Shown here one piece after another: positions 1 to 64,000 of a stretch of 64,000 bases of DNA. Numbering within the stretch: position 1 is the first letter of the stretch; each line of letters opens with the position of its first letter. The position numbers and the translations under genes were made by a program. The notes beneath the pieces are model-generated. The model searched no databases. It had not been told where the DNA came from and saw only the letters and a program-made list of their open reading frames with translations. The stretch spans positions 2,162,231-2,226,230 of the forward strand of contig CP058732.1 in assembly GCA_013414795.1 (NCBI GenBank), written 5' to 3'. The stretch comes from Candidatus Kapaibacterium sp. (lineage in GTDB: Bacteria > Bacteroidota > Ignavibacteria > Kapaibacteriales > UBA2268).

Positions 1-1830
1 TCTGGAATACAAAAGTTTATATTCTACGACATTGAAGAAGCTACTCGTGCAGCAAAGCAATTGAGAGGGCGTTCGTTCTATGTCAGATTGCTTGCCGACA
101 CAGTGGCAAATTATATCATTCGACAACTGGGTCTTTACGACGCCAATATTCTCTTTTGCAGCGGGGGACACTTCCTATTGCTTGTTCCTAACAACGAAGC
201 GAACATTTCTAAACTGAAAGAAATCGAAAAGAGAATCAATCTTTCTCTTTTGGAAAAATTTGGCGGAATCCTACAAGTAGTTTTAGCATACGATAGTTAT
301 ACGAAGGACTGGTTGGGGCAGAATTTCGATTTAATGTCAATCTTTTTGGATTATGAACTAAATACTGCTAAGACAAGAAAGTCCTTTTCGGTATTGAGTG
401 AAGTAATGAATTTTGAGATGGTAAGAGCCGAAGGCCTTGAGAAATTCGAAAAATTGTTCCAAGACATCGGCACCAATATTGTGAAAAGTGAATATTTATT
501 GGAAATAGTGCATCCTGGTGGAGACCCTCGTAATTTCGATGGGGAGGGAACTATTCGCTTTGATGAACTTGGAACTATCTATTGTTTCGTTTCAAAGGAT
601 TTGTTACTTGAAAAATTGAAAAAACTTGAAACTTTCGATTTTGAGTATTGCATTATACATAACTTAAGAAATACCGATTTAAACGAAATTTACCAAATTG
701 CTCAAAAATCACAAATTAGTTTCAAAGTTGCCTTTTCTTTTAAATATGTAGGTTCCTATGTCCCAACAGATAAAAAGCTAAATGATAAGCCTTTGACTTT
801 TGAAGAGCTAGCAAATTTGGATGATGAAATTGATGAGGAAAACAAATCAGATGAAAACTCTGATGGAAGTTACCCCTTACTTGGAGTTGCAAAAATGGAC
901 GTGGACAATTTGGGAAGGATATTAAGTGGTGGACTGAAAAAGCCAACACTTGATGGTAGTAAAGAAACTTTTTATTCTGTTTCTCGATTTGCTATGCTTT
1001 CCCGAGAATTGGATCGCTTCTTTTGTGGGCATATTAATAGTATCGCAGAAAAGCATCGAGTGTATCTTGTTTACGCTGGCGGCGACGACCTTTTCGCAGT
1101 GGGGAATTGGGCTAAAATTATTGATTTCGTACAATCAGTTCAAAAAGAATTCCAAAAATTTTGTTGTGGAAACGAAAACATAACTATATCCTGCGGTACA
1201 GTATTTGTGAAGCCGAACTATCCTGTCGCTCGTTTCGCCAAAGAAGCAAACGAACAATTGGAAAAAGCAAAAAGGACGTCACAGTTTAAGAATCAAATTT
1301 CAATTTTTTATCGCGAAGTCTCGTGGAGTAATTTCAACTTTTTACTAAATATTGGCAAACTACTTTACCAGACAGTTTCCGATAAAAATCTGAAAGATAA
1401 ATTGCCGAGAAGTTTTATTCATCAATTGCTTACACTCACTCAGCAGTGTTTAGACGAAAATGGGAATATAGTTGTCGACAAGGTTCACCAGGTTACATCT
1501 AAACTCCATTATGCATTTGCCCGAAGAGAGTTAGACAACACGATACTAAGCCAAAAAGCTTTAAATGATAAATTAAACATTCAAATTGTATTAAATCAAT
1601 TGGATGAGCAAAAGGAATTAAATAATGAAATTGAAGAATCATTCTTACGAATTTTCACGCGAAATTTTAATCGGCAGAAGGAAATAAATAATGAAATTAA
1701 AGAATCATTCATACGAATTTTTGCACGATATTTTATTATGTCTGAGCCGGAAATAAGAAAGTTCTGGTACAAGAATTTCCAAATACCAGCATCCTATGTG
1801 ATTTTGAAAACAAGAAAAGTAAATAAATAA
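1..1830 (+). CDS. cas10: Type III-A Cas10/Csm1, 5' end outside window
   Basis: Frame is open from base 1 (SGIQKFIF...LRGRSF, a Cas10 motif); MDVDNLG and intact YAGGDD Palm2 cyclase motif; followed by csm2-5. Confidence 0.96.
   Translation, partial: SGIQKFIFYDIEEATRAAKQLRGRSFYVRLLADTVANYIIRQLGLYDANILFCSGGHFLLLVPNNEANISKLKEIEKRINLSLLEKFGGILQVVLAYDSYTKDWLGQNFDLMSIFLDYELNTAKTRKSFSVLSEVMNFEMVRAEGLEKFEKLFQDIGTNIVKSEYLLEIVHPGGDPRNFDGEGTIRFDELGTIYCFVSKDLLLEKLKKLETFDFEYCIIHNLRNTDLNEIYQIAQKSQISFKVAFSFKYVGSYVPTDKKLNDKPLTFEELANLDDEIDEENKSDENSDGSYPLLGVAKMDVDNLGRILSGGLKKPTLDGSKETFYSVSRFAMLSRELDRFFCGHINSIAEKHRVYLVYAGGDDLFAVGNWAKIIDFVQSVQKEFQKFCCGNENITISCGTVFVKPNYPVARFAKEANEQLEKAKRTSQFKNQISIFYREVSWSNFNFLLNIGKLLYQTVSDKNLKDKLPRSFIHQLLTLTQQCLDENGNIVVDKVHQVTSKLHYAFARRELDNTILSQKALNDKLNIQIVLNQLDEQKELNNEIEESFLRIFTRNFNRQKEINNEIKESFIRIFARYFIMSEPEIRKFWYKNFQIPASYVILKTRKVNK
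1609..1740 (+). repeat. In-frame 66-bp tandem duplication near the cas10 3' end
   Basis: QKELNNEIEESFLRIFTRNFNR followed by QKEINNEIKESFIRIFARYFIM; DNA units 1609-1674 and 1675-1740. Confidence 0.85.
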
Positions 1831-1841
1831 AAGGAGGAATA

Positions 1842-2243
1842 ATGGAAACGAATCAAATCGAATTTAAAATCCGTGATCTAGCAGAAATTTCTGCCAGCGA
1901 AATCGATAATTGGGCCAACAGGAAAGGGAGTGAATATGCGCGCAGTATTAAAACCAATCAAATACGAAACGTATTTAGTCATATCAACTTAATTAAGACA
2001 AAATTTCGGAATAACAACAATACTTACAATGACGAAATCGAAACATCATTGGTTTTGTTGAAACCAAAACTTGCGTATGCAGCGGGCAGGCAAAATCAAA
2101 TCAAGTCTTTCCAAAGCTTTATGTTTGAAATTATCGATTCAGTGGTGCGTTCGAAACATCCCGAGAAAGCAATTGAAAATTTCTTTTACCTTGTAGAAGC
2201 AATAGTTGCATATCATAAATTTTATGGTGGAAAAGAAAGTTAA
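1842..2243 (+). CDS. csm2: Csm2 small subunit
   Basis: TNQIRN, LLKPKLAYAAGR and EAIVAYHK motifs; AGGAGG RBS. Confidence 0.95.
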   Translation: METNQIEFKIRDLAEISASEIDNWANRKGSEYARSIKTNQIRNVFSHINLIKTKFRNNNNTYNDEIETSLVLLKPKLAYAAGRQNQIKSFQSFMFEIIDSVVRSKHPEKAIENFFYLVEAIVAYHKFYGGKES

Positions 2244-2251
2244 AATAATAA

Positions 2252-3070
2252 ATGGGGTTTAAAATGGTAGAATTTGTTGGAAATATCATATTGAAAGGCA
2301 AAATTGAATGTGTAACGGGTTTGCACATAGGTGGTTCAAAAGAAAAATTTGAAATTGGTGGTGTTGATTCTCCAGTCATTCGTGACCCAGTAACACATTA
2401 TCCTTACATTCCTGGCTCTTCATTGAAAGGGAAATTACGTGCACTACTGACGTTCGAACTCGGGTTTGAAAAATTGGGGAATAACAGAATAAGAGAAAAT
2501 GAAATTATCTATAATATTTTTGGTGCTGGTGCCAACGATGCTGCAAGAAAAGATGGACCAACAAGATTGATAGTTCGTGATGCTTATCCCGATAAGTCTA
2601 CAATCCAGATGTGGGAAAATCTCGATTCAGAATTAATGTACACTGAATTCAAGGCTGAAAATTCCATTGATAGGCTTACCAGCCAGGCAAATCCTCGATT
2701 TCTCGAACGTGTTGTTAAAGGTTCGCATTTTAACGTTGAATTTGTGTATGGAGTATACAAAATCAAAGAAAATTCTTTTGACGAACTCGAACATTTTAAA
2801 TATTTCATCACTGCTTTACGGTTGTTGGAAAACTCATATCTTGGTGGAAGCGGGACACGTGGTTACGGAAAAGTTGGTTTTAAGTTCCTCGAACCAATAG
2901 TTCTATTTAAAGAGGATTACCAGAGCGGTAGCGAAAATTTTGTAAGGGCTTCGAAAGACCTCGATATCCTTATAAGTGAATTGTATCCAGATGGTTTCAA
3001 ACATCTTCGCCTTTCGGATTTTGATGATAACTTTATTGAGGAAAAGATAATAAGTAAGTTTAGAAAATGA
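2252..3070 (+). CDS. csm3: Csm3 (Cas7-like RAMP RNase)
   Basis: TGLHIGG, GGVDSPVIRD (catalytic Asp), PYIPGSSLKGK, LGGSGTRGYG. Confidence 0.96.
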   Translation: MGFKMVEFVGNIILKGKIECVTGLHIGGSKEKFEIGGVDSPVIRDPVTHYPYIPGSSLKGKLRALLTFELGFEKLGNNRIRENEIIYNIFGAGANDAARKDGPTRLIVRDAYPDKSTIQMWENLDSELMYTEFKAENSIDRLTSQANPRFLERVVKGSHFNVEFVYGVYKIKENSFDELEHFKYFITALRLLENSYLGGSGTRGYGKVGFKFLEPIVLFKEDYQSGSENFVRASKDLDILISELYPDGFKHLRLSDFDDNFIEEKIISKFRK

Positions 3071-4038
3071 AAGCAGTTTATATCTATCCAAAGTCTTCAT
3101 TTGCAACGGAACTTCGTTCCGATACCCTTTGGGGGTTAATTATAATGGCAATCGGTTACGTCTGGTCCGAACAGAAACTAATTGAAATAATAAATAGTTT
3201 CCTTTATGGAGAAACGCCTTTCGTCCTTTCTTCGGCTTTTCCATTTCGAAAGAATAGCGAAGGAGAAATTCAACATTATTTACCAAGACCCTTTTTAAAA
3301 CCAATGTTAAATATTAAAGACGATGAAATAATAGACAAACGAAAAAAAACGAAGTCGATAAAATTTGTTATTAAGCCAATCTTTGAAAAAATCATCAATG
3401 GGGAAGTGGACGAAAAAGAATTAATCGATTTTCTTTATAACAATTTAGATAATTTAGATTTTGCTATTGATCCGATAAAAGTTTCAAATCTCCATACTAC
3501 CATTGATCCGATGACGGGAACAACTCTTGAACTTGAGGGACGGGGTCAGTTATTTTTTACTTATGAGTTCTTTTTTCATAAAAATTATGAGGGCTTGTTT
3601 TTCCTTATTGATGGTGATGATCTTTCTTTTATCGATCCAGCATTGAGATTCTTAACACATTTTGGGATTGGGGCTGACCACTCAATTGGAAAAGGGCATT
3701 TTGATTTTGAAATAAAGGACTTTTCGTTTCGATTGCCGGAAAATCCAAATTCGTTCGTTACTTTGTCTCTTTACACCCCAACGGAAGACGAGTTGAACAC
3801 GTTTATCCAAAACAAAGGTAATCTTTATTATGAATTAGTCCAAAGAAAAGGGATTATTGGTAGCCAATTTAAGAAAAAAGCGTTCGAAAAGAAACCGTTC
3901 TTTGCTTTTTCCGAAGGCTCTCGTTTTCCGGCTGTTGTTCCTAAGAAGTACTTGGGGAGAATCATAAAAACTATGGACGAACCCCCCGCTTTTTCATATT
4001 CTTTTGCTTTTCCTATTCCAGCAAGATTTAAGGAGTAA
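3067..4038 (+). CDS. csm4: Csm4 (Cas5-like RAMP)
   Basis: SDTLWG, LSSAFP, GIGADHSIGKG, EGS motifs; position after csm3. Confidence 0.93.
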   Translation: MKAVYIYPKSSFATELRSDTLWGLIIMAIGYVWSEQKLIEIINSFLYGETPFVLSSAFPFRKNSEGEIQHYLPRPFLKPMLNIKDDEIIDKRKKTKSIKFVIKPIFEKIINGEVDEKELIDFLYNNLDNLDFAIDPIKVSNLHTTIDPMTGTTLELEGRGQLFFTYEFFFHKNYEGLFFLIDGDDLSFIDPALRFLTHFGIGADHSIGKGHFDFEIKDFSFRLPENPNSFVTLSLYTPTEDELNTFIQNKGNLYYELVQRKGIIGSQFKKKAFEKKPFFAFSEGSRFPAVVPKKYLGRIIKTMDEPPAFSYSFAFPIPARFKE

Positions 4039-4041
4039 ACT

Positions 4042-5715
4042 ATGGCTGTCTCCTTTTGGTTAAAGACAATCACACCTATTCACATTGGTTCTGGAAAAGA
4101 AATTGCACCCGAAGAGTATTTTTACCACAATGGAAAATCGTTTAGAATCGACTTGGAACAATGCTTTAAGTTCTTAGGCGAAAAAGTTGGTTTTCAAACT
4201 TTAAAAGATAGGCTCCAAGATTGGTCTGAATATATTATCCAAAATACTCAAATGACTCTTGAAACCCGAGCAAGAGAAAAGTACCAACTTTCTATTTTCG
4301 ATTTCGTAACCAATTTCCTAAAAGATTCCTCATTGAAAAAAGTATTGGAAAGTGAAATTATAAACAACGAGCGGTTCCATCTTTACTTTCTCGAAAGTCC
4401 AGAAAAGCCCAGAACAAATGTCATCGAAATAGCCAAACTTCCCGATAACTCTGCTTATATTCCCGGATCTTCTATTAAAGGTGTGATTCGAACTGCTTTG
4501 CTTTTCATTTCCATTTTGGAGCAACCGAATTTTAATTTCAATAGATTTATTCCACAAGGTTCAGAAAAAATTAAGCCAAAAGAACTTGACGACAGGCTTT
4601 ACGAGGAATTTTTTTATTGTCGTTTCGAAGACCAAAGGCATTTTGATGCAAAATACGACCTTTTGAAATTTATTGGAGTTAGAGACTGTTACATTGTAGA
4701 AAGTAATGCCTCCAATCCTTTCGAGTTAATGAAAGTAGATTTGTTTCTGCGAAATGGAAAGACTCAACCACAAACTCCAACAGTAGAGTTAATCAAAGAA
4801 AATGTTGTTTTCAAAGGGGAAATTTTTGTCGATTTAAAGGCAATGAAACAAATTGCCAAAATGCTTCGTCCAGACGATTCAATAATTGATGAAAGAGGAA
4901 AAAAGGTCTGGATTGGCTTTGGAAGAAAATTTCAAAGGTTGTTCCAAATCGATATCCAATCGCTCTTGGATGATGGTAAAGAAGAAGAAATCGAGGGAAG
5001 AATCATCGAAAGAATTTTCATTGCTCTTAGTCTCTTCGCCAAAGCAGTTCATAATTCAGACCTTAGTTGGCTGGAAGACTTTTCTAAATCGAAAAAACCA
5101 GATACTTCGGTTCTTATTAACGGGCTTAAGTCCTTCTATCAAAATCGGTTAAATCCAATACCCAACAAATTCAAAATTGGATGGGCAAGTGGTTTCACCG
5201 CAACTACTGTATTTCTTGCTCTGCTTAACAAACCCGATATACAAAATGATTTAAAAGAAATTTATAAAAAATACATTCATAGGCGGGGGAAGAATATCCC
5301 AATGGAGCAATTCCCAATCTCCCGTCGGATGGCTATGGACAACAACTTGCAACCACTTCCACTCGGTTGGGTCGAATTTTCTTTATCTGAACTGATTAAA
5401 ACCCAGGAGACACATCCAACCGAGCCATCTGAGGAAGTTGAAACTAACCCGGAGGAAACCAAGCCTCAATTTCCAATCGAAATGAAGATTTTCAAAGGAA
5501 CAACCAATATCCCAGCAAAAGTGGTAAGCAATACTTCCAAGCCCTTCAAAGTTGAACTCTTGGTAAAAGGTTACGAAGATAAAATTTACAATTGTAGTGG
5601 CGTTGATAATCTTGCTTCTATTCCTCCTGGAACACTTATTTACACAATGGTAACCGACTTCGATACCAAGAAAAACGAAATCCGTATGTTGAAATTTATT
5701 AAGCAGATTAGTTAA
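4042..5715 (+). CDS. csm5: Csm5 RAMP with about 100-aa C-terminal extension
   Basis: TPIHIGSG, YIPGSSIKGVIRTA, IGWASG, PLGWV; then an acidic/Pro linker and a beta-rich tail. Confidence 0.9.
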   Translation: MAVSFWLKTITPIHIGSGKEIAPEEYFYHNGKSFRIDLEQCFKFLGEKVGFQTLKDRLQDWSEYIIQNTQMTLETRAREKYQLSIFDFVTNFLKDSSLKKVLESEIINNERFHLYFLESPEKPRTNVIEIAKLPDNSAYIPGSSIKGVIRTALLFISILEQPNFNFNRFIPQGSEKIKPKELDDRLYEEFFYCRFEDQRHFDAKYDLLKFIGVRDCYIVESNASNPFELMKVDLFLRNGKTQPQTPTVELIKENVVFKGEIFVDLKAMKQIAKMLRPDDSIIDERGKKVWIGFGRKFQRLFQIDIQSLLDDGKEEEIEGRIIERIFIALSLFAKAVHNSDLSWLEDFSKSKKPDTSVLINGLKSFYQNRLNPIPNKFKIGWASGFTATTVFLALLNKPDIQNDLKEIYKKYIHRRGKNIPMEQFPISRRMAMDNNLQPLPLGWVEFSLSELIKTQETHPTEPSEEVETNPEETKPQFPIEMKIFKGTTNIPAKVVSNTSKPFKVELLVKGYEDKIYNCSGVDNLASIPPGTLIYTMVTDFDTKKNEIRMLKFIKQIS

Positions 5716-5718
5716 AAT

Positions 5719-6615
5719 ATGCAAAATCTAAAATTAAGTCTTATACAAACCCCAGAAAATTTCCAGATTTTAGACATTCTGTTAGAAAATAATGGCATCA
5801 TCTCTCCTTTGGAACTAAACACGGTCGAAATTCCAAGCGAAATTGATTGGTCGAAAGGTGTGGTTATCGCTGGACGAGCACCGATTTGGCTTTATACATA
5901 TCTTGTCCATCAATGCCATCCCTCCGCTTGGGTTGCTATTTACGACCCACGCTGGGGAGCAATTGTAATCCAAACACACAAAATCGGTGCCCCATCTGTC
6001 GGCGAAATTATCCAACCGAGCGCCATCCTAAAATACTATAAATTGCCAGATTTAAACAAAAAAATCATCGCCTTTTTGGGAAATCCACACACTGGCAAAT
6101 CTGTCTTTTTAAAAGTGCTTCGCAACACGCTGCGAAAAACACTTCCCGACGAAGTTTTCCATCGTGGCTTATTTGTTATTAAGGCTTGCCCCGACGGCGA
6201 AGGCGACTGGTTCGGCGAACTTCCCGAAGACCAGGGTAAAATCTATCGCTACAAAAACCGTTTCGATGACGATTTCATCCGTAAAGTTGTCTCCAATATC
6301 GAGTTGATGAAAAATGAAAAATCCATTCTTTTAATTGACTGTGGTGGAAAAATTGATAAGTACAATCAAGAAATTCTCAATAAATGTACTCACTCTATAA
6401 TTCTTGGTACTGATGACCTTTCAATTGCTGAATGGCGGGGTGCTTCGAAACTTGCTGGCGTTGATATTCTGGCGGAGGTAATTTCTTCAAAAAAAGATGT
6501 ATCAAAGGTTCTGAACACTCAACCCTTGCTCGTTGAATACGGTTTTCTGGACAGAAACAAAAAGGACTTCTTACCAATACCCGATGAGTTAATTGACAAA
6601 ATTATAAATAAATAA
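5719..6615 (+). CDS. csx3: Csx3/Crn3 ring nuclease fused to a P-loop NTPase domain
   Basis: N-terminal GVVIAGRAPIWLY..LVH..H....AIYDPR.GAIVIQTH (Csx3 signature); Walker A GNPHTGKS, PDGEGDW, LLIDCGGK. Confidence 0.88.
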   Translation: MQNLKLSLIQTPENFQILDILLENNGIISPLELNTVEIPSEIDWSKGVVIAGRAPIWLYTYLVHQCHPSAWVAIYDPRWGAIVIQTHKIGAPSVGEIIQPSAILKYYKLPDLNKKIIAFLGNPHTGKSVFLKVLRNTLRKTLPDEVFHRGLFVIKACPDGEGDWFGELPEDQGKIYRYKNRFDDDFIRKVVSNIELMKNEKSILLIDCGGKIDKYNQEILNKCTHSIILGTDDLSIAEWRGASKLAGVDILAEVISSKKDVSKVLNTQPLLVEYGFLDRNKKDFLPIPDELIDKIINK

Positions 6616-6616
6616 A

Positions 6617-7813
6617 ATGGGCATTGGTATTACTTTCCTTGGTACTGGTAACTACCAAAAGGTAGTATATAGTTACAATAACACAACGGTCGAAACTGAA
6701 TACTTTCCTTTTGCGTTTTGTAAATTCTTTAATTTAGATGAAATTTACATTGTACTAACCGAAGAATCTAAACAAAAGCATTTTGGGTCTATTGAAAAAC
6801 TTTTTCAATGCTGTGACAATCCCCCAAACCTTCGCCAGGTTTCCATTCCTCGAGGTCAAAATCAAGATGAACTATGGACAATTTTCGATATCCTTTCAAA
6901 CTCGCTCCCAGAAAAAGCCTCGATTTATTTCGACATCACTCACGCTTTTCGCTCTATTCCATTTATGATTTTTGCTGTTTGTAATTTTTTGACTGTGGTG
7001 AAAAATGTGAAAATCGAAAAAGTTGTCTACGGTGCTTACGAATCAAAAATTAACAATGTGGCTCCCGTTTTCGATTTGACCCCCTTCCTCGAGTTAATTA
7101 ATATGAGCACTGCTGTAAATGAATTCCTTCGCTTTGGCAATTCTTTGTCCCTTAAATCTATTTTGAAAAAAATCCACTCCGAGTCGTATAAATTCAACTT
7201 GCCCGAAAAACCAAAATCCCTTACTCCTTTTGCAGATACTCTTGCGAATCTTACCAATGCACTTTCGATTGCCAGAGTAGAAGAAGCAATCCGTCATTCA
7301 AACAAACTTGCACAAAAAATCCAGAATTTCACCCAAGAAATTACACACTTTAACCAAACAAAACCCTTCTCCTTTTTGTTGAACAAAATACAAGACCGCT
7401 TTTCAAATACCGCTCTCAATTTCCAGAGTATTTTTTCCAGGGATGGTTTTAAAGTCCAGTTAAAATTGCTCGACTACTACATTGAAACTGAACAATATTT
7501 TCCCGCTATAACTCTTGCCCGTGAAATTGTTGTTTCTTTCATTGCTTGTAGAAATGGTCTTAATCCAAAAAAAAGAGACCACAGAGCGGAAGTCGAGCAA
7601 CAACTTGGAAAATTGGCGAAAGACTTTGAAAACCAACAAAACCTTAATAAGTATGAAAATGATTTGGGCAGACTTTGGTCTATCGTTTCGACGACTCGAA
7701 ATGATATAAATCACGCTGGAATGAACGAAAATCCAATGGATACAGCCAAAGCAATTAACAATATCAACAAAGTTTGCTTACTCGTTAAAGACTTTATTTC
7801 AAAGTACGATTGA
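6617..7813 (+). CDS. csx1: CARF-HEPN effector (Csx1/TM1812-like), probable cOA-activated RNase
   Basis: FLGTGNY, DITHAFRSIP (DxTHG-like), YGAYE; C-terminal HEPN RNDINH. Confidence 0.88.
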   Translation: MGIGITFLGTGNYQKVVYSYNNTTVETEYFPFAFCKFFNLDEIYIVLTEESKQKHFGSIEKLFQCCDNPPNLRQVSIPRGQNQDELWTIFDILSNSLPEKASIYFDITHAFRSIPFMIFAVCNFLTVVKNVKIEKVVYGAYESKINNVAPVFDLTPFLELINMSTAVNEFLRFGNSLSLKSILKKIHSESYKFNLPEKPKSLTPFADTLANLTNALSIARVEEAIRHSNKLAQKIQNFTQEITHFNQTKPFSFLLNKIQDRFSNTALNFQSIFSRDGFKVQLKLLDYYIETEQYFPAITLAREIVVSFIACRNGLNPKKRDHRAEVEQQLGKLAKDFENQQNLNKYENDLGRLWSIVSTTRNDINHAGMNENPMDTAKAINNINKVCLLVKDFISKYD

Positions 7814-8603
7814 CTACCTCCAACATTCCAAATCCCAACCCATTCTTCTTTCCAATACCACACTCATAGGCTACTTTTTGCATTTCCACATCAGCAGTAA
7901 TTTTTATTGGGCACATAAATCCTTTCACCCTTGTTTCCCTTTCGCTTCCCTCGGCTATTGTTACCATTTTGCTGACCCCCTCTGCTCCGCCTTTGCTTCG
8001 AATGTATTCCCTATCCAATTCAATTCTCAACTCGCCATTGTATGTTGATTTATTTACAATTTCATATTTCTTCAAAAGATTATTTGCCAAAGCCTCCTCA
8101 ATTCCTTCCTCGTCGACTCGGTAAAAATGTTCATAGACTTTCCCGTTAAGTTCCTTCATAGTCGATGTAACTGTTGGCGAAAGCATAATGTAATCCATTT
8201 CCCTCACAAATTTCGGGTCTTCAATATGTTCAATGTTTTGCACTCGAAATTCGCTACTCACCGACCGATTGGCAATAATAATTCTACTTCGCTTGAAAAT
8301 TCCGATGATTAAATTTTCTACAATTTCGGTTTTGAAGGGAGACGAGAAAAGAAACCAGCAGTTCCTGGTTCCTTTTATAATTTCCCTTTCTTGTTTGAAA
8401 TCGTGCACAAATAGTCGAGAAAAAGTAAACAACTTCAAGCGTTTTCCATCCCGAGCAACAAAGCCTTGGTCGTGCAACCAACTTGCAAATTCGGGGGAAC
8501 TTTCGTAGAAAATCTTGTACAAAGCAGAACTCAAAGCATAATTATAATTGATTGGGATTTGAAAATCCTTTTTGGTAGATTTCAACAAAATTTTCAATCT
8601 CAC
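7794..8603 (-). CDS. cas6: Cas6 crRNA-processing endoribonuclease
   Basis: LHDQG..K.FTFS and C-terminal GIGKKNGLGFG Gly-rich loop; GTG start. Confidence 0.95.
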   Translation of the reverse strand: MRLKILLKSTKKDFQIPINYNYALSSALYKIFYESSPEFASWLHDQGFVARDGKRLKLFTFSRLFVHDFKQEREIIKGTRNCWFLFSSPFKTEIVENLIIGIFKRSRIIIANRSVSSEFRVQNIEHIEDPKFVREMDYIMLSPTVTSTMKELNGKVYEHFYRVDEEGIEEALANNLLKKYEIVNKSTYNGELRIELDREYIRSKGGAEGVSKMVTIAEGSERETRVKGFMCPIKITADVEMQKVAYECGIGKKNGLGFGMLEVVNRTLK

Positions 8604-8988
8604 AAACGTTCTCCAAATATTAAAATCAAAATTAACACAACGAAAACAAAAAAAAGCAAAAATTTGAAATTCATCGTTTTCAACTAAGTGTTTAATATTT
8701 AATGAATTGAAAAAATTTTTCTCGAAAAAATAGTCTCGAGATGGGGAGAAATTTTGGTAAAAATTGCCGATTTAGGCAGGACTAAAAAATGAATATATTG
8801 AAAATCAAGGACTTAACTTGTCTCGAGATGAATTTTAAAAAAAATTTGCATAATTGAAAAAAAAGTAATAATTTAGAAATGTTTTTAAGGGGAAATCCAA
8901 AAGTTCTTTGACAAGTGGAGACTTTTTATAACAAAAAACGGGGAAAAATAGAGCCAAAACCCGCATAGAATCGAAGTCGAGTTTACTG
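8604..8988 (+). promoter_or_regulatory. CRISPR leader and divergent cas6 promoter region
   Basis: AT-rich non-coding region next to the first perfect repeat; two GTCTCGAGATG copies (8733, 8820); IHF-consensus AATCAAGGACTTA (8803-8815); possible TTGCAT-17-TAATTT promoter (8846-8874). Confidence 0.75.
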
Positions 8989-10328
8989 GTTTTAATCGGA
9001 CTATGTTAGGATTACGACCCTTGATTTTATTGTATTCTTGTTCACTAAGTATAGTTTTAATCGGACTATGTTAGGATTACGACTTTTTCTAAGTAGTCTC
9101 TAATTAAAAAATAGAGAGTTTTAATCGGACTATGTTAGGATTACGACTATTGTGTTTTTATTTTTTTTCTAAGTAGTCTCTAATTAGTTTTAATCGGACT
9201 ATGTTAGGATTACGACTGAATATTGATTTTCTCTTTTTCTTGAACTGGTTGGGTTTTAATCGGACTATGTTAGGATTACGACTATTTGCCTAAAGGGACA
9301 ACTGAAATCCAAAACGCTGGGTTTTAATCGGACTATGTTAGGATTACGACATTGGATCGATCTGCACAGGCAGGAAAAATTCCTGCCAGTTTTAATCGGA
9401 CTATGTTAGGATTACGACATTTACAAATTTATTTTTTGTTTGACTTTTTTTCAAGTTTTAATCGGACTATGTTAGGATTACGACTCAAACCAACAAAATC
9501 AAACGTTAACACTACAACGTTTTAATCGGACTATGTTAGGATTACGACGTTACAAATAACAAAAACAACTTGAAAAAATTTAAATAGTTTTAATCGGACT
9601 ATGTTAGGATTACGACTTGTTGGTTTGATTGATTTTGTTGGTTCATAATAACAGTTTTAATCGGACTATGTTAGGATTACGACTGAATAGCCGATAATAA
9701 AAAACTAATCACGTCGACGGGGTTTTAATCGGACTATGTTAGGATTACGACTTCAAAAATACAAAGAAAAAAACTCGATTTCAACGTTTTAATCGGACTA
9801 TGTTAGGATTACGACTAATAACACCTATACTTTGTTAAACATATCCCCTGGTTTTAATCGGACTATGTTAGGATTACGACTTACAATTGCTTTTGCTTTA
9901 ATTGGTTGACGGTAGTTTTAATCGGACTATGTTAGGATTACGACTCCCTATTTGCAAGCATTTGTCTTTTTCAATGGTTTTAATCGGACTATGTTAGGAT
10001 TACGACTTATCTAAAAAAGATAATGACATAGCAAAAATTTCAAGTTTTAATCGGACTATGTTAGGATTACGACGATAAAGAAGTGGTTATCAATCTATTA
10101 AAAGAATAGTTTTAATCGGACTATGTTAGGATTACGACGAATGCTTCGTAATTACTTTTCAAATATTTTCCAGTTTTAATCGGACTATTTTAGGATTACG
10201 ACCTTCGTCCACGCCATCCTCTTTTTAAGGCTTGGGTTTTAATCGGACTATTTTAGGTTAATGACAACGTAGGGGTGTAATGCTTTACACCCCTAAACGT
10301 TTTAATAGAATTATGTTAGGATTACGAT
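8989..10328 (+). CRISPR. CRISPR array, 21 repeats (30 bp, GTTTTAATCGGACTATGTTAGGATTACGAC) and 20 spacers of 32-39 nt
   Basis: 18 identical repeats, then increasingly degenerate copies at 10173, 10236 and 10299; leader on the left gives + orientation. Confidence 0.98.
10269..10295 (+). repeat. GTAG-type REP-like palindrome forming spacer 20
   Basis: GTAGGGGTGTAA-TGCT-TTACACCCCTA. Confidence 0.75.
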
Positions 10329-10335
10329 TGTCATT

Positions 10336-10386
10336 GTAGGGGCGAATGATTATTCGCCCCTACCTCGAATGATTATTCGCCCCTAC
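10336..10386 (+). repeat. GTAG-type REP palindrome plus partial tandem copy
   Basis: GTAGGGGCGAATGATTATTCGCCCCTAC (10336-10363), then CGAATGATTATTCGCCCCTAC (10366-10386). Confidence 0.8.
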
Positions 10387-10416
10387 TTTTTGATTGGATT
10401 GTTCTGGTGTTACACA
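10387..10416 (+). CRISPR. Cryptic, highly decayed 22nd repeat
   Basis: TTTTTGATTGGATTGTTCTGGTGTTACACA matches the repeat at 17/30 positions without gaps; 8 of the 13 mismatches are transitions. Confidence 0.55.
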
Positions 10417-10436
10417 GACAGGGATGTCTGTGCTAC
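10413..10436 (-). repeat. Third GTAG-type REP palindrome
   Basis: Minus strand reads GTAG-CACAGACA-TCCC-TGTCTGTG. Confidence 0.75.
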
Positions 10437-10472
10437 TTTTTTGGCTTTCCAGGTGTTTTTAAATGCTTTTTC

Positions 10473-12293
10473 TTAAAATAGTTGGAACTTGTAAAGGATG
10501 AAATTGACAAGGAGATAAAAGATAGAGGCAATTGTTAAGCAAATATTTTCGTGAAACTTTCTTTTGGTGAGGAACAAATAGACAAGAGCAACAAACACAA
10601 AAACAGAAATACTTACAAAGTAATTCATACTGAAAATTTCGATTGGAACCACTTGTCCAATATTATTGTACCAAGTTTGAATTAACGGAAAAATTGGCAA
10701 TGGTATAATCCACCCGACGCTACTTTGGGCAAGAACCCCAAAACCAACCATAAGAAAAGCCCAAAACGAAACTTCCTTTTTCAGAACTAACTTGTAGAAA
10801 GCAAGGGAAAGCATCAGACCCAATGGAATTGTTAACCAATAATTGTTCGGAAATGCAACCATCGGGAATAAACCAATTATGAATCCGAGAAGAAAACACC
10901 TAAAAATGAATTTTTCGTCGTAGTCCCATCCCTTGATTAATCGAAAGAAAAATATTGGAAAACCGACAGAAATCCCACCAAGCACTTGATATACAATCGA
11001 TACTTTTGCAACAGAGTACGGATCCCAAACTAAATTAATATTGACTGTCAACGAAGTCAAAATAATAACATATGCAAGAAGAACAGAAAAATTCCTTGCC
11101 TGAATATTTGCTGTACCAATAATTTTAATAGGATCCCAAAACAAACCAAAAACCAAAAGCAAAAAGGGAAAGCCAGTCAATGAGGCTTTAACTTCCTCTT
11201 GATTTGTAAAATAATAAGAATAGGCAATTTGAACAGAAAATACAATTAATGCAAGAAGTATTTGATTAAATCGATTTTTTAATTCCAAGGTTTCGTACTG
11301 AACAAAGTAATAAAAAGAAAAAAGTGCGACAAAAGAAATAACTGGGGATAGGAAACGCAAGGTTATCAAGAAGGCGTCACGGTAATCTATGAGAAAACTT
11401 GGCAAAGGAAACCTATAGACCCAATTAACTATATCCTCGGGGTATACAAAACTTAAAATAGTAAGCGAAAGCGAAAGTATCAGCACAATTGAAATTTCCG
11501 CTTTAACCTTTATGGTAGTGTTAAGAAAAGACAAAATGCGTTTGCTTACAAAACCAGCAAATCTACCAACTTCGTCCACCAAGTCGCCCGCCAAAATCAA
11601 CCACAGAGGCACTGTAATTACTGTCCACATAGTTTGGGACAAAACTTTTATGTTTTCTTGAAAGTTGGCAAAATTTACTGTGGAAGCATATGCAAAGTTT
11701 AAACCTAAAACGAGAAAAGGAATAATATTTCGTATCTTGAATGGTAATTTGACGAGAGAAATGCCAAGAAGAAGCAAAAAGAATATAATAAATTTTGATG
11801 CAATCTTGATTATTAACATCAAATCTGCTGGAACAAAGGGAAAAGGCGGAAATTGAGCAAGAGAGAGTGAAGTTAGAGCTATCACCCAAAATTTGTTCCT
11901 ACCTTCCTCAAATCGATATGCCAATGGAACTGCAATTAGGACTTGCGTTGCCAAACTAATATATGGATGTACAATTGCAATTGTGGTAGACAAAGCGAAA
12001 AACACCACATACATTAAAATTGCTATTTGAAGCAAAAAGGGTACTTCATGAGTGTAAACCAAAAAGACATTTAAAACGAAAGCGAAGGATAACGAAATCA
12101 ACAAAACGAAATAAAAATTCGACAGAGTTGTTACTTTTATGTCAGTCGGAATAGCAAACAACCATATTACACTAATCAAAGGGATTAGAAGAATTAATAG
12201 CAATGCAATATTTCCGAAAAATTTATCCTCTTTTAGATACTTAAATATTTGCAAACTTTCCAAAAGCCTTTTGAATTTGGAAAGAAAACCCAT
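10473..12293 (-). CDS. Hypothetical polytopic membrane protein (606 aa)
   Basis: Long ORF made almost entirely of hydrophobic segments; no recognised motif. Confidence 0.8.
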   Translation of the reverse strand: MGFLSKFKRLLESLQIFKYLKEDKFFGNIALLLILLIPLISVIWLFAIPTDIKVTTLSNFYFVLLISLSFAFVLNVFLVYTHEVPFLLQIAILMYVVFFALSTTIAIVHPYISLATQVLIAVPLAYRFEEGRNKFWVIALTSLSLAQFPPFPFVPADLMLIIKIASKFIIFFLLLLGISLVKLPFKIRNIIPFLVLGLNFAYASTVNFANFQENIKVLSQTMWTVITVPLWLILAGDLVDEVGRFAGFVSKRILSFLNTTIKVKAEISIVLILSLSLTILSFVYPEDIVNWVYRFPLPSFLIDYRDAFLITLRFLSPVISFVALFSFYYFVQYETLELKNRFNQILLALIVFSVQIAYSYYFTNQEEVKASLTGFPFLLLVFGLFWDPIKIIGTANIQARNFSVLLAYVIILTSLTVNINLVWDPYSVAKVSIVYQVLGGISVGFPIFFFRLIKGWDYDEKFIFRCFLLGFIIGLFPMVAFPNNYWLTIPLGLMLSLAFYKLVLKKEVSFWAFLMVGFGVLAQSSVGWIIPLPIFPLIQTWYNNIGQVVPIEIFSMNYFVSISVFVFVALVYLFLTKRKFHENICLTIASIFYLLVNFILYKFQLF

Positions 12294-12316
12294 AGCCAGA
12301 AATTAAAATTTGTAAA

Positions 12317-12544
12317 TCATTGCCTTTTCAGGAAATTGATTATTAGAAGAATAATCGAAATCACAATGCTTAAAATTATCATAGATGTAATTGGGATAAA
12401 GACTTTAATGTTTGGTCTATCAATTACGATATCGCCTGGGAGCCGACCAAATGGAATCTTTGTTAGATAGGGGAAAAGTAGCCCCAAAATGATTAGTAAA
12501 ATTCCCAAAAAAATCAAAAGAACTCGGACGTTCACTTTTAACAT
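12317..12544 (-). CDS. DUF2905-family small membrane protein
   Basis: GRLPGDI...FIPITSMIILS motif; start moved to ATG 12544 because the longer ORF overlaps the tRNA. Confidence 0.85.
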   Translation of the reverse strand: MLKVNVRVLLIFLGILLIILGLLFPYLTKIPFGRLPGDIVIDRPNIKVFIPITSMIILSIVISIILLIINFLKRQ

Positions 12545-12565
12545 TAAGTCAAACACAAAAGAAAG

Positions 12566-12651
12566 TGCTCGGAGCGGGACTCGAACCCGCACGGGCACGA
12601 ATGCCCACAGGATTTTAAGTCCTGTGCGTCTACCAATTCCGCCATCCGAGC
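12566..12651 (-). tRNA. tRNA-Leu(TAA)
   Basis: GCTCGGA acceptor stem, CAGGA-CTTAAAA-TCCTG anticodon arm, long variable arm, GTTCGA T-loop; CCA not encoded. Confidence 0.96.
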
Positions 12652-12762
12652 AACTACAAATGCAAAATTAATAAAATAAAATGTTTTAAAAAAATTCTTT
12701 TTTTCTTTGAACATAAATTCTTAATTTTGTATTTTTACAAATTAACTTGGTGAAAATTATAT

Positions 12763-13029
12763 ATGGCGCATCATAAGTCGGCATTGAAAAGAATTCGGCA
12801 AAATCGAAAGCGAAGATTGTACAATCGAGCGAACAAACGAATGGCAAAAGAAATTGTCAAAGCAATTCGTCGGGCGACAAGTTTCGAAGAAGCAAACGAG
12901 TTGTTGAAAAAAGCATACAAAATATTCGACCGTATCTCTGCCCGTGGAGTTATTCATAAAAATAACGCTGCGAACAAAAAATCCAAACTTGCTCGCTTAG
13001 TCAACAAGTTGAAAGTTTCACAAGCATAA
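12763..13029 (+). CDS. rpsT: 30S ribosomal protein S20
   Basis: MAHHKSALKRIRQ...IHKNNAANKKSKL. Confidence 0.97.
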   Translation: MAHHKSALKRIRQNRKRRLYNRANKRMAKEIVKAIRRATSFEEANELLKKAYKIFDRISARGVIHKNNAANKKSKLARLVNKLKVSQA

Positions 13030-13038
13030 ATTATTAAT

Positions 13039-13112
13039 GCACCCGTAGCTCAATTGGATAGAGCATCTGACTTCGGATCAGAGGGTTGGGGGTTCGAGTC
13101 CCTCCGGGTGTG
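13039..13112 (+). tRNA. tRNA-Arg(TCG)
   Basis: GCACCCG acceptor stem, TCTGA-CTTCGGA-TCAGA anticodon arm, GTTCGA T-loop; CCA not encoded. Confidence 0.96.
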
Positions 13113-13172
13113 CAAAATCTCCATATTTATTTACTCCCCTTTAAGTAATTTTGTTTTTCTTTTTCTAGTTAT

Positions 13173-14558
13173 ATGGAAAAACTTTATAATTATTCATTTA
13201 TATTGACATACTTTACTCAATTTCTTTTTGGTTGGGCGTTGTTCTTTGTTTTGAACTATGGCGCAACCACCCTCGATTTAAATGTGATTCTTTGCTACAT
13301 CCTTTTGTTTATTTCTTTCTTCTTTTTACGAAAAAAAATAAATATTTCAATCAACTATCCGAATATGATTTTCTTTGCTTTTAACTTCTTAATTCTGTTC
13401 TCAATGATTAAACCCATTCTTAGCGGCGGTCTCGGCGAAATAACCCAAAATATAAAATCCACTTTGCACTACTATTATATTGTCTTCTTTGTCATACTCC
13501 TATACTCTGAATTACTAAAACCATATTCTTTTATAAAAATCATCAAAGGTTTAATTTGGATTCTGTTCATATTTGATTTATATGGAATTTACCAATTGTT
13601 CGCCAGAGCACTGGGCTTGCCTTTTGGCTGGATTGAATATACAAACACTGGGATAATGTCCCGACTCGAAATCGTTGGTACAATCCAACAAACAACGGTA
13701 TCCTTTGGCTCTTTCTATAGAGTAAATTCAATATTTGTCGAGCCAAGTGTTTTGGCAAGTTTTAACATTTTGCTTTTCATTTTTCTCGTAATACCTTGGA
13801 TTCAACAAAGGGAAGGCTTCATCAAAAACAACAAAATCTTACTTCTTCTTGTGAGCGTATGTCTAATAACTCTGTTTCTAACATACTCAATGACTGGTTT
13901 GGGAAGTCTTTCTTTCGTTCTTCTGCTTATCTTTCTAATCGAATACTTCGAATCGTACAAATTTCTTTTTAAAGTCATGCTGATTTCTATTGTGACTATT
14001 GTATTTGCAAATCTCCTGATGATTGAACTTTTCGGAATCGACCTCTTGAAACTATTCACCTATAGAATCGAAAACATTTTCACACTTGGCAGTGACGAAA
14101 TGGGTGGTGAAAGCTTCACCACCAGACTGTCGAACACATTATCTACAATTTCAATCTGGACGCAATATCCATTGTTTGGTGTCGGCTTAGGTTTGCTTGG
14201 TTACCAAAAAGAGTTTGTTGCATTGTTTAGCGATACCACAATTTTCTCAATCCTTGCCGAATGTGGTATCTTCAACTTTATCCTTTTCAATGCTTTGCTA
14301 TACTCTCTGCTTTTCACATCCATTAGGCTTTACAAAATAGTTCGCGAACGGGACAACATCCCCGCCGACGAAAAAAAATTAATCGGAATTGCTCCCTACA
14401 TCGCTCTTTTCGAAACAGTAAGATGTTCTTTGACTGCAAACATTTTAATTTATTTCGTTCTTTGGATGGAACTATCTTTTATCTTTTTTGTAATCAACTA
14501 CTACTCCTCATACCTTGGACACAAAATTTTAACTATTACTTTCAGAAAGAGTTCATAA
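13173..14558 (+). CDS. O-antigen ligase/polymerase-like membrane protein
   Basis: Multiple TM segments; RVNSIFVEPS, LTYSMTG, PLFGVGLG, LAECG motifs. Confidence 0.7.
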   Translation: MEKLYNYSFILTYFTQFLFGWALFFVLNYGATTLDLNVILCYILLFISFFFLRKKINISINYPNMIFFAFNFLILFSMIKPILSGGLGEITQNIKSTLHYYYIVFFVILLYSELLKPYSFIKIIKGLIWILFIFDLYGIYQLFARALGLPFGWIEYTNTGIMSRLEIVGTIQQTTVSFGSFYRVNSIFVEPSVLASFNILLFIFLVIPWIQQREGFIKNNKILLLLVSVCLITLFLTYSMTGLGSLSFVLLLIFLIEYFESYKFLFKVMLISIVTIVFANLLMIELFGIDLLKLFTYRIENIFTLGSDEMGGESFTTRLSNTLSTISIWTQYPLFGVGLGLLGYQKEFVALFSDTTIFSILAECGIFNFILFNALLYSLLFTSIRLYKIVRERDNIPADEKKLIGIAPYIALFETVRCSLTANILIYFVLWMELSFIFFVINYYSSYLGHKILTITFRKSS

Positions 14559-14719
14559 TAGTTTCAACACTTCCTTTTAAACAATCGATTCGGTTCACTT
14601 TTCAAAAAAACTCCTTTTCCAATTGAATCTTTTGTTTACAAATTATATTTTTGAAGGTCTTTGATATAACCCAGTCGTCTATTCTTTGAATAATCACAGT
14701 ATCGTAAAAATTGACAAAT

Positions 14720-14750
14720 AAAAACCCCTTCCAGTAAGTCTGAAAGGGGC
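14720..14750 (-). terminator. Intrinsic terminator after rny
   Basis: CCCCTTTCAG-loop-CTGGAAGGGG followed by a T run on the minus strand. Confidence 0.75.
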
Positions 14751-14769
14751 AAAAATCATTACTTTAGGT

Positions 14770-16332
14770 TTATTTTGCAAAGGCTAAACTTCGTCGTTCG
14801 CGAATTACAGTAACTTTAATTTGACCAGGATACTCCATCTCTTGCTCAATCTTCTTGGCTATTTCGTAGGCAAGTTGGTCAGCTTTAACGTCGTCAATTT
14901 TATCTGGTTCAACAATCACCCGTACTTCGCGACCGGCTTGAATAGCAAATGTTTTTTGCACACCTTCGAAACTTTGAGCAAGTACTTCCAACTTTTCGAG
15001 TCGTTTGACGTAATTTTCAAGGGATTCCCTTCGTGCTCCGGGACGTGCACCACTGATACTATCCGCCGCTTGTACAAGAACTGCATATGGTGTCTCCATC
15101 TCTATGTCTTCGTGGTGGGCTCCAATTGCATTAGCAACGGCTGGGTGCTCTTTATATTTCTTTGCCAGTTCATAACCAATGAGAGCGTGGGGACCTTCTG
15201 TGTTTTGGTCGACGCATTTCCCGATATCGTGAAGCAAGCCGGCTCGTTTGGCAAGCTGTGGGTCGAGCCCAAGTTCAGCAGCCATAATGCCACATAAATA
15301 TGCAACTTCAATGGAATGGTTCAACAGATTTTGCCCATAACTCGAACGATATTTCATTTTCCCGACTAAACGAACCAAATCGGGGTGCATATTGTGTATT
15401 CCAAGTTCGAGCGTGGTTTGTTCGCCAACCTTTAAAATTTCCTCTTCAAGTTCTGCGCGAACTTTTTCTACCACCTCCTCAATTCGGGCTGGATGAATGC
15501 GTCCATCTTGCATCAAGCGTTCGAGAGCAATCTTTGCTACTTCGCGTCGGAACGGATCGAAGCCAGAAATTACCACTGCCTCGGGCGTGTCGTCGATGAT
15601 TAAATCAACACCAGTTGCAGATTCAAACGAACGAATATTCCTTCCCTCTCGGCCGATTATTCTTCCTTTCATTTCGTCCGATTCGAGGGAAACTACTGAA
15701 ACAGTACTTTCAATGCTATGATCCGAAGCAGTTCGCTGTATTGCCTCTAAAATGATTTTCTTTGCTTCGCGTTGAGCATTTTGCTTGGCTTCGTCTCGAA
15801 TTTGCTTGATATATTGTGCAGCCTCGGCTTTGGCGTCGTTAATCATATTTTCCATCAGAATCTTTTTGGCTTCTTCGCTCGTCAAACCGCTTATTTCTTC
15901 CAACTTTTTCAACTGCTGATTTCGTAAGTCTTCAATTTCCGCAAGTTTCTGCTTTATGAAGGCTTCCTTTTGCTTAAGTTCCTGTTCTGTTAATTCGAGT
16001 TGCTTTTCTTTTTTCGAAATAATTTCATTTTTTGCCTCGATGGCTTCTTCGCGTGTCTTTAGCAACTTCTCCTGGGCTTGGATTTTTGTTTTTCTTTGTT
16101 GATATTCGTTCTCGAATTCTTGTTTACGTTTATGCCACTCTTCCTTGACTTCAAGCAATTTCTCTTTTTTTAGATTGTTTGCTTCTTTTTCTGCTTCTTT
16201 TAAAATGTTCGAGGCTTTTTCTTCTGCCTCGCGAATTTTGCTCGACAAGGTCTTTTGAGTTATGTAATAAGCAACTCCAAACCCAAGCAAAAGCCCAACC
16301 AGTGCTCCTACAACAATAATGATTTCGTTCAT
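14770..16332 (-). CDS. rny: Ribonuclease Y
   Basis: N-terminal TM, coiled coil, KH motif [14 protein letters not shown] motif LLHDIGK. Confidence 0.97.
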
Positions 16333-16418
16333 CTTCCAATCCTAATTAATTACCAACATCAATAACAATGACAATTAATAAAACGATAAAATAGAAAAAT
16401 TTGTATTAAAATAAAAAA

Positions 16419-16635
16419 CCGCATTATCGCCTTGCCCAAACACATACCTGAGTCGGAAAGAACCCAATCCGACACAGTGGGTATCAGCCTGACTATATTT
16501 TGCGTCCACTGGACACCCGCAAGGATGTCACCACCCGAGGGGTGGTCGAGGCCTGCAATTTATAGCCAGAGCCTGATTCCCTTTTTTTCTCACTAACGGT
16601 TCTTTCGCTCATAAGGGGGCAAGGCTCTAATGCGG
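16419..16635 (-). ncRNA. ssrS: 6S RNA
   Basis: GC-rich island between zapA and rny; ends pair (CCGCATTA..GCCTTGCCC with GGGCAAGGC..TAATGCGG); G-U wobble favours the minus strand. Confidence 0.85.
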
Positions 16636-16655
16636 CTTCTAAATTATCAAAGAAC

Positions 16656-16931
16656 TTAACTTATATTATCTATCAAATACAATGTAATTTTCTTGATTTC
16701 ATCAATCAAATACTCTTGTTCAATCTTGCTCTTCATCTCGCAATGTTTCAACTTTTCCGCAATATTCACGGCCGCAAGTGTGTATATTGTTTGCATCGAC
16801 TCCGAGCGATACTTCTCCATTATGCTTTGCAATTGCGAATCCACTTCTTCGACTGCTCGTCGAATTATCTCCTCGTTTTCTCCTTTAAATGTATATTCGC
16901 TTCCTAATATCTTTGCTTTAATTTTTCCCAT
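16656..16931 (-). CDS. zapA: Cell division protein ZapA
   Basis: ILGSEYT...LAAVNIA pattern; zapA-6S-rny order. Confidence 0.88.
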   Translation of the reverse strand: MGKIKAKILGSEYTFKGENEEIIRRAVEEVDSQLQSIMEKYRSESMQTIYTLAAVNIAEKLKHCEMKSKIEQEYLIDEIKKITLYLIDNIS

Positions 16932-17035
16932 TCCCTATTTTGTAAAAAAGCAAAATAAGGAATTTTTATGAATTTATATAATTCATTTTAAATTTTTAGA
17001 AATTTGAAACTGGTAAATGTATTTAAGTGGATTTA

Positions 17036-18070
17036 TTACCAAGTAGAAAGAGCAACGCGCTTCCAACCAGCAGAGGTTTTAATGTAAAGATAATCATCGT
17101 CCCAAGCCACATCGCCCACTTCACCATTTGTATCATCTGTACCAGTTGGTGTGTAACTTGTACGCAGTCTCAGTTGATTATATCCATAAACACCTTGAAG
17201 GTCCAATGTTGAAGTTGGAGTTGCAACATTCGATCCTATAGCTGTTTTACCATTTTTTAGCATAACTAAAGAATTGCTCCGTGACACATAAGAAGACCCA
17301 TTCCCAACAACTAACAACCTATCGTCGCTCTGATAAGTTTCAAAATCTCCCTCGTAACCATCATTAGAATTGTAAAGACCAAGAACAATTTCCGAATATG
17401 AGACAGTTTCCAGAAAACTTCCAACAGCCATTGAATTGTTACCTCTGGTGTAATTTCTTTCTCCACCTAAAATTCCAGATAGATCTCCTTCATAATACCC
17501 AGCATCGTATAAACCAGCAATATTAAATTTTCCTCCACCGATGAAACAATAATTTGCCCATACAGTATTTCCTTTACCAGCCATAATCCCAGAACTACTG
17601 GCATTATTTATTTGGTTCCAGTACCCTGCACCAATTATAGAGCTCAATGAATACTCAATATAATTTTCACCAGGTGGATCTTCATCAGGATCAGTTACTC
17701 CACCACCAACTATAACTGAACTATAAGAATTAACTATACTATTGCTCTCGCTTCCACCAACAATATTAACATAACCGTTTTCCTCGTCTGTAACATAGTA
17801 GAAACTCATTGCATGCGTGTTGTTCACTTTCAAAACAAGTGGTTGGTCATTGGTTGTGCCAAGAAAATTTCCTTCGCTAATGCTATTCCCATTGAGCAAC
17901 CAGGAGTTCCCTCCCCCGCCAATGATATCCCAAACATAAATCCATTGCTGGGTTCCATTCTCGTCTAATGTCAAAACTTTTCCATATGGGCTTTGTTCTT
18001 GTGAAAAAACATTTCCAGCAAGAAACAATAAAATGAATAATGCTAACAGTAGAGTTGATTTTTTAAACAT
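17036..18070 (-). CDS. Secreted fibre/tail-fibre-like protein (344 aa)
   Basis: Signal peptide; WLLNGN..FLGTTNDQPL; short GG-xx-N repeats; C-terminal GDVAWDDDYLYIKTSAGWKRVAL. Confidence 0.65.
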   Translation of the reverse strand: MFKKSTLLLALFILLFLAGNVFSQEQSPYGKVLTLDENGTQQWIYVWDIIGGGGNSWLLNGNSISEGNFLGTTNDQPLVLKVNNTHAMSFYYVTDEENGYVNIVGGSESNSIVNSYSSVIVGGGVTDPDEDPPGENYIEYSLSSIIGAGYWNQINNASSSGIMAGKGNTVWANYCFIGGGKFNIAGLYDAGYYEGDLSGILGGERNYTRGNNSMAVGSFLETVSYSEIVLGLYNSNDGYEGDFETYQSDDRLLVVGNGSSYVSRSNSLVMLKNGKTAIGSNVATPTSTLDLQGVYGYNQLRLRTSYTPTGTDDTNGEVGDVAWDDDYLYIKTSAGWKRVALSTW

Positions 18071-18190
18071 AAAAAGCCTTTAATATAAAATAAAAAAAGA
18101 CAACTTACACAATTCTTTTCACAATTCCAAACTTTTTTTTAAAAAAATTCTAAATTTTACTAAATTTAAAGAGGAAATAAAAATTGACTG

Positions 18191-19294
18191 CTACTTTGTC
18201 TTTAATTCAAACACGGGGGAATACAAACTTTCGCCAAATTCTCCTTTGGCTTTCAATCGAATGTAATATTTTGCATTGCGTTCCAAGTCGCTAATCTCGT
18301 AACTTTCTAAATCCCCAATGTCCAGGTCCTTGTATGGTTCGACGATTTGCTTGAACTCCTTGTCGCGTGCCAAATCGAGTATATATGTAATTGCTCCTTT
18401 GGACTTCTTCCACTTTATTTGATACACCCCTTCTTCCAGCGGGGTTGCATTCAATATAATTGGGGCTGGTATTCTCGTCGCCTTCACTCTTGGGTTGTTC
18501 GATTCGCTCGCAATATTGTAATGTCGATACTTGCCATTGCCGTTGTATTCAAAAACTCCAACTGCATACTTTGTTCCAGGCTCCAAGCCTGTAACCTTCA
18601 CTTTTGGACGCAAGTCCTTCCCGTCGTAGACCACAGAAGTAGTTCCTTTGATTAAATCCCCTTTTCCGAAAGCATTCGAGGCTTTGTATTCTTTGCCGTT
18701 CTCGGGTTTGTCAAACTTTTCACCTTTAGCAACGACAAGGATTCGGCCCTCACCGCTACCATTCACCCAACTAACAACAAAGGAAGTATCTGTAACATCA
18801 TCAAAGGCAATTTGATATGCTTGCAATTCCGGCTTTTTAGCGATTGTGTTAAATTGAAATGATTTGTAATATATTAGACTATCCCCTTGTTTCTTAAATA
18901 TGTGTATCCAATAGTCATTTCTCGAAGCCAACTCCACAAAAAATATTTTTCCCTTTTTCGCTGAAAGCCCGCTTGCAACAAGTTTTCCCACTTTCGGGTA
19001 GTTTTTCAAAATAGGATAAATTGCCGTATCTTTCAATGCGAAGTTACCAGTCCAAGGCAAAGTTTTCTCGCAAGATTCAAGTGTCGATATGAAAATGGCG
19101 TAATTTGCAGAATCCGCTTCGTATTTAATTTCAGCAGTTGTTTCGGCAATTTCCTCAATCGTAAGTTGTAGCCCAATCTTACTTTGTGAACGCAAATCTT
19201 TCGACTTTTTCCCCTTGCTTTGTGCAAAAGCATTTAATTCGAAACTTAAAACCAAAATTGAAATCAGCAGGTATATTGTTATTCGCCTTACCAT
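18191..19294 (-). CDS. Secreted fibronectin type III domain protein
   Basis: Signal peptide from ATG 19294 (MVRRITIY); VTGLEPGTKY and ISDLERNAKYYIRLKA FN3 signatures. Confidence 0.8.
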   Translation of the reverse strand: MVRRITIYLLISILVLSFELNAFAQSKGKKSKDLRSQSKIGLQLTIEEIAETTAEIKYEADSANYAIFISTLESCEKTLPWTGNFALKDTAIYPILKNYPKVGKLVASGLSAKKGKIFFVELASRNDYWIHIFKKQGDSLIYYKSFQFNTIAKKPELQAYQIAFDDVTDTSFVVSWVNGSGEGRILVVAKGEKFDKPENGKEYKASNAFGKGDLIKGTTSVVYDGKDLRPKVKVTGLEPGTKYAVGVFEYNGNGKYRHYNIASESNNPRVKATRIPAPIILNATPLEEGVYQIKWKKSKGAITYILDLARDKEFKQIVEPYKDLDIGDLESYEISDLERNAKYYIRLKAKGEFGESLYSPVFELKTK

Positions 19295-19342
19295 TTTTTT
19301 TGAATGTTTTATAAAAAAAATGCAATTTAGCAAAAAACAAAT

Positions 19343-19382
19343 AAAAAGAGGCTCTCCGACGATTTGCAGAGAGCCCCTTTTT
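19343..19382 (-). terminator. Intrinsic terminator after the 1256-aa gene
   Basis: GGCTCTC stem with flanking A/T runs. Confidence 0.75.
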
Positions 19383-19396
19383 CTAATCACTGCCTT

Positions 19397-22300
19397 TTAC
19401 GGCATAAAGATAAACGGTTGCTGCAAGGTCTCGCCCAGAGCAGACACTCGAAGCATATATGCTCCTGGAGCGAACAACTTACGGTCGAGATGTATCATCA
19501 CTGTGGTCGCAACGTTGTCATAAGAATATTCGTGGGTGAAGAGTGTTCTTCCGTCCATTGCAACGATCTCGATTCGGAAGTTGGCTTGTTTCATTGGAAT
19601 CAAATCGAATTGCAAAACATCCTCGACTGGGTTGGGCCAGATGGGTGTAACCGCAAAGTTCGATGTTCGGACCACTTCCTCGTCTTCTACGTCGCGTGCG
19701 GTGGTCTTAATTGCCTTTGGATTGGAGGCGTTAGTAGTGGTATTGTAATTATAACTTGTCGAGGAGCAACCAGTGTTGTAATTGTACTCAAAGGCACGGA
19801 ATGCATACCAAGTTGAAGGAGCAAGCCCAGTAATGTAAGCAGAACTACCAGTTCCATTGTACAATAATCTTGTATTTGTTCCAAATGGTGCAGCACTTGG
19901 CCAGTATGAATTCGCACCGGTATTAACGCTTCCATCCGATGGAATTGTTCCAGAATATGAAGTACTGCCCTGTGTTGCAGCAATCAATCTACCCATTCCA
20001 TCGCCGCTGGTCCAAATCAAGGAGATTGTGGTTCTTGTTCGCCCACCGCTGATATTAGTAACCTGGGTTGGTTCGGGTGCAAGGGCATATACAGTGAAAT
20101 ACCCAGTTCCAGAAGTTAATGAATCGCAATCATCAGCAATGTAAATGAAATACTGACCATAAGTAGAACAGGTAACATTACTGGTGATAGTAATGCTTGC
20201 CGGAGAAGTACTTGTACCACTCGCTTCGAGCGTTGGATTTGAACCTCCTGGTCCATCATCATCTCTGAACAGATACCATCGCTTGGATGATGGAGAGCCA
20301 CCAGTAAATGATACGCTTACAGACAAGGAACTACCAATAATACCATATGTCGGATTGCTTGGATAAGAAGTTATGCTTAACGCTGGAACAACATTCAATT
20401 GTGCAGAATTGCTGGTAATTGTCGAACCGCAACCACTGGTAATCACACATCGATAATAATATGTACCTGTTGTAATTCCAGGGGAATTTGACGTAACAGT
20501 CAATGTAGATGAGTTACTGCCAGAGTATGTTGCGTTGGTTGGAGTACCATTTGAAACATTATTCCAGGTGGAATTATCTTGACTATATTCCCATTGATAT
20601 GTGGGGGTAGCACAACTGGATGTTGCGGTTACCGAGAAGGTTTCGCTACCAGTTGTAGAGCAAATTTGTCCGTCCTGCGGCTGGGCAGTAATACTTAAAT
20701 TATCAATAGTAAAGTTGCCACTTGTTGCATCAGCAGAATTTCCAGCACAATCGATGGCACGAACGACAACGTATGCATTACCGCCACAAACAGAAACACC
20801 AGATGGAATTGCCCAAGTATATGAACCGGAATTTGCTAACCCACTTTGAATTAACTGCAAGGTAGAACCATTATAATAATACAAAGATATACTACTAAAA
20901 TTAGGATCTGAAATATTGCCCGGCGTCCAGGTAATATTATAATTTTGCCCAGCAATCAAGCAAGTCGAGGGTACAGTTGGTGCAGAAGTATTTGTCGGGG
21001 CAGTATTATCGATTATAAATGTTGGACTCAATATTTGATGGGTATTTCCAGCGCAATCACTGAATGTTATTCGAATTTGGGCGCTGTTTGTATTTACTGT
21101 GTTAGGAACTGTCCAGTTATAATTTCCAGATGAACCACTGATTGGATGGTTACTAACAATAATTACCCAGGAACTTCCATTATAGTACTCAATGTTAACA
21201 GTATTACTCAAATTTGGATCCGTTGCATTATTCCATTGAATATTTACTATATCGCCACCTTTGTAACACCCACTTGATGTAGGATTTGTAATCGACCCGC
21301 CGCTTGGTGCTGTATTGTCATATATGAAGTAATGACTTGGAGGCATCGTCCATTGGTTTCCGGCAGCATCGGTTACACGAATCTGGACATAATGCTTGCC
21401 ATCGGTGAAAGTTGCTCCTGCTCCGTGTGTCCAAGACCAAGTTGTTGTTCCTGTTGCGTTATTCCAAGTTTGAGATGTAACCCAGCTACTACCATTCCAG
21501 GAATAATCAACACCAGAAGTAAACGATCCATCGTTGTTAACATCACGCCACAAAGACACTTCGACAAGATTTAAACCGCAAGGTGCACCACCAACCCAAG
21601 AATCAGAGGCTGAACCACTAAATGATGAAGGCATTGTTGCAGACCTGTAACAAGCAGCGTTTGCTGGTGTTGTAATAGTCCCACTTGGATTTGTGTGGTC
21701 AACATAATATGTTTCACCCGAGGTATAAGTTGTCGTCGAGGCATTTGGACAGCCGTATGCCATATCATTGACAGAGCCGGTAAAGTCCAAACGAATCTCG
21801 CGGTTGATTCCTATTACATCAACAGTTACATCATATTGGCTTGCACCACCAGAACTGGGAAAAACGGGAGTTACGCTGGTAATTGTACCAACAGAGCCAG
21901 AACCACTTACACCAGTAACAGTAAAGTCAGATGATGAAACCGAGGAGGTATTTACAGCCTCGTTAAAAGTAACTCTAAACGTAACACTATTTACGTTGGT
22001 GCATTGCCCCGAAGGACTTTGCCGAACTATGCTTGAAACATAAGGTGGCGTTTGGTCTACGCCCGGTGCACTTAAATTATTTCCACTTCCAGTATAAGTC
22101 GAAGCAAATGTTATATTATTTCCATCCTGGAAGTTGAAACTCAATGGCAAATCTTGAGATTGGTCGTTTATGTTGGGGTCTCCACTTGCTACTGTGTAGG
22201 TCAACGTGTAGGTTCCATCGCGCTTATCAGTAAATGTCGAAGTAACATCAACACCATTAATAGTTTGAGTGCCATTAGTCAACAACCCGAGTTGTCCATT

Positions 22301-23167
22301 TGTTGCTGTAACGGTTACAACAATACTGCAACCAATACCAACATTGTTATAATATGGACTACTTCCGTGCCCGGGATCGTAAGAGGCAGAGGAAATCGAA
22401 GGATTCGCCAAAGTAGTTTGCGTTACAAAAGCATAAGTACTCGAGACATTACCAGATGCATCGTATGCGTAGAGATAGAAAGTATAACTTCTATTATTAT
22501 TAAGGCCGAAGACGAAATATTGTTGGCTGGTTGGTTTACCGATGTCTCGATTTTGGAAAGCCCAGGAGGAGCTTGAATTATTGTAAACAGAAAGCAGATA
22601 GCCAGCGGCGCCAGTACCGTCGGTCCAATAAAGTCTACCGCCTTCACTCCAGGGAGCAATATTTAAACCAGAGGGCAATGACCCAGAGTAAGATGAAGTT
22701 GTCCTAAACGAGCGGGGATTGTTATCGGCAGAAGAATTGTTGTAATCCCAATTTGAACCGCTGACATTAAATTCATACACTTTAACATAGTATGTAGTTC
22801 CAGCGGCAAGACCGCTCAATGTGGTTTGTCTGGCATAATCGGAAGTTCCCGGGGTGCCCATAACATCGATCACATAACTACCAGTTGAACCAACCTGGGG
22901 AGCAGATGAAAGATTGCCGTTAGCATCGGTGTAGATTGGACCTCCAGTTGTTAAAATAGCATCAGTAGCGGTCCAGTTATTGTCAGTACGAATGACAACA
23001 ATTCGGTTTGTACCATTACCGCGAGTCCAATGAACTGTTACGCCCGAGGATGATAGATTTGAAAAGGCAAGATATTTTGCTTGAACTGTTGGTGGAGCGG
23101 CAAAGGATTCGGTATATGAGAGAATTGCAACTGCAAGGAGAGTTAGTAGGAAAAGGAATTTTTTCAT
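19397..23167 (-). CDS. Large T9SS cargo protein with FN3/Ig-like domains (1256 aa)
   Basis: Signal peptide; S/T/G/N-rich Ig/FN3 modules; C-terminal WPNP...DGR...PGAYMLRV type-A CTD. Confidence 0.85.
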   Translation of the reverse strand: MKKFLFLLTLLAVAILSYTESFAAPPTVQAKYLAFSNLSSSGVTVHWTRGNGTNRIVVIRTDNNWTATDAILTTGGPIYTDANGNLSSAPQVGSTGSYVIDVMGTPGTSDYARQTTLSGLAAGTTYYVKVYEFNVSGSNWDYNNSSADNNPRSFRTTSSYSGSLPSGLNIAPWSEGGRLYWTDGTGAAGYLLSVYNNSSSSWAFQNRDIGKPTSQQYFVFGLNNNRSYTFYLYAYDASGNVSSTYAFVTQTTLANPSISSASYDPGHGSSPYYNNVGIGCSIVVTVTATNGQLGLLTNGTQTINGVDVTSTFTDKRDGTYTLTYTVASGDPNINDQSQDLPLSFNFQDGNNITFASTYTGSGNNLSAPGVDQTPPYVSSIVRQSPSGQCTNVNSVTFRVTFNEAVNTSSVSSSDFTVTGVSGSGSVGTITSVTPVFPSSGGASQYDVTVDVIGINREIRLDFTGSVNDMAYGCPNASTTTYTSGETYYVDHTNPSGTITTPANAACYRSATMPSSFSGSASDSWVGGAPCGLNLVEVSLWRDVNNDGSFTSGVDYSWNGSSWVTSQTWNNATGTTTWSWTHGAGATFTDGKHYVQIRVTDAAGNQWTMPPSHYFIYDNTAPSGGSITNPTSSGCYKGGDIVNIQWNNATDPNLSNTVNIEYYNGSSWVIIVSNHPISGSSGNYNWTVPNTVNTNSAQIRITFSDCAGNTHQILSPTFIIDNTAPTNTSAPTVPSTCLIAGQNYNITWTPGNISDPNFSSISLYYYNGSTLQLIQSGLANSGSYTWAIPSGVSVCGGNAYVVVRAIDCAGNSADATSGNFTIDNLSITAQPQDGQICSTTGSETFSVTATSSCATPTYQWEYSQDNSTWNNVSNGTPTNATYSGSNSSTLTVTSNSPGITTGTYYYRCVITSGCGSTITSNSAQLNVVPALSITSYPSNPTYGIIGSSLSVSVSFTGGSPSSKRWYLFRDDDGPGGSNPTLEASGTSTSPASITITSNVTCSTYGQYFIYIADDCDSLTSGTGYFTVYALAPEPTQVTNISGGRTRTTISLIWTSGDGMGRLIAATQGSTSYSGTIPSDGSVNTGANSYWPSAAPFGTNTRLLYNGTGSSAYITGLAPSTWYAFRAFEYNYNTGCSSTSYNYNTTTNASNPKAIKTTARDVEDEEVVRTSNFAVTPIWPNPVEDVLQFDLIPMKQANFRIEIVAMDGRTLFTHEYSYDNVATTVMIHLDRKLFAPGAYMLRVSALGETLQQPFIFMP

Positions 23168-23225
23168 TTAAGACCTCCGAATTTATTGAACATCATATAA
23201 TAAACTTTCGGATAAAAAATAACAA

Positions 23226-23255
23226 ACACTCCCCGGGAAAATTCCCGAGGAGTGT
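23226..23255 (-). terminator. Hairpin (terminator or mRNA stabiliser) after the 1803-aa gene
   Basis: ACACTCC-CGGGAA stem followed by T-rich sequence on the minus strand. Confidence 0.65.
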
Positions 23256-23262
23256 AGGAATA

Positions 23263-26200
23263 TTATTCAGTAACCGATATAAGTCGCCAGGCACCATTTG
23301 CAAAGACAAATAGTAAGTTGGCTTCGGCTGCGGTTGTATAATTTAAACCACCTGGAAGAACGTTGTTAAATGTGGCATTATTTCCATCGTTCCAGATTAT
23401 GTACAAAGTTTGTCCGTCTTGAACCCCTGTCGTTGGCAAGGTAATGGTTACGTTACCACCAGAAGTGTTTGTTACATACACCACATCATATCCAGGATCG
23501 ATGGATAAGGTGGCAGCAGTAGCAGTTTGAGTTTTATAAGAGAATTTGAACGAACCATCGGTTATTGCCAATGCCAAACCATTCGAAGTACCACCAGAAT
23601 TAACTGCATCAGTATTTGCCACAGTCAATGCTGGGGAATTTCCTTGATTTTCGATAGCAACCAAAGCGCGGGTAGTTCCAACACTCGTGTAACCAGAGAA
23701 TACAGCGGCGCCAGCGTCGTTAAATGTATTGTTGGTTATTTTGATTTGCAAGAGATGATCGTCAATATCATCCGTTGTTGTTATTCTCAATGCTGCTGCA
23801 CCCAAATTACCTTGGGACGAATTGTTTTGTATTTCTACAACTGGTGAAGTGGCATTTTCAGCACCAACGAACAAGGCAGTTGGGTAATTCCCACTAACAT
23901 TAGATGTATTTTCAACCAGTAATGGATAGGCTTGGCCCGAGTTTTTAATTCGAACCAATGCTTCACCTGCTGTATTGTATTGTCCATCGAATATCGCTGC
24001 TGGTCCTTGGCCATTTACATTGCTTACATTTAAAGCCTCGGAGGTACCATCGTTGCTTATAGCAACCAATGCTCTTGAAGCAGCACTTGTGTAACCTGTG
24101 AACACAGCAGCACCAGCATTTGTATAAGCGGGCGCAATTTGTACTTGTAACAAGTGGTCATTCAAATCGGCACCAGCACTTAATCGCAAAGCACCCGCAC
24201 CAGTTGTCGTGCTGTTTTGGATGATTTGCACTGTTGGTACGCTTGCTGCGCTATTACCATTGACGACGATGGCTGGTGTGCTTGCAACAATTTGGTTGAA
24301 TGTAGTGGAGGCGTCAACATTAAACACGTCGGTTGCGGATCCGTCGCCGACGTATGCATTTCCGTCAACTTCGAAGTTTCCAGTTACATACAAATCAGCA
24401 TTTCCTGCACTGGGATTATCAAATGTTCCAGTTCCAATCACAACATCATTCGTTCCGGCAACATTAACGGGAGCATTAAATGTCGTAGTTGCGTTAACTG
24501 TTAACACATCGGTGTTTGCGCTTCCAAGAGTTGTATTATCGTTCACTGTTAAGTTATCAGCAGTCAAATTGGTGAATGTTCCCGCTGCTGGCGTTGTTCC
24601 GCCGATGACAGATCCGTCAATTGTTGTGTTTGTAATTGTACCACCATTAATGGTCAAGGCATCTACTACCATCGCATCTGTTATTGAATTATTCGGGAAT
24701 GACAATGTGCCAGTTGCAGTCAAATTAGTAAATGTTCCCGCTGCGGGCGTTGTTCCGCCGATTACTGTCCCATTAATTGTGCCACCAGTAATTACAGCAT
24801 TGCTAAATGTATTTGTTCCATTCCAGGTATTATTGCCAGTCCAGGTTTGGTTTGCTTCGAGTAACGCAATCGTACCAGAGAAGTCTTGGAATGTCCAGGT
24901 TCGGTTACTTGTTAGCGATGGGAAGGTGATGTCCCCAACAAAAGCAACGCCATCATCATATCGGAAGGCTGGTACAGTTGCTTCCATTGTTAATGTTCCG
25001 CCAGTACTTGTTACTTGAATATATCCACTTGAACCATCGATAATTGCTTGCCCAGAACCGGGACCTTGAGATTGAATTGGACCGCCATCAACAACCAAGG
25101 CTGGAACAGAAGCATTGTTTTTGATTGTTACTTGATAATTGTTTGATGAATTACCAACAGCAAGACCTTTGTCAATAGTAACTTGATTATTGACACCATT
25201 ATATCCAACTTGCGCCTCATTTGTTGAAGTTCCAATATGGATGCTGGAACCAGTAACGTAAAGTTTTCGCCACCGTAACGTACTGGTACCAAGGTCGTAA
25301 GCATTATCAAGTGTTGGAACAACGTTATCGTCGAAGTAAACAGGAGCTCCACCAGCACCATTATTATTAATGTATCCACTGACATCGATTCTATTTACAA
25401 ATAGGTCATCAAATCGATTGGCAGAGGAACCCAGATCGACCCCACTTGCTGGAAGGACTGTCGATGCAAGAGTGCCGTTGAATGTTATATTATCTGCAGA
25501 GCTCGAACCAAGAACAACATTATCATTGAATTGCGCAGTTCCGTTTACGGTAATTCCACCATTGTAAGTTACAGGATTTGCAAACGAATGATTTCCGGTC
25601 CAGTTGAAGTTAGCCGCTTGATTTACTGCTACTGTTGCATTTGCTGTATTGTCAAATGTGAACCCGACGATCGTCCCATCTCCATTCGATACATTGTATT
25701 GTAGTGGTCCATTGTATTGTCCGGCTGTTACTGTTCCGCTGAAGTTCCCATCTACTGCTCCAATGTTCCCACTGAATGTTCCGTTCGTACCACTTATGCT
25801 TCCGGTTACATCAAGATTATCATCTACTGTTACATTGCCTGTTGTGTTGATAACTGTGCCTCGGAAATCAGCATCATCATTCACTACAATATCATCAAAT
25901 ATTCCGCCAGCTGCTGTTACATTTCCAGTTACTGTTACATTTCCACTGAATGTTCCGTTCGTTCCACTGAATGCTCCACCATTGAAGTTGTTCGCATTCA
26001 ATGTCGTAAATGTTCCATTCGTCCCACTTATGTCTCCACTTACATCAAGATCGTTGTTAACAAATACAGGTCCGTTGAATGTAGATATTCCAGCCCAGGT
26101 TTGATCTCCTGTCCACGCAAAATCGTAATCTTGATTCACCGCTACTGTTGCATTTGCTGTATTGTCAAATGTGAACCCGACGATCGTCCCATCTCCATTC

Positions 26201-28674
26201 GATACATTGTATTGTAGTGGTCCATTGTATTGTCCAGCTGTTACTGTTCCGCTGAATGTTCCATTTACTGCTCCAATGTTCCCACTGAATGTTCCGTTCG
26301 TTCCACTTATGCTTCCAGTTACATCCAAATCACCCGTTACATCTAGATTATCATCTACTGTTACATTGCCTGTTGTGTTGATAACTGTGCCTCGGAAATC
26401 AGCATCATAATATACGGTTAAATAATCAAAGTAAGCATTTGTTGCTGTAATTGTTGGAACTACTAATGGTCCAATCAAAGTCAAGGAACCACCAACTGTC
26501 AAACTTCCAGTAACATCAAGATCATCATCAACAACAACAGGTTCGCCAGCATCGGGATTGGTAATTGTACCTCGTGCTTGCAATGCACCCGTTACAGAGG
26601 CTGTTGTGAAATTACCAGTTTGGAATGTTCCAGTTGTTGCATTTACATTTGTTCCGGTAAACGAACCACCATTAAAGTTGGTTGCATTAACTGTTGTAAT
26701 TGTGGCGCTCGGACCAGTTATAGCACCAGTATAATTAATGTTTCCATTAACTTGGAGATTATCGTCGATTGTAACTGTTGTACCTGGAGCATATATCAAA
26801 CCAGTAACTGAGACGTTTCCAGTAAAGGTACCATTTCTTCCACTAAAGTCTCGACCAATAAAATCAACACCAGTAAAGTTACCACCAGCGTTGACATTTC
26901 CGGCAAAACTGCCACTTGCAGCAGTCAATGCCCCAGTTGCGGTAATTGCACCATTAACTTGGAGATTATCGTCAATTGTAACCGTTGTGCCTGGACTAGA
27001 AATTGGCCCACCAACAATCAAATTCGTTCCAGTTGTAACAGTACCAGTTAACGTACTTGTTCCATTAACAGAAAGATTTCCAGTAAAAGTACCATTCCGT
27101 CCAAAAATGTCTATTGCAGTTACATTACCAGTAAATGTAGCATTATTAGCATTTAGATTACCTGTAGTAATAATGTTCTGGTTACCAAAATTTGGAACGA
27201 TCTTAGTACCTTGAATTGCAGCATTGGCTGCTACATTCTGGTCAGTAATTTTGTTTGCAACCCATTGTCCAGTACCCGGGGTACCGTTGTACCAAAGGAC
27301 AGATCCACTACCGTCGGGCAAGAATGCAGCATCATCGCGTATCTTCAACGGGGCAACAGTTACACCATCATTGTAACCAAAGCCAACGATTGGTCCAACA
27401 GTTTGAATTTGACCAGGTACCCATTGAGAACCATTAAACCAGTACAATTCACCAACATTCGTTGGTTGATAAGCCAATGGTACATTCAAAAGCCCAGTAA
27501 CGGTCAAGTTGTTGTACGGTCCAATGACATCACCAGAGGCATACGCTGGACGCCAATCATTGGTAATTTGGCTGTAAACATAAACTTCGCCATCATAGTT
27601 TGGTGTGGAGAACAATGGCACATTCAACCATTTTGTAACTGTGTTATTATTGATTGGTCCAACAACATCGCCATTCAAATTCGATGGTGTCCAAACATTA
27701 TTTGTTGCATCGTAAATGTATGTTTGACCATCGGCTGGTGCGGCTGTGCTCAATGGAATTCCTCTCCAACCGCCAACATAAGGATTTGGATATGTTCCAT
27801 AAAGATCGCCACCAGCAGGATCACCAACATTAATAAAGTAATCAACAACTTCTTGATTCAAATCACGGAGATAAACTTCACCATCTTTAATCTTGTCAGT
27901 AGTTACTGCGTCGGGAGCAATTTTAGGATTAGTTACGGCGCCATCAGCAATCTTGGGAGTGGTAACAGCGCCATCGGCAAGTTTCGGTGTGGTAACAGCA
28001 CCATTGAAAATACGGTCGGTTTTTACCGCACCCGGGGCAATCAATGGGTCTGGATATGTTCCAGTGAGGTCACCGCTTGCCGGACCGCTTGGCGGGAATG
28101 AGACATTTGGTGCCAACTTATCCTGTGTAATCGAACCGGGAGGAATATTTCGAACTACTGCATTAGGATTTAATGTGGGATTTGGATATGTTCCTTGCAA
28201 ATCACCACCGGCTGGACCCCAAGGAATTGCTTGCACACCAGGAGCAAGTTTTTCTTGGGTAATTGCGCCATCAACAACAGTCAAAGCAATCAATGCAGTA
28301 TCTGATGTGGTCGATGTCAAAGATTTCATTGCGTATGGAGTTGAAGTCAAAGGTGTTCTTGGAAAAGCGTTTCCACCAATAGAAATTTGCAACCAAAGTG
28401 GTTTGTTGAAATTAATATTAAGTGGATTTTCTTTGCCAAGATATACATTCATAAAGCCATTTACGACGTCAACGAGTTGGTTTTCACTCCAAATCGGAGT
28501 ACCACCAAATTCTTGTTCGTAAATTGCGAAGGTAATTGCAGTTTGTCCATTAAATGGACGGTCGTTTTGGTCCTTCAAGTTCGCTTGATAATTCAATAAG
28601 CGAGGAACTTGCGAGAAGACCAAAGATGTTGATATTAAAATAGCAAGAACGAGTGAAAAGAAGAATCTTTTCAT
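23263..28674 (-). CDS. Giant phage-tail-fibre-like surface protein (1803 aa)
   Basis: Signal peptide; N-terminal NYQ...LTSTPYA domain; GGDLxGTYPNP and DGAVTTPK repeats; long G/T/N-rich shaft; C-terminal TITLP...DGQ...GAW knob; no T9SS CTD. Confidence 0.8.
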   Translation of the reverse strand: MKRFFFSLVLAILISTSLVFSQVPRLLNYQANLKDQNDRPFNGQTAITFAIYEQEFGGTPIWSENQLVDVVNGFMNVYLGKENPLNINFNKPLWLQISIGGNAFPRTPLTSTPYAMKSLTSTTSDTALIALTVVDGAITQEKLAPGVQAIPWGPAGGDLQGTYPNPTLNPNAVVRNIPPGSITQDKLAPNVSFPPSGPASGDLTGTYPDPLIAPGAVKTDRIFNGAVTTPKLADGAVTTPKIADGAVTNPKIAPDAVTTDKIKDGEVYLRDLNQEVVDYFINVGDPAGGDLYGTYPNPYVGGWRGIPLSTAAPADGQTYIYDATNNVWTPSNLNGDVVGPINNNTVTKWLNVPLFSTPNYDGEVYVYSQITNDWRPAYASGDVIGPYNNLTVTGLLNVPLAYQPTNVGELYWFNGSQWVPGQIQTVGPIVGFGYNDGVTVAPLKIRDDAAFLPDGSGSVLWYNGTPGTGQWVANKITDQNVAANAAIQGTKIVPNFGNQNIITTGNLNANNATFTGNVTAIDIFGRNGTFTGNLSVNGTSTLTGTVTTGTNLIVGGPISSPGTTVTIDDNLQVNGAITATGALTAASGSFAGNVNAGGNFTGVDFIGRDFSGRNGTFTGNVSVTGLIYAPGTTVTIDDNLQVNGNINYTGAITGPSATITTVNATNFNGGSFTGTNVNATTGTFQTGNFTTASVTGALQARGTITNPDAGEPVVVDDDLDVTGSLTVGGSLTLIGPLVVPTITATNAYFDYLTVYYDADFRGTVINTTGNVTVDDNLDVTGDLDVTGSISGTNGTFSGNIGAVNGTFSGTVTAGQYNGPLQYNVSNGDGTIVGFTFDNTANATVAVNQDYDFAWTGDQTWAGISTFNGPVFVNNDLDVSGDISGTNGTFTTLNANNFNGGAFSGTNGTFSGNVTVTGNVTAAGGIFDDIVVNDDADFRGTVINTTGNVTVDDNLDVTGSISGTNGTFSGNIGAVDGNFSGTVTAGQYNGPLQYNVSNGDGTIVGFTFDNTANATVAVNQAANFNWTGNHSFANPVTYNGGITVNGTAQFNDNVVLGSSSADNITFNGTLASTVLPASGVDLGSSANRFDDLFVNRIDVSGYINNNGAGGAPVYFDDNVVPTLDNAYDLGTSTLRWRKLYVTGSSIHIGTSTNEAQVGYNGVNNQVTIDKGLAVGNSSNNYQVTIKNNASVPALVVDGGPIQSQGPGSGQAIIDGSSGYIQVTSTGGTLTMEATVPAFRYDDGVAFVGDITFPSLTSNRTWTFQDFSGTIALLEANQTWTGNNTWNGTNTFSNAVITGGTINGTVIGGTTPAAGTFTNLTATGTLSFPNNSITDAMVVDALTINGGTITNTTIDGSVIGGTTPAAGTFTNLTADNLTVNDNTTLGSANTDVLTVNATTTFNAPVNVAGTNDVVIGTGTFDNPSAGNADLYVTGNFEVDGNAYVGDGSATDVFNVDASTTFNQIVASTPAIVVNGNSAASVPTVQIIQNSTTTGAGALRLSAGADLNDHLLQVQIAPAYTNAGAAVFTGYTSAASRALVAISNDGTSEALNVSNVNGQGPAAIFDGQYNTAGEALVRIKNSGQAYPLLVENTSNVSGNYPTALFVGAENATSPVVEIQNNSSQGNLGAAALRITTTDDIDDHLLQIKITNNTFNDAGAAVFSGYTSVGTTRALVAIENQGNSPALTVANTDAVNSGGTSNGLALAITDGSFKFSYKTQTATAATLSIDPGYDVVYVTNTSGGNVTITLPTTGVQDGQTLYIIWNDGNNATFNNVLPGGLNYTTAAEANLLFVFANGAWRLISVTE
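25618..26408 (-). repeat. Near-identical internal duplication in the fibre gene
   Basis: 25618-25877 vs 26131-26408; about 95 bp identical (25628 vs 26141); 18-bp indel between copies. Confidence 0.9.
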
Positions 28675-28750
28675 TGTAAAACCCCATTATTAGTTAAACA
28701 TAAAACTATATAATAATTATTAATGATAAAATTCATTTCACAATTTATAA

Positions 28751-29329
28751 TTATTTAACAATTACAAGAATATTTCGATAAGTCTGAGTTTTCGATTCGG
28801 AGAAGCCCGCAACTTGTCCAGAAGTAATGGAGAGTTCATAAAAATAGTTTCCGCTTGGGACATCAATTTGGTTATCGTTTTTCAAGTCCCAAACAATTTC
28901 TTGTTGACCAGCGGGTTGGAAACCATCATAGAGAACTTTTACAAGATTTCCAACCATATCATAAACTTTGAGGGTTACAAGTGAATTTTCTTGAAGTGTA
29001 TAGCGGAAGGTTGTTGAAATCGAGGCGGGATTTGGATAGTTGGAAACTTGGTCGTTTAGTGAAATTGGTTCTCCTGGGACCTCAGTAGGCGATTCAGTAG
29101 GAACCCAAAAACCTTGGTAAAGAACCTTGTCGTTTTTGGAAATTCGGTCAATTGCAACTTGGCCAACAAGACCAGAAATTTTCAAATTAGCGGCGTTTTT
29201 GGTTTCAAGCATACCGCCCGAACCAATCACAGAACGCTCGATTTTTAATCCAGGAGCTGCAAAAATAGTTATTGCAGCAGATAAGAAAACCACGAGAACA
29301 ACAGTCAGAACTTTTGAATTAAGTCTCAT
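28751..29329 (-). CDS. Small T9SS type-A CTD protein (192 aa)
   Basis: Signal peptide; VIGSGG..VGQ..LYQGFW passenger; NYPNP..KVYDMVGNLV..SGNYFY CTD. Confidence 0.85.
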   Translation of the reverse strand: MRLNSKVLTVVLVVFLSAAITIFAAPGLKIERSVIGSGGMLETKNAANLKISGLVGQVAIDRISKNDKVLYQGFWVPTESPTEVPGEPISLNDQVSNYPNPASISTTFRYTLQENSLVTLKVYDMVGNLVKVLYDGFQPAGQQEIVWDLKNDNQIDVPSGNYFYELSITSGQVAGFSESKTQTYRNILVIVK

Positions 29330-29391
29330 ACAATCACCTTATATGGTAAATTTAACATACTATTCAACTTATTTTTAGCAAAAGAATTTAA

Positions 29392-29408
29392 AGCAATTAT
29401 TATGCCAA
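29392..29408 (-). promoter_or_regulatory. Sigma54 (RpoN) -24/-12 promoter for the fibre operon
   Basis: TTGGCAT-AATAA-TTGCT matches TGGCAY-N5-TTGCW, 62 bp upstream of ATG 29329. Confidence 0.75.
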
Positions 29409-29608
29409 AGAGCAATTCAATTCTTTTTTCCATTTTTTGGTTACTCATAAAATTCAAATATATAAAAATTTTATTCAAAAAACCAAATAAAACTACAAAT
29501 TTCAAATCTTCAAAAATTCTGAAACAAAATAAAATTCCTCCCCCCAGTTTTTAGTAATACAAAAATAATAATTGTAAGTAAATTTGCAAGTATTTTTTAA
29601 AAAAATTT

Positions 29609-31057
29609 ATGAAAATTGATTCTTTGCTAGGACATTGCGCCGAAATAGTTAAATTCGTTTCTAAATCAACTTTGGCACCCGACGAACTTATTTCCCAATA
29701 CTTTCGAGGCAAGAAATACATTGGAAGCAAGGAAAGAAAAATCATCTCTGAAATAGTTTTTATGCATCTCCGCTTTATGGGTCTTTCAAATTTTATATTT
29801 GACAACTTATCGATAAAAGAAACACCAAGCAAAGTCAAAAATTCTGTTGAACTAATAGCGTTATCATTATATGTTATATTACTTTTGTATCCCCAGCAAT
29901 TGAACACAATTGTTGATAGCATAGAAAAACTATACAAATGTTCAAATGGTTTAGAGTATCTCCAAATATTTATTATCGACAAAATTCAACCAAACTTTAA
30001 TATGACTAAATTAAATGTTTTTCTGGACGAAATCGAAGAGAAATGTAAGGTATTCGACTATACACTTTTACCTAATGAAGATAACTTTCTTGGAATTCTT
30101 TCGGCAAGATACAGCATTCCATCATTCATTTTAAAATCTTGGTTCAATTTCTACCCATCTATTGGTATCAATCCGATTGATATTGCCGAGAGTTTACTTT
30201 TTCCTTCGAATTTCACCATTCGTTTGAACAACAAAAATTTCACAAGAGATGAAATAATTCAGCGATTGGAAACTGAAAACATTTCTTGTTTTAAAACTAA
30301 ATATTCTCCTTTTGGCATTACAATTACAGAAAGAATAAATCTTCTACAAAATCCGCTATATAATAACGGAACAATTGAAGTTCAAGACGAAGGTAGCCAA
30401 TTGATTTGCCTCGCTTGCAATCCAAACAGAAACGACAAAATACTCGACGCTTGCGCTGGTGCGGGCGGGAAAAGTCTTTTCTTTGCTTTTCTGCAAAACG
30501 ACTCTGGTTACATTGTTGCAAACGACATTAACATACTTAAACTTAAAGAGTTGCGTCATCGTGCAAATCGCTCTGGCTTTAAATCTATTCACACCCATCT
30601 TTTACAACCTAATGCCAAACCAAACAAACTGTTAAAGGAAAATTACTTCGATATTGTGTTGGTCGATGCTCCCTGTTCTGGAATTGGTACTTCAAGACGA
30701 AATCCAATGCACAAATGGTTACTAACACCAAAAAAATTGGAAAAAATCATTCGTAAACAATTAGAACTTTTGGAATATTATTCCAGATTTGTTAAAAAAG
30801 ATGGAACTCTGGTTTATGCTACCTGTTCACTTATGCCCGAAGAAAATCAATATGTAACTCAAAAATTCTTGGAAAAAAACAGCAATTTTCAACCAGAGCC
30901 TTTATCTTTAACATTTGACAAACAAGGTATTGCCTTGCCATTGCTAAAGGAAAATTCCCACGAAATTACTCTTTTGCCACACATTCACGGAACAGATGGT
31001 TTCTACATCGCAAAATTCAGAAAAGCGACAAACTATGTCAATTTTTTTTCACATTAA
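29609..31057 (+). CDS. RsmB/NOP-family RNA m5C methyltransferase
   Basis: VQDEGSQ, LDACAGAGGK, VDAPCSG, YATCS..EEN, TDGFY. Confidence 0.93.
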   Translation: MKIDSLLGHCAEIVKFVSKSTLAPDELISQYFRGKKYIGSKERKIISEIVFMHLRFMGLSNFIFDNLSIKETPSKVKNSVELIALSLYVILLLYPQQLNTIVDSIEKLYKCSNGLEYLQIFIIDKIQPNFNMTKLNVFLDEIEEKCKVFDYTLLPNEDNFLGILSARYSIPSFILKSWFNFYPSIGINPIDIAESLLFPSNFTIRLNNKNFTRDEIIQRLETENISCFKTKYSPFGITITERINLLQNPLYNNGTIEVQDEGSQLICLACNPNRNDKILDACAGAGGKSLFFAFLQNDSGYIVANDINILKLKELRHRANRSGFKSIHTHLLQPNAKPNKLLKENYFDIVLVDAPCSGIGTSRRNPMHKWLLTPKKLEKIIRKQLELLEYYSRFVKKDGTLVYATCSLMPEENQYVTQKFLEKNSNFQPEPLSLTFDKQGIALPLLKENSHEITLLPHIHGTDGFYIAKFRKATNYVNFFSH

Positions 31058-31194
31058 AGTGAATTTTTCTACACTTTTTTACTATACATTCATATAGAAA
31101 ACAAAAATTTTGTGATTACCAATGTGTTTTTTCCTTTTTATGTCCTATTTTTGTCTCACAACTATTTATTCTAATTATTTCATATTTTCGAAAT

Positions 31195-31500
31195 ATGATT
31201 TTGAGCGATACAGAAAAAGAAAATATTATTAGAGTCATATCCCGAAAGATTGACGGGCGGTTGAAAATCTTTATCTATGGTTCACGAATAAGAAACATTG
31301 CATCCAAAGAAAGCGATATTGATATTCTCATCCTTTCGGAAAAAACCATTTCAAACGAGGCGATTAGAAAAATCAAGATTGAACTATCTGAATCGCTTGG
31401 GGGTACAAAAATCGATATCGTTCAGTCGACTTTTGATAGCAAATCCCCATTTGTGCAATTAATTGAAGATGACGCAGTATTAATATGGGAAAGAACATAG
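31195..31500 (+). CDS. Minimal nucleotidyltransferase (MNT) antitoxin
   Basis: YGSR....SDIDIL motif; 101 aa. Confidence 0.85.
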   Translation: MILSDTEKENIIRVISRKIDGRLKIFIYGSRIRNIASKESDIDILILSEKTISNEAIRKIKIELSESLGGTKIDIVQSTFDSKSPFVQLIEDDAVLIWERT

Positions 31501-31958
31501 AAAAGGGGAAGTTCAAAGAATATGCAAAAGAAATTGTTGATATGCTCGAACGTGCAAAATCTCGATTAATATTCTCTTACAATAAAGTTGCAGACTTTAT
31601 AAACTCCAAAACCGATTTTGATGATGACCAGTTGGAAATCATAGAGTCTATGTGTTCACGCTTTGCAAGATTGAACGATATTCTTTTGCAAAAGGCTTTC
31701 AGATTTTTAGATATTTATGAACTTAACGGATATGACTTCTCGGTTCCACACAGAATAAATATGGCAATGAAAAGAAAATTAGTTGATGATGATTTGGAAT
31801 TTAAATACATAAGGGAATTGAGAAACGAAATCGCACACAATTATGCCACCGATTACTATATTGAACTATTTAAAGAAATCTACAAATACACTCCAAAACT
31901 TCTTGCAATTGTAGATAAGACCAAACAATATATAAGGAAAAAGATTATAGGTGAGTAG
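31485..31958 (+). CDS. HEPN-domain toxin partner
   Basis: RNEIAH (RxxxxH) motif; overlaps the MNT gene. Confidence 0.82.
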   Translation: MGKNIEKGKFKEYAKEIVDMLERAKSRLIFSYNKVADFINSKTDFDDDQLEIIESMCSRFARLNDILLQKAFRFLDIYELNGYDFSVPHRINMAMKRKLVDDDLEFKYIRELRNEIAHNYATDYYIELFKEIYKYTPKLLAIVDKTKQYIRKKIIGE

Positions 31959-31961
31959 TTT

Positions 31962-32483
31962 TTACCAAAACTTTCTAATTCTTGTGAAAAAAGTCAAAAA
32001 AGTAAAAATAAAAGTGTAAATTGTTCCACCAATTAAATACTTGAAGTACATAGACCAAAGATTTGTTTCGGTTAGGTTTATCATTATTAAATAATATATG
32101 ATATGATGGATAAATATTGAAAGAAATGAAATCAAAAAAATCTTATTGCTTTTTAATATGTTCCAAAATTCGTTTTCTTTGTAAAAGAAACCTACAATGT
32201 AGGCAACTATTGTTTTTGTGAGAGCATTCACGCCCAGCACATTCATAGATAAATAATCATAAAGCAATCCCACCAAAAAAGCAGAGGACAAGCCTACAAG
32301 TTTTCCTTCATAAAGTGTAATCCAAATAACCAGTAGAACAATGAAATCTGGTGTAACTCCTTTAATTGAGATTAAAAATGAAAAGGATAACTGTAAAACA
32401 CAAATCAAAAGTGTTGCAATCGAATAGTAAATAAATTTTGAAAGAAAATTCTTTTTCGTGGCAGTTACCCCAAGGTCTTTCAT
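31962..32483 (-). CDS. mreD: Rod shape protein MreD
   Basis: TPDF motif, multi-TM, follows mreC. Confidence 0.9.
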   Translation of the reverse strand: MKDLGVTATKKNFLSKFIYYSIATLLICVLQLSFSFLISIKGVTPDFIVLLVIWITLYEGKLVGLSSAFLVGLLYDYLSMNVLGVNALTKTIVAYIVGFFYKENEFWNILKSNKIFLISFLSIFIHHIIYYLIMINLTETNLWSMYFKYLIGGTIYTFIFTFLTFFTRIRKFW

Positions 32484-33415
32484 TTCTTCTCAATATTTTT
32501 TAGGCTGTCTTGTTTCTTTTTTTCTCTCATTAACAATTGAGGTTGCAACTTTTGAGATTTTTCGGGTGGTTTGTTCAATTCCTTCAATCTTTCCTCATAT
32601 TCTGTTATAAGTTTGATAATTTCCTCATCATTAACACTTTTTATAACAAAAACTTCCTCAATAATAGAAAAATTCACAAATGGCTTAATCTCTATTACGC
32701 TAAAAAGTTCGCCTTCTTCCTCCTTCTTGGAAGCAACGATACCAATTGGTATGTTTGGTACAAATTTTAGGCTATGTTTAGAGGTAACAATAGTGTCTCC
32801 AACTTTAATATCGAGGAATTTCACAACATCACGCAAAAGCAATCGGTTTGAACCATCCCAATTGACAACACCAAGCACACCGCTTCGCAAATCGATAGCG
32901 GGAACTTTAACATTAGCATTGGTAATGAGTTCAACCAAGGAGTAATTATCCCCACAAAGAGCAATAGAACCGACCAACCCAGCATCGTTTCGGACGGTCA
33001 TAAACTTTTTAAGACCGTTTTTCTTGCCTTTGTCTATTATTGCAAAGTTCCGCAAATCTATACTCAAAGTACCAATAACGCTTGCAACTTCAACTGGATA
33101 TTCGAGCCTTTGTTTCAATCCAAGCAAATTCCTAAGTGTTTGGTTTTCTATTTCAGCAATTCTTGCGTTCATTACTTTTTGATAAAGATTTAGGTTAAGT
33201 TCTCTTAAAGCAGAGTTCTCGCTTTTCAAGGCAGAAATATTCGGAATTAAGAAAAAATTCTTTTGAAACCATCCAATGGAGGCAACAACTAAAGTTCTAA
33301 ATCCACCAATTTTATTAATATCTCCTAACAAAATCAGAGAAAGTGAAATAAAAAGGAACCCTAAAAAAACAAAATGCTCCTTAAATTTTAAAATGAAATA
33401 AACAAATTTTTGCAT
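32480..33415 (-). CDS. mreC: Rod shape protein MreC
   Basis: TM plus coiled coil (ENQTLRNLL); IDKG, GLVG, GDTIVTS. Confidence 0.93.
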   Translation of the reverse strand: MQKFVYFILKFKEHFVFLGFLFISLSLILLGDINKIGGFRTLVVASIGWFQKNFFLIPNISALKSENSALRELNLNLYQKVMNARIAEIENQTLRNLLGLKQRLEYPVEVASVIGTLSIDLRNFAIIDKGKKNGLKKFMTVRNDAGLVGSIALCGDNYSLVELITNANVKVPAIDLRSGVLGVVNWDGSNRLLLRDVVKFLDIKVGDTIVTSKHSLKFVPNIPIGIVASKKEEEGELFSVIEIKPFVNFSIIEEVFVIKSVNDEEIIKLITEYEERLKELNKPPEKSQKLQPQLLMREKKKQDSLKNIEKK

Positions 33416-33427
33416 AAAATTTTAAGA

Positions 33428-34450
33428 TTAGTACCTAACCCCTCGAATTAATACTTGTGAATAAGCAGAAATATTTTCAAGTACTTTGCCAGCACCAAGT
33501 ACGACCGACTTCAACGGGTCCTCGGTAATATGAACTGGAAGACTGGTTCGCTCCTCAAGTAATTTATCAATCCCTTTGAGCAAAGCACCACCGCCATTAA
33601 GAACAATCCCATTGTTGTAAATATCGGAGGAGAGTTCTGGAGGCGTTCGTTCAAGCAATCTAAGAATAGCATTTACAATTTCTTCCAATGTTGGCAACAA
33701 TGCCTTTCGCACTTCCTCCGACGTCGAAACAATCGATTTTGGTAAGCCATTTACAAGGTTTCTTCCAGTAACTTCAAATTCTGCTTCCTCTTCCAACGGA
33801 TATGCCGAACCAATCTCTATTTTAATGTTCTCTGCAGTTGTATCGCCTATTAAAATATTATGTTCTTTCTTAAAGTAATTTTTAATTGCCTCGGTCATTT
33901 CATCGCCAGCAATTTTTATCGACTCGGAAACTACTACGCCAGAGAGCGAAATTACTGCAATTTCGGTTGTTCCCCCGCCAATATCGACAATCAAATTTCC
34001 TTTCGGCTCGGAAACATTTATTCCAGCACCAATTGCTCCTGCCATTGGTTCACTAATAAGATAGACTTCCTTGGCACCAGCGTGTTCACAACTATCACGC
34101 ACAGCCCTTTTTTCAACTTCGGTAATTCCTTGGGGAACGCAAACAACAACCTTCCTTACATAATGCCACGCAGGAGTCACGTTCTTTATCAACAAGCGAA
34201 GCATATTTTCCGTGATTTCAAAATCGGCAATTGCTCCATCTTGCAAAGGGCGAATTATTTGTATATCTCTTGGAGTTCGTCCAAGCATTTCCTTTGCTTT
34301 CTTTCCAACAGCAATGATATTTTTCGAAATTCGATTAAATGCAACTATCGACGGTTCGTTCAAAACTATTTTGTTTTCGCCAGCAAGATAAATCAACGTG
34401 TTGGCGGTTCCAAGGTCTATTGCTAAGTCTGCGCTAAGGAAACCAATCAT
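33428..34450 (-). CDS. mreB: Rod shape protein MreB
   Basis: IDLGTANT, VDIGGGTTE, GGGALL. Confidence 0.97.
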   Translation of the reverse strand: MIGFLSADLAIDLGTANTLIYLAGENKIVLNEPSIVAFNRISKNIIAVGKKAKEMLGRTPRDIQIIRPLQDGAIADFEITENMLRLLIKNVTPAWHYVRKVVVCVPQGITEVEKRAVRDSCEHAGAKEVYLISEPMAGAIGAGINVSEPKGNLIVDIGGGTTEIAVISLSGVVVSESIKIAGDEMTEAIKNYFKKEHNILIGDTTAENIKIEIGSAYPLEEEAEFEVTGRNLVNGLPKSIVSTSEEVRKALLPTLEEIVNAILRLLERTPPELSSDIYNNGIVLNGGGALLKGIDKLLEERTSLPVHITEDPLKSVVLGAGKVLENISAYSQVLIRGVRY

Positions 34451-34540
34451 TTTATTCTCAATGTGAAAAATAAATTACAAAATTAGTAGAATTTTTTTGA
34501 ATACAATTTTTTATTTTTGAATTGAATTTTAGGAGAGAAA

Positions 34541-35167
34541 ATGAAGAAAATTGTCTATCTTTTGATTTTTTTGAATATTTATTATCTCTTGTCCCAAGAA
34601 CAAGGCTTAATACAGCAAGCCTACGAAAGTTTTCAGAAAAAAGACTATCAGAAGGCAATAGAATTGTACTCGGAAGTTCTTCAAAAGCATAACACCTATG
34701 CTCCTGCCTTCTACGGTCGGGGACTTGCCTACGCCAAACTTGACCAATATAATTCTGCAATCAAAGATTTTGAAAATGCAATTCGATATGACAAAACACT
34801 TTCCGAGGCATACTACGCAAAGTCAATTTGCGAAATCAAACTTGGATTGAACGAACAAGCAATGAATTCTATTAACTCCGCAATTGAAATCACAAAAACC
34901 AAACCCGAGTATTATTACACACGTGGGTTAATATATTACTATCAAAAAAACTGGGAACGCTCGATTTCCGATTTTAGCAAGGCTATTGATATCGACCCCA
35001 ATTTCGGTCTTGCATACTACGCCCGAGGTTCCGCTTATTACTTTTTAAAACAGAAAAACAACGCCATTCAAGACTACGAAAGATACATTAAAATAAGCGG
35101 AAATAAACACAACCTTGCTAACGAGGCTCAAAGATTGATAAATGTATTACAACAACCCGAGGATTAA
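34541..35167 (+). CDS. Secreted TPR-repeat protein
   Basis: Signal peptide; repeated AYY.RG...AI.DF..AI units. Confidence 0.9.
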   Translation: MKKIVYLLIFLNIYYLLSQEQGLIQQAYESFQKKDYQKAIELYSEVLQKHNTYAPAFYGRGLAYAKLDQYNSAIKDFENAIRYDKTLSEAYYAKSICEIKLGLNEQAMNSINSAIEITKTKPEYYYTRGLIYYYQKNWERSISDFSKAIDIDPNFGLAYYARGSAYYFLKQKNNAIQDYERYIKISGNKHNLANEAQRLINVLQQPED

Positions 35168-35168
35168 T

Positions 35169-36832
35169 ATGAATTACTTCAAGTCTTTTTTTTTCTCTGC
35201 TTTTTCTTGATAATTTCTTCTTTTCGAACTTTTAGTCAATCATTTCTCGAAAATCTCCAAATTGGTGGCAGTTTCCAATCCGATTCTTATCTTTATTTAA
35301 AAGACTCTACGATTGAATCTGCAGAAGCACCAGAAAAGATTCTTTCAAATAATTATCTTTTCTTGACAATTTCTACAAACAATATCAATCTGGATTTGCG
35401 TTACGAAAGTTACCAAAATCCAATTCTTGGGTTCGACCCAAGATATCAAGGCTCTGGTATTGCCTATCGTTCGCTATCATACAAAGGCGACTTAATTGGG
35501 ATAACGGTTGGAAACTTTTACGAGCAATTTGGTAGCGGAATGATTTTCAGAGCATACGAAGAACGGAATTTGGGTATTGACAACTCAATCGATGGAGCCA
35601 AAATTGAAGTTACGCCAACAGAGGGACTTACATTCAAGGGTTTAATTGGCAAACAGCGGTATTTCTGGTCGACAAGCAAAGCAATTGTTCGAGGTGCAGA
35701 CGCAGAGTTTACTTTGTCAAATTTATTCCCCAAAATTTTTGAAAATATTCCTATTACAATTGGCGGAAGTTTAGTAAGTCGCTACCAGCCAGATTTGGAT
35801 TCGAAGTACAAACTCCCAGCAAATGTTCTGGCTTATTCAACAAGATTTGAAATTTACTTGAATTGGTTTTCTGCAAATTTTGAATTTGCCCACAAAGTGA
35901 ACGACCCAACCTATCGAAACAAATTCACATACAATGATGGCAATGGTATAAATCTTAACTTATCCGCATTCACCGAAGGGTTTTCGATTCTTATAAATGC
36001 CCACAGATACGACAATATCGAATTCCGCACGGATAGAGAAGCCAAAGGGCTTGAATTGTTCTTAAACTATTTGCCATCTGCAACTAAACAACACCAATAT
36101 TCTTTGCCTGCATTTTATTCCCCATCGACTCAAGGAAACGGCGAGGTTGGATTTCAAACCGAAATTAATTACACAATCCCAAAATCCAACAAAATTTTCG
36201 GCGGTGAATTCGAAACAAATTTAAACGCTGGTTTCTCATTAATTAAATCTATCGACACAACAAGGACCGACGAATTTCATTACAATAGCAAATTCTGGGG
36301 AATTGGGAAAGACTTATTCTATCAAGATTTCTTCCTGGAAATTCGTCGTCGGCTCTCGCACTCATTTGAATTAAAACTTGCTTACATTGACCAAATTTAC
36401 AACAAAGATGTTATGGAAAACGAAGGTTCCCCGTTATTTGGAAAAGTTAAAAACAAAACAATTGTCGGAGAATTCATTTATTCATTCGACAAAAGAAACA
36501 CGCTCCGTTGCGAAATCCAACATATGTGGTCTAAAAATGATAGTACAGTTACCAGCGAAGATAAGAAAAACGGCAATTGGTTCGCTTTTTTGTTGGAGCA
36601 TTCAATCGCACCACATTGGTATATTTCTCTGCTCGACCATTGGAACTACGGCAACGAAAATGAAAAATTCAGAGTGCATTATTTAAAACTGCTTCTAACC
36701 TATATTCATAATACGACAAGAATTTCTGCTGGATTTGGAAGGGATGCTGGTGGCATTGTCTGTATCGGAGGTGTTTGTCGGGCAGTTCCAATATCATATG
36801 GCTTTAGTCTTTCGGTTACAACTTCATTTTAG
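35169..36832 (+). CDS. DUF6029-family outer-membrane protein, apparently frameshifted at a T9 tract in its signal peptide
   Basis: GNFYEQFGSGMIFRAYEERNLGIDN and C-terminal GGIVCIGGVCR; main frame 35207-36832; ATG 35169 is in frame only with T10. Confidence 0.75.
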
Positions 36833-36841
36833 GGAGGGTAT

Positions 36842-37687
36842 ATGAAACACATAATCAAATTAGCAACTTTGCTGTTAATTATCGGATTCATTGGTTGTGA
36901 TAAGATTGAACCACCATATCTTGAAAACCCAAGTAATGTCGACACAAATAAATATGAACAAAAAATATTGCTCGAAGAATATACTGGGTTTAGATGTGGT
37001 AATTGCCCAGAAGCAACTGAAATTGCTCACTCATTAAAGGAAAAGTATCCGAACAATGTTATACTTTTGTCCGTACACGCTGGTGGCTATGCAAAACCAA
37101 CGTCAGCCCATCCCTATGATTTTAGAACCCCAATCGGAGATGAATTGGACAATTTTTTTGGTTGTAGTATGGCTGGCAACCCCAATGGAATGGTCAACAG
37201 AGTTGGCTTTCCAACCAAATCTCACATCCTTCGAGAAGGGCAATGGGAATCGGCAATTTTGAATCTGATACCCAAAAAGCCAAAAATGAACATTTCACTC
37301 AACGTGTCATATAATGCAACTACTCGCAAAATCACTGCTAATGTTGAAATTCATCTTCTGGAACCAAGTTCGCCCAACTACCATTTGTGCGTTTATCTTG
37401 CCGAGGATAGTGTGGTTCAATATCAACGAGACGATAGACTTTCACCGCCAGATGTTGAAAATTACGTACATAACAATGTTTTACGAGGAGGATTAACTTC
37501 AACCTGGGGCGAGCCAATTTCTGAAAGTATTTTGCAAGCAGGAAGCAAAGTTTATAAATCATTTGAATATGTTATTCCAACAAATAAAGATTGGCGTCCA
37601 GAGAAGTTGAAGATAATTGCATTCGTCCACGACAAGGATAATACTTTCGAAATTCTACAAGTCGAAGAAAAGCCCCTTTTTCCATAA
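36842..37687 (+). CDS. Omp28-related thioredoxin-fold lipoprotein
   Basis: Lipobox FIGC; LLEEYTGFRCGNCP; YVHNNVLR. Confidence 0.88.
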   Translation: MKHIIKLATLLLIIGFIGCDKIEPPYLENPSNVDTNKYEQKILLEEYTGFRCGNCPEATEIAHSLKEKYPNNVILLSVHAGGYAKPTSAHPYDFRTPIGDELDNFFGCSMAGNPNGMVNRVGFPTKSHILREGQWESAILNLIPKKPKMNISLNVSYNATTRKITANVEIHLLEPSSPNYHLCVYLAEDSVVQYQRDDRLSPPDVENYVHNNVLRGGLTSTWGEPISESILQAGSKVYKSFEYVIPTNKDWRPEKLKIIAFVHDKDNTFEILQVEEKPLFP

Positions 37688-39402
37688 TGAGCAAGACCGA
37701 TACAAATTTTATTAGTTTTTCGCTTCTTGTCCTTTTATTTATTGTACTCATTTTCAATATTGAACTTGGCGAAGTTCAACCTTGGGACGAAGGGCTTTAC
37801 GCTTATCGAGCAAGAGCGATTCTTGAATCAAACCAATGGTGGGACCAATCAAGCGTTTCTCTTGGCGGGTTATATTCATCGACATACCCACCACTGGTAC
37901 CCTGGATGATTGCTTTGAATTTACAAATTTTTGGTGAAAATCTTTTTGCAATACGAATATTCTCCGTTCTTTGTTCTACTTTTGCAATTTTCTTATTTGT
38001 GTTTTTCCTTTCCAAGCAATTCGACTATCTAATTACTTTCCTTGTAGGATTAAATTTATTACTTTCCAGCCATTGGCTATTTTACTCTCGGCAAGGAATG
38101 ACCGATATTCCTTTGCTTTTTTTCATCCTTTCAAACATAATTGTAACTGTAAAATTTCTTGAAGAACAATATAAAACAAAACAACTTGTTTTGGGTTTGC
38201 TTATTTCATTTACATTTTTTTTAGGATTAATGACCAAAATCGTACTATCTTTTATTCCTTTGCTCACACTTATTTTTGTCTACCGTTACTTTCCAAAAAA
38301 AATATTTTTAAAGACCTTGATTTTTTACGCATTGGGGCTTCTTTTGGCTATGCCTTGGTATTTTTTTATGAGTATGAAATATGGAACAACATTTATTTCG
38401 TCGCTGTTTCCACCCCATTTGTTCAGTATTGTAGAGGAAAATCGTAAATCTTTAGGATTTTTTTATTACATCAATCAAATTTTAATCTCCAACCCATTTT
38501 TGGTGCTTTCTTTTTTCAGTATTTTTATTCGGTTTAAATCGAAAAAGTTTCTGAATTTATTCTTTTCTGGCAACATTGTTTCCGACATATTCTTCTTTTG
38601 GTTTCTTTCTGGTTTATTAATTTTTTCGCTTGCTCCAACTAAACTACCTCATTACACACTCTATTTACTGCCCCCCGCATTCTTTTTAATTTGTGAACTT
38701 ATTTCACTACATTACAACAATTTAAAACTAAAAGAAAAGACTTTCCTTATAATTGCAGTTTTATTCAATCTTTTTTGGTTTTTCACACCATCATTTCGTC
38801 AATCAATCAAAGAAATGAACTTTGAAACTCCAATAATATCTATTGCATTGCTTTTGGTTGCAATTTCTATAATCGGATTTATTTATTTTCAAGAACGTAA
38901 ACGTAAAATTGATTTCCTTTCTTCCCAACAACTTATTACAACACTATTTTATATTATTTCAAGTCTCCTCCTTGTGCTGTCTATAATAAATTTCGCAAGC
39001 AACCCAACTGGGAAAGTTTTTGGAGGCGAACGGGTATCAAAATTTCTTATGAACCACAAAATTGAATCATTTGTGTACCTCTTCCACAAAGCAAACGATT
39101 CCGATACACTTAACCCACAAATTGCCTGGTATTCGCACGGTAAATATTTTGGCATAAATAAAAGTAAAGGTACCGTTTTCTTGGCTCTTCCAATCAATAA
39201 AATTGGGCTAAACGAACTCAAGCAACTACAAAAATATCCCAACTTTGTAGTTGTTTACTATATATCCTCACCAAAACTTCCAGCAAAAATTATTGTCGAC
39301 GAGTTAATCCCAGAAAGAGATATTTTGTTACTTACTCCAAATTATATTATTTTCGGAAGAAAAGTAAGGGAAAGCAAGGAAATAAACAAAAAATTAATAT
39401 AA
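37687..39402 (+). CDS. ArnT/PMT-like membrane glycosyltransferase
   Basis: WDEGLY, PPL, LMTK, AMPWY, TKLPHY. Confidence 0.85.
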   Translation: MSKTDTNFISFSLLVLLFIVLIFNIELGEVQPWDEGLYAYRARAILESNQWWDQSSVSLGGLYSSTYPPLVPWMIALNLQIFGENLFAIRIFSVLCSTFAIFLFVFFLSKQFDYLITFLVGLNLLLSSHWLFYSRQGMTDIPLLFFILSNIIVTVKFLEEQYKTKQLVLGLLISFTFFLGLMTKIVLSFIPLLTLIFVYRYFPKKIFLKTLIFYALGLLLAMPWYFFMSMKYGTTFISSLFPPHLFSIVEENRKSLGFFYYINQILISNPFLVLSFFSIFIRFKSKKFLNLFFSGNIVSDIFFFWFLSGLLIFSLAPTKLPHYTLYLLPPAFFLICELISLHYNNLKLKEKTFLIIAVLFNLFWFFTPSFRQSIKEMNFETPIISIALLLVAISIIGFIYFQERKRKIDFLSSQQLITTLFYIISSLLLVLSIINFASNPTGKVFGGERVSKFLMNHKIESFVYLFHKANDSDTLNPQIAWYSHGKYFGINKSKGTVFLALPINKIGLNELKQLQKYPNFVVVYYISSPKLPAKIIVDELIPERDILLLTPNYIIFGRKVRESKEINKKLI

Positions 39403-39404
39403 AA

Positions 39405-39430
39405 GTGGCAAATCCCCCCCTTGATTTGCC
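39405..39430 (-). terminator. Terminator after flagellin
   Basis: GGCAAATC/GATTTGCC stem between convergent genes. Confidence 0.6.
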
Positions 39431-39471
39431 TTGATTCGAGGTGTCGGTAGGAGTTGGTAGGAAAGTTTATG

Positions 39472-40407
39472 CTATCCCCTGATTAATTGCAAGAATGCTT
39501 GCGGATTCGCATTTGCTTGTGCAAGCGAAATCAAAGAAGCCTGTTGCAAGAATTGTGCTTTAATCAATTCTAATTGTTCGAGTGCAACATCTGCATCTTC
39601 AATACGGGAAATAGCGGCATTATAGTTTGTAATTTGCGCTTTCAACAAATCTTCTTGCGAACTCAATCTATTACTAATACCACCGAGTAAAGAGGCAACT
39701 TTATTCACATTTTGAAGTGCTTGATTTAAACTTTGGATTGTCAAATGAATGACAGTCGGTGCAAAGATCCCCAAATTTGTGGAGGAAACTGCATCCAGAC
39801 TTGTCAAATCCAAATTGCTCACACCTGCAAAATGTTGGGATGTCATTGCTTTGATATCGAAACTCCCGCTTGGAATGTTATAATCAACGTTATAAGTTGT
39901 TAAATCTACCGAAAGAGTAACAAGGTCATACCTTGCATTCATTCCAATCACGAACGCAGCAGAAAAAGTCCCATCGAGCAGTTGACGACCACCATAAACG
40001 GTTGTATCAACAATTGTCTGGATTTGCTGTGCCATTCGATAGGCGGCTTTTGCAAGGGATACTAATTCGTCGGTTCCAAGAGCACCACTTGCGGCTTGTG
40101 TTGCAGTGTCTTTAATTATTAATAAGCGTTGCGACAAGTTATCTAATGCTTCAATGGCAATATTTGTAATTGCATAAGCATCGCTAACCGCAAGCAAAGC
40201 CGCTTTCATAGCTCCGTTGCGGGATTGTAACGCTCGTGAAGTTATATATCCAGCAACATCGTCGCCAGGATTATTAATTCTTTTGCCCGTTGACAAACGC
40301 AATTGACGAAGCGAAATGTTTCGGTTTGATATTTCCAAAGCATTGTAGGCATTCTCTGCTGGAATGTTTGTTCGGATTCTCGAATTCCCTCCAATTGCAA
40401 ATGGCAT
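39472..40407 (-). CDS. fliC: Flagellin
   Basis: RIRTN, RLSTGKRIN...DD.AG; C-terminal SRIEDAD.A.E...LQQA...LAQAN; AAGGAGGT RBS. Confidence 0.93.
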   Translation of the reverse strand: MPFAIGGNSRIRTNIPAENAYNALEISNRNISLRQLRLSTGKRINNPGDDVAGYITSRALQSRNGAMKAALLAVSDAYAITNIAIEALDNLSQRLLIIKDTATQAASGALGTDELVSLAKAAYRMAQQIQTIVDTTVYGGRQLLDGTFSAAFVIGMNARYDLVTLSVDLTTYNVDYNIPSGSFDIKAMTSQHFAGVSNLDLTSLDAVSSTNLGIFAPTVIHLTIQSLNQALQNVNKVASLLGGISNRLSSQEDLLKAQITNYNAAISRIEDADVALEQLELIKAQFLQQASLISLAQANANPQAFLQLIRG

Positions 40408-40454
40408 TTTATACCTCCTTATTTAACAATTAATTTCAAATTCAATTACATTTT

Positions 40455-40471
40455 TTCAATCGATGTGCCAA
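40455..40471 (-). promoter_or_regulatory. Possible sigma54 promoter of flagellin (-12 variant)
   Basis: TTGGCAC-ATCGA-TTGAA; GA instead of GC at -12. Confidence 0.5.
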
Positions 40472-40650
40472 GACAGAATTATTAACAAACGGAAAATACC
40501 AAAATCCGTATTGGATGTGAATTTCGAGACTTTAATTTCTATTTTACAACTATCAAAATGATTAAAATTAAACAAAAAGACTTGATAAAAAAAGACACTT
40601 TTTTGATTAAAAATCGACTTAAAATAAATCTTGGCTAATTTTAGCCAGCA

Positions 40651-42510
40651 CTATTGATTAGGAAAGGCTTTGGCTTTGGGAAGTGTAACATAGAATGTTG
40701 TCCCTTTTCCCAACTCGCTTTCAACGCGAATTGTACCACCATTTTTCTCGACAAATTCTTTGCATAAAATCAAACCGAGTCCGCTACCTTTTTCTCCAGA
40801 GGTTCCAAGAGTAGAAACATTTTCGCCTACTTTAAACAATTTATCCATTTGTTCTTTGCTCATTCCAACACCTGTATCTGAAACGCTCAATTCAAAATTA
40901 TCACCTTTGTCAATTAAATTAATTCTAATCTCTCCCCCAGGATTTGTAAATTTTATTGCATTAGAAACAAGATTCCTTACAATAGTCGTTATCATATTGC
41001 GGTCCACAAAAGAAAAGGATTGAGGTGGGACATTGTTGGAGATAACTATATTCTTTTGTTTCGCATTTGGTTCGTTCAATAATTTTGAAGCAAGAGCAAT
41101 TTCAAAAAGGTCGGTGTCTTCGGGATTAAAAGGTATTGTACCCGTCTGTGTTCTTGCCCATTGAAGTAAGTTTTCTAATAGATTATAGGATTGGTTGGCG
41201 AATTCAAGCAAATCGACAAGCAATTCTCTCATCTCATCCGGAGAAAGAATTTCGGAGTTTTCAATTAGCATTTTTGTCATAGAAATCAAACCAGAAATTG
41301 GAGCGCGGAGGTCGTGGGCAATAATGTTGAAAAATTTATCTTTTGCAAAATTTAATTCTTTCAACCTTTCTTCCGATTCCTTTAGTTGTTGTTCGTATTG
41401 CTTGCGTTGGGTAATATCTCGCATAATTCCCATAACAACAACTTCGCCGGGCTTCCCAACTGAAACTGTGGAGACTTCAACATAAACTTTTTTACCGCTT
41501 TTATGAACAAGTTGCAATTCATATTGGTTTGGGATTTCTTTTCCCTCGAGTCGGGCTCGATATCTTTCCTCCAGATATCTTTTACTTTCGTCAGAGACCA
41601 ATACTTCGAAATCAAAATCCGGGGAGGTTAATTCCTCGAATGTATAACCGGTCAACTCGCAGAATCTCGGATTAACATATTGGTAACGTCGCCCTTTCAT
41701 TAAATAAATAGCGTCGAAGGCATTTTCAATAAGTGCTCGATATAAAGTTGAACTTTCTTCGTACAATTGTCGAATGTAATCCAGTTCGCTTGTATCAATT
41801 GAAATGCAAAAGACATATTTTTCCCCGCCAAAATTAATTAGAAATTTTGTAACTTCGAGATAATGAATTTTTCCTTCTTTATCTGAAATTTGCGCGTGGA
41901 AATGAATTTGGTCCTTCTTTCCTGAAAAAAGTTCCTCGTCGGTTTCTTTTTGCAATCTAACAAATTCATTTGGACCGAAAAGACTTTCTAAGTCTTTCCC
42001 AAGAATTTGTGTTGTGGGCAATCCTATAAAATTCTCAAAACTTTGATTGCAAAGAACGATTTTCGAATTTCTATCCTTTATTGTAATCCAAAAATCAAAT
42101 TTATCCAGAACGTTTTTAAAATATTTTACATTACCAAAAACAAACTCAATCGGAAGATTTTCAGAAAGAGCAAAGCGTGTCAATGTCAAAAGGGTTAAAG
42201 TACTCCCGTCTGCTTGGAATGTTCTTGCGGTAACAAATATTGGCGTTCCATTCCACAAATATAAAGGATAATCTTCTATTTCGGACTTTTGTTCCAAAAT
42301 AGCCAAGAACTCTTTAAGACTCTGGGTTTCCTTGAACAGTTTTTGCTCGACTATACTTTTTCCAACTTCAATTTTGTTGTCCTCTTTTAACAAATTATTT
42401 AAAGCAGGGTTAAAGCCTAAAACCACCAACCCCTCCAAAATAAGCGACGGAGTTGGCAGAACATTAATATCAATAAGATAATTCGAAACACTTTTTGAAG
42501 TGATTTCCAT
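40651..42510 (-). CDS. Cytoplasmic PAS-domain sensor histidine kinase
   Basis: PAS/PAC (RDITQRK), H-box IAHDLR, NLVSNAIKF, DTGVG, GSGLGL; no TM segment. Confidence 0.93.
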   Translation of the reverse strand: MEITSKSVSNYLIDINVLPTPSLILEGLVVLGFNPALNNLLKEDNKIEVGKSIVEQKLFKETQSLKEFLAILEQKSEIEDYPLYLWNGTPIFVTARTFQADGSTLTLLTLTRFALSENLPIEFVFGNVKYFKNVLDKFDFWITIKDRNSKIVLCNQSFENFIGLPTTQILGKDLESLFGPNEFVRLQKETDEELFSGKKDQIHFHAQISDKEGKIHYLEVTKFLINFGGEKYVFCISIDTSELDYIRQLYEESSTLYRALIENAFDAIYLMKGRRYQYVNPRFCELTGYTFEELTSPDFDFEVLVSDESKRYLEERYRARLEGKEIPNQYELQLVHKSGKKVYVEVSTVSVGKPGEVVVMGIMRDITQRKQYEQQLKESEERLKELNFAKDKFFNIIAHDLRAPISGLISMTKMLIENSEILSPDEMRELLVDLLEFANQSYNLLENLLQWARTQTGTIPFNPEDTDLFEIALASKLLNEPNAKQKNIVISNNVPPQSFSFVDRNMITTIVRNLVSNAIKFTNPGGEIRINLIDKGDNFELSVSDTGVGMSKEQMDKLFKVGENVSTLGTSGEKGSGLGLILCKEFVEKNGGTIRVESELGKGTTFYVTLPKAKAFPNQ

Positions 42511-42564
42511 ATTTTTTTTGTATAAAAGTCAAAAATAAGAAAAATACAAAATAAATCAAATAAA

Positions 42565-43755
42565 TTATGATTCCAAAGCAAGAATCCCGGGCAATTGCTT
42601 TCCCCCAAGAAATTCCAAAGAAGCACCGCCCCCCGTAGATACGTGCGATACTTTATCTTTAAGTCCCAGAGCAGCAATAGCAGAAGCAGAATCCCCACCA
42701 CCGACAATAGTTATTGCACCAAGTTTTGTAGCTTCCGCAAGGGCATATGCAATTGCTTTCGTTCCGTCTGAAAATTTTTCAATTTCAAACACACCAACGG
42801 GCCCATTCCAAACAACCATTTTTGCTTCTAAAATGATGTCCTTGTACTTTTCCCTCGTTTCGTAACCAATATCAACTCCCATCCACTCGTCGGGAATCAT
42901 ATCGCTGTCAACATTTCTTACATTTGCCCCTTGTTCAAATTTGTCAGCGACTATTACATCAGTGGGCAGTATTAATTTGCTTTGCCAATTTTTTGAACTT
43001 TCCAACAATTCTTTAGCAAGGGGAACTTTTTCTTCCTCGACTATTGACTTGCCAATACTCAAACCCTTTGCTTTAAAAAATGTATATGTTAAACCACCAC
43101 CGACCAAAATGTAATCGCATTTTTCCGAAAGGTTTTGGATGATATCAATTTTCCCCGAAATTTTAGCACCGCCAATAATCACCACATATGGTTTTGGCGG
43201 GTTGCTAACCGCTTTACCCAAATAGTTGATTTCCCGTAATAACAGTTCGCCAGCAAATTTTTCCTGGAATAAACGTGGGAGGGAATCAATACTTGCGTGT
43301 GCTCTGTGACAAGTTGCAAAAGCATCGTTTACATATACATCTCCAAGCCTTCTAAGTTTCTCTGCAAATTCTATCGAGTTTTGCTCCTCTTCTTTGTAGA
43401 ATCGCAAATTCTCTAATAAAACAATTTGGCTTGGTATTGCCGAATGGACGACCTTCTCGACTTCTTCTCCAATGCAATCTTCAACAAAAATCACATCATA
43501 GCCAAGATGGTCTTTTAAATAATCAGCAACTGGTTTCAATGAATATTTTGGGTTCTTGGTCCCCTTTGGTCTCCCAAGATGTGAAATTAGTATTGGAACA
43601 CCGCCATCATCTATAATCTTATTAATTGTTGTTAACGATTCTACAATCCGAGTATCATCGGCAACACGCAATTCCTCGTTTAATGGAACATTAAAATCAA
43701 CGCGGACAAGAACATTCTTGCCCGCGAAATTGTAATCATAGATTGACTTTATCAT
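42565..43755 (-). CDS. pgk: Phosphoglycerate kinase
   Basis: RVDFNVP, SHLGRP, STGGGASLE. Confidence 0.97.
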   Translation of the reverse strand: MIKSIYDYNFAGKNVLVRVDFNVPLNEELRVADDTRIVESLTTINKIIDDGGVPILISHLGRPKGTKNPKYSLKPVADYLKDHLGYDVIFVEDCIGEEVEKVVHSAIPSQIVLLENLRFYKEEEQNSIEFAEKLRRLGDVYVNDAFATCHRAHASIDSLPRLFQEKFAGELLLREINYLGKAVSNPPKPYVVIIGGAKISGKIDIIQNLSEKCDYILVGGGLTYTFFKAKGLSIGKSIVEEEKVPLAKELLESSKNWQSKLILPTDVIVADKFEQGANVRNVDSDMIPDEWMGVDIGYETREKYKDIILEAKMVVWNGPVGVFEIEKFSDGTKAIAYALAEATKLGAITIVGGGDSASAIAALGLKDKVSHVSTGGGASLEFLGGKQLPGILALES

Positions 43756-43774
43756 AGATTTAACTTATCAAAAG

Positions 43775-45860
<2,086 letters not shown>

Positions 45861-45925
45861 TTTACTAAATAGCAATATTCGATAGTTTTTTTTCGTCAAA
45901 AGTTATTTTACAACGAAAATTTAGT

Positions 45926-46411
45926 ATGAGGTTTTTTACATTTTTCTTGATTGCATTGATTTTCATTGCCTGTCAAGAAGGAGTTAGCCCAGCAGATGGC
46001 GAAAGAGAAAGTTTCGTTAGCGGAAAACTAATTGTAATTTCTGGCAAATCCAGTTGGCCATCTCCCGATTCAGCCAAAGAACTTCGAATGATAGTTGTAC
46101 CCGAGTATCCGCCTTACAATATTCTTTCGGATATTCTCGAAGGCAGAGCCTATCTTTCGGATACTCTTCCCAGATTTATCGACACAATTCCATACCGAGT
46201 CAAAATACAAAAAACACCAATGGAAACGGCATACATCCTCGCTTCTCTTCGATTTGGAACAATAATACAACAAAGAATGATTGGTTTTTACAAAAAAAAT
46301 CTTGAAAGTAAAATACCAGATAAATTGTACATCGACAAAGGTGTTTATTTAAAAGATTTAGACATATTTATCGATTTTTACAATTTACCAGAACAACAAC
46401 CCATAAAGTAA
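45926..46411 (+). CDS. Hypothetical lipoprotein
   Basis: Lipobox FIAC; directly upstream of the TonB-dependent receptor. Confidence 0.75.
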   Translation: MRFFTFFLIALIFIACQEGVSPADGERESFVSGKLIVISGKSSWPSPDSAKELRMIVVPEYPPYNILSDILEGRAYLSDTLPRFIDTIPYRVKIQKTPMETAYILASLRFGTIIQQRMIGFYKKNLESKIPDKLYIDKGVYLKDLDIFIDFYNLPEQQPIK

Positions 46412-46412
46412 T

Positions 46413-48611
46413 ATGAAGAAACAAATTGCAATTTTCTTGATTATCTTATTTTCGCCCATTATTAAGTCGCTCGCTCAAGTGCAACTTTCTGGTTATGTAT
46501 ACGATAAGGTTGAGAACCGCAGTTTGCCTGGTGCCAAAATCCAACTCGAAGGAACAATCTTGGGTGCTGTTTCAAATAATGACGGGTACTTTAAAATCAC
46601 CAAAATACCAAAAGGAAATTATAATCTAATGGTAATTGCTTCTGGATACGAAACTTATAAAGAAAGAATTCTTCTCCTTTCGGATACTACAATTTCTATT
46701 GGACTTAAAATAAAAGAAATTTCCAAGCCAGAGGTAGTAGTTACGGCTTCAAGAAGAATGCAATCCTACGAAGATGTACCTCTTTCAATAACAACAATTG
46801 ACCAGGATTACTTCAAAGGAAAAAATTACTTCGAGATGAAGGAATATGTAAATTTCGTTTCTGGTGTTAATGTTAGTGCCGACAATATTAGTATTCGTGG
46901 TTCCTCTGGCTTTCAATTTGGTGCTGGTTCACGTGTAACCTTGCTGGTGGATGGATTTCCTTTTCTTTCTGGGGACATTGGCGAAGCAAACTTAAACATT
47001 ATTTCGCCAGACATCGCCAATAGAATTGAAATCCTTAAAGGAAGCGGTTCCGCTCTTTATGGAAGTTCGGCTATGGGCGGTGTTGTTAATTTAATCACAA
47101 AAGAGCCAGAGAATGCCCTAACTATCTCAACACAAGTTAATTCTGGTGTTTACACCAATCCTAAATACGAGGAATGGAAATACACAGATAACATTCGTAC
47201 AAAAAGCAACATCACAACAACAATTCTTGCAAACAACAGCGTGGGCAAATTATTAGTCAATGCACAATACATCAACGACGAAAGTTATAGAATGTTCAAC
47301 AGAAGTAACAAAATCAACTTCTACGGTAGATATATAAAACCTTTTAATGGTGGCAAAAGGCTTGGCTTTTTTGCTTTTGCAAACTACATCCATTCCGATG
47401 ATGCAAAATATTGGAAAGGTGCCTACAATGCTACTTTGCCACAAGAAGATTTCGACTTGTCAAGAAGAATCGAAAGAAGTCGATTTGCAGTTGGGGTTGA
47501 TTACCTTTCTCCAATAGGTTTGAATTCATTCTACCAAATCAAAACTTCGCTTTATCGTACAAATTTTGAATCCAACTTGCCTAAAACAGACAATAACTAT
47601 CGTCAATCAACAAGTTATTCCAATTTCAACGAGTTTCAAATCAATCACCATTTGTTTAAAAATTCAATGGTTACCTCTGGAATCACAATCATTAACAATT
47701 GGGTCAATTCTTTCCAATACGGCGATAGAAAACAAAGTCTGTTCTCTTTTTTCACGCAAGGAGAATTTTCAATACTTGAAAGAAAATTAGAAGCAACTGG
47801 TGGCATTCGTTTAGATTACGACGTTAGCGATTCCTCGGAAAATTTTTTCGAAATATCTCCAAGATTTGGACTTATTTACAAAATAATGTCTGGATTTAAC
47901 ATCCGAACTTCTGTGGGTAAAGGCTTTCGTGTTGCAACCATTTCAGAACGCTTTTCCTCAATTCGTGCTGGTGGATACACAATCGAACCCAATCCCAACC
48001 TTTCGCCAGAAAAATCTTGGAATTTTGAACTTGGAACCTCGTTCGACAAAGAAATCTTTGGCTGGTCTTGGTTCATAGATGGTGCAATTTTCTACACAAG
48101 ATACCAAAACCTAATAGAACCACAATTCGATACTAATGCGTCCACACCAACCATTCGCTTTCGAAATATTGCAAATAGCGAAATCAAAGGATTTGATATT
48201 TCAATTCGCACTCGCCCACACAAAAATTTCGAGACCAATTTTAATTTTACATATTTAGATCCGTTGGATTTAAATACTAACGAGGTTTTAAAGTTTCGTT
48301 CCCGATTTTACGTAACAAGCGGAATTAATTTCACCTACGAAAATCTTAATTTGTCGTTGCCCTACAAGTTTGTTAGCAAAATTGTCAAAGTCGAAGAACA
48401 ATTGAGATTTATCTTAAAAGACTATGCTGTTCGGGTGCCAATTCATCTACTTGACTTCAATGCAAGCTATAATTTTAATTCTTCAAAATTGCCTTTGGAA
48501 GTGACATTTTCAGTTCAAAATCTTTTGGATTATTACTACATTGATTTAGTTGGAAATCTTGCTCCTACTCGGTTTATTTCATTAGGTTTGAAGTACACAT
48601 TTCAAAAGTAA
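46413..48611 (+). CDS. TonB-dependent receptor
   Basis: EVVVTASR, ISIRG, RIEILKG..SALYGSSAMGGVVN plug motifs; beta-barrel tail. Confidence 0.93.
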   Translation: MKKQIAIFLIILFSPIIKSLAQVQLSGYVYDKVENRSLPGAKIQLEGTILGAVSNNDGYFKITKIPKGNYNLMVIASGYETYKERILLLSDTTISIGLKIKEISKPEVVVTASRRMQSYEDVPLSITTIDQDYFKGKNYFEMKEYVNFVSGVNVSADNISIRGSSGFQFGAGSRVTLLVDGFPFLSGDIGEANLNIISPDIANRIEILKGSGSALYGSSAMGGVVNLITKEPENALTISTQVNSGVYTNPKYEEWKYTDNIRTKSNITTTILANNSVGKLLVNAQYINDESYRMFNRSNKINFYGRYIKPFNGGKRLGFFAFANYIHSDDAKYWKGAYNATLPQEDFDLSRRIERSRFAVGVDYLSPIGLNSFYQIKTSLYRTNFESNLPKTDNNYRQSTSYSNFNEFQINHHLFKNSMVTSGITIINNWVNSFQYGDRKQSLFSFFTQGEFSILERKLEATGGIRLDYDVSDSSENFFEISPRFGLIYKIMSGFNIRTSVGKGFRVATISERFSSIRAGGYTIEPNPNLSPEKSWNFELGTSFDKEIFGWSWFIDGAIFYTRYQNLIEPQFDTNASTPTIRFRNIANSEIKGFDISIRTRPHKNFETNFNFTYLDPLDLNTNEVLKFRSRFYVTSGINFTYENLNLSLPYKFVSKIVKVEEQLRFILKDYAVRVPIHLLDFNASYNFNSSKLPLEVTFSVQNLLDYYYIDLVGNLAPTRFISLGLKYTFQK

Positions 48612-48617
48612 CAAAAG

Positions 48618-49211
48618 TTAGTCTTTATACAATCTGTAAATTTCTTCGAGTAGTTGTTCTACATTGCTTCCAAAGACAATCACTCCATCTTTGTGCCCAC
48701 CTAAAACAATAGTCCCCACTTCAACTGAAATATCCGCAATACTTTTCAAATTCAATATCGAACGGGCAAGTTCAACAGTACCATATTCAACATTGTCTGG
48801 TGTCGTTATCTTTTTGTTTTTCAATTCATTCCAAATTTTTGAATTATGGAAGTGAACAACAAAGTTTGCATTTGGAAATGTTGACAAAATAGCAAAATGT
48901 GTAATTGTTTCGCTTGAAGGCGGATATTTACCAATGCACTTTACAAAATTTCTATCAATATCAACAAATGTTATTATTGTAAATTGTTCTGGGGAAAGTA
49001 CTCTGTACTTGCCAGTATTTGAGGCAGTAATAACAAAATTCATCCCATCCAAACGCTTACTTATATTTCCATACGAAATATTTTCGTAAAAGCCAATCAA
49101 ACCCAAATCGAAAACTTTCGTTCTTAATTTATTAACATCTCTGATGTCCAATTCCTCTGGTAAATTTCCATCAACAAGTTCAAATTTGAATTTGATATAG
49201 CCTTCGTCCAT
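48618..49211 (-). CDS. Class II aldolase/adducin-family protein (MtnB or Ald2-like)
   Basis: GNIS, ITAS, SSE...H, HFH, GH.DG. Confidence 0.85.
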   Translation of the reverse strand: MDEGYIKFKFELVDGNLPEELDIRDVNKLRTKVFDLGLIGFYENISYGNISKRLDGMNFVITASNTGKYRVLSPEQFTIITFVDIDRNFVKCIGKYPPSSETITHFAILSTFPNANFVVHFHNSKIWNELKNKKITTPDNVEYGTVELARSILNLKSIADISVEVGTIVLGGHKDGVIVFGSNVEQLLEEIYRLYKD

Positions 49212-49212
49212 A

Positions 49213-50316
49213 CTATTTAACCATCTCTGGGAAAAGAGAAAGTAGTCCTTCTTCGCTTGCTGGACAAATTCCCCGCTCTGTTATCAAACCAGTTACAAGT
49301 CTTGATGGCGTAATATCAAATGCATAATTCAAAGCCTTACTTGATTTGGGTGTAATTAAAACATCCACAAACTTGCCGTCGACAACACCGCTCACATATT
49401 TCACTTCGTTTTCATTTCGAATTTCGATTGGTATTTGGTCAACAGTCAATTCCTCGCTCCAATCTATCGACGTAGAGGGCAAAGCAACGTAAAAAGGAAC
49501 ATTGTTGTCATATGCAGAAAGTGCTTTCAAATATGTTCCAATTTTGTTCACGACGTCCCCTTTGCGTGTTGTTCTATCAGTTCCAACAATTACAATGTCG
49601 ACCATACCTTTTTGCATCAACAACCCACCAGTGTTGTCGGAAATAACTGTGTGGGGTATCCCTTCGTGCAACAGTTCAAATGCGGTCAGTTTTGCCCCTT
49701 GCAAGCGTGGTCGAGTTTCGTCTACCCAAACGTGAACATCAACGCCTTTATCCCTTGCAATGTAAATTGGAGCAAGTGCTGTACCATAATCGATTGTCGC
49801 CAACCAGCCAGCATTACAATGAGTCAAAATGTTTACGGTTGCTCCTTTTCGTCTGAAAATATCTTCAAGCAGTTTCGAACCGTGTTCTCCAATTTTTTTG
49901 CAAATTTCTTTATCCTCTTTCAATAACTTTCGGGCAAAATTTAACAATGCTTCCTTTTTTGCTTCGATAGAATTCAACGAACCGATGGATTTCCTCGCCA
50001 GTTCTATTGTATTCTTAAGATTTACTGCTGTCGGTCGAGTTGAAAGTAATTTTTTTATTGATACCTCAAATGTGGCGTCGAATTCGCTTTCGGCACAGTC
50101 TTTCACAGCAAAATAAAGTGCATAAGCAGTGGTAACACCAATCAAAGGGGCACCACGCACCAACATATCTTTTATAGCAATTAAAAAGTCCTCGAAAGTT
50201 AAAAGATTTACAATTTCGAATTTGTGTGGCAAAAGCCTTTGGTCAATTATTGAAATTGAAGTTAACTTCTCATCTGTTTCCCAAATTGTTTGGTAATGTT
50301 TACCATTGATTTTCAT
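49213..50316 (-). CDS. mtnA: Methylthioribose-1-phosphate isomerase
   Basis: VRGAP, RPTAVNL, LTHCNAG, ETRP.LQG, NKIGTY. Confidence 0.95.
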   Translation of the reverse strand: MKINGKHYQTIWETDEKLTSISIIDQRLLPHKFEIVNLLTFEDFLIAIKDMLVRGAPLIGVTTAYALYFAVKDCAESEFDATFEVSIKKLLSTRPTAVNLKNTIELARKSIGSLNSIEAKKEALLNFARKLLKEDKEICKKIGEHGSKLLEDIFRRKGATVNILTHCNAGWLATIDYGTALAPIYIARDKGVDVHVWVDETRPRLQGAKLTAFELLHEGIPHTVISDNTGGLLMQKGMVDIVIVGTDRTTRKGDVVNKIGTYLKALSAYDNNVPFYVALPSTSIDWSEELTVDQIPIEIRNENEVKYVSGVVDGKFVDVLITPKSSKALNYAFDITPSRLVTGLITERGICPASEEGLLSLFPEMVK

Positions 50317-50921
50317 TTTTCCAAACCTTTGTAGTTCATCATAAACTCTAAAAACTTTTCTATCGCACGGCTTCTATGGCTTATTTTATTTTTCTCTTCC
50401 AATTCCATTTCGGCAAAAGTTCTCTCGAACCCATCTGGCACAAAAATCGAATCATATCCAAAACCTTTGTCGCCTCGCTCCTCTTCAATTATCCTGCCCG
50501 TGCATACACCTTCGAAAAGTTTTGGTTCGGAACCATCGTAGAAACAAATCACAGTGCGAAACCTTGCTTTTCGTTCTTCTCCATCCTTCCCTTTCAACAA
50601 TTCAAGCAACTTTTTCCTATTTTCTTTATCATCACCGTAAACACCAGAAAAGCGGGCGGAATGCACTCCTGGAAGACCATTAAGGGAAAAAACTTCCAAT
50701 CCAGTATCATCAGAAAAGGACGGAATGCCAAACAACTCGTAGCAACTTTTTGCCTTGATTAATGCATTTTCTTCCAGCGTCGAACCACTTTCCTCAATCT
50801 CAACTGACTCGGATGTAATATCGCTTAAAGAAACTATCTCAATATCAAGCCTAAAGTTATTAACTTTTTCCCTTATTTCAGCAACTTTATGCTTATTATT
50901 TGTTCCAATCAAAATTTTCAT
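50313..50921 (-). CDS. rdgB: Non-canonical purine NTP pyrophosphatase
   Basis: TNNKHK, DDTGL, GFGYD, ISHR. Confidence 0.95.
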   Translation of the reverse strand: MKILIGTNNKHKVAEIREKVNNFRLDIEIVSLSDITSESVEIEESGSTLEENALIKAKSCYELFGIPSFSDDTGLEVFSLNGLPGVHSARFSGVYGDDKENRKKLLELLKGKDGEERKARFRTVICFYDGSEPKLFEGVCTGRIIEEERGDKGFGYDSIFVPDGFERTFAEMELEEKNKISHRSRAIEKFLEFMMNYKGLEK

Positions 50922-51921
50922 TTTTCAATTTCTCGAATAATTGTTGTACAGCAGAAGAAGGCGATAATTTGCCAGTAAATATTTTTTGTTCAAGTTCTGG
51001 TAGAATTTTTTGAACTTTGGGATTATTAAAAAAGGAATTTAAAATATTCTCTTTCAACATAGAGTAAAACCAATCTATAATCTGTTCTCGTCTTCGCAAT
51101 TGAAAAACACCCGATTCATATGTCTTTTTCCGAAAATCTTCAACAATCTGCCAAAACTCATCAATCCCAGTACCTAAAAGAGAAGAGACCAAAAGAATCT
51201 TTCTTTCCCAACCTTCAGTTGGTTGTGCAAGGTAATGTATTGCTTGTCTGTATTCGTTCAAAGTCATTTGTGCAAGTTTCAAATTCTCTCCATCTGCCTT
51301 GTGAATTACAATCGCATCGGCAAGTTCGACAGTTCCCTTTTTAAAACCTTGCAACTCGTCGCCACCGCCAGGCTGGATTAACAACGTGAAAAAATCAACC
51401 ATAGAACGCACTAAAACTTCGCTTTGACCAACGCCTACAGTCTCGACTATAATTACATTAAACCCAGCGGACTCGCACAGCAGAATCGTTTCCCTTGTTT
51501 TTCTTCCTACCCCACCTAATGCACCGCTTGAAGGCGAGGGGCGAATAAAGGCATTCGGGTGGCGGGAAAGTTCCTCCATTCGAGTTTTATCGCCAAGAAT
51601 AGAGCCTTTGGTAATTGTACTGCTTGGGTCGAAAGCAAGAACTGCAACTTTATAGCCAAGATTACAAAGATACAAGCCAAATTTTTCGATAAATGTACTT
51701 TTGCCAACACCAGGTGCACCAGTAATTCCTATTCTTATTGAATTTCCAACGAATGGAATTAATTTATTCAACAACTCCTGGGACAATTTGAAATGGGATG
51801 GCAAGTTGCTTTCTACCAGTGTAATTGCTCGTGCAAGCACAGTTACATCGGATTTTAAAATTCCATTTACATAGTCGTCAATTGACAATTTCCTTGTCCG
51901 TAATCTTTGTCTTTTCTCCAT
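50896..51921 (-). CDS. meaB: Methylmalonyl-CoA mutase-associated GTPase
   Basis: GAPGVGKST, GSILGDKTRM, VETVGVGQSE. Confidence 0.95.
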   Translation of the reverse strand: MEKRQRLRTRKLSIDDYVNGILKSDVTVLARAITLVESNLPSHFKLSQELLNKLIPFVGNSIRIGITGAPGVGKSTFIEKFGLYLCNLGYKVAVLAFDPSSTITKGSILGDKTRMEELSRHPNAFIRPSPSSGALGGVGRKTRETILLCESAGFNVIIVETVGVGQSEVLVRSMVDFFTLLIQPGGGDELQGFKKGTVELADAIVIHKADGENLKLAQMTLNEYRQAIHYLAQPTEGWERKILLVSSLLGTGIDEFWQIVEDFRKKTYESGVFQLRRREQIIDWFYSMLKENILNSFFNNPKVQKILPELEQKIFTGKLSPSSAVQQLFEKLKNENFDWNK

Positions 51922-51924
51922 ATA

Positions 51925-52575
51925 TTATTCGTTTTTCTGCAATATCTCGTTTACAATATCCACAAATTCAGACAGAATCATAGCAGTCGCCCCCCAAAGT
52001 GGAACTGAACTGTGAATGTTCCAAACTGGCACGTCGACGACTTTCCCATTTAAATTCCATTTTTCAACTTTTCTATTGCTTTCATTCAAAAAGTATTCGA
52101 GTGCGAAAAGAATAGTCTCCTCCACCTCATCAGTATTTATTTTGAAGTCACTTAGACTTTCAGTATATCCAACAACTGGAATAATAATCGTTTCGGAGGG
52201 TGGAACATACAATTCAGACATTAATCCAAGAACTTGAACTGCGGTTGGTTGAATTCCAACTTCTTCATACGCTTCACGAAGAGCGGTTGTAACAGCGTCT
52301 TCCCCAAATTCACAATGACCGCCAGGAAAACTTATTTGCTTTTTGTGGTGTTGGACATTGGAACTCCGCAAAGTGAACAACAGGTTCAATTCTTCAAAAG
52401 TCTTTCCAATCATCAGCAAAAGCACTGAACTTTTTCTGGTTTTACCTTTCGGAACAAGAGGACGATATGGTTGCCCACCAATTTTTGGTGACATCTTCAA
52501 ATGGGAACTCACCCCTTTCAAAGACTTTGAATTTAGAACTAATTTTAATTCTTCTAAAAACAATTGCAATTTCAT
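51925..52575 (-). CDS. Nudix CoA pyrophosphatase
   Basis: QISFPGG...ALREAYEEVG, WGATA. Confidence 0.9.
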   Translation of the reverse strand: MKLQLFLEELKLVLNSKSLKGVSSHLKMSPKIGGQPYRPLVPKGKTRKSSVLLLMIGKTFEELNLLFTLRSSNVQHHKKQISFPGGHCEFGEDAVTTALREAYEEVGIQPTAVQVLGLMSELYVPPSETIIIPVVGYTESLSDFKINTDEVEETILFALEYFLNESNRKVEKWNLNGKVVDVPVWNIHSSVPLWGATAMILSEFVDIVNEILQKNE

Positions 52576-52579
52576 TTCA

Positions 52580-53797
52580 TCACTTTATAAATCTTATGGC
52601 TCTTACTGGATTAACTTTCGAAGCAATAATCGACGGAATAATAGAAATAACAAATGTAAGTGTTAAGGTAAAAACAACCACCACCGCATAATTCCAAAAT
52701 GAAATTGAAATGGGCAAGAAACTGAAATAGTAAATCTTGCTGTCCAAGTGAATTATTCCAAAATTTTTTTGCAAAAGAGAAAAAATCAATGAAACACCAA
52801 CGCCAAGAATTAGCCCAACAAAAGAAATCTTCATTCCCAAACTTAAGAATACAAAAGCAATTTCTTTGGAAGTGAATCCGAGCGTAGAAAATATTCCAAT
52901 GCTTTTAGTTTTCTCAACTACATTCACAAGCAAAAAGGTAACAACATTGAAAATTGCCACAAGAGTTATCAAACTCAGAACAATAGGAATGGGTTCCTTT
53001 TGCAACTCAATCCAAGCGAAAATTGATGAATGCAAATCGTAATAAGTGAAGCAATAGAAAGGATAACCCAAGGAACTTTCTATCTTTGATGAAACAGTAT
53101 CGACTATTCTTAAATCTTTGACATAAACATCAATTGCGTTCGCAACTTGGTTTTGTTCGGGGTAAAGTTTATAAAATAAGTCAAAATTTGCATAAGCAAA
53201 CAAATCATCATACTTTGCCATTCCAGATTCAAAAACCCCAGCAATAGTTGTTCGAACAAATTTTGCTTCGGGTAGCGAAAAACTATCTAACACATTAATT
53301 GACATTATAAGCACCGAATCTCCTATTTTCAAGCCAAGCCTATCGGCAAGCATTTTACCAACAATTATTCCATCGATATTAAAGACATCTTTATTTTGGG
53401 TTAATTCAACCCTTTTCAAACTTTCAATGTTCTTCGAATTAAGGCTTTGGAGAGCAATTCCTTCCACTGCGTGTTGAGTACGAATAAGAACTTCCTTCGA
53501 AACAGTTGGAAAAGCATTTTCAACCCCTTCAACCGCAAGAATTTTGTAAACAACTTGATTGACATTTTCGATTGGTTGACGATTGAATGTAAGAACTTTT
53601 ATGTGGGAAGTGAATCTAATAGCATTCTCCTGAATTGCATTCTGAAAGCCATCGAGTATTGAAGTGGATACCAAAAGAGCGATAACACCAAGAGATATGC
53701 TCACAATAGCAGCCCACCAGACAAAATTAACAAAACCACGGCGATTCTCACCAGATGAATACTTGCGAACTACAAATTTTACAGCATCAAAATTCAT
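52580..53797 (-). CDS. LolC/E-like ABC permease
   Basis: FtsX-like architecture: TM, periplasmic domain, three C-terminal TMs, P...A.KVNP. Confidence 0.85.
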   Translation of the reverse strand: MNFDAVKFVVRKYSSGENRRGFVNFVWWAAIVSISLGVIALLVSTSILDGFQNAIQENAIRFTSHIKVLTFNRQPIENVNQVVYKILAVEGVENAFPTVSKEVLIRTQHAVEGIALQSLNSKNIESLKRVELTQNKDVFNIDGIIVGKMLADRLGLKIGDSVLIMSINVLDSFSLPEAKFVRTTIAGVFESGMAKYDDLFAYANFDLFYKLYPEQNQVANAIDVYVKDLRIVDTVSSKIESSLGYPFYCFTYYDLHSSIFAWIELQKEPIPIVLSLITLVAIFNVVTFLLVNVVEKTKSIGIFSTLGFTSKEIAFVFLSLGMKISFVGLILGVGVSLIFSLLQKNFGIIHLDSKIYYFSFLPISISFWNYAVVVVFTLTLTFVISIIPSIIASKVNPVRAIRFIK

Positions 53798-54981
53798 AAA
53801 ACATTCGTAAAAGATAATGCAATTTTTACAAACATAGCAATTCCATATTTGATTGAATTTTCATCTGGATTGTATTTGGACGAGTGCAATCCAAAAATTT
53901 CTCCGTTGTAACCTTTTGGTTTAACACCAAGAAACCAAAAAACAGAGGGAACTACTCGAGAGTAGTAAGCAAAATCTTCTGCCCACATTTTTGGCTTGAA
54001 TTTTAAAACATTATCCGAGCCAAGCAAATCCTTTGCAACTCCTTCAACAAAGTTAACAAGTTCATCATTGTTTTCCAAAGGCGGATAACCCAAAATCGGT
54101 TCAAAAAAAATCTCCACATTGAACATATTCGAAATTGAGTTAGAAATCTTTTCTATGTGGGTTAATGCCTTTTTTCGAGAATTTTCATTGAAAGTGCGGA
54201 GAGTCCCCATAATTTTAACTTCATCAGGATAGATGTTGGTTGCAAACCCGCCTCGAATGGAAGTAATTGCAAGATGTAAGGGTTCAAGCGGGTCTTTAAT
54301 TCGATTTGGCAAGTCGTACAGTGAGTTTGCAAGGGCAACAGAAGCACGAATTGGGTCGACACCTAAATGTGGTTGTGCAGCGTGGGAACTTTTGCCACGA
54401 ACAGTCCAATAAAGTTCATCGGCAGAAGCCATTATTGTTCCAGGTGAAACTGAAATGCAACCAACTTCATTTTCGGGGTCAGTATGTTCCCCAAAAACTG
54501 CTACCACATTGGGATTGTGAAGAATTCCCTCTTCAATCAATTTCTTCGCCCCGCCAGGAAGTTTTTCTTCTGCGGGTTGAAAAATTAACTTCACTCGAAC
54601 CGGAAGCAAATTTTCGAACTTTTTCAAAAGAATTGCTGTACCAAGCAGTACGGAAGTATGAATGTCGTGACCACAAGCGTGCATAACCCCTTGATTTTTA
54701 GAAGCATAAGGCAAATTTGTTTCCTCTTGTATGGGCAAAGCGTCAATGTCGGCACGAAATGCAATGCACTTTTCCTCGGCGGGATTTCCAATTAATGCTA
54801 CAACACCAGTATTTGCAATGCGAGAATTTTCAATTCCCAACCTGGTAAGATAAGTTTGAATAAACTCGGAAGTTTTGAACTCTTGAAATGATAATTCTGG
54901 TTTGCTATGTAAGAAACGCCGAGCCTCGACAACTTCGCTGAAAATTCTATCAATTTCCAAAAATAATTGGTCTGTTGTCAT
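53794..54981 (-). CDS. M20 family amidohydrolase
   Basis: PELS, RADIDALP, MHACGHD, FQPAEE, AEDF. Confidence 0.92.
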   Translation of the reverse strand: MTTDQLFLEIDRIFSEVVEARRFLHSKPELSFQEFKTSEFIQTYLTRLGIENSRIANTGVVALIGNPAEEKCIAFRADIDALPIQEETNLPYASKNQGVMHACGHDIHTSVLLGTAILLKKFENLLPVRVKLIFQPAEEKLPGGAKKLIEEGILHNPNVVAVFGEHTDPENEVGCISVSPGTIMASADELYWTVRGKSSHAAQPHLGVDPIRASVALANSLYDLPNRIKDPLEPLHLAITSIRGGFATNIYPDEVKIMGTLRTFNENSRKKALTHIEKISNSISNMFNVEIFFEPILGYPPLENNDELVNFVEGVAKDLLGSDNVLKFKPKMWAEDFAYYSRVVPSVFWFLGVKPKGYNGEIFGLHSSKYNPDENSIKYGIAMFVKIALSFTNVL

Positions 54982-55045
54982 AAAATATCTTTTTATTAAC
55001 TTGCTTTGATAAAAATCAACAAGTTAATATTTTTTTGGGAAATAT

Positions 55046-56893
55046 TTGGAAACATTGCATAACAACAAGATACACATTCTACCAGAATACATAGCCAATC
55101 AAATTGCGGCTGGCGAAGTTGTCCAGCGACCTGAATCTGTTGTAAAGGAACTTGTTGAAAATTCGCTCGACGCCGAGGCTAAAACAATCGCCGTTGTTAT
55201 ACACAAAGGGGGAAAGCAACTAATTCACGTCGTCGACGATGGTGTCGGAATGAGCAAAGAAGATTTAGCACTTTCGATAAAACGACACGCAACAAGTAAA
55301 ATTTACACAGCCGAAGACCTTGAAGCAATTCTAACATACGGGTTTCGTGGCGAGGCTCTTGCCTCGATTGCATCGGTTGCTAATCTGGAAATTCGCACTA
55401 AAAGAAAAGAAGATGAGATTGGTTGGAGATTGATTTCTGAACCCAACAAAGAACCGACCATAGAACCCATTTCGATGGATAACGGAACCCAAGTGTTCGT
55501 AAGAAATTTATTTTTCAATGTCCCCGCAAGACGTAAGTTTTTAAAATCCGACATTACAGAGTTTCGCTACATTTCTGATACACTTCTGAAAATTGCACTT
55601 TGTAGGAACGATGTGCGTTTTGTCTTTTACGACGAGGACTCGCTTGTCTTCGATGTCTACCCATCAAGTCCAAAGCAAAGAATTAGGGAACTACTGGGCG
55701 AAAACATTTACTCATCCATTTTGGATGTTGACTACGAATATGCTGGAATTAGAATCCACGGTTTCATTGGTCAACCACATTTAGCAAAAACAGCACGGGC
55801 AGAGCAATATCTGTTTCTAAACGGTAGGAGCATTCGCAGTCGTGCTTTAAACTATGCTGTTCTGCTTGCATACGAACATTTACTTGAAAAGCAAACAAAT
55901 CCATTCTTTCTTTTGCATATTGAACTCGACCCGAGAAGATACGACGTTAATGTCCATCCTCAAAAGCACGAAGTAAAATTTGATGATGAAAAATTCATCT
56001 TTAATGTGATAAATTCTGCTGTTGCCAAAACTTTAGCAGAAAACAATCTTGCCCCAGCATTATCAATTGAAGCCAAGTTTGAACCTTTTCAAAAAGTTTC
56101 AACCGAACAGCCAGAGAAATCACAACCAACTCAATTTGTGAACAAAATTACTGGAGAAATTATCGACAAAAGCAATTTCCAACAATCCCAAAAGAATTTC
56201 GATTTCAAAAGCAATTTCAAGTTCAAATATCAAGGCAAACCAGAACAGTCAATCAAATCGAATATCGACAATCTTTTGCAATCCATTGAGCAAACTTCTC
56301 TGACCGTTGAAACACAAAAACAATGGAAAACAATCACACAAATTCACAACAAGTTCATTTTGATTGAGAAAGAAGACAGAATTGTCATCATCGACCAACA
56401 CGCAGCGCACGAAAGAATTCTGTTCGAAAAAGCAAGAAAAGCCGTCTACGAAAACGAACGAAATATTCAACAGTTACTATTTCCGCTATCAATAGATTTA
56501 AATCCCTTGGAATTTTCGATTGCCAAAGAGATTTTGCCAGAATTAAGGAATCTTGGCTTTATTTTAGAATTGCAAAATAACGGTGAACTTGAACTTTTCG
56601 GTGTGCCGACGGACATAATTCACAATGAACCAGTCGATATTTTGAAAGAGATTATTTCCTCTTTTGGAGAAACGACAGAAATAAAGAATTCAAACACTAG
56701 GGAATATCTAATAGCCACTTACAGTTGCAAAGCAGCAATAAAGACTGGTCAGCCGTTATCTGTCCAAGAAATGGAAGCACTCGTAAATGAATTATATAAA
56801 TGTGAAATCCCCTACGCTTGCCCACACGGGCGACCAACAATTATTGAAATGTCCTTCGATGAATTAGACAAAACTTTTTGCCGTAATTTGTAG
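55046..56893 (+). CDS. mutL: DNA mismatch repair protein MutL
   Basis: IAAGEV, GFRGEAL, DQHAAHER, CPHGRP. Confidence 0.97.
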   Translation: METLHNNKIHILPEYIANQIAAGEVVQRPESVVKELVENSLDAEAKTIAVVIHKGGKQLIHVVDDGVGMSKEDLALSIKRHATSKIYTAEDLEAILTYGFRGEALASIASVANLEIRTKRKEDEIGWRLISEPNKEPTIEPISMDNGTQVFVRNLFFNVPARRKFLKSDITEFRYISDTLLKIALCRNDVRFVFYDEDSLVFDVYPSSPKQRIRELLGENIYSSILDVDYEYAGIRIHGFIGQPHLAKTARAEQYLFLNGRSIRSRALNYAVLLAYEHLLEKQTNPFFLLHIELDPRRYDVNVHPQKHEVKFDDEKFIFNVINSAVAKTLAENNLAPALSIEAKFEPFQKVSTEQPEKSQPTQFVNKITGEIIDKSNFQQSQKNFDFKSNFKFKYQGKPEQSIKSNIDNLLQSIEQTSLTVETQKQWKTITQIHNKFILIEKEDRIVIIDQHAAHERILFEKARKAVYENERNIQQLLFPLSIDLNPLEFSIAKEILPELRNLGFILELQNNGELELFGVPTDIIHNEPVDILKEIISSFGETTEIKNSNTREYLIATYSCKAAIKTGQPLSVQEMEALVNELYKCEIPYACPHGRPTIIEMSFDELDKTFCRNL

Positions 56894-56900
56894 AATCATT

Positions 56901-57563
56901 CTACTTCTTGGGCATATAGTCCGGGGGTCGAAGTGCACAAGGTTTACCACCACGGAACATATTACAGAAGAAGCCGCCACCCCCACCACCTGGTATTCCA
57001 CCTGGACTTGAATCGAAAAAGCACAAACAAAGATAATATGGCACATTACAAGTGCCTGGGCAAAAACAAACTACACAAGGAGAAGCACAATCACAAGATA
57101 CGACCACATCTTCCTGTTCTGGTGGCTGTTTCTCGCTTGGTGGTCTGTCTGGTTGTGTTTGCAATTTGGCTGGAGAAGTACTTTGCGAAAAGCGAATTCT
57201 CTTCGGGTCGTTAGGTAGCCGAATCAAATACCTATCTTTACGATTTTTGGACTTTTCCTTGAGTATCGCCACCAACATTGCATTTTTCCCAAGACTATCG
57301 AGCAATCTGTCGAATTCCTCGAAATTTTTCTGGGTCCAAGCACGTTTGATATTATTGAACATAGTTTCGAATTTCCTATCGGTGAAGTAGTTGAAATAAT
57401 CGAGCACGGAGAAAAGTGTGTAGGTCGAGACTTTGATAATTTCCTTATTCTGCATAGAAGATAAAGGCTGTGCTTGATTAGAGGATAAAGGTATTTGCGA
57501 ATATGAAGAGGAAGAAAAATTGAAAAGAATCACGAATAGGAACAAAAAAACAAATACTTTCAT
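56901..57563 (-). CDS. Hypothetical secreted protein with a 10-Cys C-terminal domain
   Basis: GGAGGA RBS before ATG 57563; signal peptide; helical region; P/Q linker; Cys-rich tail. Confidence 0.75.
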   Translation of the reverse strand: MKVFVFLFLFVILFNFSSSSYSQIPLSSNQAQPLSSMQNKEIIKVSTYTLFSVLDYFNYFTDRKFETMFNNIKRAWTQKNFEEFDRLLDSLGKNAMLVAILKEKSKNRKDRYLIRLPNDPKRIRFSQSTSPAKLQTQPDRPPSEKQPPEQEDVVVSCDCASPCVVCFCPGTCNVPYYLCLCFFDSSPGGIPGGGGGGFFCNMFRGGKPCALRPPDYMPKK

Positions 57564-57624
57564 TTGTTCCTCCAAAATATTACCTATTAAATTAATGAAA
57601 AATTCTTTGAAATCAACAAGTTAA

Positions 57625-58839
57625 TTATTTAGATTGATGTTTTTGGGTTTCTCTTTCTTTGAGAATATTTACAAAAATCGATTTTGTACGATGAATAAGT
57701 TGACGAGTAATTTTATCAACTTTTTCCAAATCGCTTGGATTTATTTGGCTAATATATTCTTCAAGTAATTCCTTGCGAACACGCTCAAATCTTTCTGCAA
57801 ACGGTTCAAAGATTTCGTCTTCAATGCTTTCTTGCCAAGCAAGGAATGAATCCACTTCATTCTTAATAATCTTTTCACAAAGGGGAAGTTCTTCCAATTT
57901 GATTTGTTGTTGTTTATCGAGGTGGGTTTTTAATTTCTCAATGTCGTAATATTCTATGTCTTCAATCAAGCCATCGACTTCCACATCTCTTGGTATAGCA
58001 AGGTCGAGAATTATGCGAGGTTTTTTATATTCTTTATAGGAATCGTTTACATCTTTTGAAGAGATTATTGGAACTGGCGAGCCAGTCGATGTGAAAACAA
58101 TTTCAGATTGGGTTAGAACATTACTCAACTCGGACAATGGTTTTGCACTACAAAAGTATTGCTCTGCAAGAGCCTGTGCCTTATGTAATGTACGATTAAC
58201 AAAGATAATATTTCTAAAATTAACTTTTGCAAGTTCGTCGGCAAGAATTTTGGTGTTCTCGTTCACTCCGATGATTGCAACAGTGGTATGGTCATTAATG
58301 GCGTTGAGAACAATTTCGGAAGCCATTCCAGAAACCGAAAACCTTCCCTTTCCAATGGAAGTGGAGTTTCGAACCAATTTCCCACATCGGAACGCAGCGT
58401 GAAACAGCCTGTGGAGAATTTTGTCAACAGTTTTCACCTGGCAAGCAATACTATAGGCATCTTTCACTTGTCCTTGTATCTGGTATTCCCCAAGCACAAG
58501 AGAATCTAAACCAGAAATGACTTTAAACAAGTGTTCAACCGCTTTTGAATCGGAATATGCGTAAAATATCTTTTTCTTTTTCGAAATATCTTTTTGGAAA
58601 ACTTCCTTAAAGAAATCTTCCACTATTTTAAAAGGTTTTAAAGTTGAAGAATGAGTAAAGTAGATTTCAAATCTATTGCAAGTGGAAACAAAAACCACTC
58701 CTTCGATACCAATTTGAGAAGCAAATATTTTTAGAAAATTGTTGAAATCTCTGCGATGAATTTGAAAATACTCCAAATCCTCAATAGGGGCAGTTTTAAT
58801 GCTCAACCCAACAACTGAAATTTTAATGTCGCCATTCAT
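57625..58839 (-). CDS. hemA: Glutamyl-tRNA reductase
   Basis: STCNR, SGLDSLVLGE.QI.GQVK, NRT, DLAIPRD. Confidence 0.93.
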   Translation of the reverse strand: MNGDIKISVVGLSIKTAPIEDLEYFQIHRRDFNNFLKIFASQIGIEGVVFVSTCNRFEIYFTHSSTLKPFKIVEDFFKEVFQKDISKKKKIFYAYSDSKAVEHLFKVISGLDSLVLGEYQIQGQVKDAYSIACQVKTVDKILHRLFHAAFRCGKLVRNSTSIGKGRFSVSGMASEIVLNAINDHTTVAIIGVNENTKILADELAKVNFRNIIFVNRTLHKAQALAEQYFCSAKPLSELSNVLTQSEIVFTSTGSPVPIISSKDVNDSYKEYKKPRIILDLAIPRDVEVDGLIEDIEYYDIEKLKTHLDKQQQIKLEELPLCEKIIKNEVDSFLAWQESIEDEIFEPFAERFERVRKELLEEYISQINPSDLEKVDKITRQLIHRTKSIFVNILKERETQKHQSK

Positions 58840-58881
58840 TTTTCTTCTGTAAAAAAAGTAAATTAATCCATCGGAATATTA

Positions 58882-60546
58882 CTACAAAGCACTATTCAAC
58901 ATTTGTAACCCACCAGCAAGATAGCCAACCTTTTTTGCACCAAGATGTTTCAATGCGATTGCAATTTCCAGCGAACGTGGTCCTTTTTGGCACACACACA
59001 ATATCCTTGAACCTAAGTCAAGTTTTTGGATTTCGTTCCTCCAATTATCGTAGTCAATGTGAATAAACTCGCAATCCAACGGCATTTCCTTAATCTCATT
59101 TTCCTTTCTTAAATCCACAATATTCCATTCTTTTCTGTACTTTTCGAATTCGACAGAGGAAACTGGCGTAATTCCAAATCTTTCTTGATTTTCAATTATT
59201 CCCCCAAGGTAATTCAACGGATTCAATGGTGAAGAGTGCGGTGGCGTATAGCAATGCTCAACGTCGAGCAAGTCTTTGTATGTTGCTCCACGCTCGAGAA
59301 GTACCGTGAAAATGTCCACATAGCGAGTTACTTCTCCTTTTCCACACATTTGCAAACCGAGAAGGCGACCGCTTTCCTTTTCATAAAGTGCTTTTGCAAA
59401 GAGGACTTTTGCTTCTGGGTAGTAATGTGGTCGGTCGTAAAAGGAGGCACACGCAAACGAAAAAGAAATGCTATCCTTGTAACAACAACTTGTGGAAATG
59501 CCAGTGCTTGCGAAGATTGTATCAAAAACTTTCAAAGAAATACTACCTACTGCTCCTTTGAAAGTGCTTGCCAACCCAGCAATGTTGTCGGCAACGACTC
59601 TTCCTTGACGATTTGCAAGCGAACCAAGAGCAAAAACATCTTTCTTATGAGTAACTAAATTGTTGATTTCAATGCAATCGCCCGCTGCGAAGAGATTTTC
59701 AAAATTTGTTCGAAGCGTTTCATCAACATAAATTCCACCACAAGCCCCAAGTGTTATTCCAGACTTTTCGGCAAGTTCAACATTTGGCTTTACTCCAAGC
59801 GTCAGAAAAACATAATCTGTTTCAATATTTCCTTTCGAGGTGTGAACAATAAGTGTGTCATTTTTTTGCTCGATTTGGTTCACTATTGTATTAACTAAAA
59901 CATTTATTCCATTGGATTGGAACAAGGAATTTAGAACATTGGAAATTTCTGGGTCGAAGGAACGAGACAAAAGACAATTCTCTTTCTCGATTAAAGTTAC
60001 ATCAATTCCCCAAAGAGAAGTAACAGCCTCTGCAAGTTCGCAGCCAACGAAACCGCCACCAATTATTGTAGCATTCGAAATTTTACCTTGTTCGGCAAGT
60101 TGCCTAAATTTTTTTGCATCAGTCGGACAATGAAAGAACGAAATCCTTTCGCTTTGTTGATAACCAAACGGTGGTTCAATAGGTTTCGAACCAGCCGCCA
60201 CCACCAGAAAATCGTAACTTAAAATGCTTTTTTTACCGAATTTGTCAACTATTTCAACGAAGTTATGCTCTGGGACAATTTTGGTGCAAGTTGTTTCAGT
60301 AAGTACCTTGACATTTTTTGCATTATGAAAAAATTCAGGAGTTCGAACAGTTCCCCAAGCAGTGGACATTAAATCGTCGAAACTTTCAACTTCCCCGCTT
60401 GCAAAGAATGGCATCCCGCAAGCACCAAACGACACGAATGGCAATTTTTCCACAATAACTATTTCTGTATCTGGTTCAAGACGACGCAATCGGGCAGCAG
60501 TTTTGCACCCAGCCGCCATCCCGCCAATTATTACAACTTTTTTCAT
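58882..60546 (-). CDS. CoA-disulfide/persulfide reductase-like flavoprotein with C-terminal rhodanese
   Basis: IIGGMAAG, SFGACG, GGGFVG, AAGDC, YTPP; rhodanese CQKGPRS. Confidence 0.88.
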   Translation of the reverse strand: MKKVVIIGGMAAGCKTAARLRRLEPDTEIVIVEKLPFVSFGACGMPFFASGEVESFDDLMSTAWGTVRTPEFFHNAKNVKVLTETTCTKIVPEHNFVEIVDKFGKKSILSYDFLVVAAGSKPIEPPFGYQQSERISFFHCPTDAKKFRQLAEQGKISNATIIGGGFVGCELAEAVTSLWGIDVTLIEKENCLLSRSFDPEISNVLNSLFQSNGINVLVNTIVNQIEQKNDTLIVHTSKGNIETDYVFLTLGVKPNVELAEKSGITLGACGGIYVDETLRTNFENLFAAGDCIEINNLVTHKKDVFALGSLANRQGRVVADNIAGLASTFKGAVGSISLKVFDTIFASTGISTSCCYKDSISFSFACASFYDRPHYYPEAKVLFAKALYEKESGRLLGLQMCGKGEVTRYVDIFTVLLERGATYKDLLDVEHCYTPPHSSPLNPLNYLGGIIENQERFGITPVSSVEFEKYRKEWNIVDLRKENEIKEMPLDCEFIHIDYDNWRNEIQKLDLGSRILCVCQKGPRSLEIAIALKHLGAKKVGYLAGGLQMLNSAL

Positions 60547-60727
60547 AGTTCTTTCATTTGAACAAAATGTAAATTATTTAGTTTTAGGCTATGTTCTTCA
60601 ATAATTCCCAGAATGTATTTACTTTGTTGTATACTTCAAAAAATCCATCTTCTTGCAATAATTTTACTTGTTTAAACTCTACGAGCATTTTAGATTTCAT
60701 AATTTTGGTGTTTTTATTATTTAGAAA

Positions 60728-61825
60728 ATGAATATTTGTTTTCTTGTAAACTTAACTGGTTTTGGAGGGCTGGAAATTCAGACCTTACTACGGGCAAAAG
60801 ATAGTCGGGAGCGAGGGCATCTCTCTATTGTGGTTACCCGAAGAAATACCCGCTCCGAACAATTTGCTAAATCAAACGGACTATCGGTGGAATATCTCGC
60901 TGGAAGCACAATTCTCGAATCATTCAAATTATCGAAAATTTTCGATAAATATGAAATAAACATTTGCATTGTGCCAAAAACTAATCTTTTACCACTGGCT
61001 TTACTTGGAAGAAAGTTTTCAAAATCCAAACCAAAAATTATTTTCTATCAACAAATGCAATCTGGTATTAACAAAAAAGACATTTATCACAACATTATAT
61101 ACAAAAACCTCGATGGTGCAATAGTACTTACTTCAAAAATGAAAACAATGCTTATCGAAACAACCAATATAAATCCCGAAAGAGTTTTTGTTGTTCCTTA
61201 CGGTGTCGATTGGGAAGCCTTTCAAAATGAAAAGCACAAAAGAGAGGAAAACCGAAAGTTGCTTGGCATCCCAAATGATAAATTCGTAATTGGTTGCGTT
61301 GGTCGAATCGAACCATTGAAAGGACAAGATACATTGCTCGTGGCATTTGCAAAAGCAAAAATTCCAAATTCCTTATTGATTTTTGCTGGCTCGGTAGATA
61401 ATCAAAACTACCTTTCTAAATTGCAAAAAATTGCAAAGGATTTCCAAATCAGCAAACAAACGCTATTCTTTGAATTCACTTGTGAAGTGCCAAAGTTAAT
61501 GAGTACGCTGGATACATTCGTTATGCCCTCCTTATCCGAAACTTTTGGGCTTGTTCTTGTCGAGGCAATGGCTACATCTCTCCCAGTTATTGCCACAAAT
61601 TCTGGCGGAGTCCCAGAAATCGTTGAACACAGCGTCGACGGTTTACTATTTGAACCAAAGGATAGCGAGGAACTTTCCAAATTGCTTATACATTTACATC
61701 AGAACAATGAAATTGCAAAAACATTGGGACAGAATGCACTCGAGAAAGTTAAAATCAAATTTGATTACCGAAAAAACGTTAATAAATTTTTTGAAGTTTG
61801 TAACTTAATTAACTCAAGTAAATGA
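60728..61825 (+). CDS. Glycosyltransferase family 4
   Basis: GRIEPLKG, ETFGLVLVEAMA. Confidence 0.92.
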   Translation: MNICFLVNLTGFGGLEIQTLLRAKDSRERGHLSIVVTRRNTRSEQFAKSNGLSVEYLAGSTILESFKLSKIFDKYEINICIVPKTNLLPLALLGRKFSKSKPKIIFYQQMQSGINKKDIYHNIIYKNLDGAIVLTSKMKTMLIETTNINPERVFVVPYGVDWEAFQNEKHKREENRKLLGIPNDKFVIGCVGRIEPLKGQDTLLVAFAKAKIPNSLLIFAGSVDNQNYLSKLQKIAKDFQISKQTLFFEFTCEVPKLMSTLDTFVMPSLSETFGLVLVEAMATSLPVIATNSGGVPEIVEHSVDGLLFEPKDSEELSKLLIHLHQNNEIAKTLGQNALEKVKIKFDYRKNVNKFFEVCNLINSSK

Positions 61826-63345
61826 AAAGAGCAATCTTTCTGTGTTTAGTGTTTTTTGCAACATTTGAAGTAATCTATTCCAAAGAAAGATTGCCAGCGG
61901 TTATCAACCAACACCAGCCCTCAATTTTTCCAATTATTTCCCCCGATGGCTCGGAACTTTATTTCACTCGCAAATGGCATCCAGATAACACTGGCGGAAT
62001 TTACGACGACGACGATATTTGGGTTAGCCGTAAAAATGGAAGCCAATGGGGTAGCCCAGAAAATCTTGGAGAGCAAATCAACAAAAAACAAAGCAATTCT
62101 TTGCTTTATATCTTTCCAGATGGGAAAAAGGCTTTGGTTTATGGTCCATACCAAACTACAAATGAAAACCAAATTGCTCGTGCCACCGAAAACAATCCTT
62201 GCTTTGCAATGACCAAGAAAATTGGCAATAAATGGTCAAAGCCAGAACCATTGAAAATCGAAGACTTCTACACTTCAAGCAAAAATTACTCCGCAACGAT
62301 GTCAACAGATGGCAGAGTATTAATTATGAGTTTGCAACGGGAGGACTCGAAAGGCAATCTGGACTTGTATATTTCCTTCTATAACCAAGAAACAAAGACC
62401 TACTCTAAACCCCAAAACTTGGGAAATAGAATTAACACAAATGGAGTTGAACTGGTTTCCTTTCTTGCTTATGACAATAGAACTCTATATTTTGCGAGCA
62501 ATGGAAGGAAAACCAAAGGCAAACTCGATTTGTTTCTTACCAGACGCCTGGACGATACTTGGATGAACTGGTCTGAACCAGAGCCTTTGGATTTCCTTAA
62601 TTCCGAATGGGACGAAAATTCGCTATCTTTGAATATTACTGGCGACACTGCATATTTCACCAGTGGAGACACTCTTGAAAAACGAGAAGGGATTTATCTT
62701 GCTGAACTTCCAGTGGAATTTCGTCCCCTGCCCTACTTGATTATCGAGGGAAAGATTTTAGCCAAAAGCAACAACGTCAATGAATTAGTCAGACAACCAG
62801 TTTACTTCAAAATCGATAACTTCGACACGGATTTCATTTTCTACGACACCGTTGAAAATGGTTTTTATCGTTTTGTTGTCCCAAATAAAACCCAATACAA
62901 TTTTTTCATCTTTGCCAAAGGATTCTATGATTACTCTTTCTCGACTACTTCTTCAAAGTTCGAGGAACCCACAATCCAGACTTACGACATTGTTTTGCAA
63001 CCCCAAAAGGAGAAAGACAAATTAGTTGGGACAATCCTGTTTCAAACTGACGTGGATACTTTGGATAGAACTGCTCAAGAAATTTTGAAACAAATTTGCA
63101 AAAATCTAAAAGACGAGAATTTCAGCAAATTGCTTTTCGTTGGGCATACGGACGAAATAGGAACCGACGAATACAACCTTCAACTTTCGTTGAGAAGAGC
63201 AAAGAATACAGCCCGATTTGTTGCAAACCTTTTGAAAATTGGAGAGGACAAGATTGAAATCGAAGGCAAAGGCAAAACAATGCCAATCTCAAAAGATTTG
63301 GCTAAAAATCGGAGAGTGGAAATTTTCATAATTTACAATGAATAA
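61822..63345 (+). CDS. PD40-repeat/OmpA-domain protein
   Basis: PD40 repeats (SPDG..LYF, DLYIS, TLYFASN); OmpA motifs GHTD, LS.RRA, NRRVE. Confidence 0.88.
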   Translation: MKRAIFLCLVFFATFEVIYSKERLPAVINQHQPSIFPIISPDGSELYFTRKWHPDNTGGIYDDDDIWVSRKNGSQWGSPENLGEQINKKQSNSLLYIFPDGKKALVYGPYQTTNENQIARATENNPCFAMTKKIGNKWSKPEPLKIEDFYTSSKNYSATMSTDGRVLIMSLQREDSKGNLDLYISFYNQETKTYSKPQNLGNRINTNGVELVSFLAYDNRTLYFASNGRKTKGKLDLFLTRRLDDTWMNWSEPEPLDFLNSEWDENSLSLNITGDTAYFTSGDTLEKREGIYLAELPVEFRPLPYLIIEGKILAKSNNVNELVRQPVYFKIDNFDTDFIFYDTVENGFYRFVVPNKTQYNFFIFAKGFYDYSFSTTSSKFEEPTIQTYDIVLQPQKEKDKLVGTILFQTDVDTLDRTAQEILKQICKNLKDENFSKLLFVGHTDEIGTDEYNLQLSLRRAKNTARFVANLLKIGEDKIEIEGKGKTMPISKDLAKNRRVEIFIIYNE

Positions 63346-64000
63346 ATTTCTTTCGACTTGCTTACTCATTTCAACAATTTGTGCTTTAAAAACCTTTTCA
63401 AGTTCCCCGAAAGATTATGTAGTTTTCCCCAAGATTTCCCTTCAAAAAGATTCCGCCAGGATTTATTTGACTTTTCAACTGGAAGACCAATACAAAGACG
63501 CACAAATTGCAATAATGAAGAAACAGCCACTATCGAATAAATGGGAAAGCGTTGAAAACCTACCATCGGGTTCATTGTCGTACTTCGACACTTTACCAAT
63601 ACAAACCACAGTTGAATATGGAATAATCTGCTCGAATGATACAGCGAGTGCTTTCGGATATTATTTAGTTGGAGAGATGAACGAATTCGAACCATATTGC
63701 GGAAATGTTCTAATTCTTGTTGATTCAACAATTGAAAAGGAAATTCAAGCCGAACTGGAGCAATTTCAAAACGATTTACTAAATGACTGCTGGTATTCAG
63801 AAGTACGCAAAGTGCCTCGTTCAGAAGTTTTTAACCAAATAGAAGTTCGCAAAGTAAAAAGAATTGTGAATTCCTATAAGAAACGTTGGAAAGAAAAGTT
63901 CAAGGTCTTGCTTTTGGTTGGAAGAGTTCCAGTTCCTTACACTGGCAATTACAGTTTCGATGGACATACAGACCATTTTGGTGCGTTCCCTTCCGATTTA
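63338..64000 (+). CDS. Secreted protein, peptidase C25-like, truncated by window end
   Basis: ATG 63338 open to the end of the window (not in the ORF track); signal peptide MNKFLSTCLL; LLLVGRVPVPYTG...DGHTDHFGAFPSD. Confidence 0.7.
   Translation, partial: MNKFLSTCLLISTICALKTFSSSPKDYVVFPKISLQKDSARIYLTFQLEDQYKDAQIAIMKKQPLSNKWESVENLPSGSLSYFDTLPIQTTVEYGIICSNDTASAFGYYLVGEMNEFEPYCGNVLILVDSTIEKEIQAELEQFQNDLLNDCWYSEVRKVPRSEVFNQIEVRKVKRIVNSYKKRWKEKFKVLLLVGRVPVPYTGNYSFDGHTDHFGAFPSDL

Follow-up and report, generated by a model that had tools for sequence, protein, structure and literature searches.

CRISPR arrays can have conserved trailer ends and degenerate terminal repeats, and paired arrays may flank one cas operon. 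The locus described here resembles such paired arrays in its conserved oldest spacer, its mutated last repeats and a trailer which is identical across samples; it differs in that the oldest spacer is a self-type REP palindrome and the probable terminator is itself a REP. An inverted second array closing in the same REP block is new here.

GTAG-tagged REPs and BIMEs were described as clustered, footed extragenic palindromes, which are often located at the ends of transcription units and have been proposed to be RNA elements or terminators (Di Nocera et al. 2013, PMC3733652). TnpA_REP proteins of subclass 2.4 are characterized by the motifs NH[IFV]H, WQ and YIxNNP and by a REP-derived insert between HUH and Y, and their REPtrons contain long and double-foot REPs (Quentin et al. 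2018, PMC6006769). In vitro, E. coli Cas1-Cas2 was found to integrate beside an inverted repeat prone to cruciform formation, and binding of Cas1 to cruciforms has been described (PMC5389526).

Compared with GTAG-tagged REP/BIME clusters (PMC3733652), the palindromes at this locus are likewise footed, extragenic and clustered, but one copy is found in the spacer frame between CRISPR repeats and there are very few copies outside the RAYT locus. With the subclass 2.4 REPtrons (PMC6006769), the genome has in common the GT[AG]G foot, the double foot (in P2, see below), the RAYT motifs, the in-frame REPs between HUH and Y and the REPs flanking the RAYT gene. Unlike there, REPs are situated inside and directly behind a CRISPR array; the word 'CRISPR' occurs 0 times in that paper. 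The likeness to off-target Cas1-Cas2 integration near palindromes (PMC5389526) consists in palindromic DNA beside sites of Cas1-Cas2 action, whereas a full, active-looking array with its own leader is present here and its origin at REPs is unsupported. In the literature searched (papers without their supplementary files), no report of REPs lying inside a CRISPR array or closing one was found.

Hairpins and repeats at the old end of array A1

The window (the whole stretch of 64,000 nt which was analysed) originates from a hot-spring bacterium with two mirror-image CRISPR arrays, A1 and A2. According to profile matches, A1 is part of a type III-A locus. Genes for Cas10/Csm1, Csm2, three RAMP proteins, Csx3, a TM1812/DxTHG protein and Cas6 are contained in the window, and those for Cas1, Cas2 and an NE0113-type protein are located directly upstream of the window's cas genes. 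The leader of A1 is on the left side; its end was fixed using the one metagenome contig found with this repeat (L021, covering cas6, leader and two repeats only), which has the same cas6 and leader but other first spacers. Repeats 1-18 of A1 agree fully with the 30-nt consensus, and R19 has one mismatch. A2 is situated inverted on the other side of the cas operon and has 41 repeats (genome 2155420-2158114). The 60 spacers of A1 and A2 have lengths of 32-41 nt. Two scans of genome contigs gave 0 matches of this CRISPR repeat in any other species genome, and an Rfam search over 8600-10700 gave one chance-level match only. The features are listed in Table 1.

Table 1. Features around the old end of array A1 (positions in the window; P1 to P3, hairpins; R20 and R21, repeats 20 and 21).
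Feature	Position	Strand	Remarks
cas6 gene, at the end of the type III-A cas operon preceding A1	7794..8603	-	Pfam Cas_Cas6_C 2e-24, Cas6_I-A 1.2e-14
Leader of A1	8604..8988	+	from ~8715 on ~98% identical to the A2 leader
CRISPR array A1	8989..10328	+	21 repeats (30 nt each), 20 spacers (32-39 nt)
R20, degenerate, 4 mismatches	10236..10265	+	start of the block common to A1 and A2
Spacer 20: REP hairpin P1 (10269-10295) with 3-nt flanks	10266..10298	+	only spacer common to A1 and A2
R21, last recognisable repeat, 4 mismatches	10299..10328	+	
TGTCATT, then double-foot REP P2 (10336-10363)	10329..10363	.	palindrome of P2 perfect; feet GTAG and CTAC
Partial tandem copy of P2 (23 nt; loop, 3' arm and foot)	10364..10386	+	
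Repeat-like segment, 17/30 matches	10387..10416	+	homology to the CRISPR repeat not established
REP P3 (10411-10436; stem-loop 10413-10432) and T-run (10437-10442)	10411..10442	+	GTAG foot of P3 on the minus strand; A1/A2 block ends approximately here
Convergent 606-aa ORF	10473..12293	-	without Pfam or NCBIfam match

Spacer 20 consists of AAC, the 27-nt GTAG-footed hairpin P1 and a second AAC. P1 has a stem of 11 bp and a folding energy of -17.9 kcal/mol, and equally good folds were obtained in 0 of 200 shuffles. The folds of P2 and P3 have -20.4 and -13.2 kcal/mol, respectively, and P3 is followed by six T. A GT[AG]G foot on a stem-loop of 20-40 nt is present in P1, P2 and P3; both feet are found in P2 and, additionally, in the A2 copy of P1. 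Extra 23-nt half-P2 units occur once in A1 and four times in A2. For comparison, 645 other spacers were used, 587 from the large second array of this genome (see below) and 58 from the two III-A arrays. The longest perfect stem among them has 9 bp and was found in a single spacer, which belongs to the 58 III-A spacers, as against 11 bp in spacer 20. Among the 587 spacers of the large array, there was neither a perfect stem > 8 bp nor a GTAGGG or CCCTAC motif. The repeats flanking spacer 20, R20 and R21, match the consensus at 26/30 positions each. P1 alone among the three hairpins was shown to be in true spacer position.

An earlier note on this DNA, made from the letters alone, had listed most of these elements, namely the 33-nt hairpin as spacer 20, a spacer-sized 35-nt unit after repeat 21, a 23-nt partial duplication behind it, a third palindrome with a minus-strand GTAG foot, and repeat decay around the hairpins. 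All of them were confirmed, with the coordinates as given in the note: the 35-nt unit ends in P2, the third palindrome is P3, and R20 and R21 are the decayed repeats (four mismatches each vs 0 in 18 repeats). The note had further read the repeat-like segment as a cryptic repeat and the whole as repeat-REP-repeat-REP-repeat-REP. The count of 17/30 matches was right, but it is not significant against shuffles. A score of at least 17/30 is reached at 3.1e-4 of the genome positions. In 7% of local shuffles, the highest score among the 122 trailer offsets is 17 or more (P ~0.07), and a local alignment of the segment to the repeat gave P = 0.32. When the segment was considered as the downstream repeat of the 35-nt unit, P was ~0.003 to 0.07, depending on the offsets allowed. 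Thus, repeat-REP-repeat-REP is solid, but the third repeat is suggestive only.

If the segment were a heavily decayed third repeat, P1 and P2, and possibly P3, would all have been taken up as spacers. The P2 unit does have the size of a spacer, and without the 23-nt duplicate the segment is in phase, the match then corresponding to ~0.003 over 10 admissible offsets. However, considering the values over all trailer offsets and by local alignment, and an overlap of 6 nt between P3 and the 3' end of the supposed repeat, such a serial capture is regarded as very unlikely. As another candidate origin, the segment was compared to the flank of a longer P2-bearing element of the same-genus genome G005 (see below); this was rejected, as 70% of random genomic 30-mers score equally.

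The REP family and its transposase gene

The genome contains one RAYT locus at 2.652-2.654 Mb. The RAYT gene (genome 2652938-2653654, ORF P0001) is intact and encodes 238 aa. P0001 matches NF047646 (REP-associated tyrosine transposase) with an E-value of 5.8e-18 and 65.2 bits; the 80-bit cut-off is missed because the REP insert divides the match into two stretches. For Pfam Y1_Tnp, 22 bits were obtained (cut-off 23). The motifs NHIH, WQ and YIMNNP are present in P0001, with REP hairpins in frame between HUH and Y. By these motifs and in-frame REPs, P0001 fits TnpA_REP subclass 2.4. Approximately 26 GTAG-footed hairpins are found around the RAYT ORF and in frame inside it. A RAYT gene flanked by related palindromes, for which the earlier note had asked, is present, and it is interrupted by them as well. 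Neither of the two findings that the note had named as refuting it applies (single-copy palindromes in a genome without RAYT; an insignificant repeat match together with only an ordinary terminator in relatives).

The hairpin types of the RAYT cluster resemble P1-P3: one has the stem of P2 and another has the CAGAC/GTCTG core of P3. Half-REP tandem copies like those of P2 are present in the cluster, too. At its edge, there is a P1-like copy with the same AAC...AC flanks, which is the closest copy of P1 (6/27 positions differ). By their GTAG-footed hairpins, the RAYT gene with its related hairpins and the dispersal of P2 and P3 in relatives, P1, P2 and P3 are identified as genuine REPs belonging to a family linked to RAYT.

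A tandem duplication with a period of ~700 bp comprises the N-terminal half of this gene and the region upstream of it (genome 2652238-2653654, L003). The first copy runs into REPs without a catalytic C-terminal half, and the second is the intact 238-aa ORF.

Apart from the RAYT cluster, GTAGGGG...CCCCTAC hairpins are confined in this genome to the trailers of the two III-A arrays and two solitary sites, one of them ~9 kb from the cluster. Dispersal of the palindromes, whose copies the note had wanted counted genome-wide, was seen for P2 and P3 in relatives; the own genome has these two solitary sites. In the stretch of the solitary site near the cluster, directly upstream of the RAYT/REP cluster, genes for a PLD-SNF2 helicase and an Eco57I-type methylase are located (L002:4854-11773; genome 2644854-2651773). 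The large second array (G000:C1:569943-608854) has 588 repeats of 30 nt, 587 spacers of 34-39 nt and one 100-nt unit, and adjoins a second cas1 gene. It ends in an ordinary bidirectional hairpin terminator, with neither REPs nor terminal repeat decay. Therefore, the REPs are specific to the III-A arrays and are not a property of array ends generally.

In the same-genus genome G005, the stem pattern of P2 gave 23 matches vs 0 for a reversed control. In G007, P2 lies immediately at the 3' end of the RAYT gene. P3 is dispersed in several other genera of the family and forms inverted doublets in G031; in both G005 and G031, the REPs are situated between genes. For P1, no copy was found in 129 other family genomes by a search in which at most 6 candidates per genome were scored. 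P2 additionally forms the centre of a larger dispersed element of G005, which measures ~110 nt, has conserved flanks and occurs in both orientations (20 loci, L042-L061).

This distribution bears on an explanation in which horizontal transfer of a defence locus brought the REPs along from a donor rich in them; they would represent donor background, with no interaction between CRISPR and REPs. The near confinement of the REP family to defence loci in this genome (the two III-A trailers and the 2.64-2.654 Mb stretch), the many dispersed P2 copies in G005 of the same genus and the absence of the CRISPR repeat from the other species genomes scanned would all fit. Yet the spacer frame of P1 is left unexplained by it and no donor locus was found, and hitch-hiking of this kind is considered unlikely.

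The block common to both arrays and its possible history

The old end of A2 is formed by the same block as that of A1, from the first degenerate repeat to the T-run behind P3, with 205/214 aligned bases being identical. The two blocks differ by a 69-nt copy-number change, A2 having three more 23-nt half-P2 units. The leaders of A1 and A2 are ~98% identical, and of all 60 spacers only the REP spacer is common to both arrays (A1 spacer 20, A2 spacer 40). Past the block, the A2 trailer continues with a second P3 with T-run and a diverged P1-like hairpin. The A1 trailer was recovered with 0 differences in contigs from 4 metagenome runs of 4 studies, and the A2 variant is present there, too. Since the same block closes A2, it points to one ancestral, inherited event and not to repeated capture at A1. 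The first of the mechanisms offered in the note, that Cas1-Cas2 repeatedly captured REP hairpins here, became less likely on these grounds. The most economical history to be read from the alignment is that a module of leader, repeat, P1, repeat and trailer was duplicated, and that each copy then grew alone. It would be an example of the duplication of a whole leader-array-trailer at the single-spacer stage, which bears on the origin of paired arrays.

In our preferred history, to which we give an even chance, P1 was an ordinary first spacer, P2 and P3 were REPs of the usual kind in the trailer, one of which acted as terminator, and the whole module was then duplicated. The ancestral array would have been located beside REPs of the genome's own RAYT subclass 2.4 family, and a REP unit would have been integrated by Cas1-Cas2 like any other spacer. 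Integration as the first spacer is favoured because the P1 unit has 33 nt and is placed between two real repeats, as Cas1-Cas2 integration gives; insertion into an existing spacer is disfavoured because the unit would then be ~60 nt, about double. P2 and P3 need no explanation by capture, since REPs normally sit between transcription units; both would be extragenic trailer REPs, and P3 with its T-run would terminate the pre-crRNA. The leader-array-trailer module would subsequently have been duplicated in inverted orientation across the cas operon, and the copies would have gained 19 or 39 private spacers.

A crRNA of P1 is probably prevented by the mutated flanking repeats, because the changes in R20 fall in the 3' part, which provides the 5' tag of the next crRNA. 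The suggestion of the earlier note, that the repeats decayed to silence self-targeting, goes further than needed, as decay at a trailer end requires no such cause; yet the large array is without terminal decay. Against the preferred history, it has to be stated that no source of a P1 protospacer was found and that a second independent case was not seen in the 12 arrays of relatives analysed. Furthermore, the additional REPs of the A2 trailer, i.e., the second P3 and the P1-like copy, fit plain colonisation by REPs equally well.

Such colonisation, driven by RAYT, would mean that REP transposition placed all three hairpins, including P1, and that the trailer acted as a landing pad for REPs between transcription units. 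The A2 trailer is indeed a REP cluster with at least 5 full hairpins and half-copies, P2-like half-REP tandem copies occur in the RAYT cluster as well, and the usual place of REPs in G005 and G031 is between genes. Nonetheless, P1 occupies a unit of normal spacer length (33 nt) between two real repeats, where insertion would have approximately doubled the length, and there is no RAYT gene near the arrays. Colonisation as the source of all three hairpins is unlikely, too. If the position of P1 were a mere coincidence of REP colonisation, it would be a curiosity of one hot-spring lineage.

Highly improbable is a birth of the array at a REP cluster, in which Cas1-Cas2 would have integrated off-target beside cruciform-prone REPs and seeded the array. 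Both R20 and R21 clearly represent the repeat of this array, and the leader is a long conserved unit, which argues against this, although the sole spacer common to the two arrays is a REP and the work on E. coli Cas1-Cas2 provides an in vitro precedent (PMC5389526).

Beyond the preferred history, a more far-reaching version was considered, which is distinctly unlikely in our estimation: REP DNA released by the RAYT would be a natural substrate of the CRISPR integrase, P1 a fossil of REP excision in vivo, and the REPs would have been co-opted as a boundary or terminator travelling with the duplicated array. Two copies of one spacer-sized palindromic strand could anneal to each other, forming a duplex with short overhangs. 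To our knowledge, the movement of REPs and the role of RAYT in the cell are still unsettled. A REP in spacer frame, if true, would be rare natural evidence for free REP-sized DNA being open to uptake by Cas1-Cas2. The arrangement as such is real and unusual. Its parts, REPs of subclass 2.4 and a CRISPR array of type III-A, are known; it was apparently inherited once and belongs to one lineage, and any function of it is hypothetical.

Predicted termination, arrays of relatives and further spacers

In a consensus scan, P3 and its T-run were terminator-like on the array strand in both trailers, with the same match occurring twice in the A2 trailer. The P3 stem is separated from the T-run by 4 nt, a suboptimal spacing for a terminator. 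P3 with the T-run looks like the intrinsic terminator of the array. With termination at P3, as predicted, the pre-crRNA of A1 would stop short of the convergent 606-aa gene, and that of A2 short of a peptidase gene. Of the earlier proposal that the hairpins are kept to terminate the pre-crRNA, only the part concerning P3 is plausible, by its terminator-like form in both copies.

For the arrays of relatives, 20 Cas1 loci were searched with a simple finder, which gave 14 arrays in 13 loci. Two short contig-end fragments (L028, L029) were dropped, and 12 arrays in 11 loci were analysed. A footed REP in a spacer or flank was found in 0 of these 12 arrays, those of the same genus being mostly cut by contig ends. 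In ~414 inter-repeat segments of relatives (one run of N was left out), a perfect stem of at least 9 bp was present in five and a GTAG-footed one in 0. In these 12 arrays of 11 loci, the comparison of trailer ends with relatives, which the note had proposed, brought no second independent case. Concerning a protospacer of P1, 0 viral contigs matched the P1 pattern; when only the stem was used, there were 9 matches in viral contigs, all of them without foot.

In a relative of the same family (G020:C105, L036 ~2207-2636), two copies of a CRISPR repeat are located between two arrays, and each copy is broken up by a small hairpin, which is rich in G+C and has a stem of 6 bp. Compared to the REPs described here, this is a different kind of palindrome inside a CRISPR array.

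No significant self-targets were found for the other spacers of A1 and A2. Spacers 2 and 3 of A1 (window 9084-9182) have 23 identical bases in common, which suggests overlapping protospacers. In A2, spacers 30 and 31 are identical over 36 nt and represent a duplicated unit. Spacer 26 of A2, counted from the leader (~2156.4 kb), is identical to two spacers of the large array, at 598853-598881 (29/29) and at 608665-608691 (27/27), and therefore the same target was recorded by two CRISPR systems.
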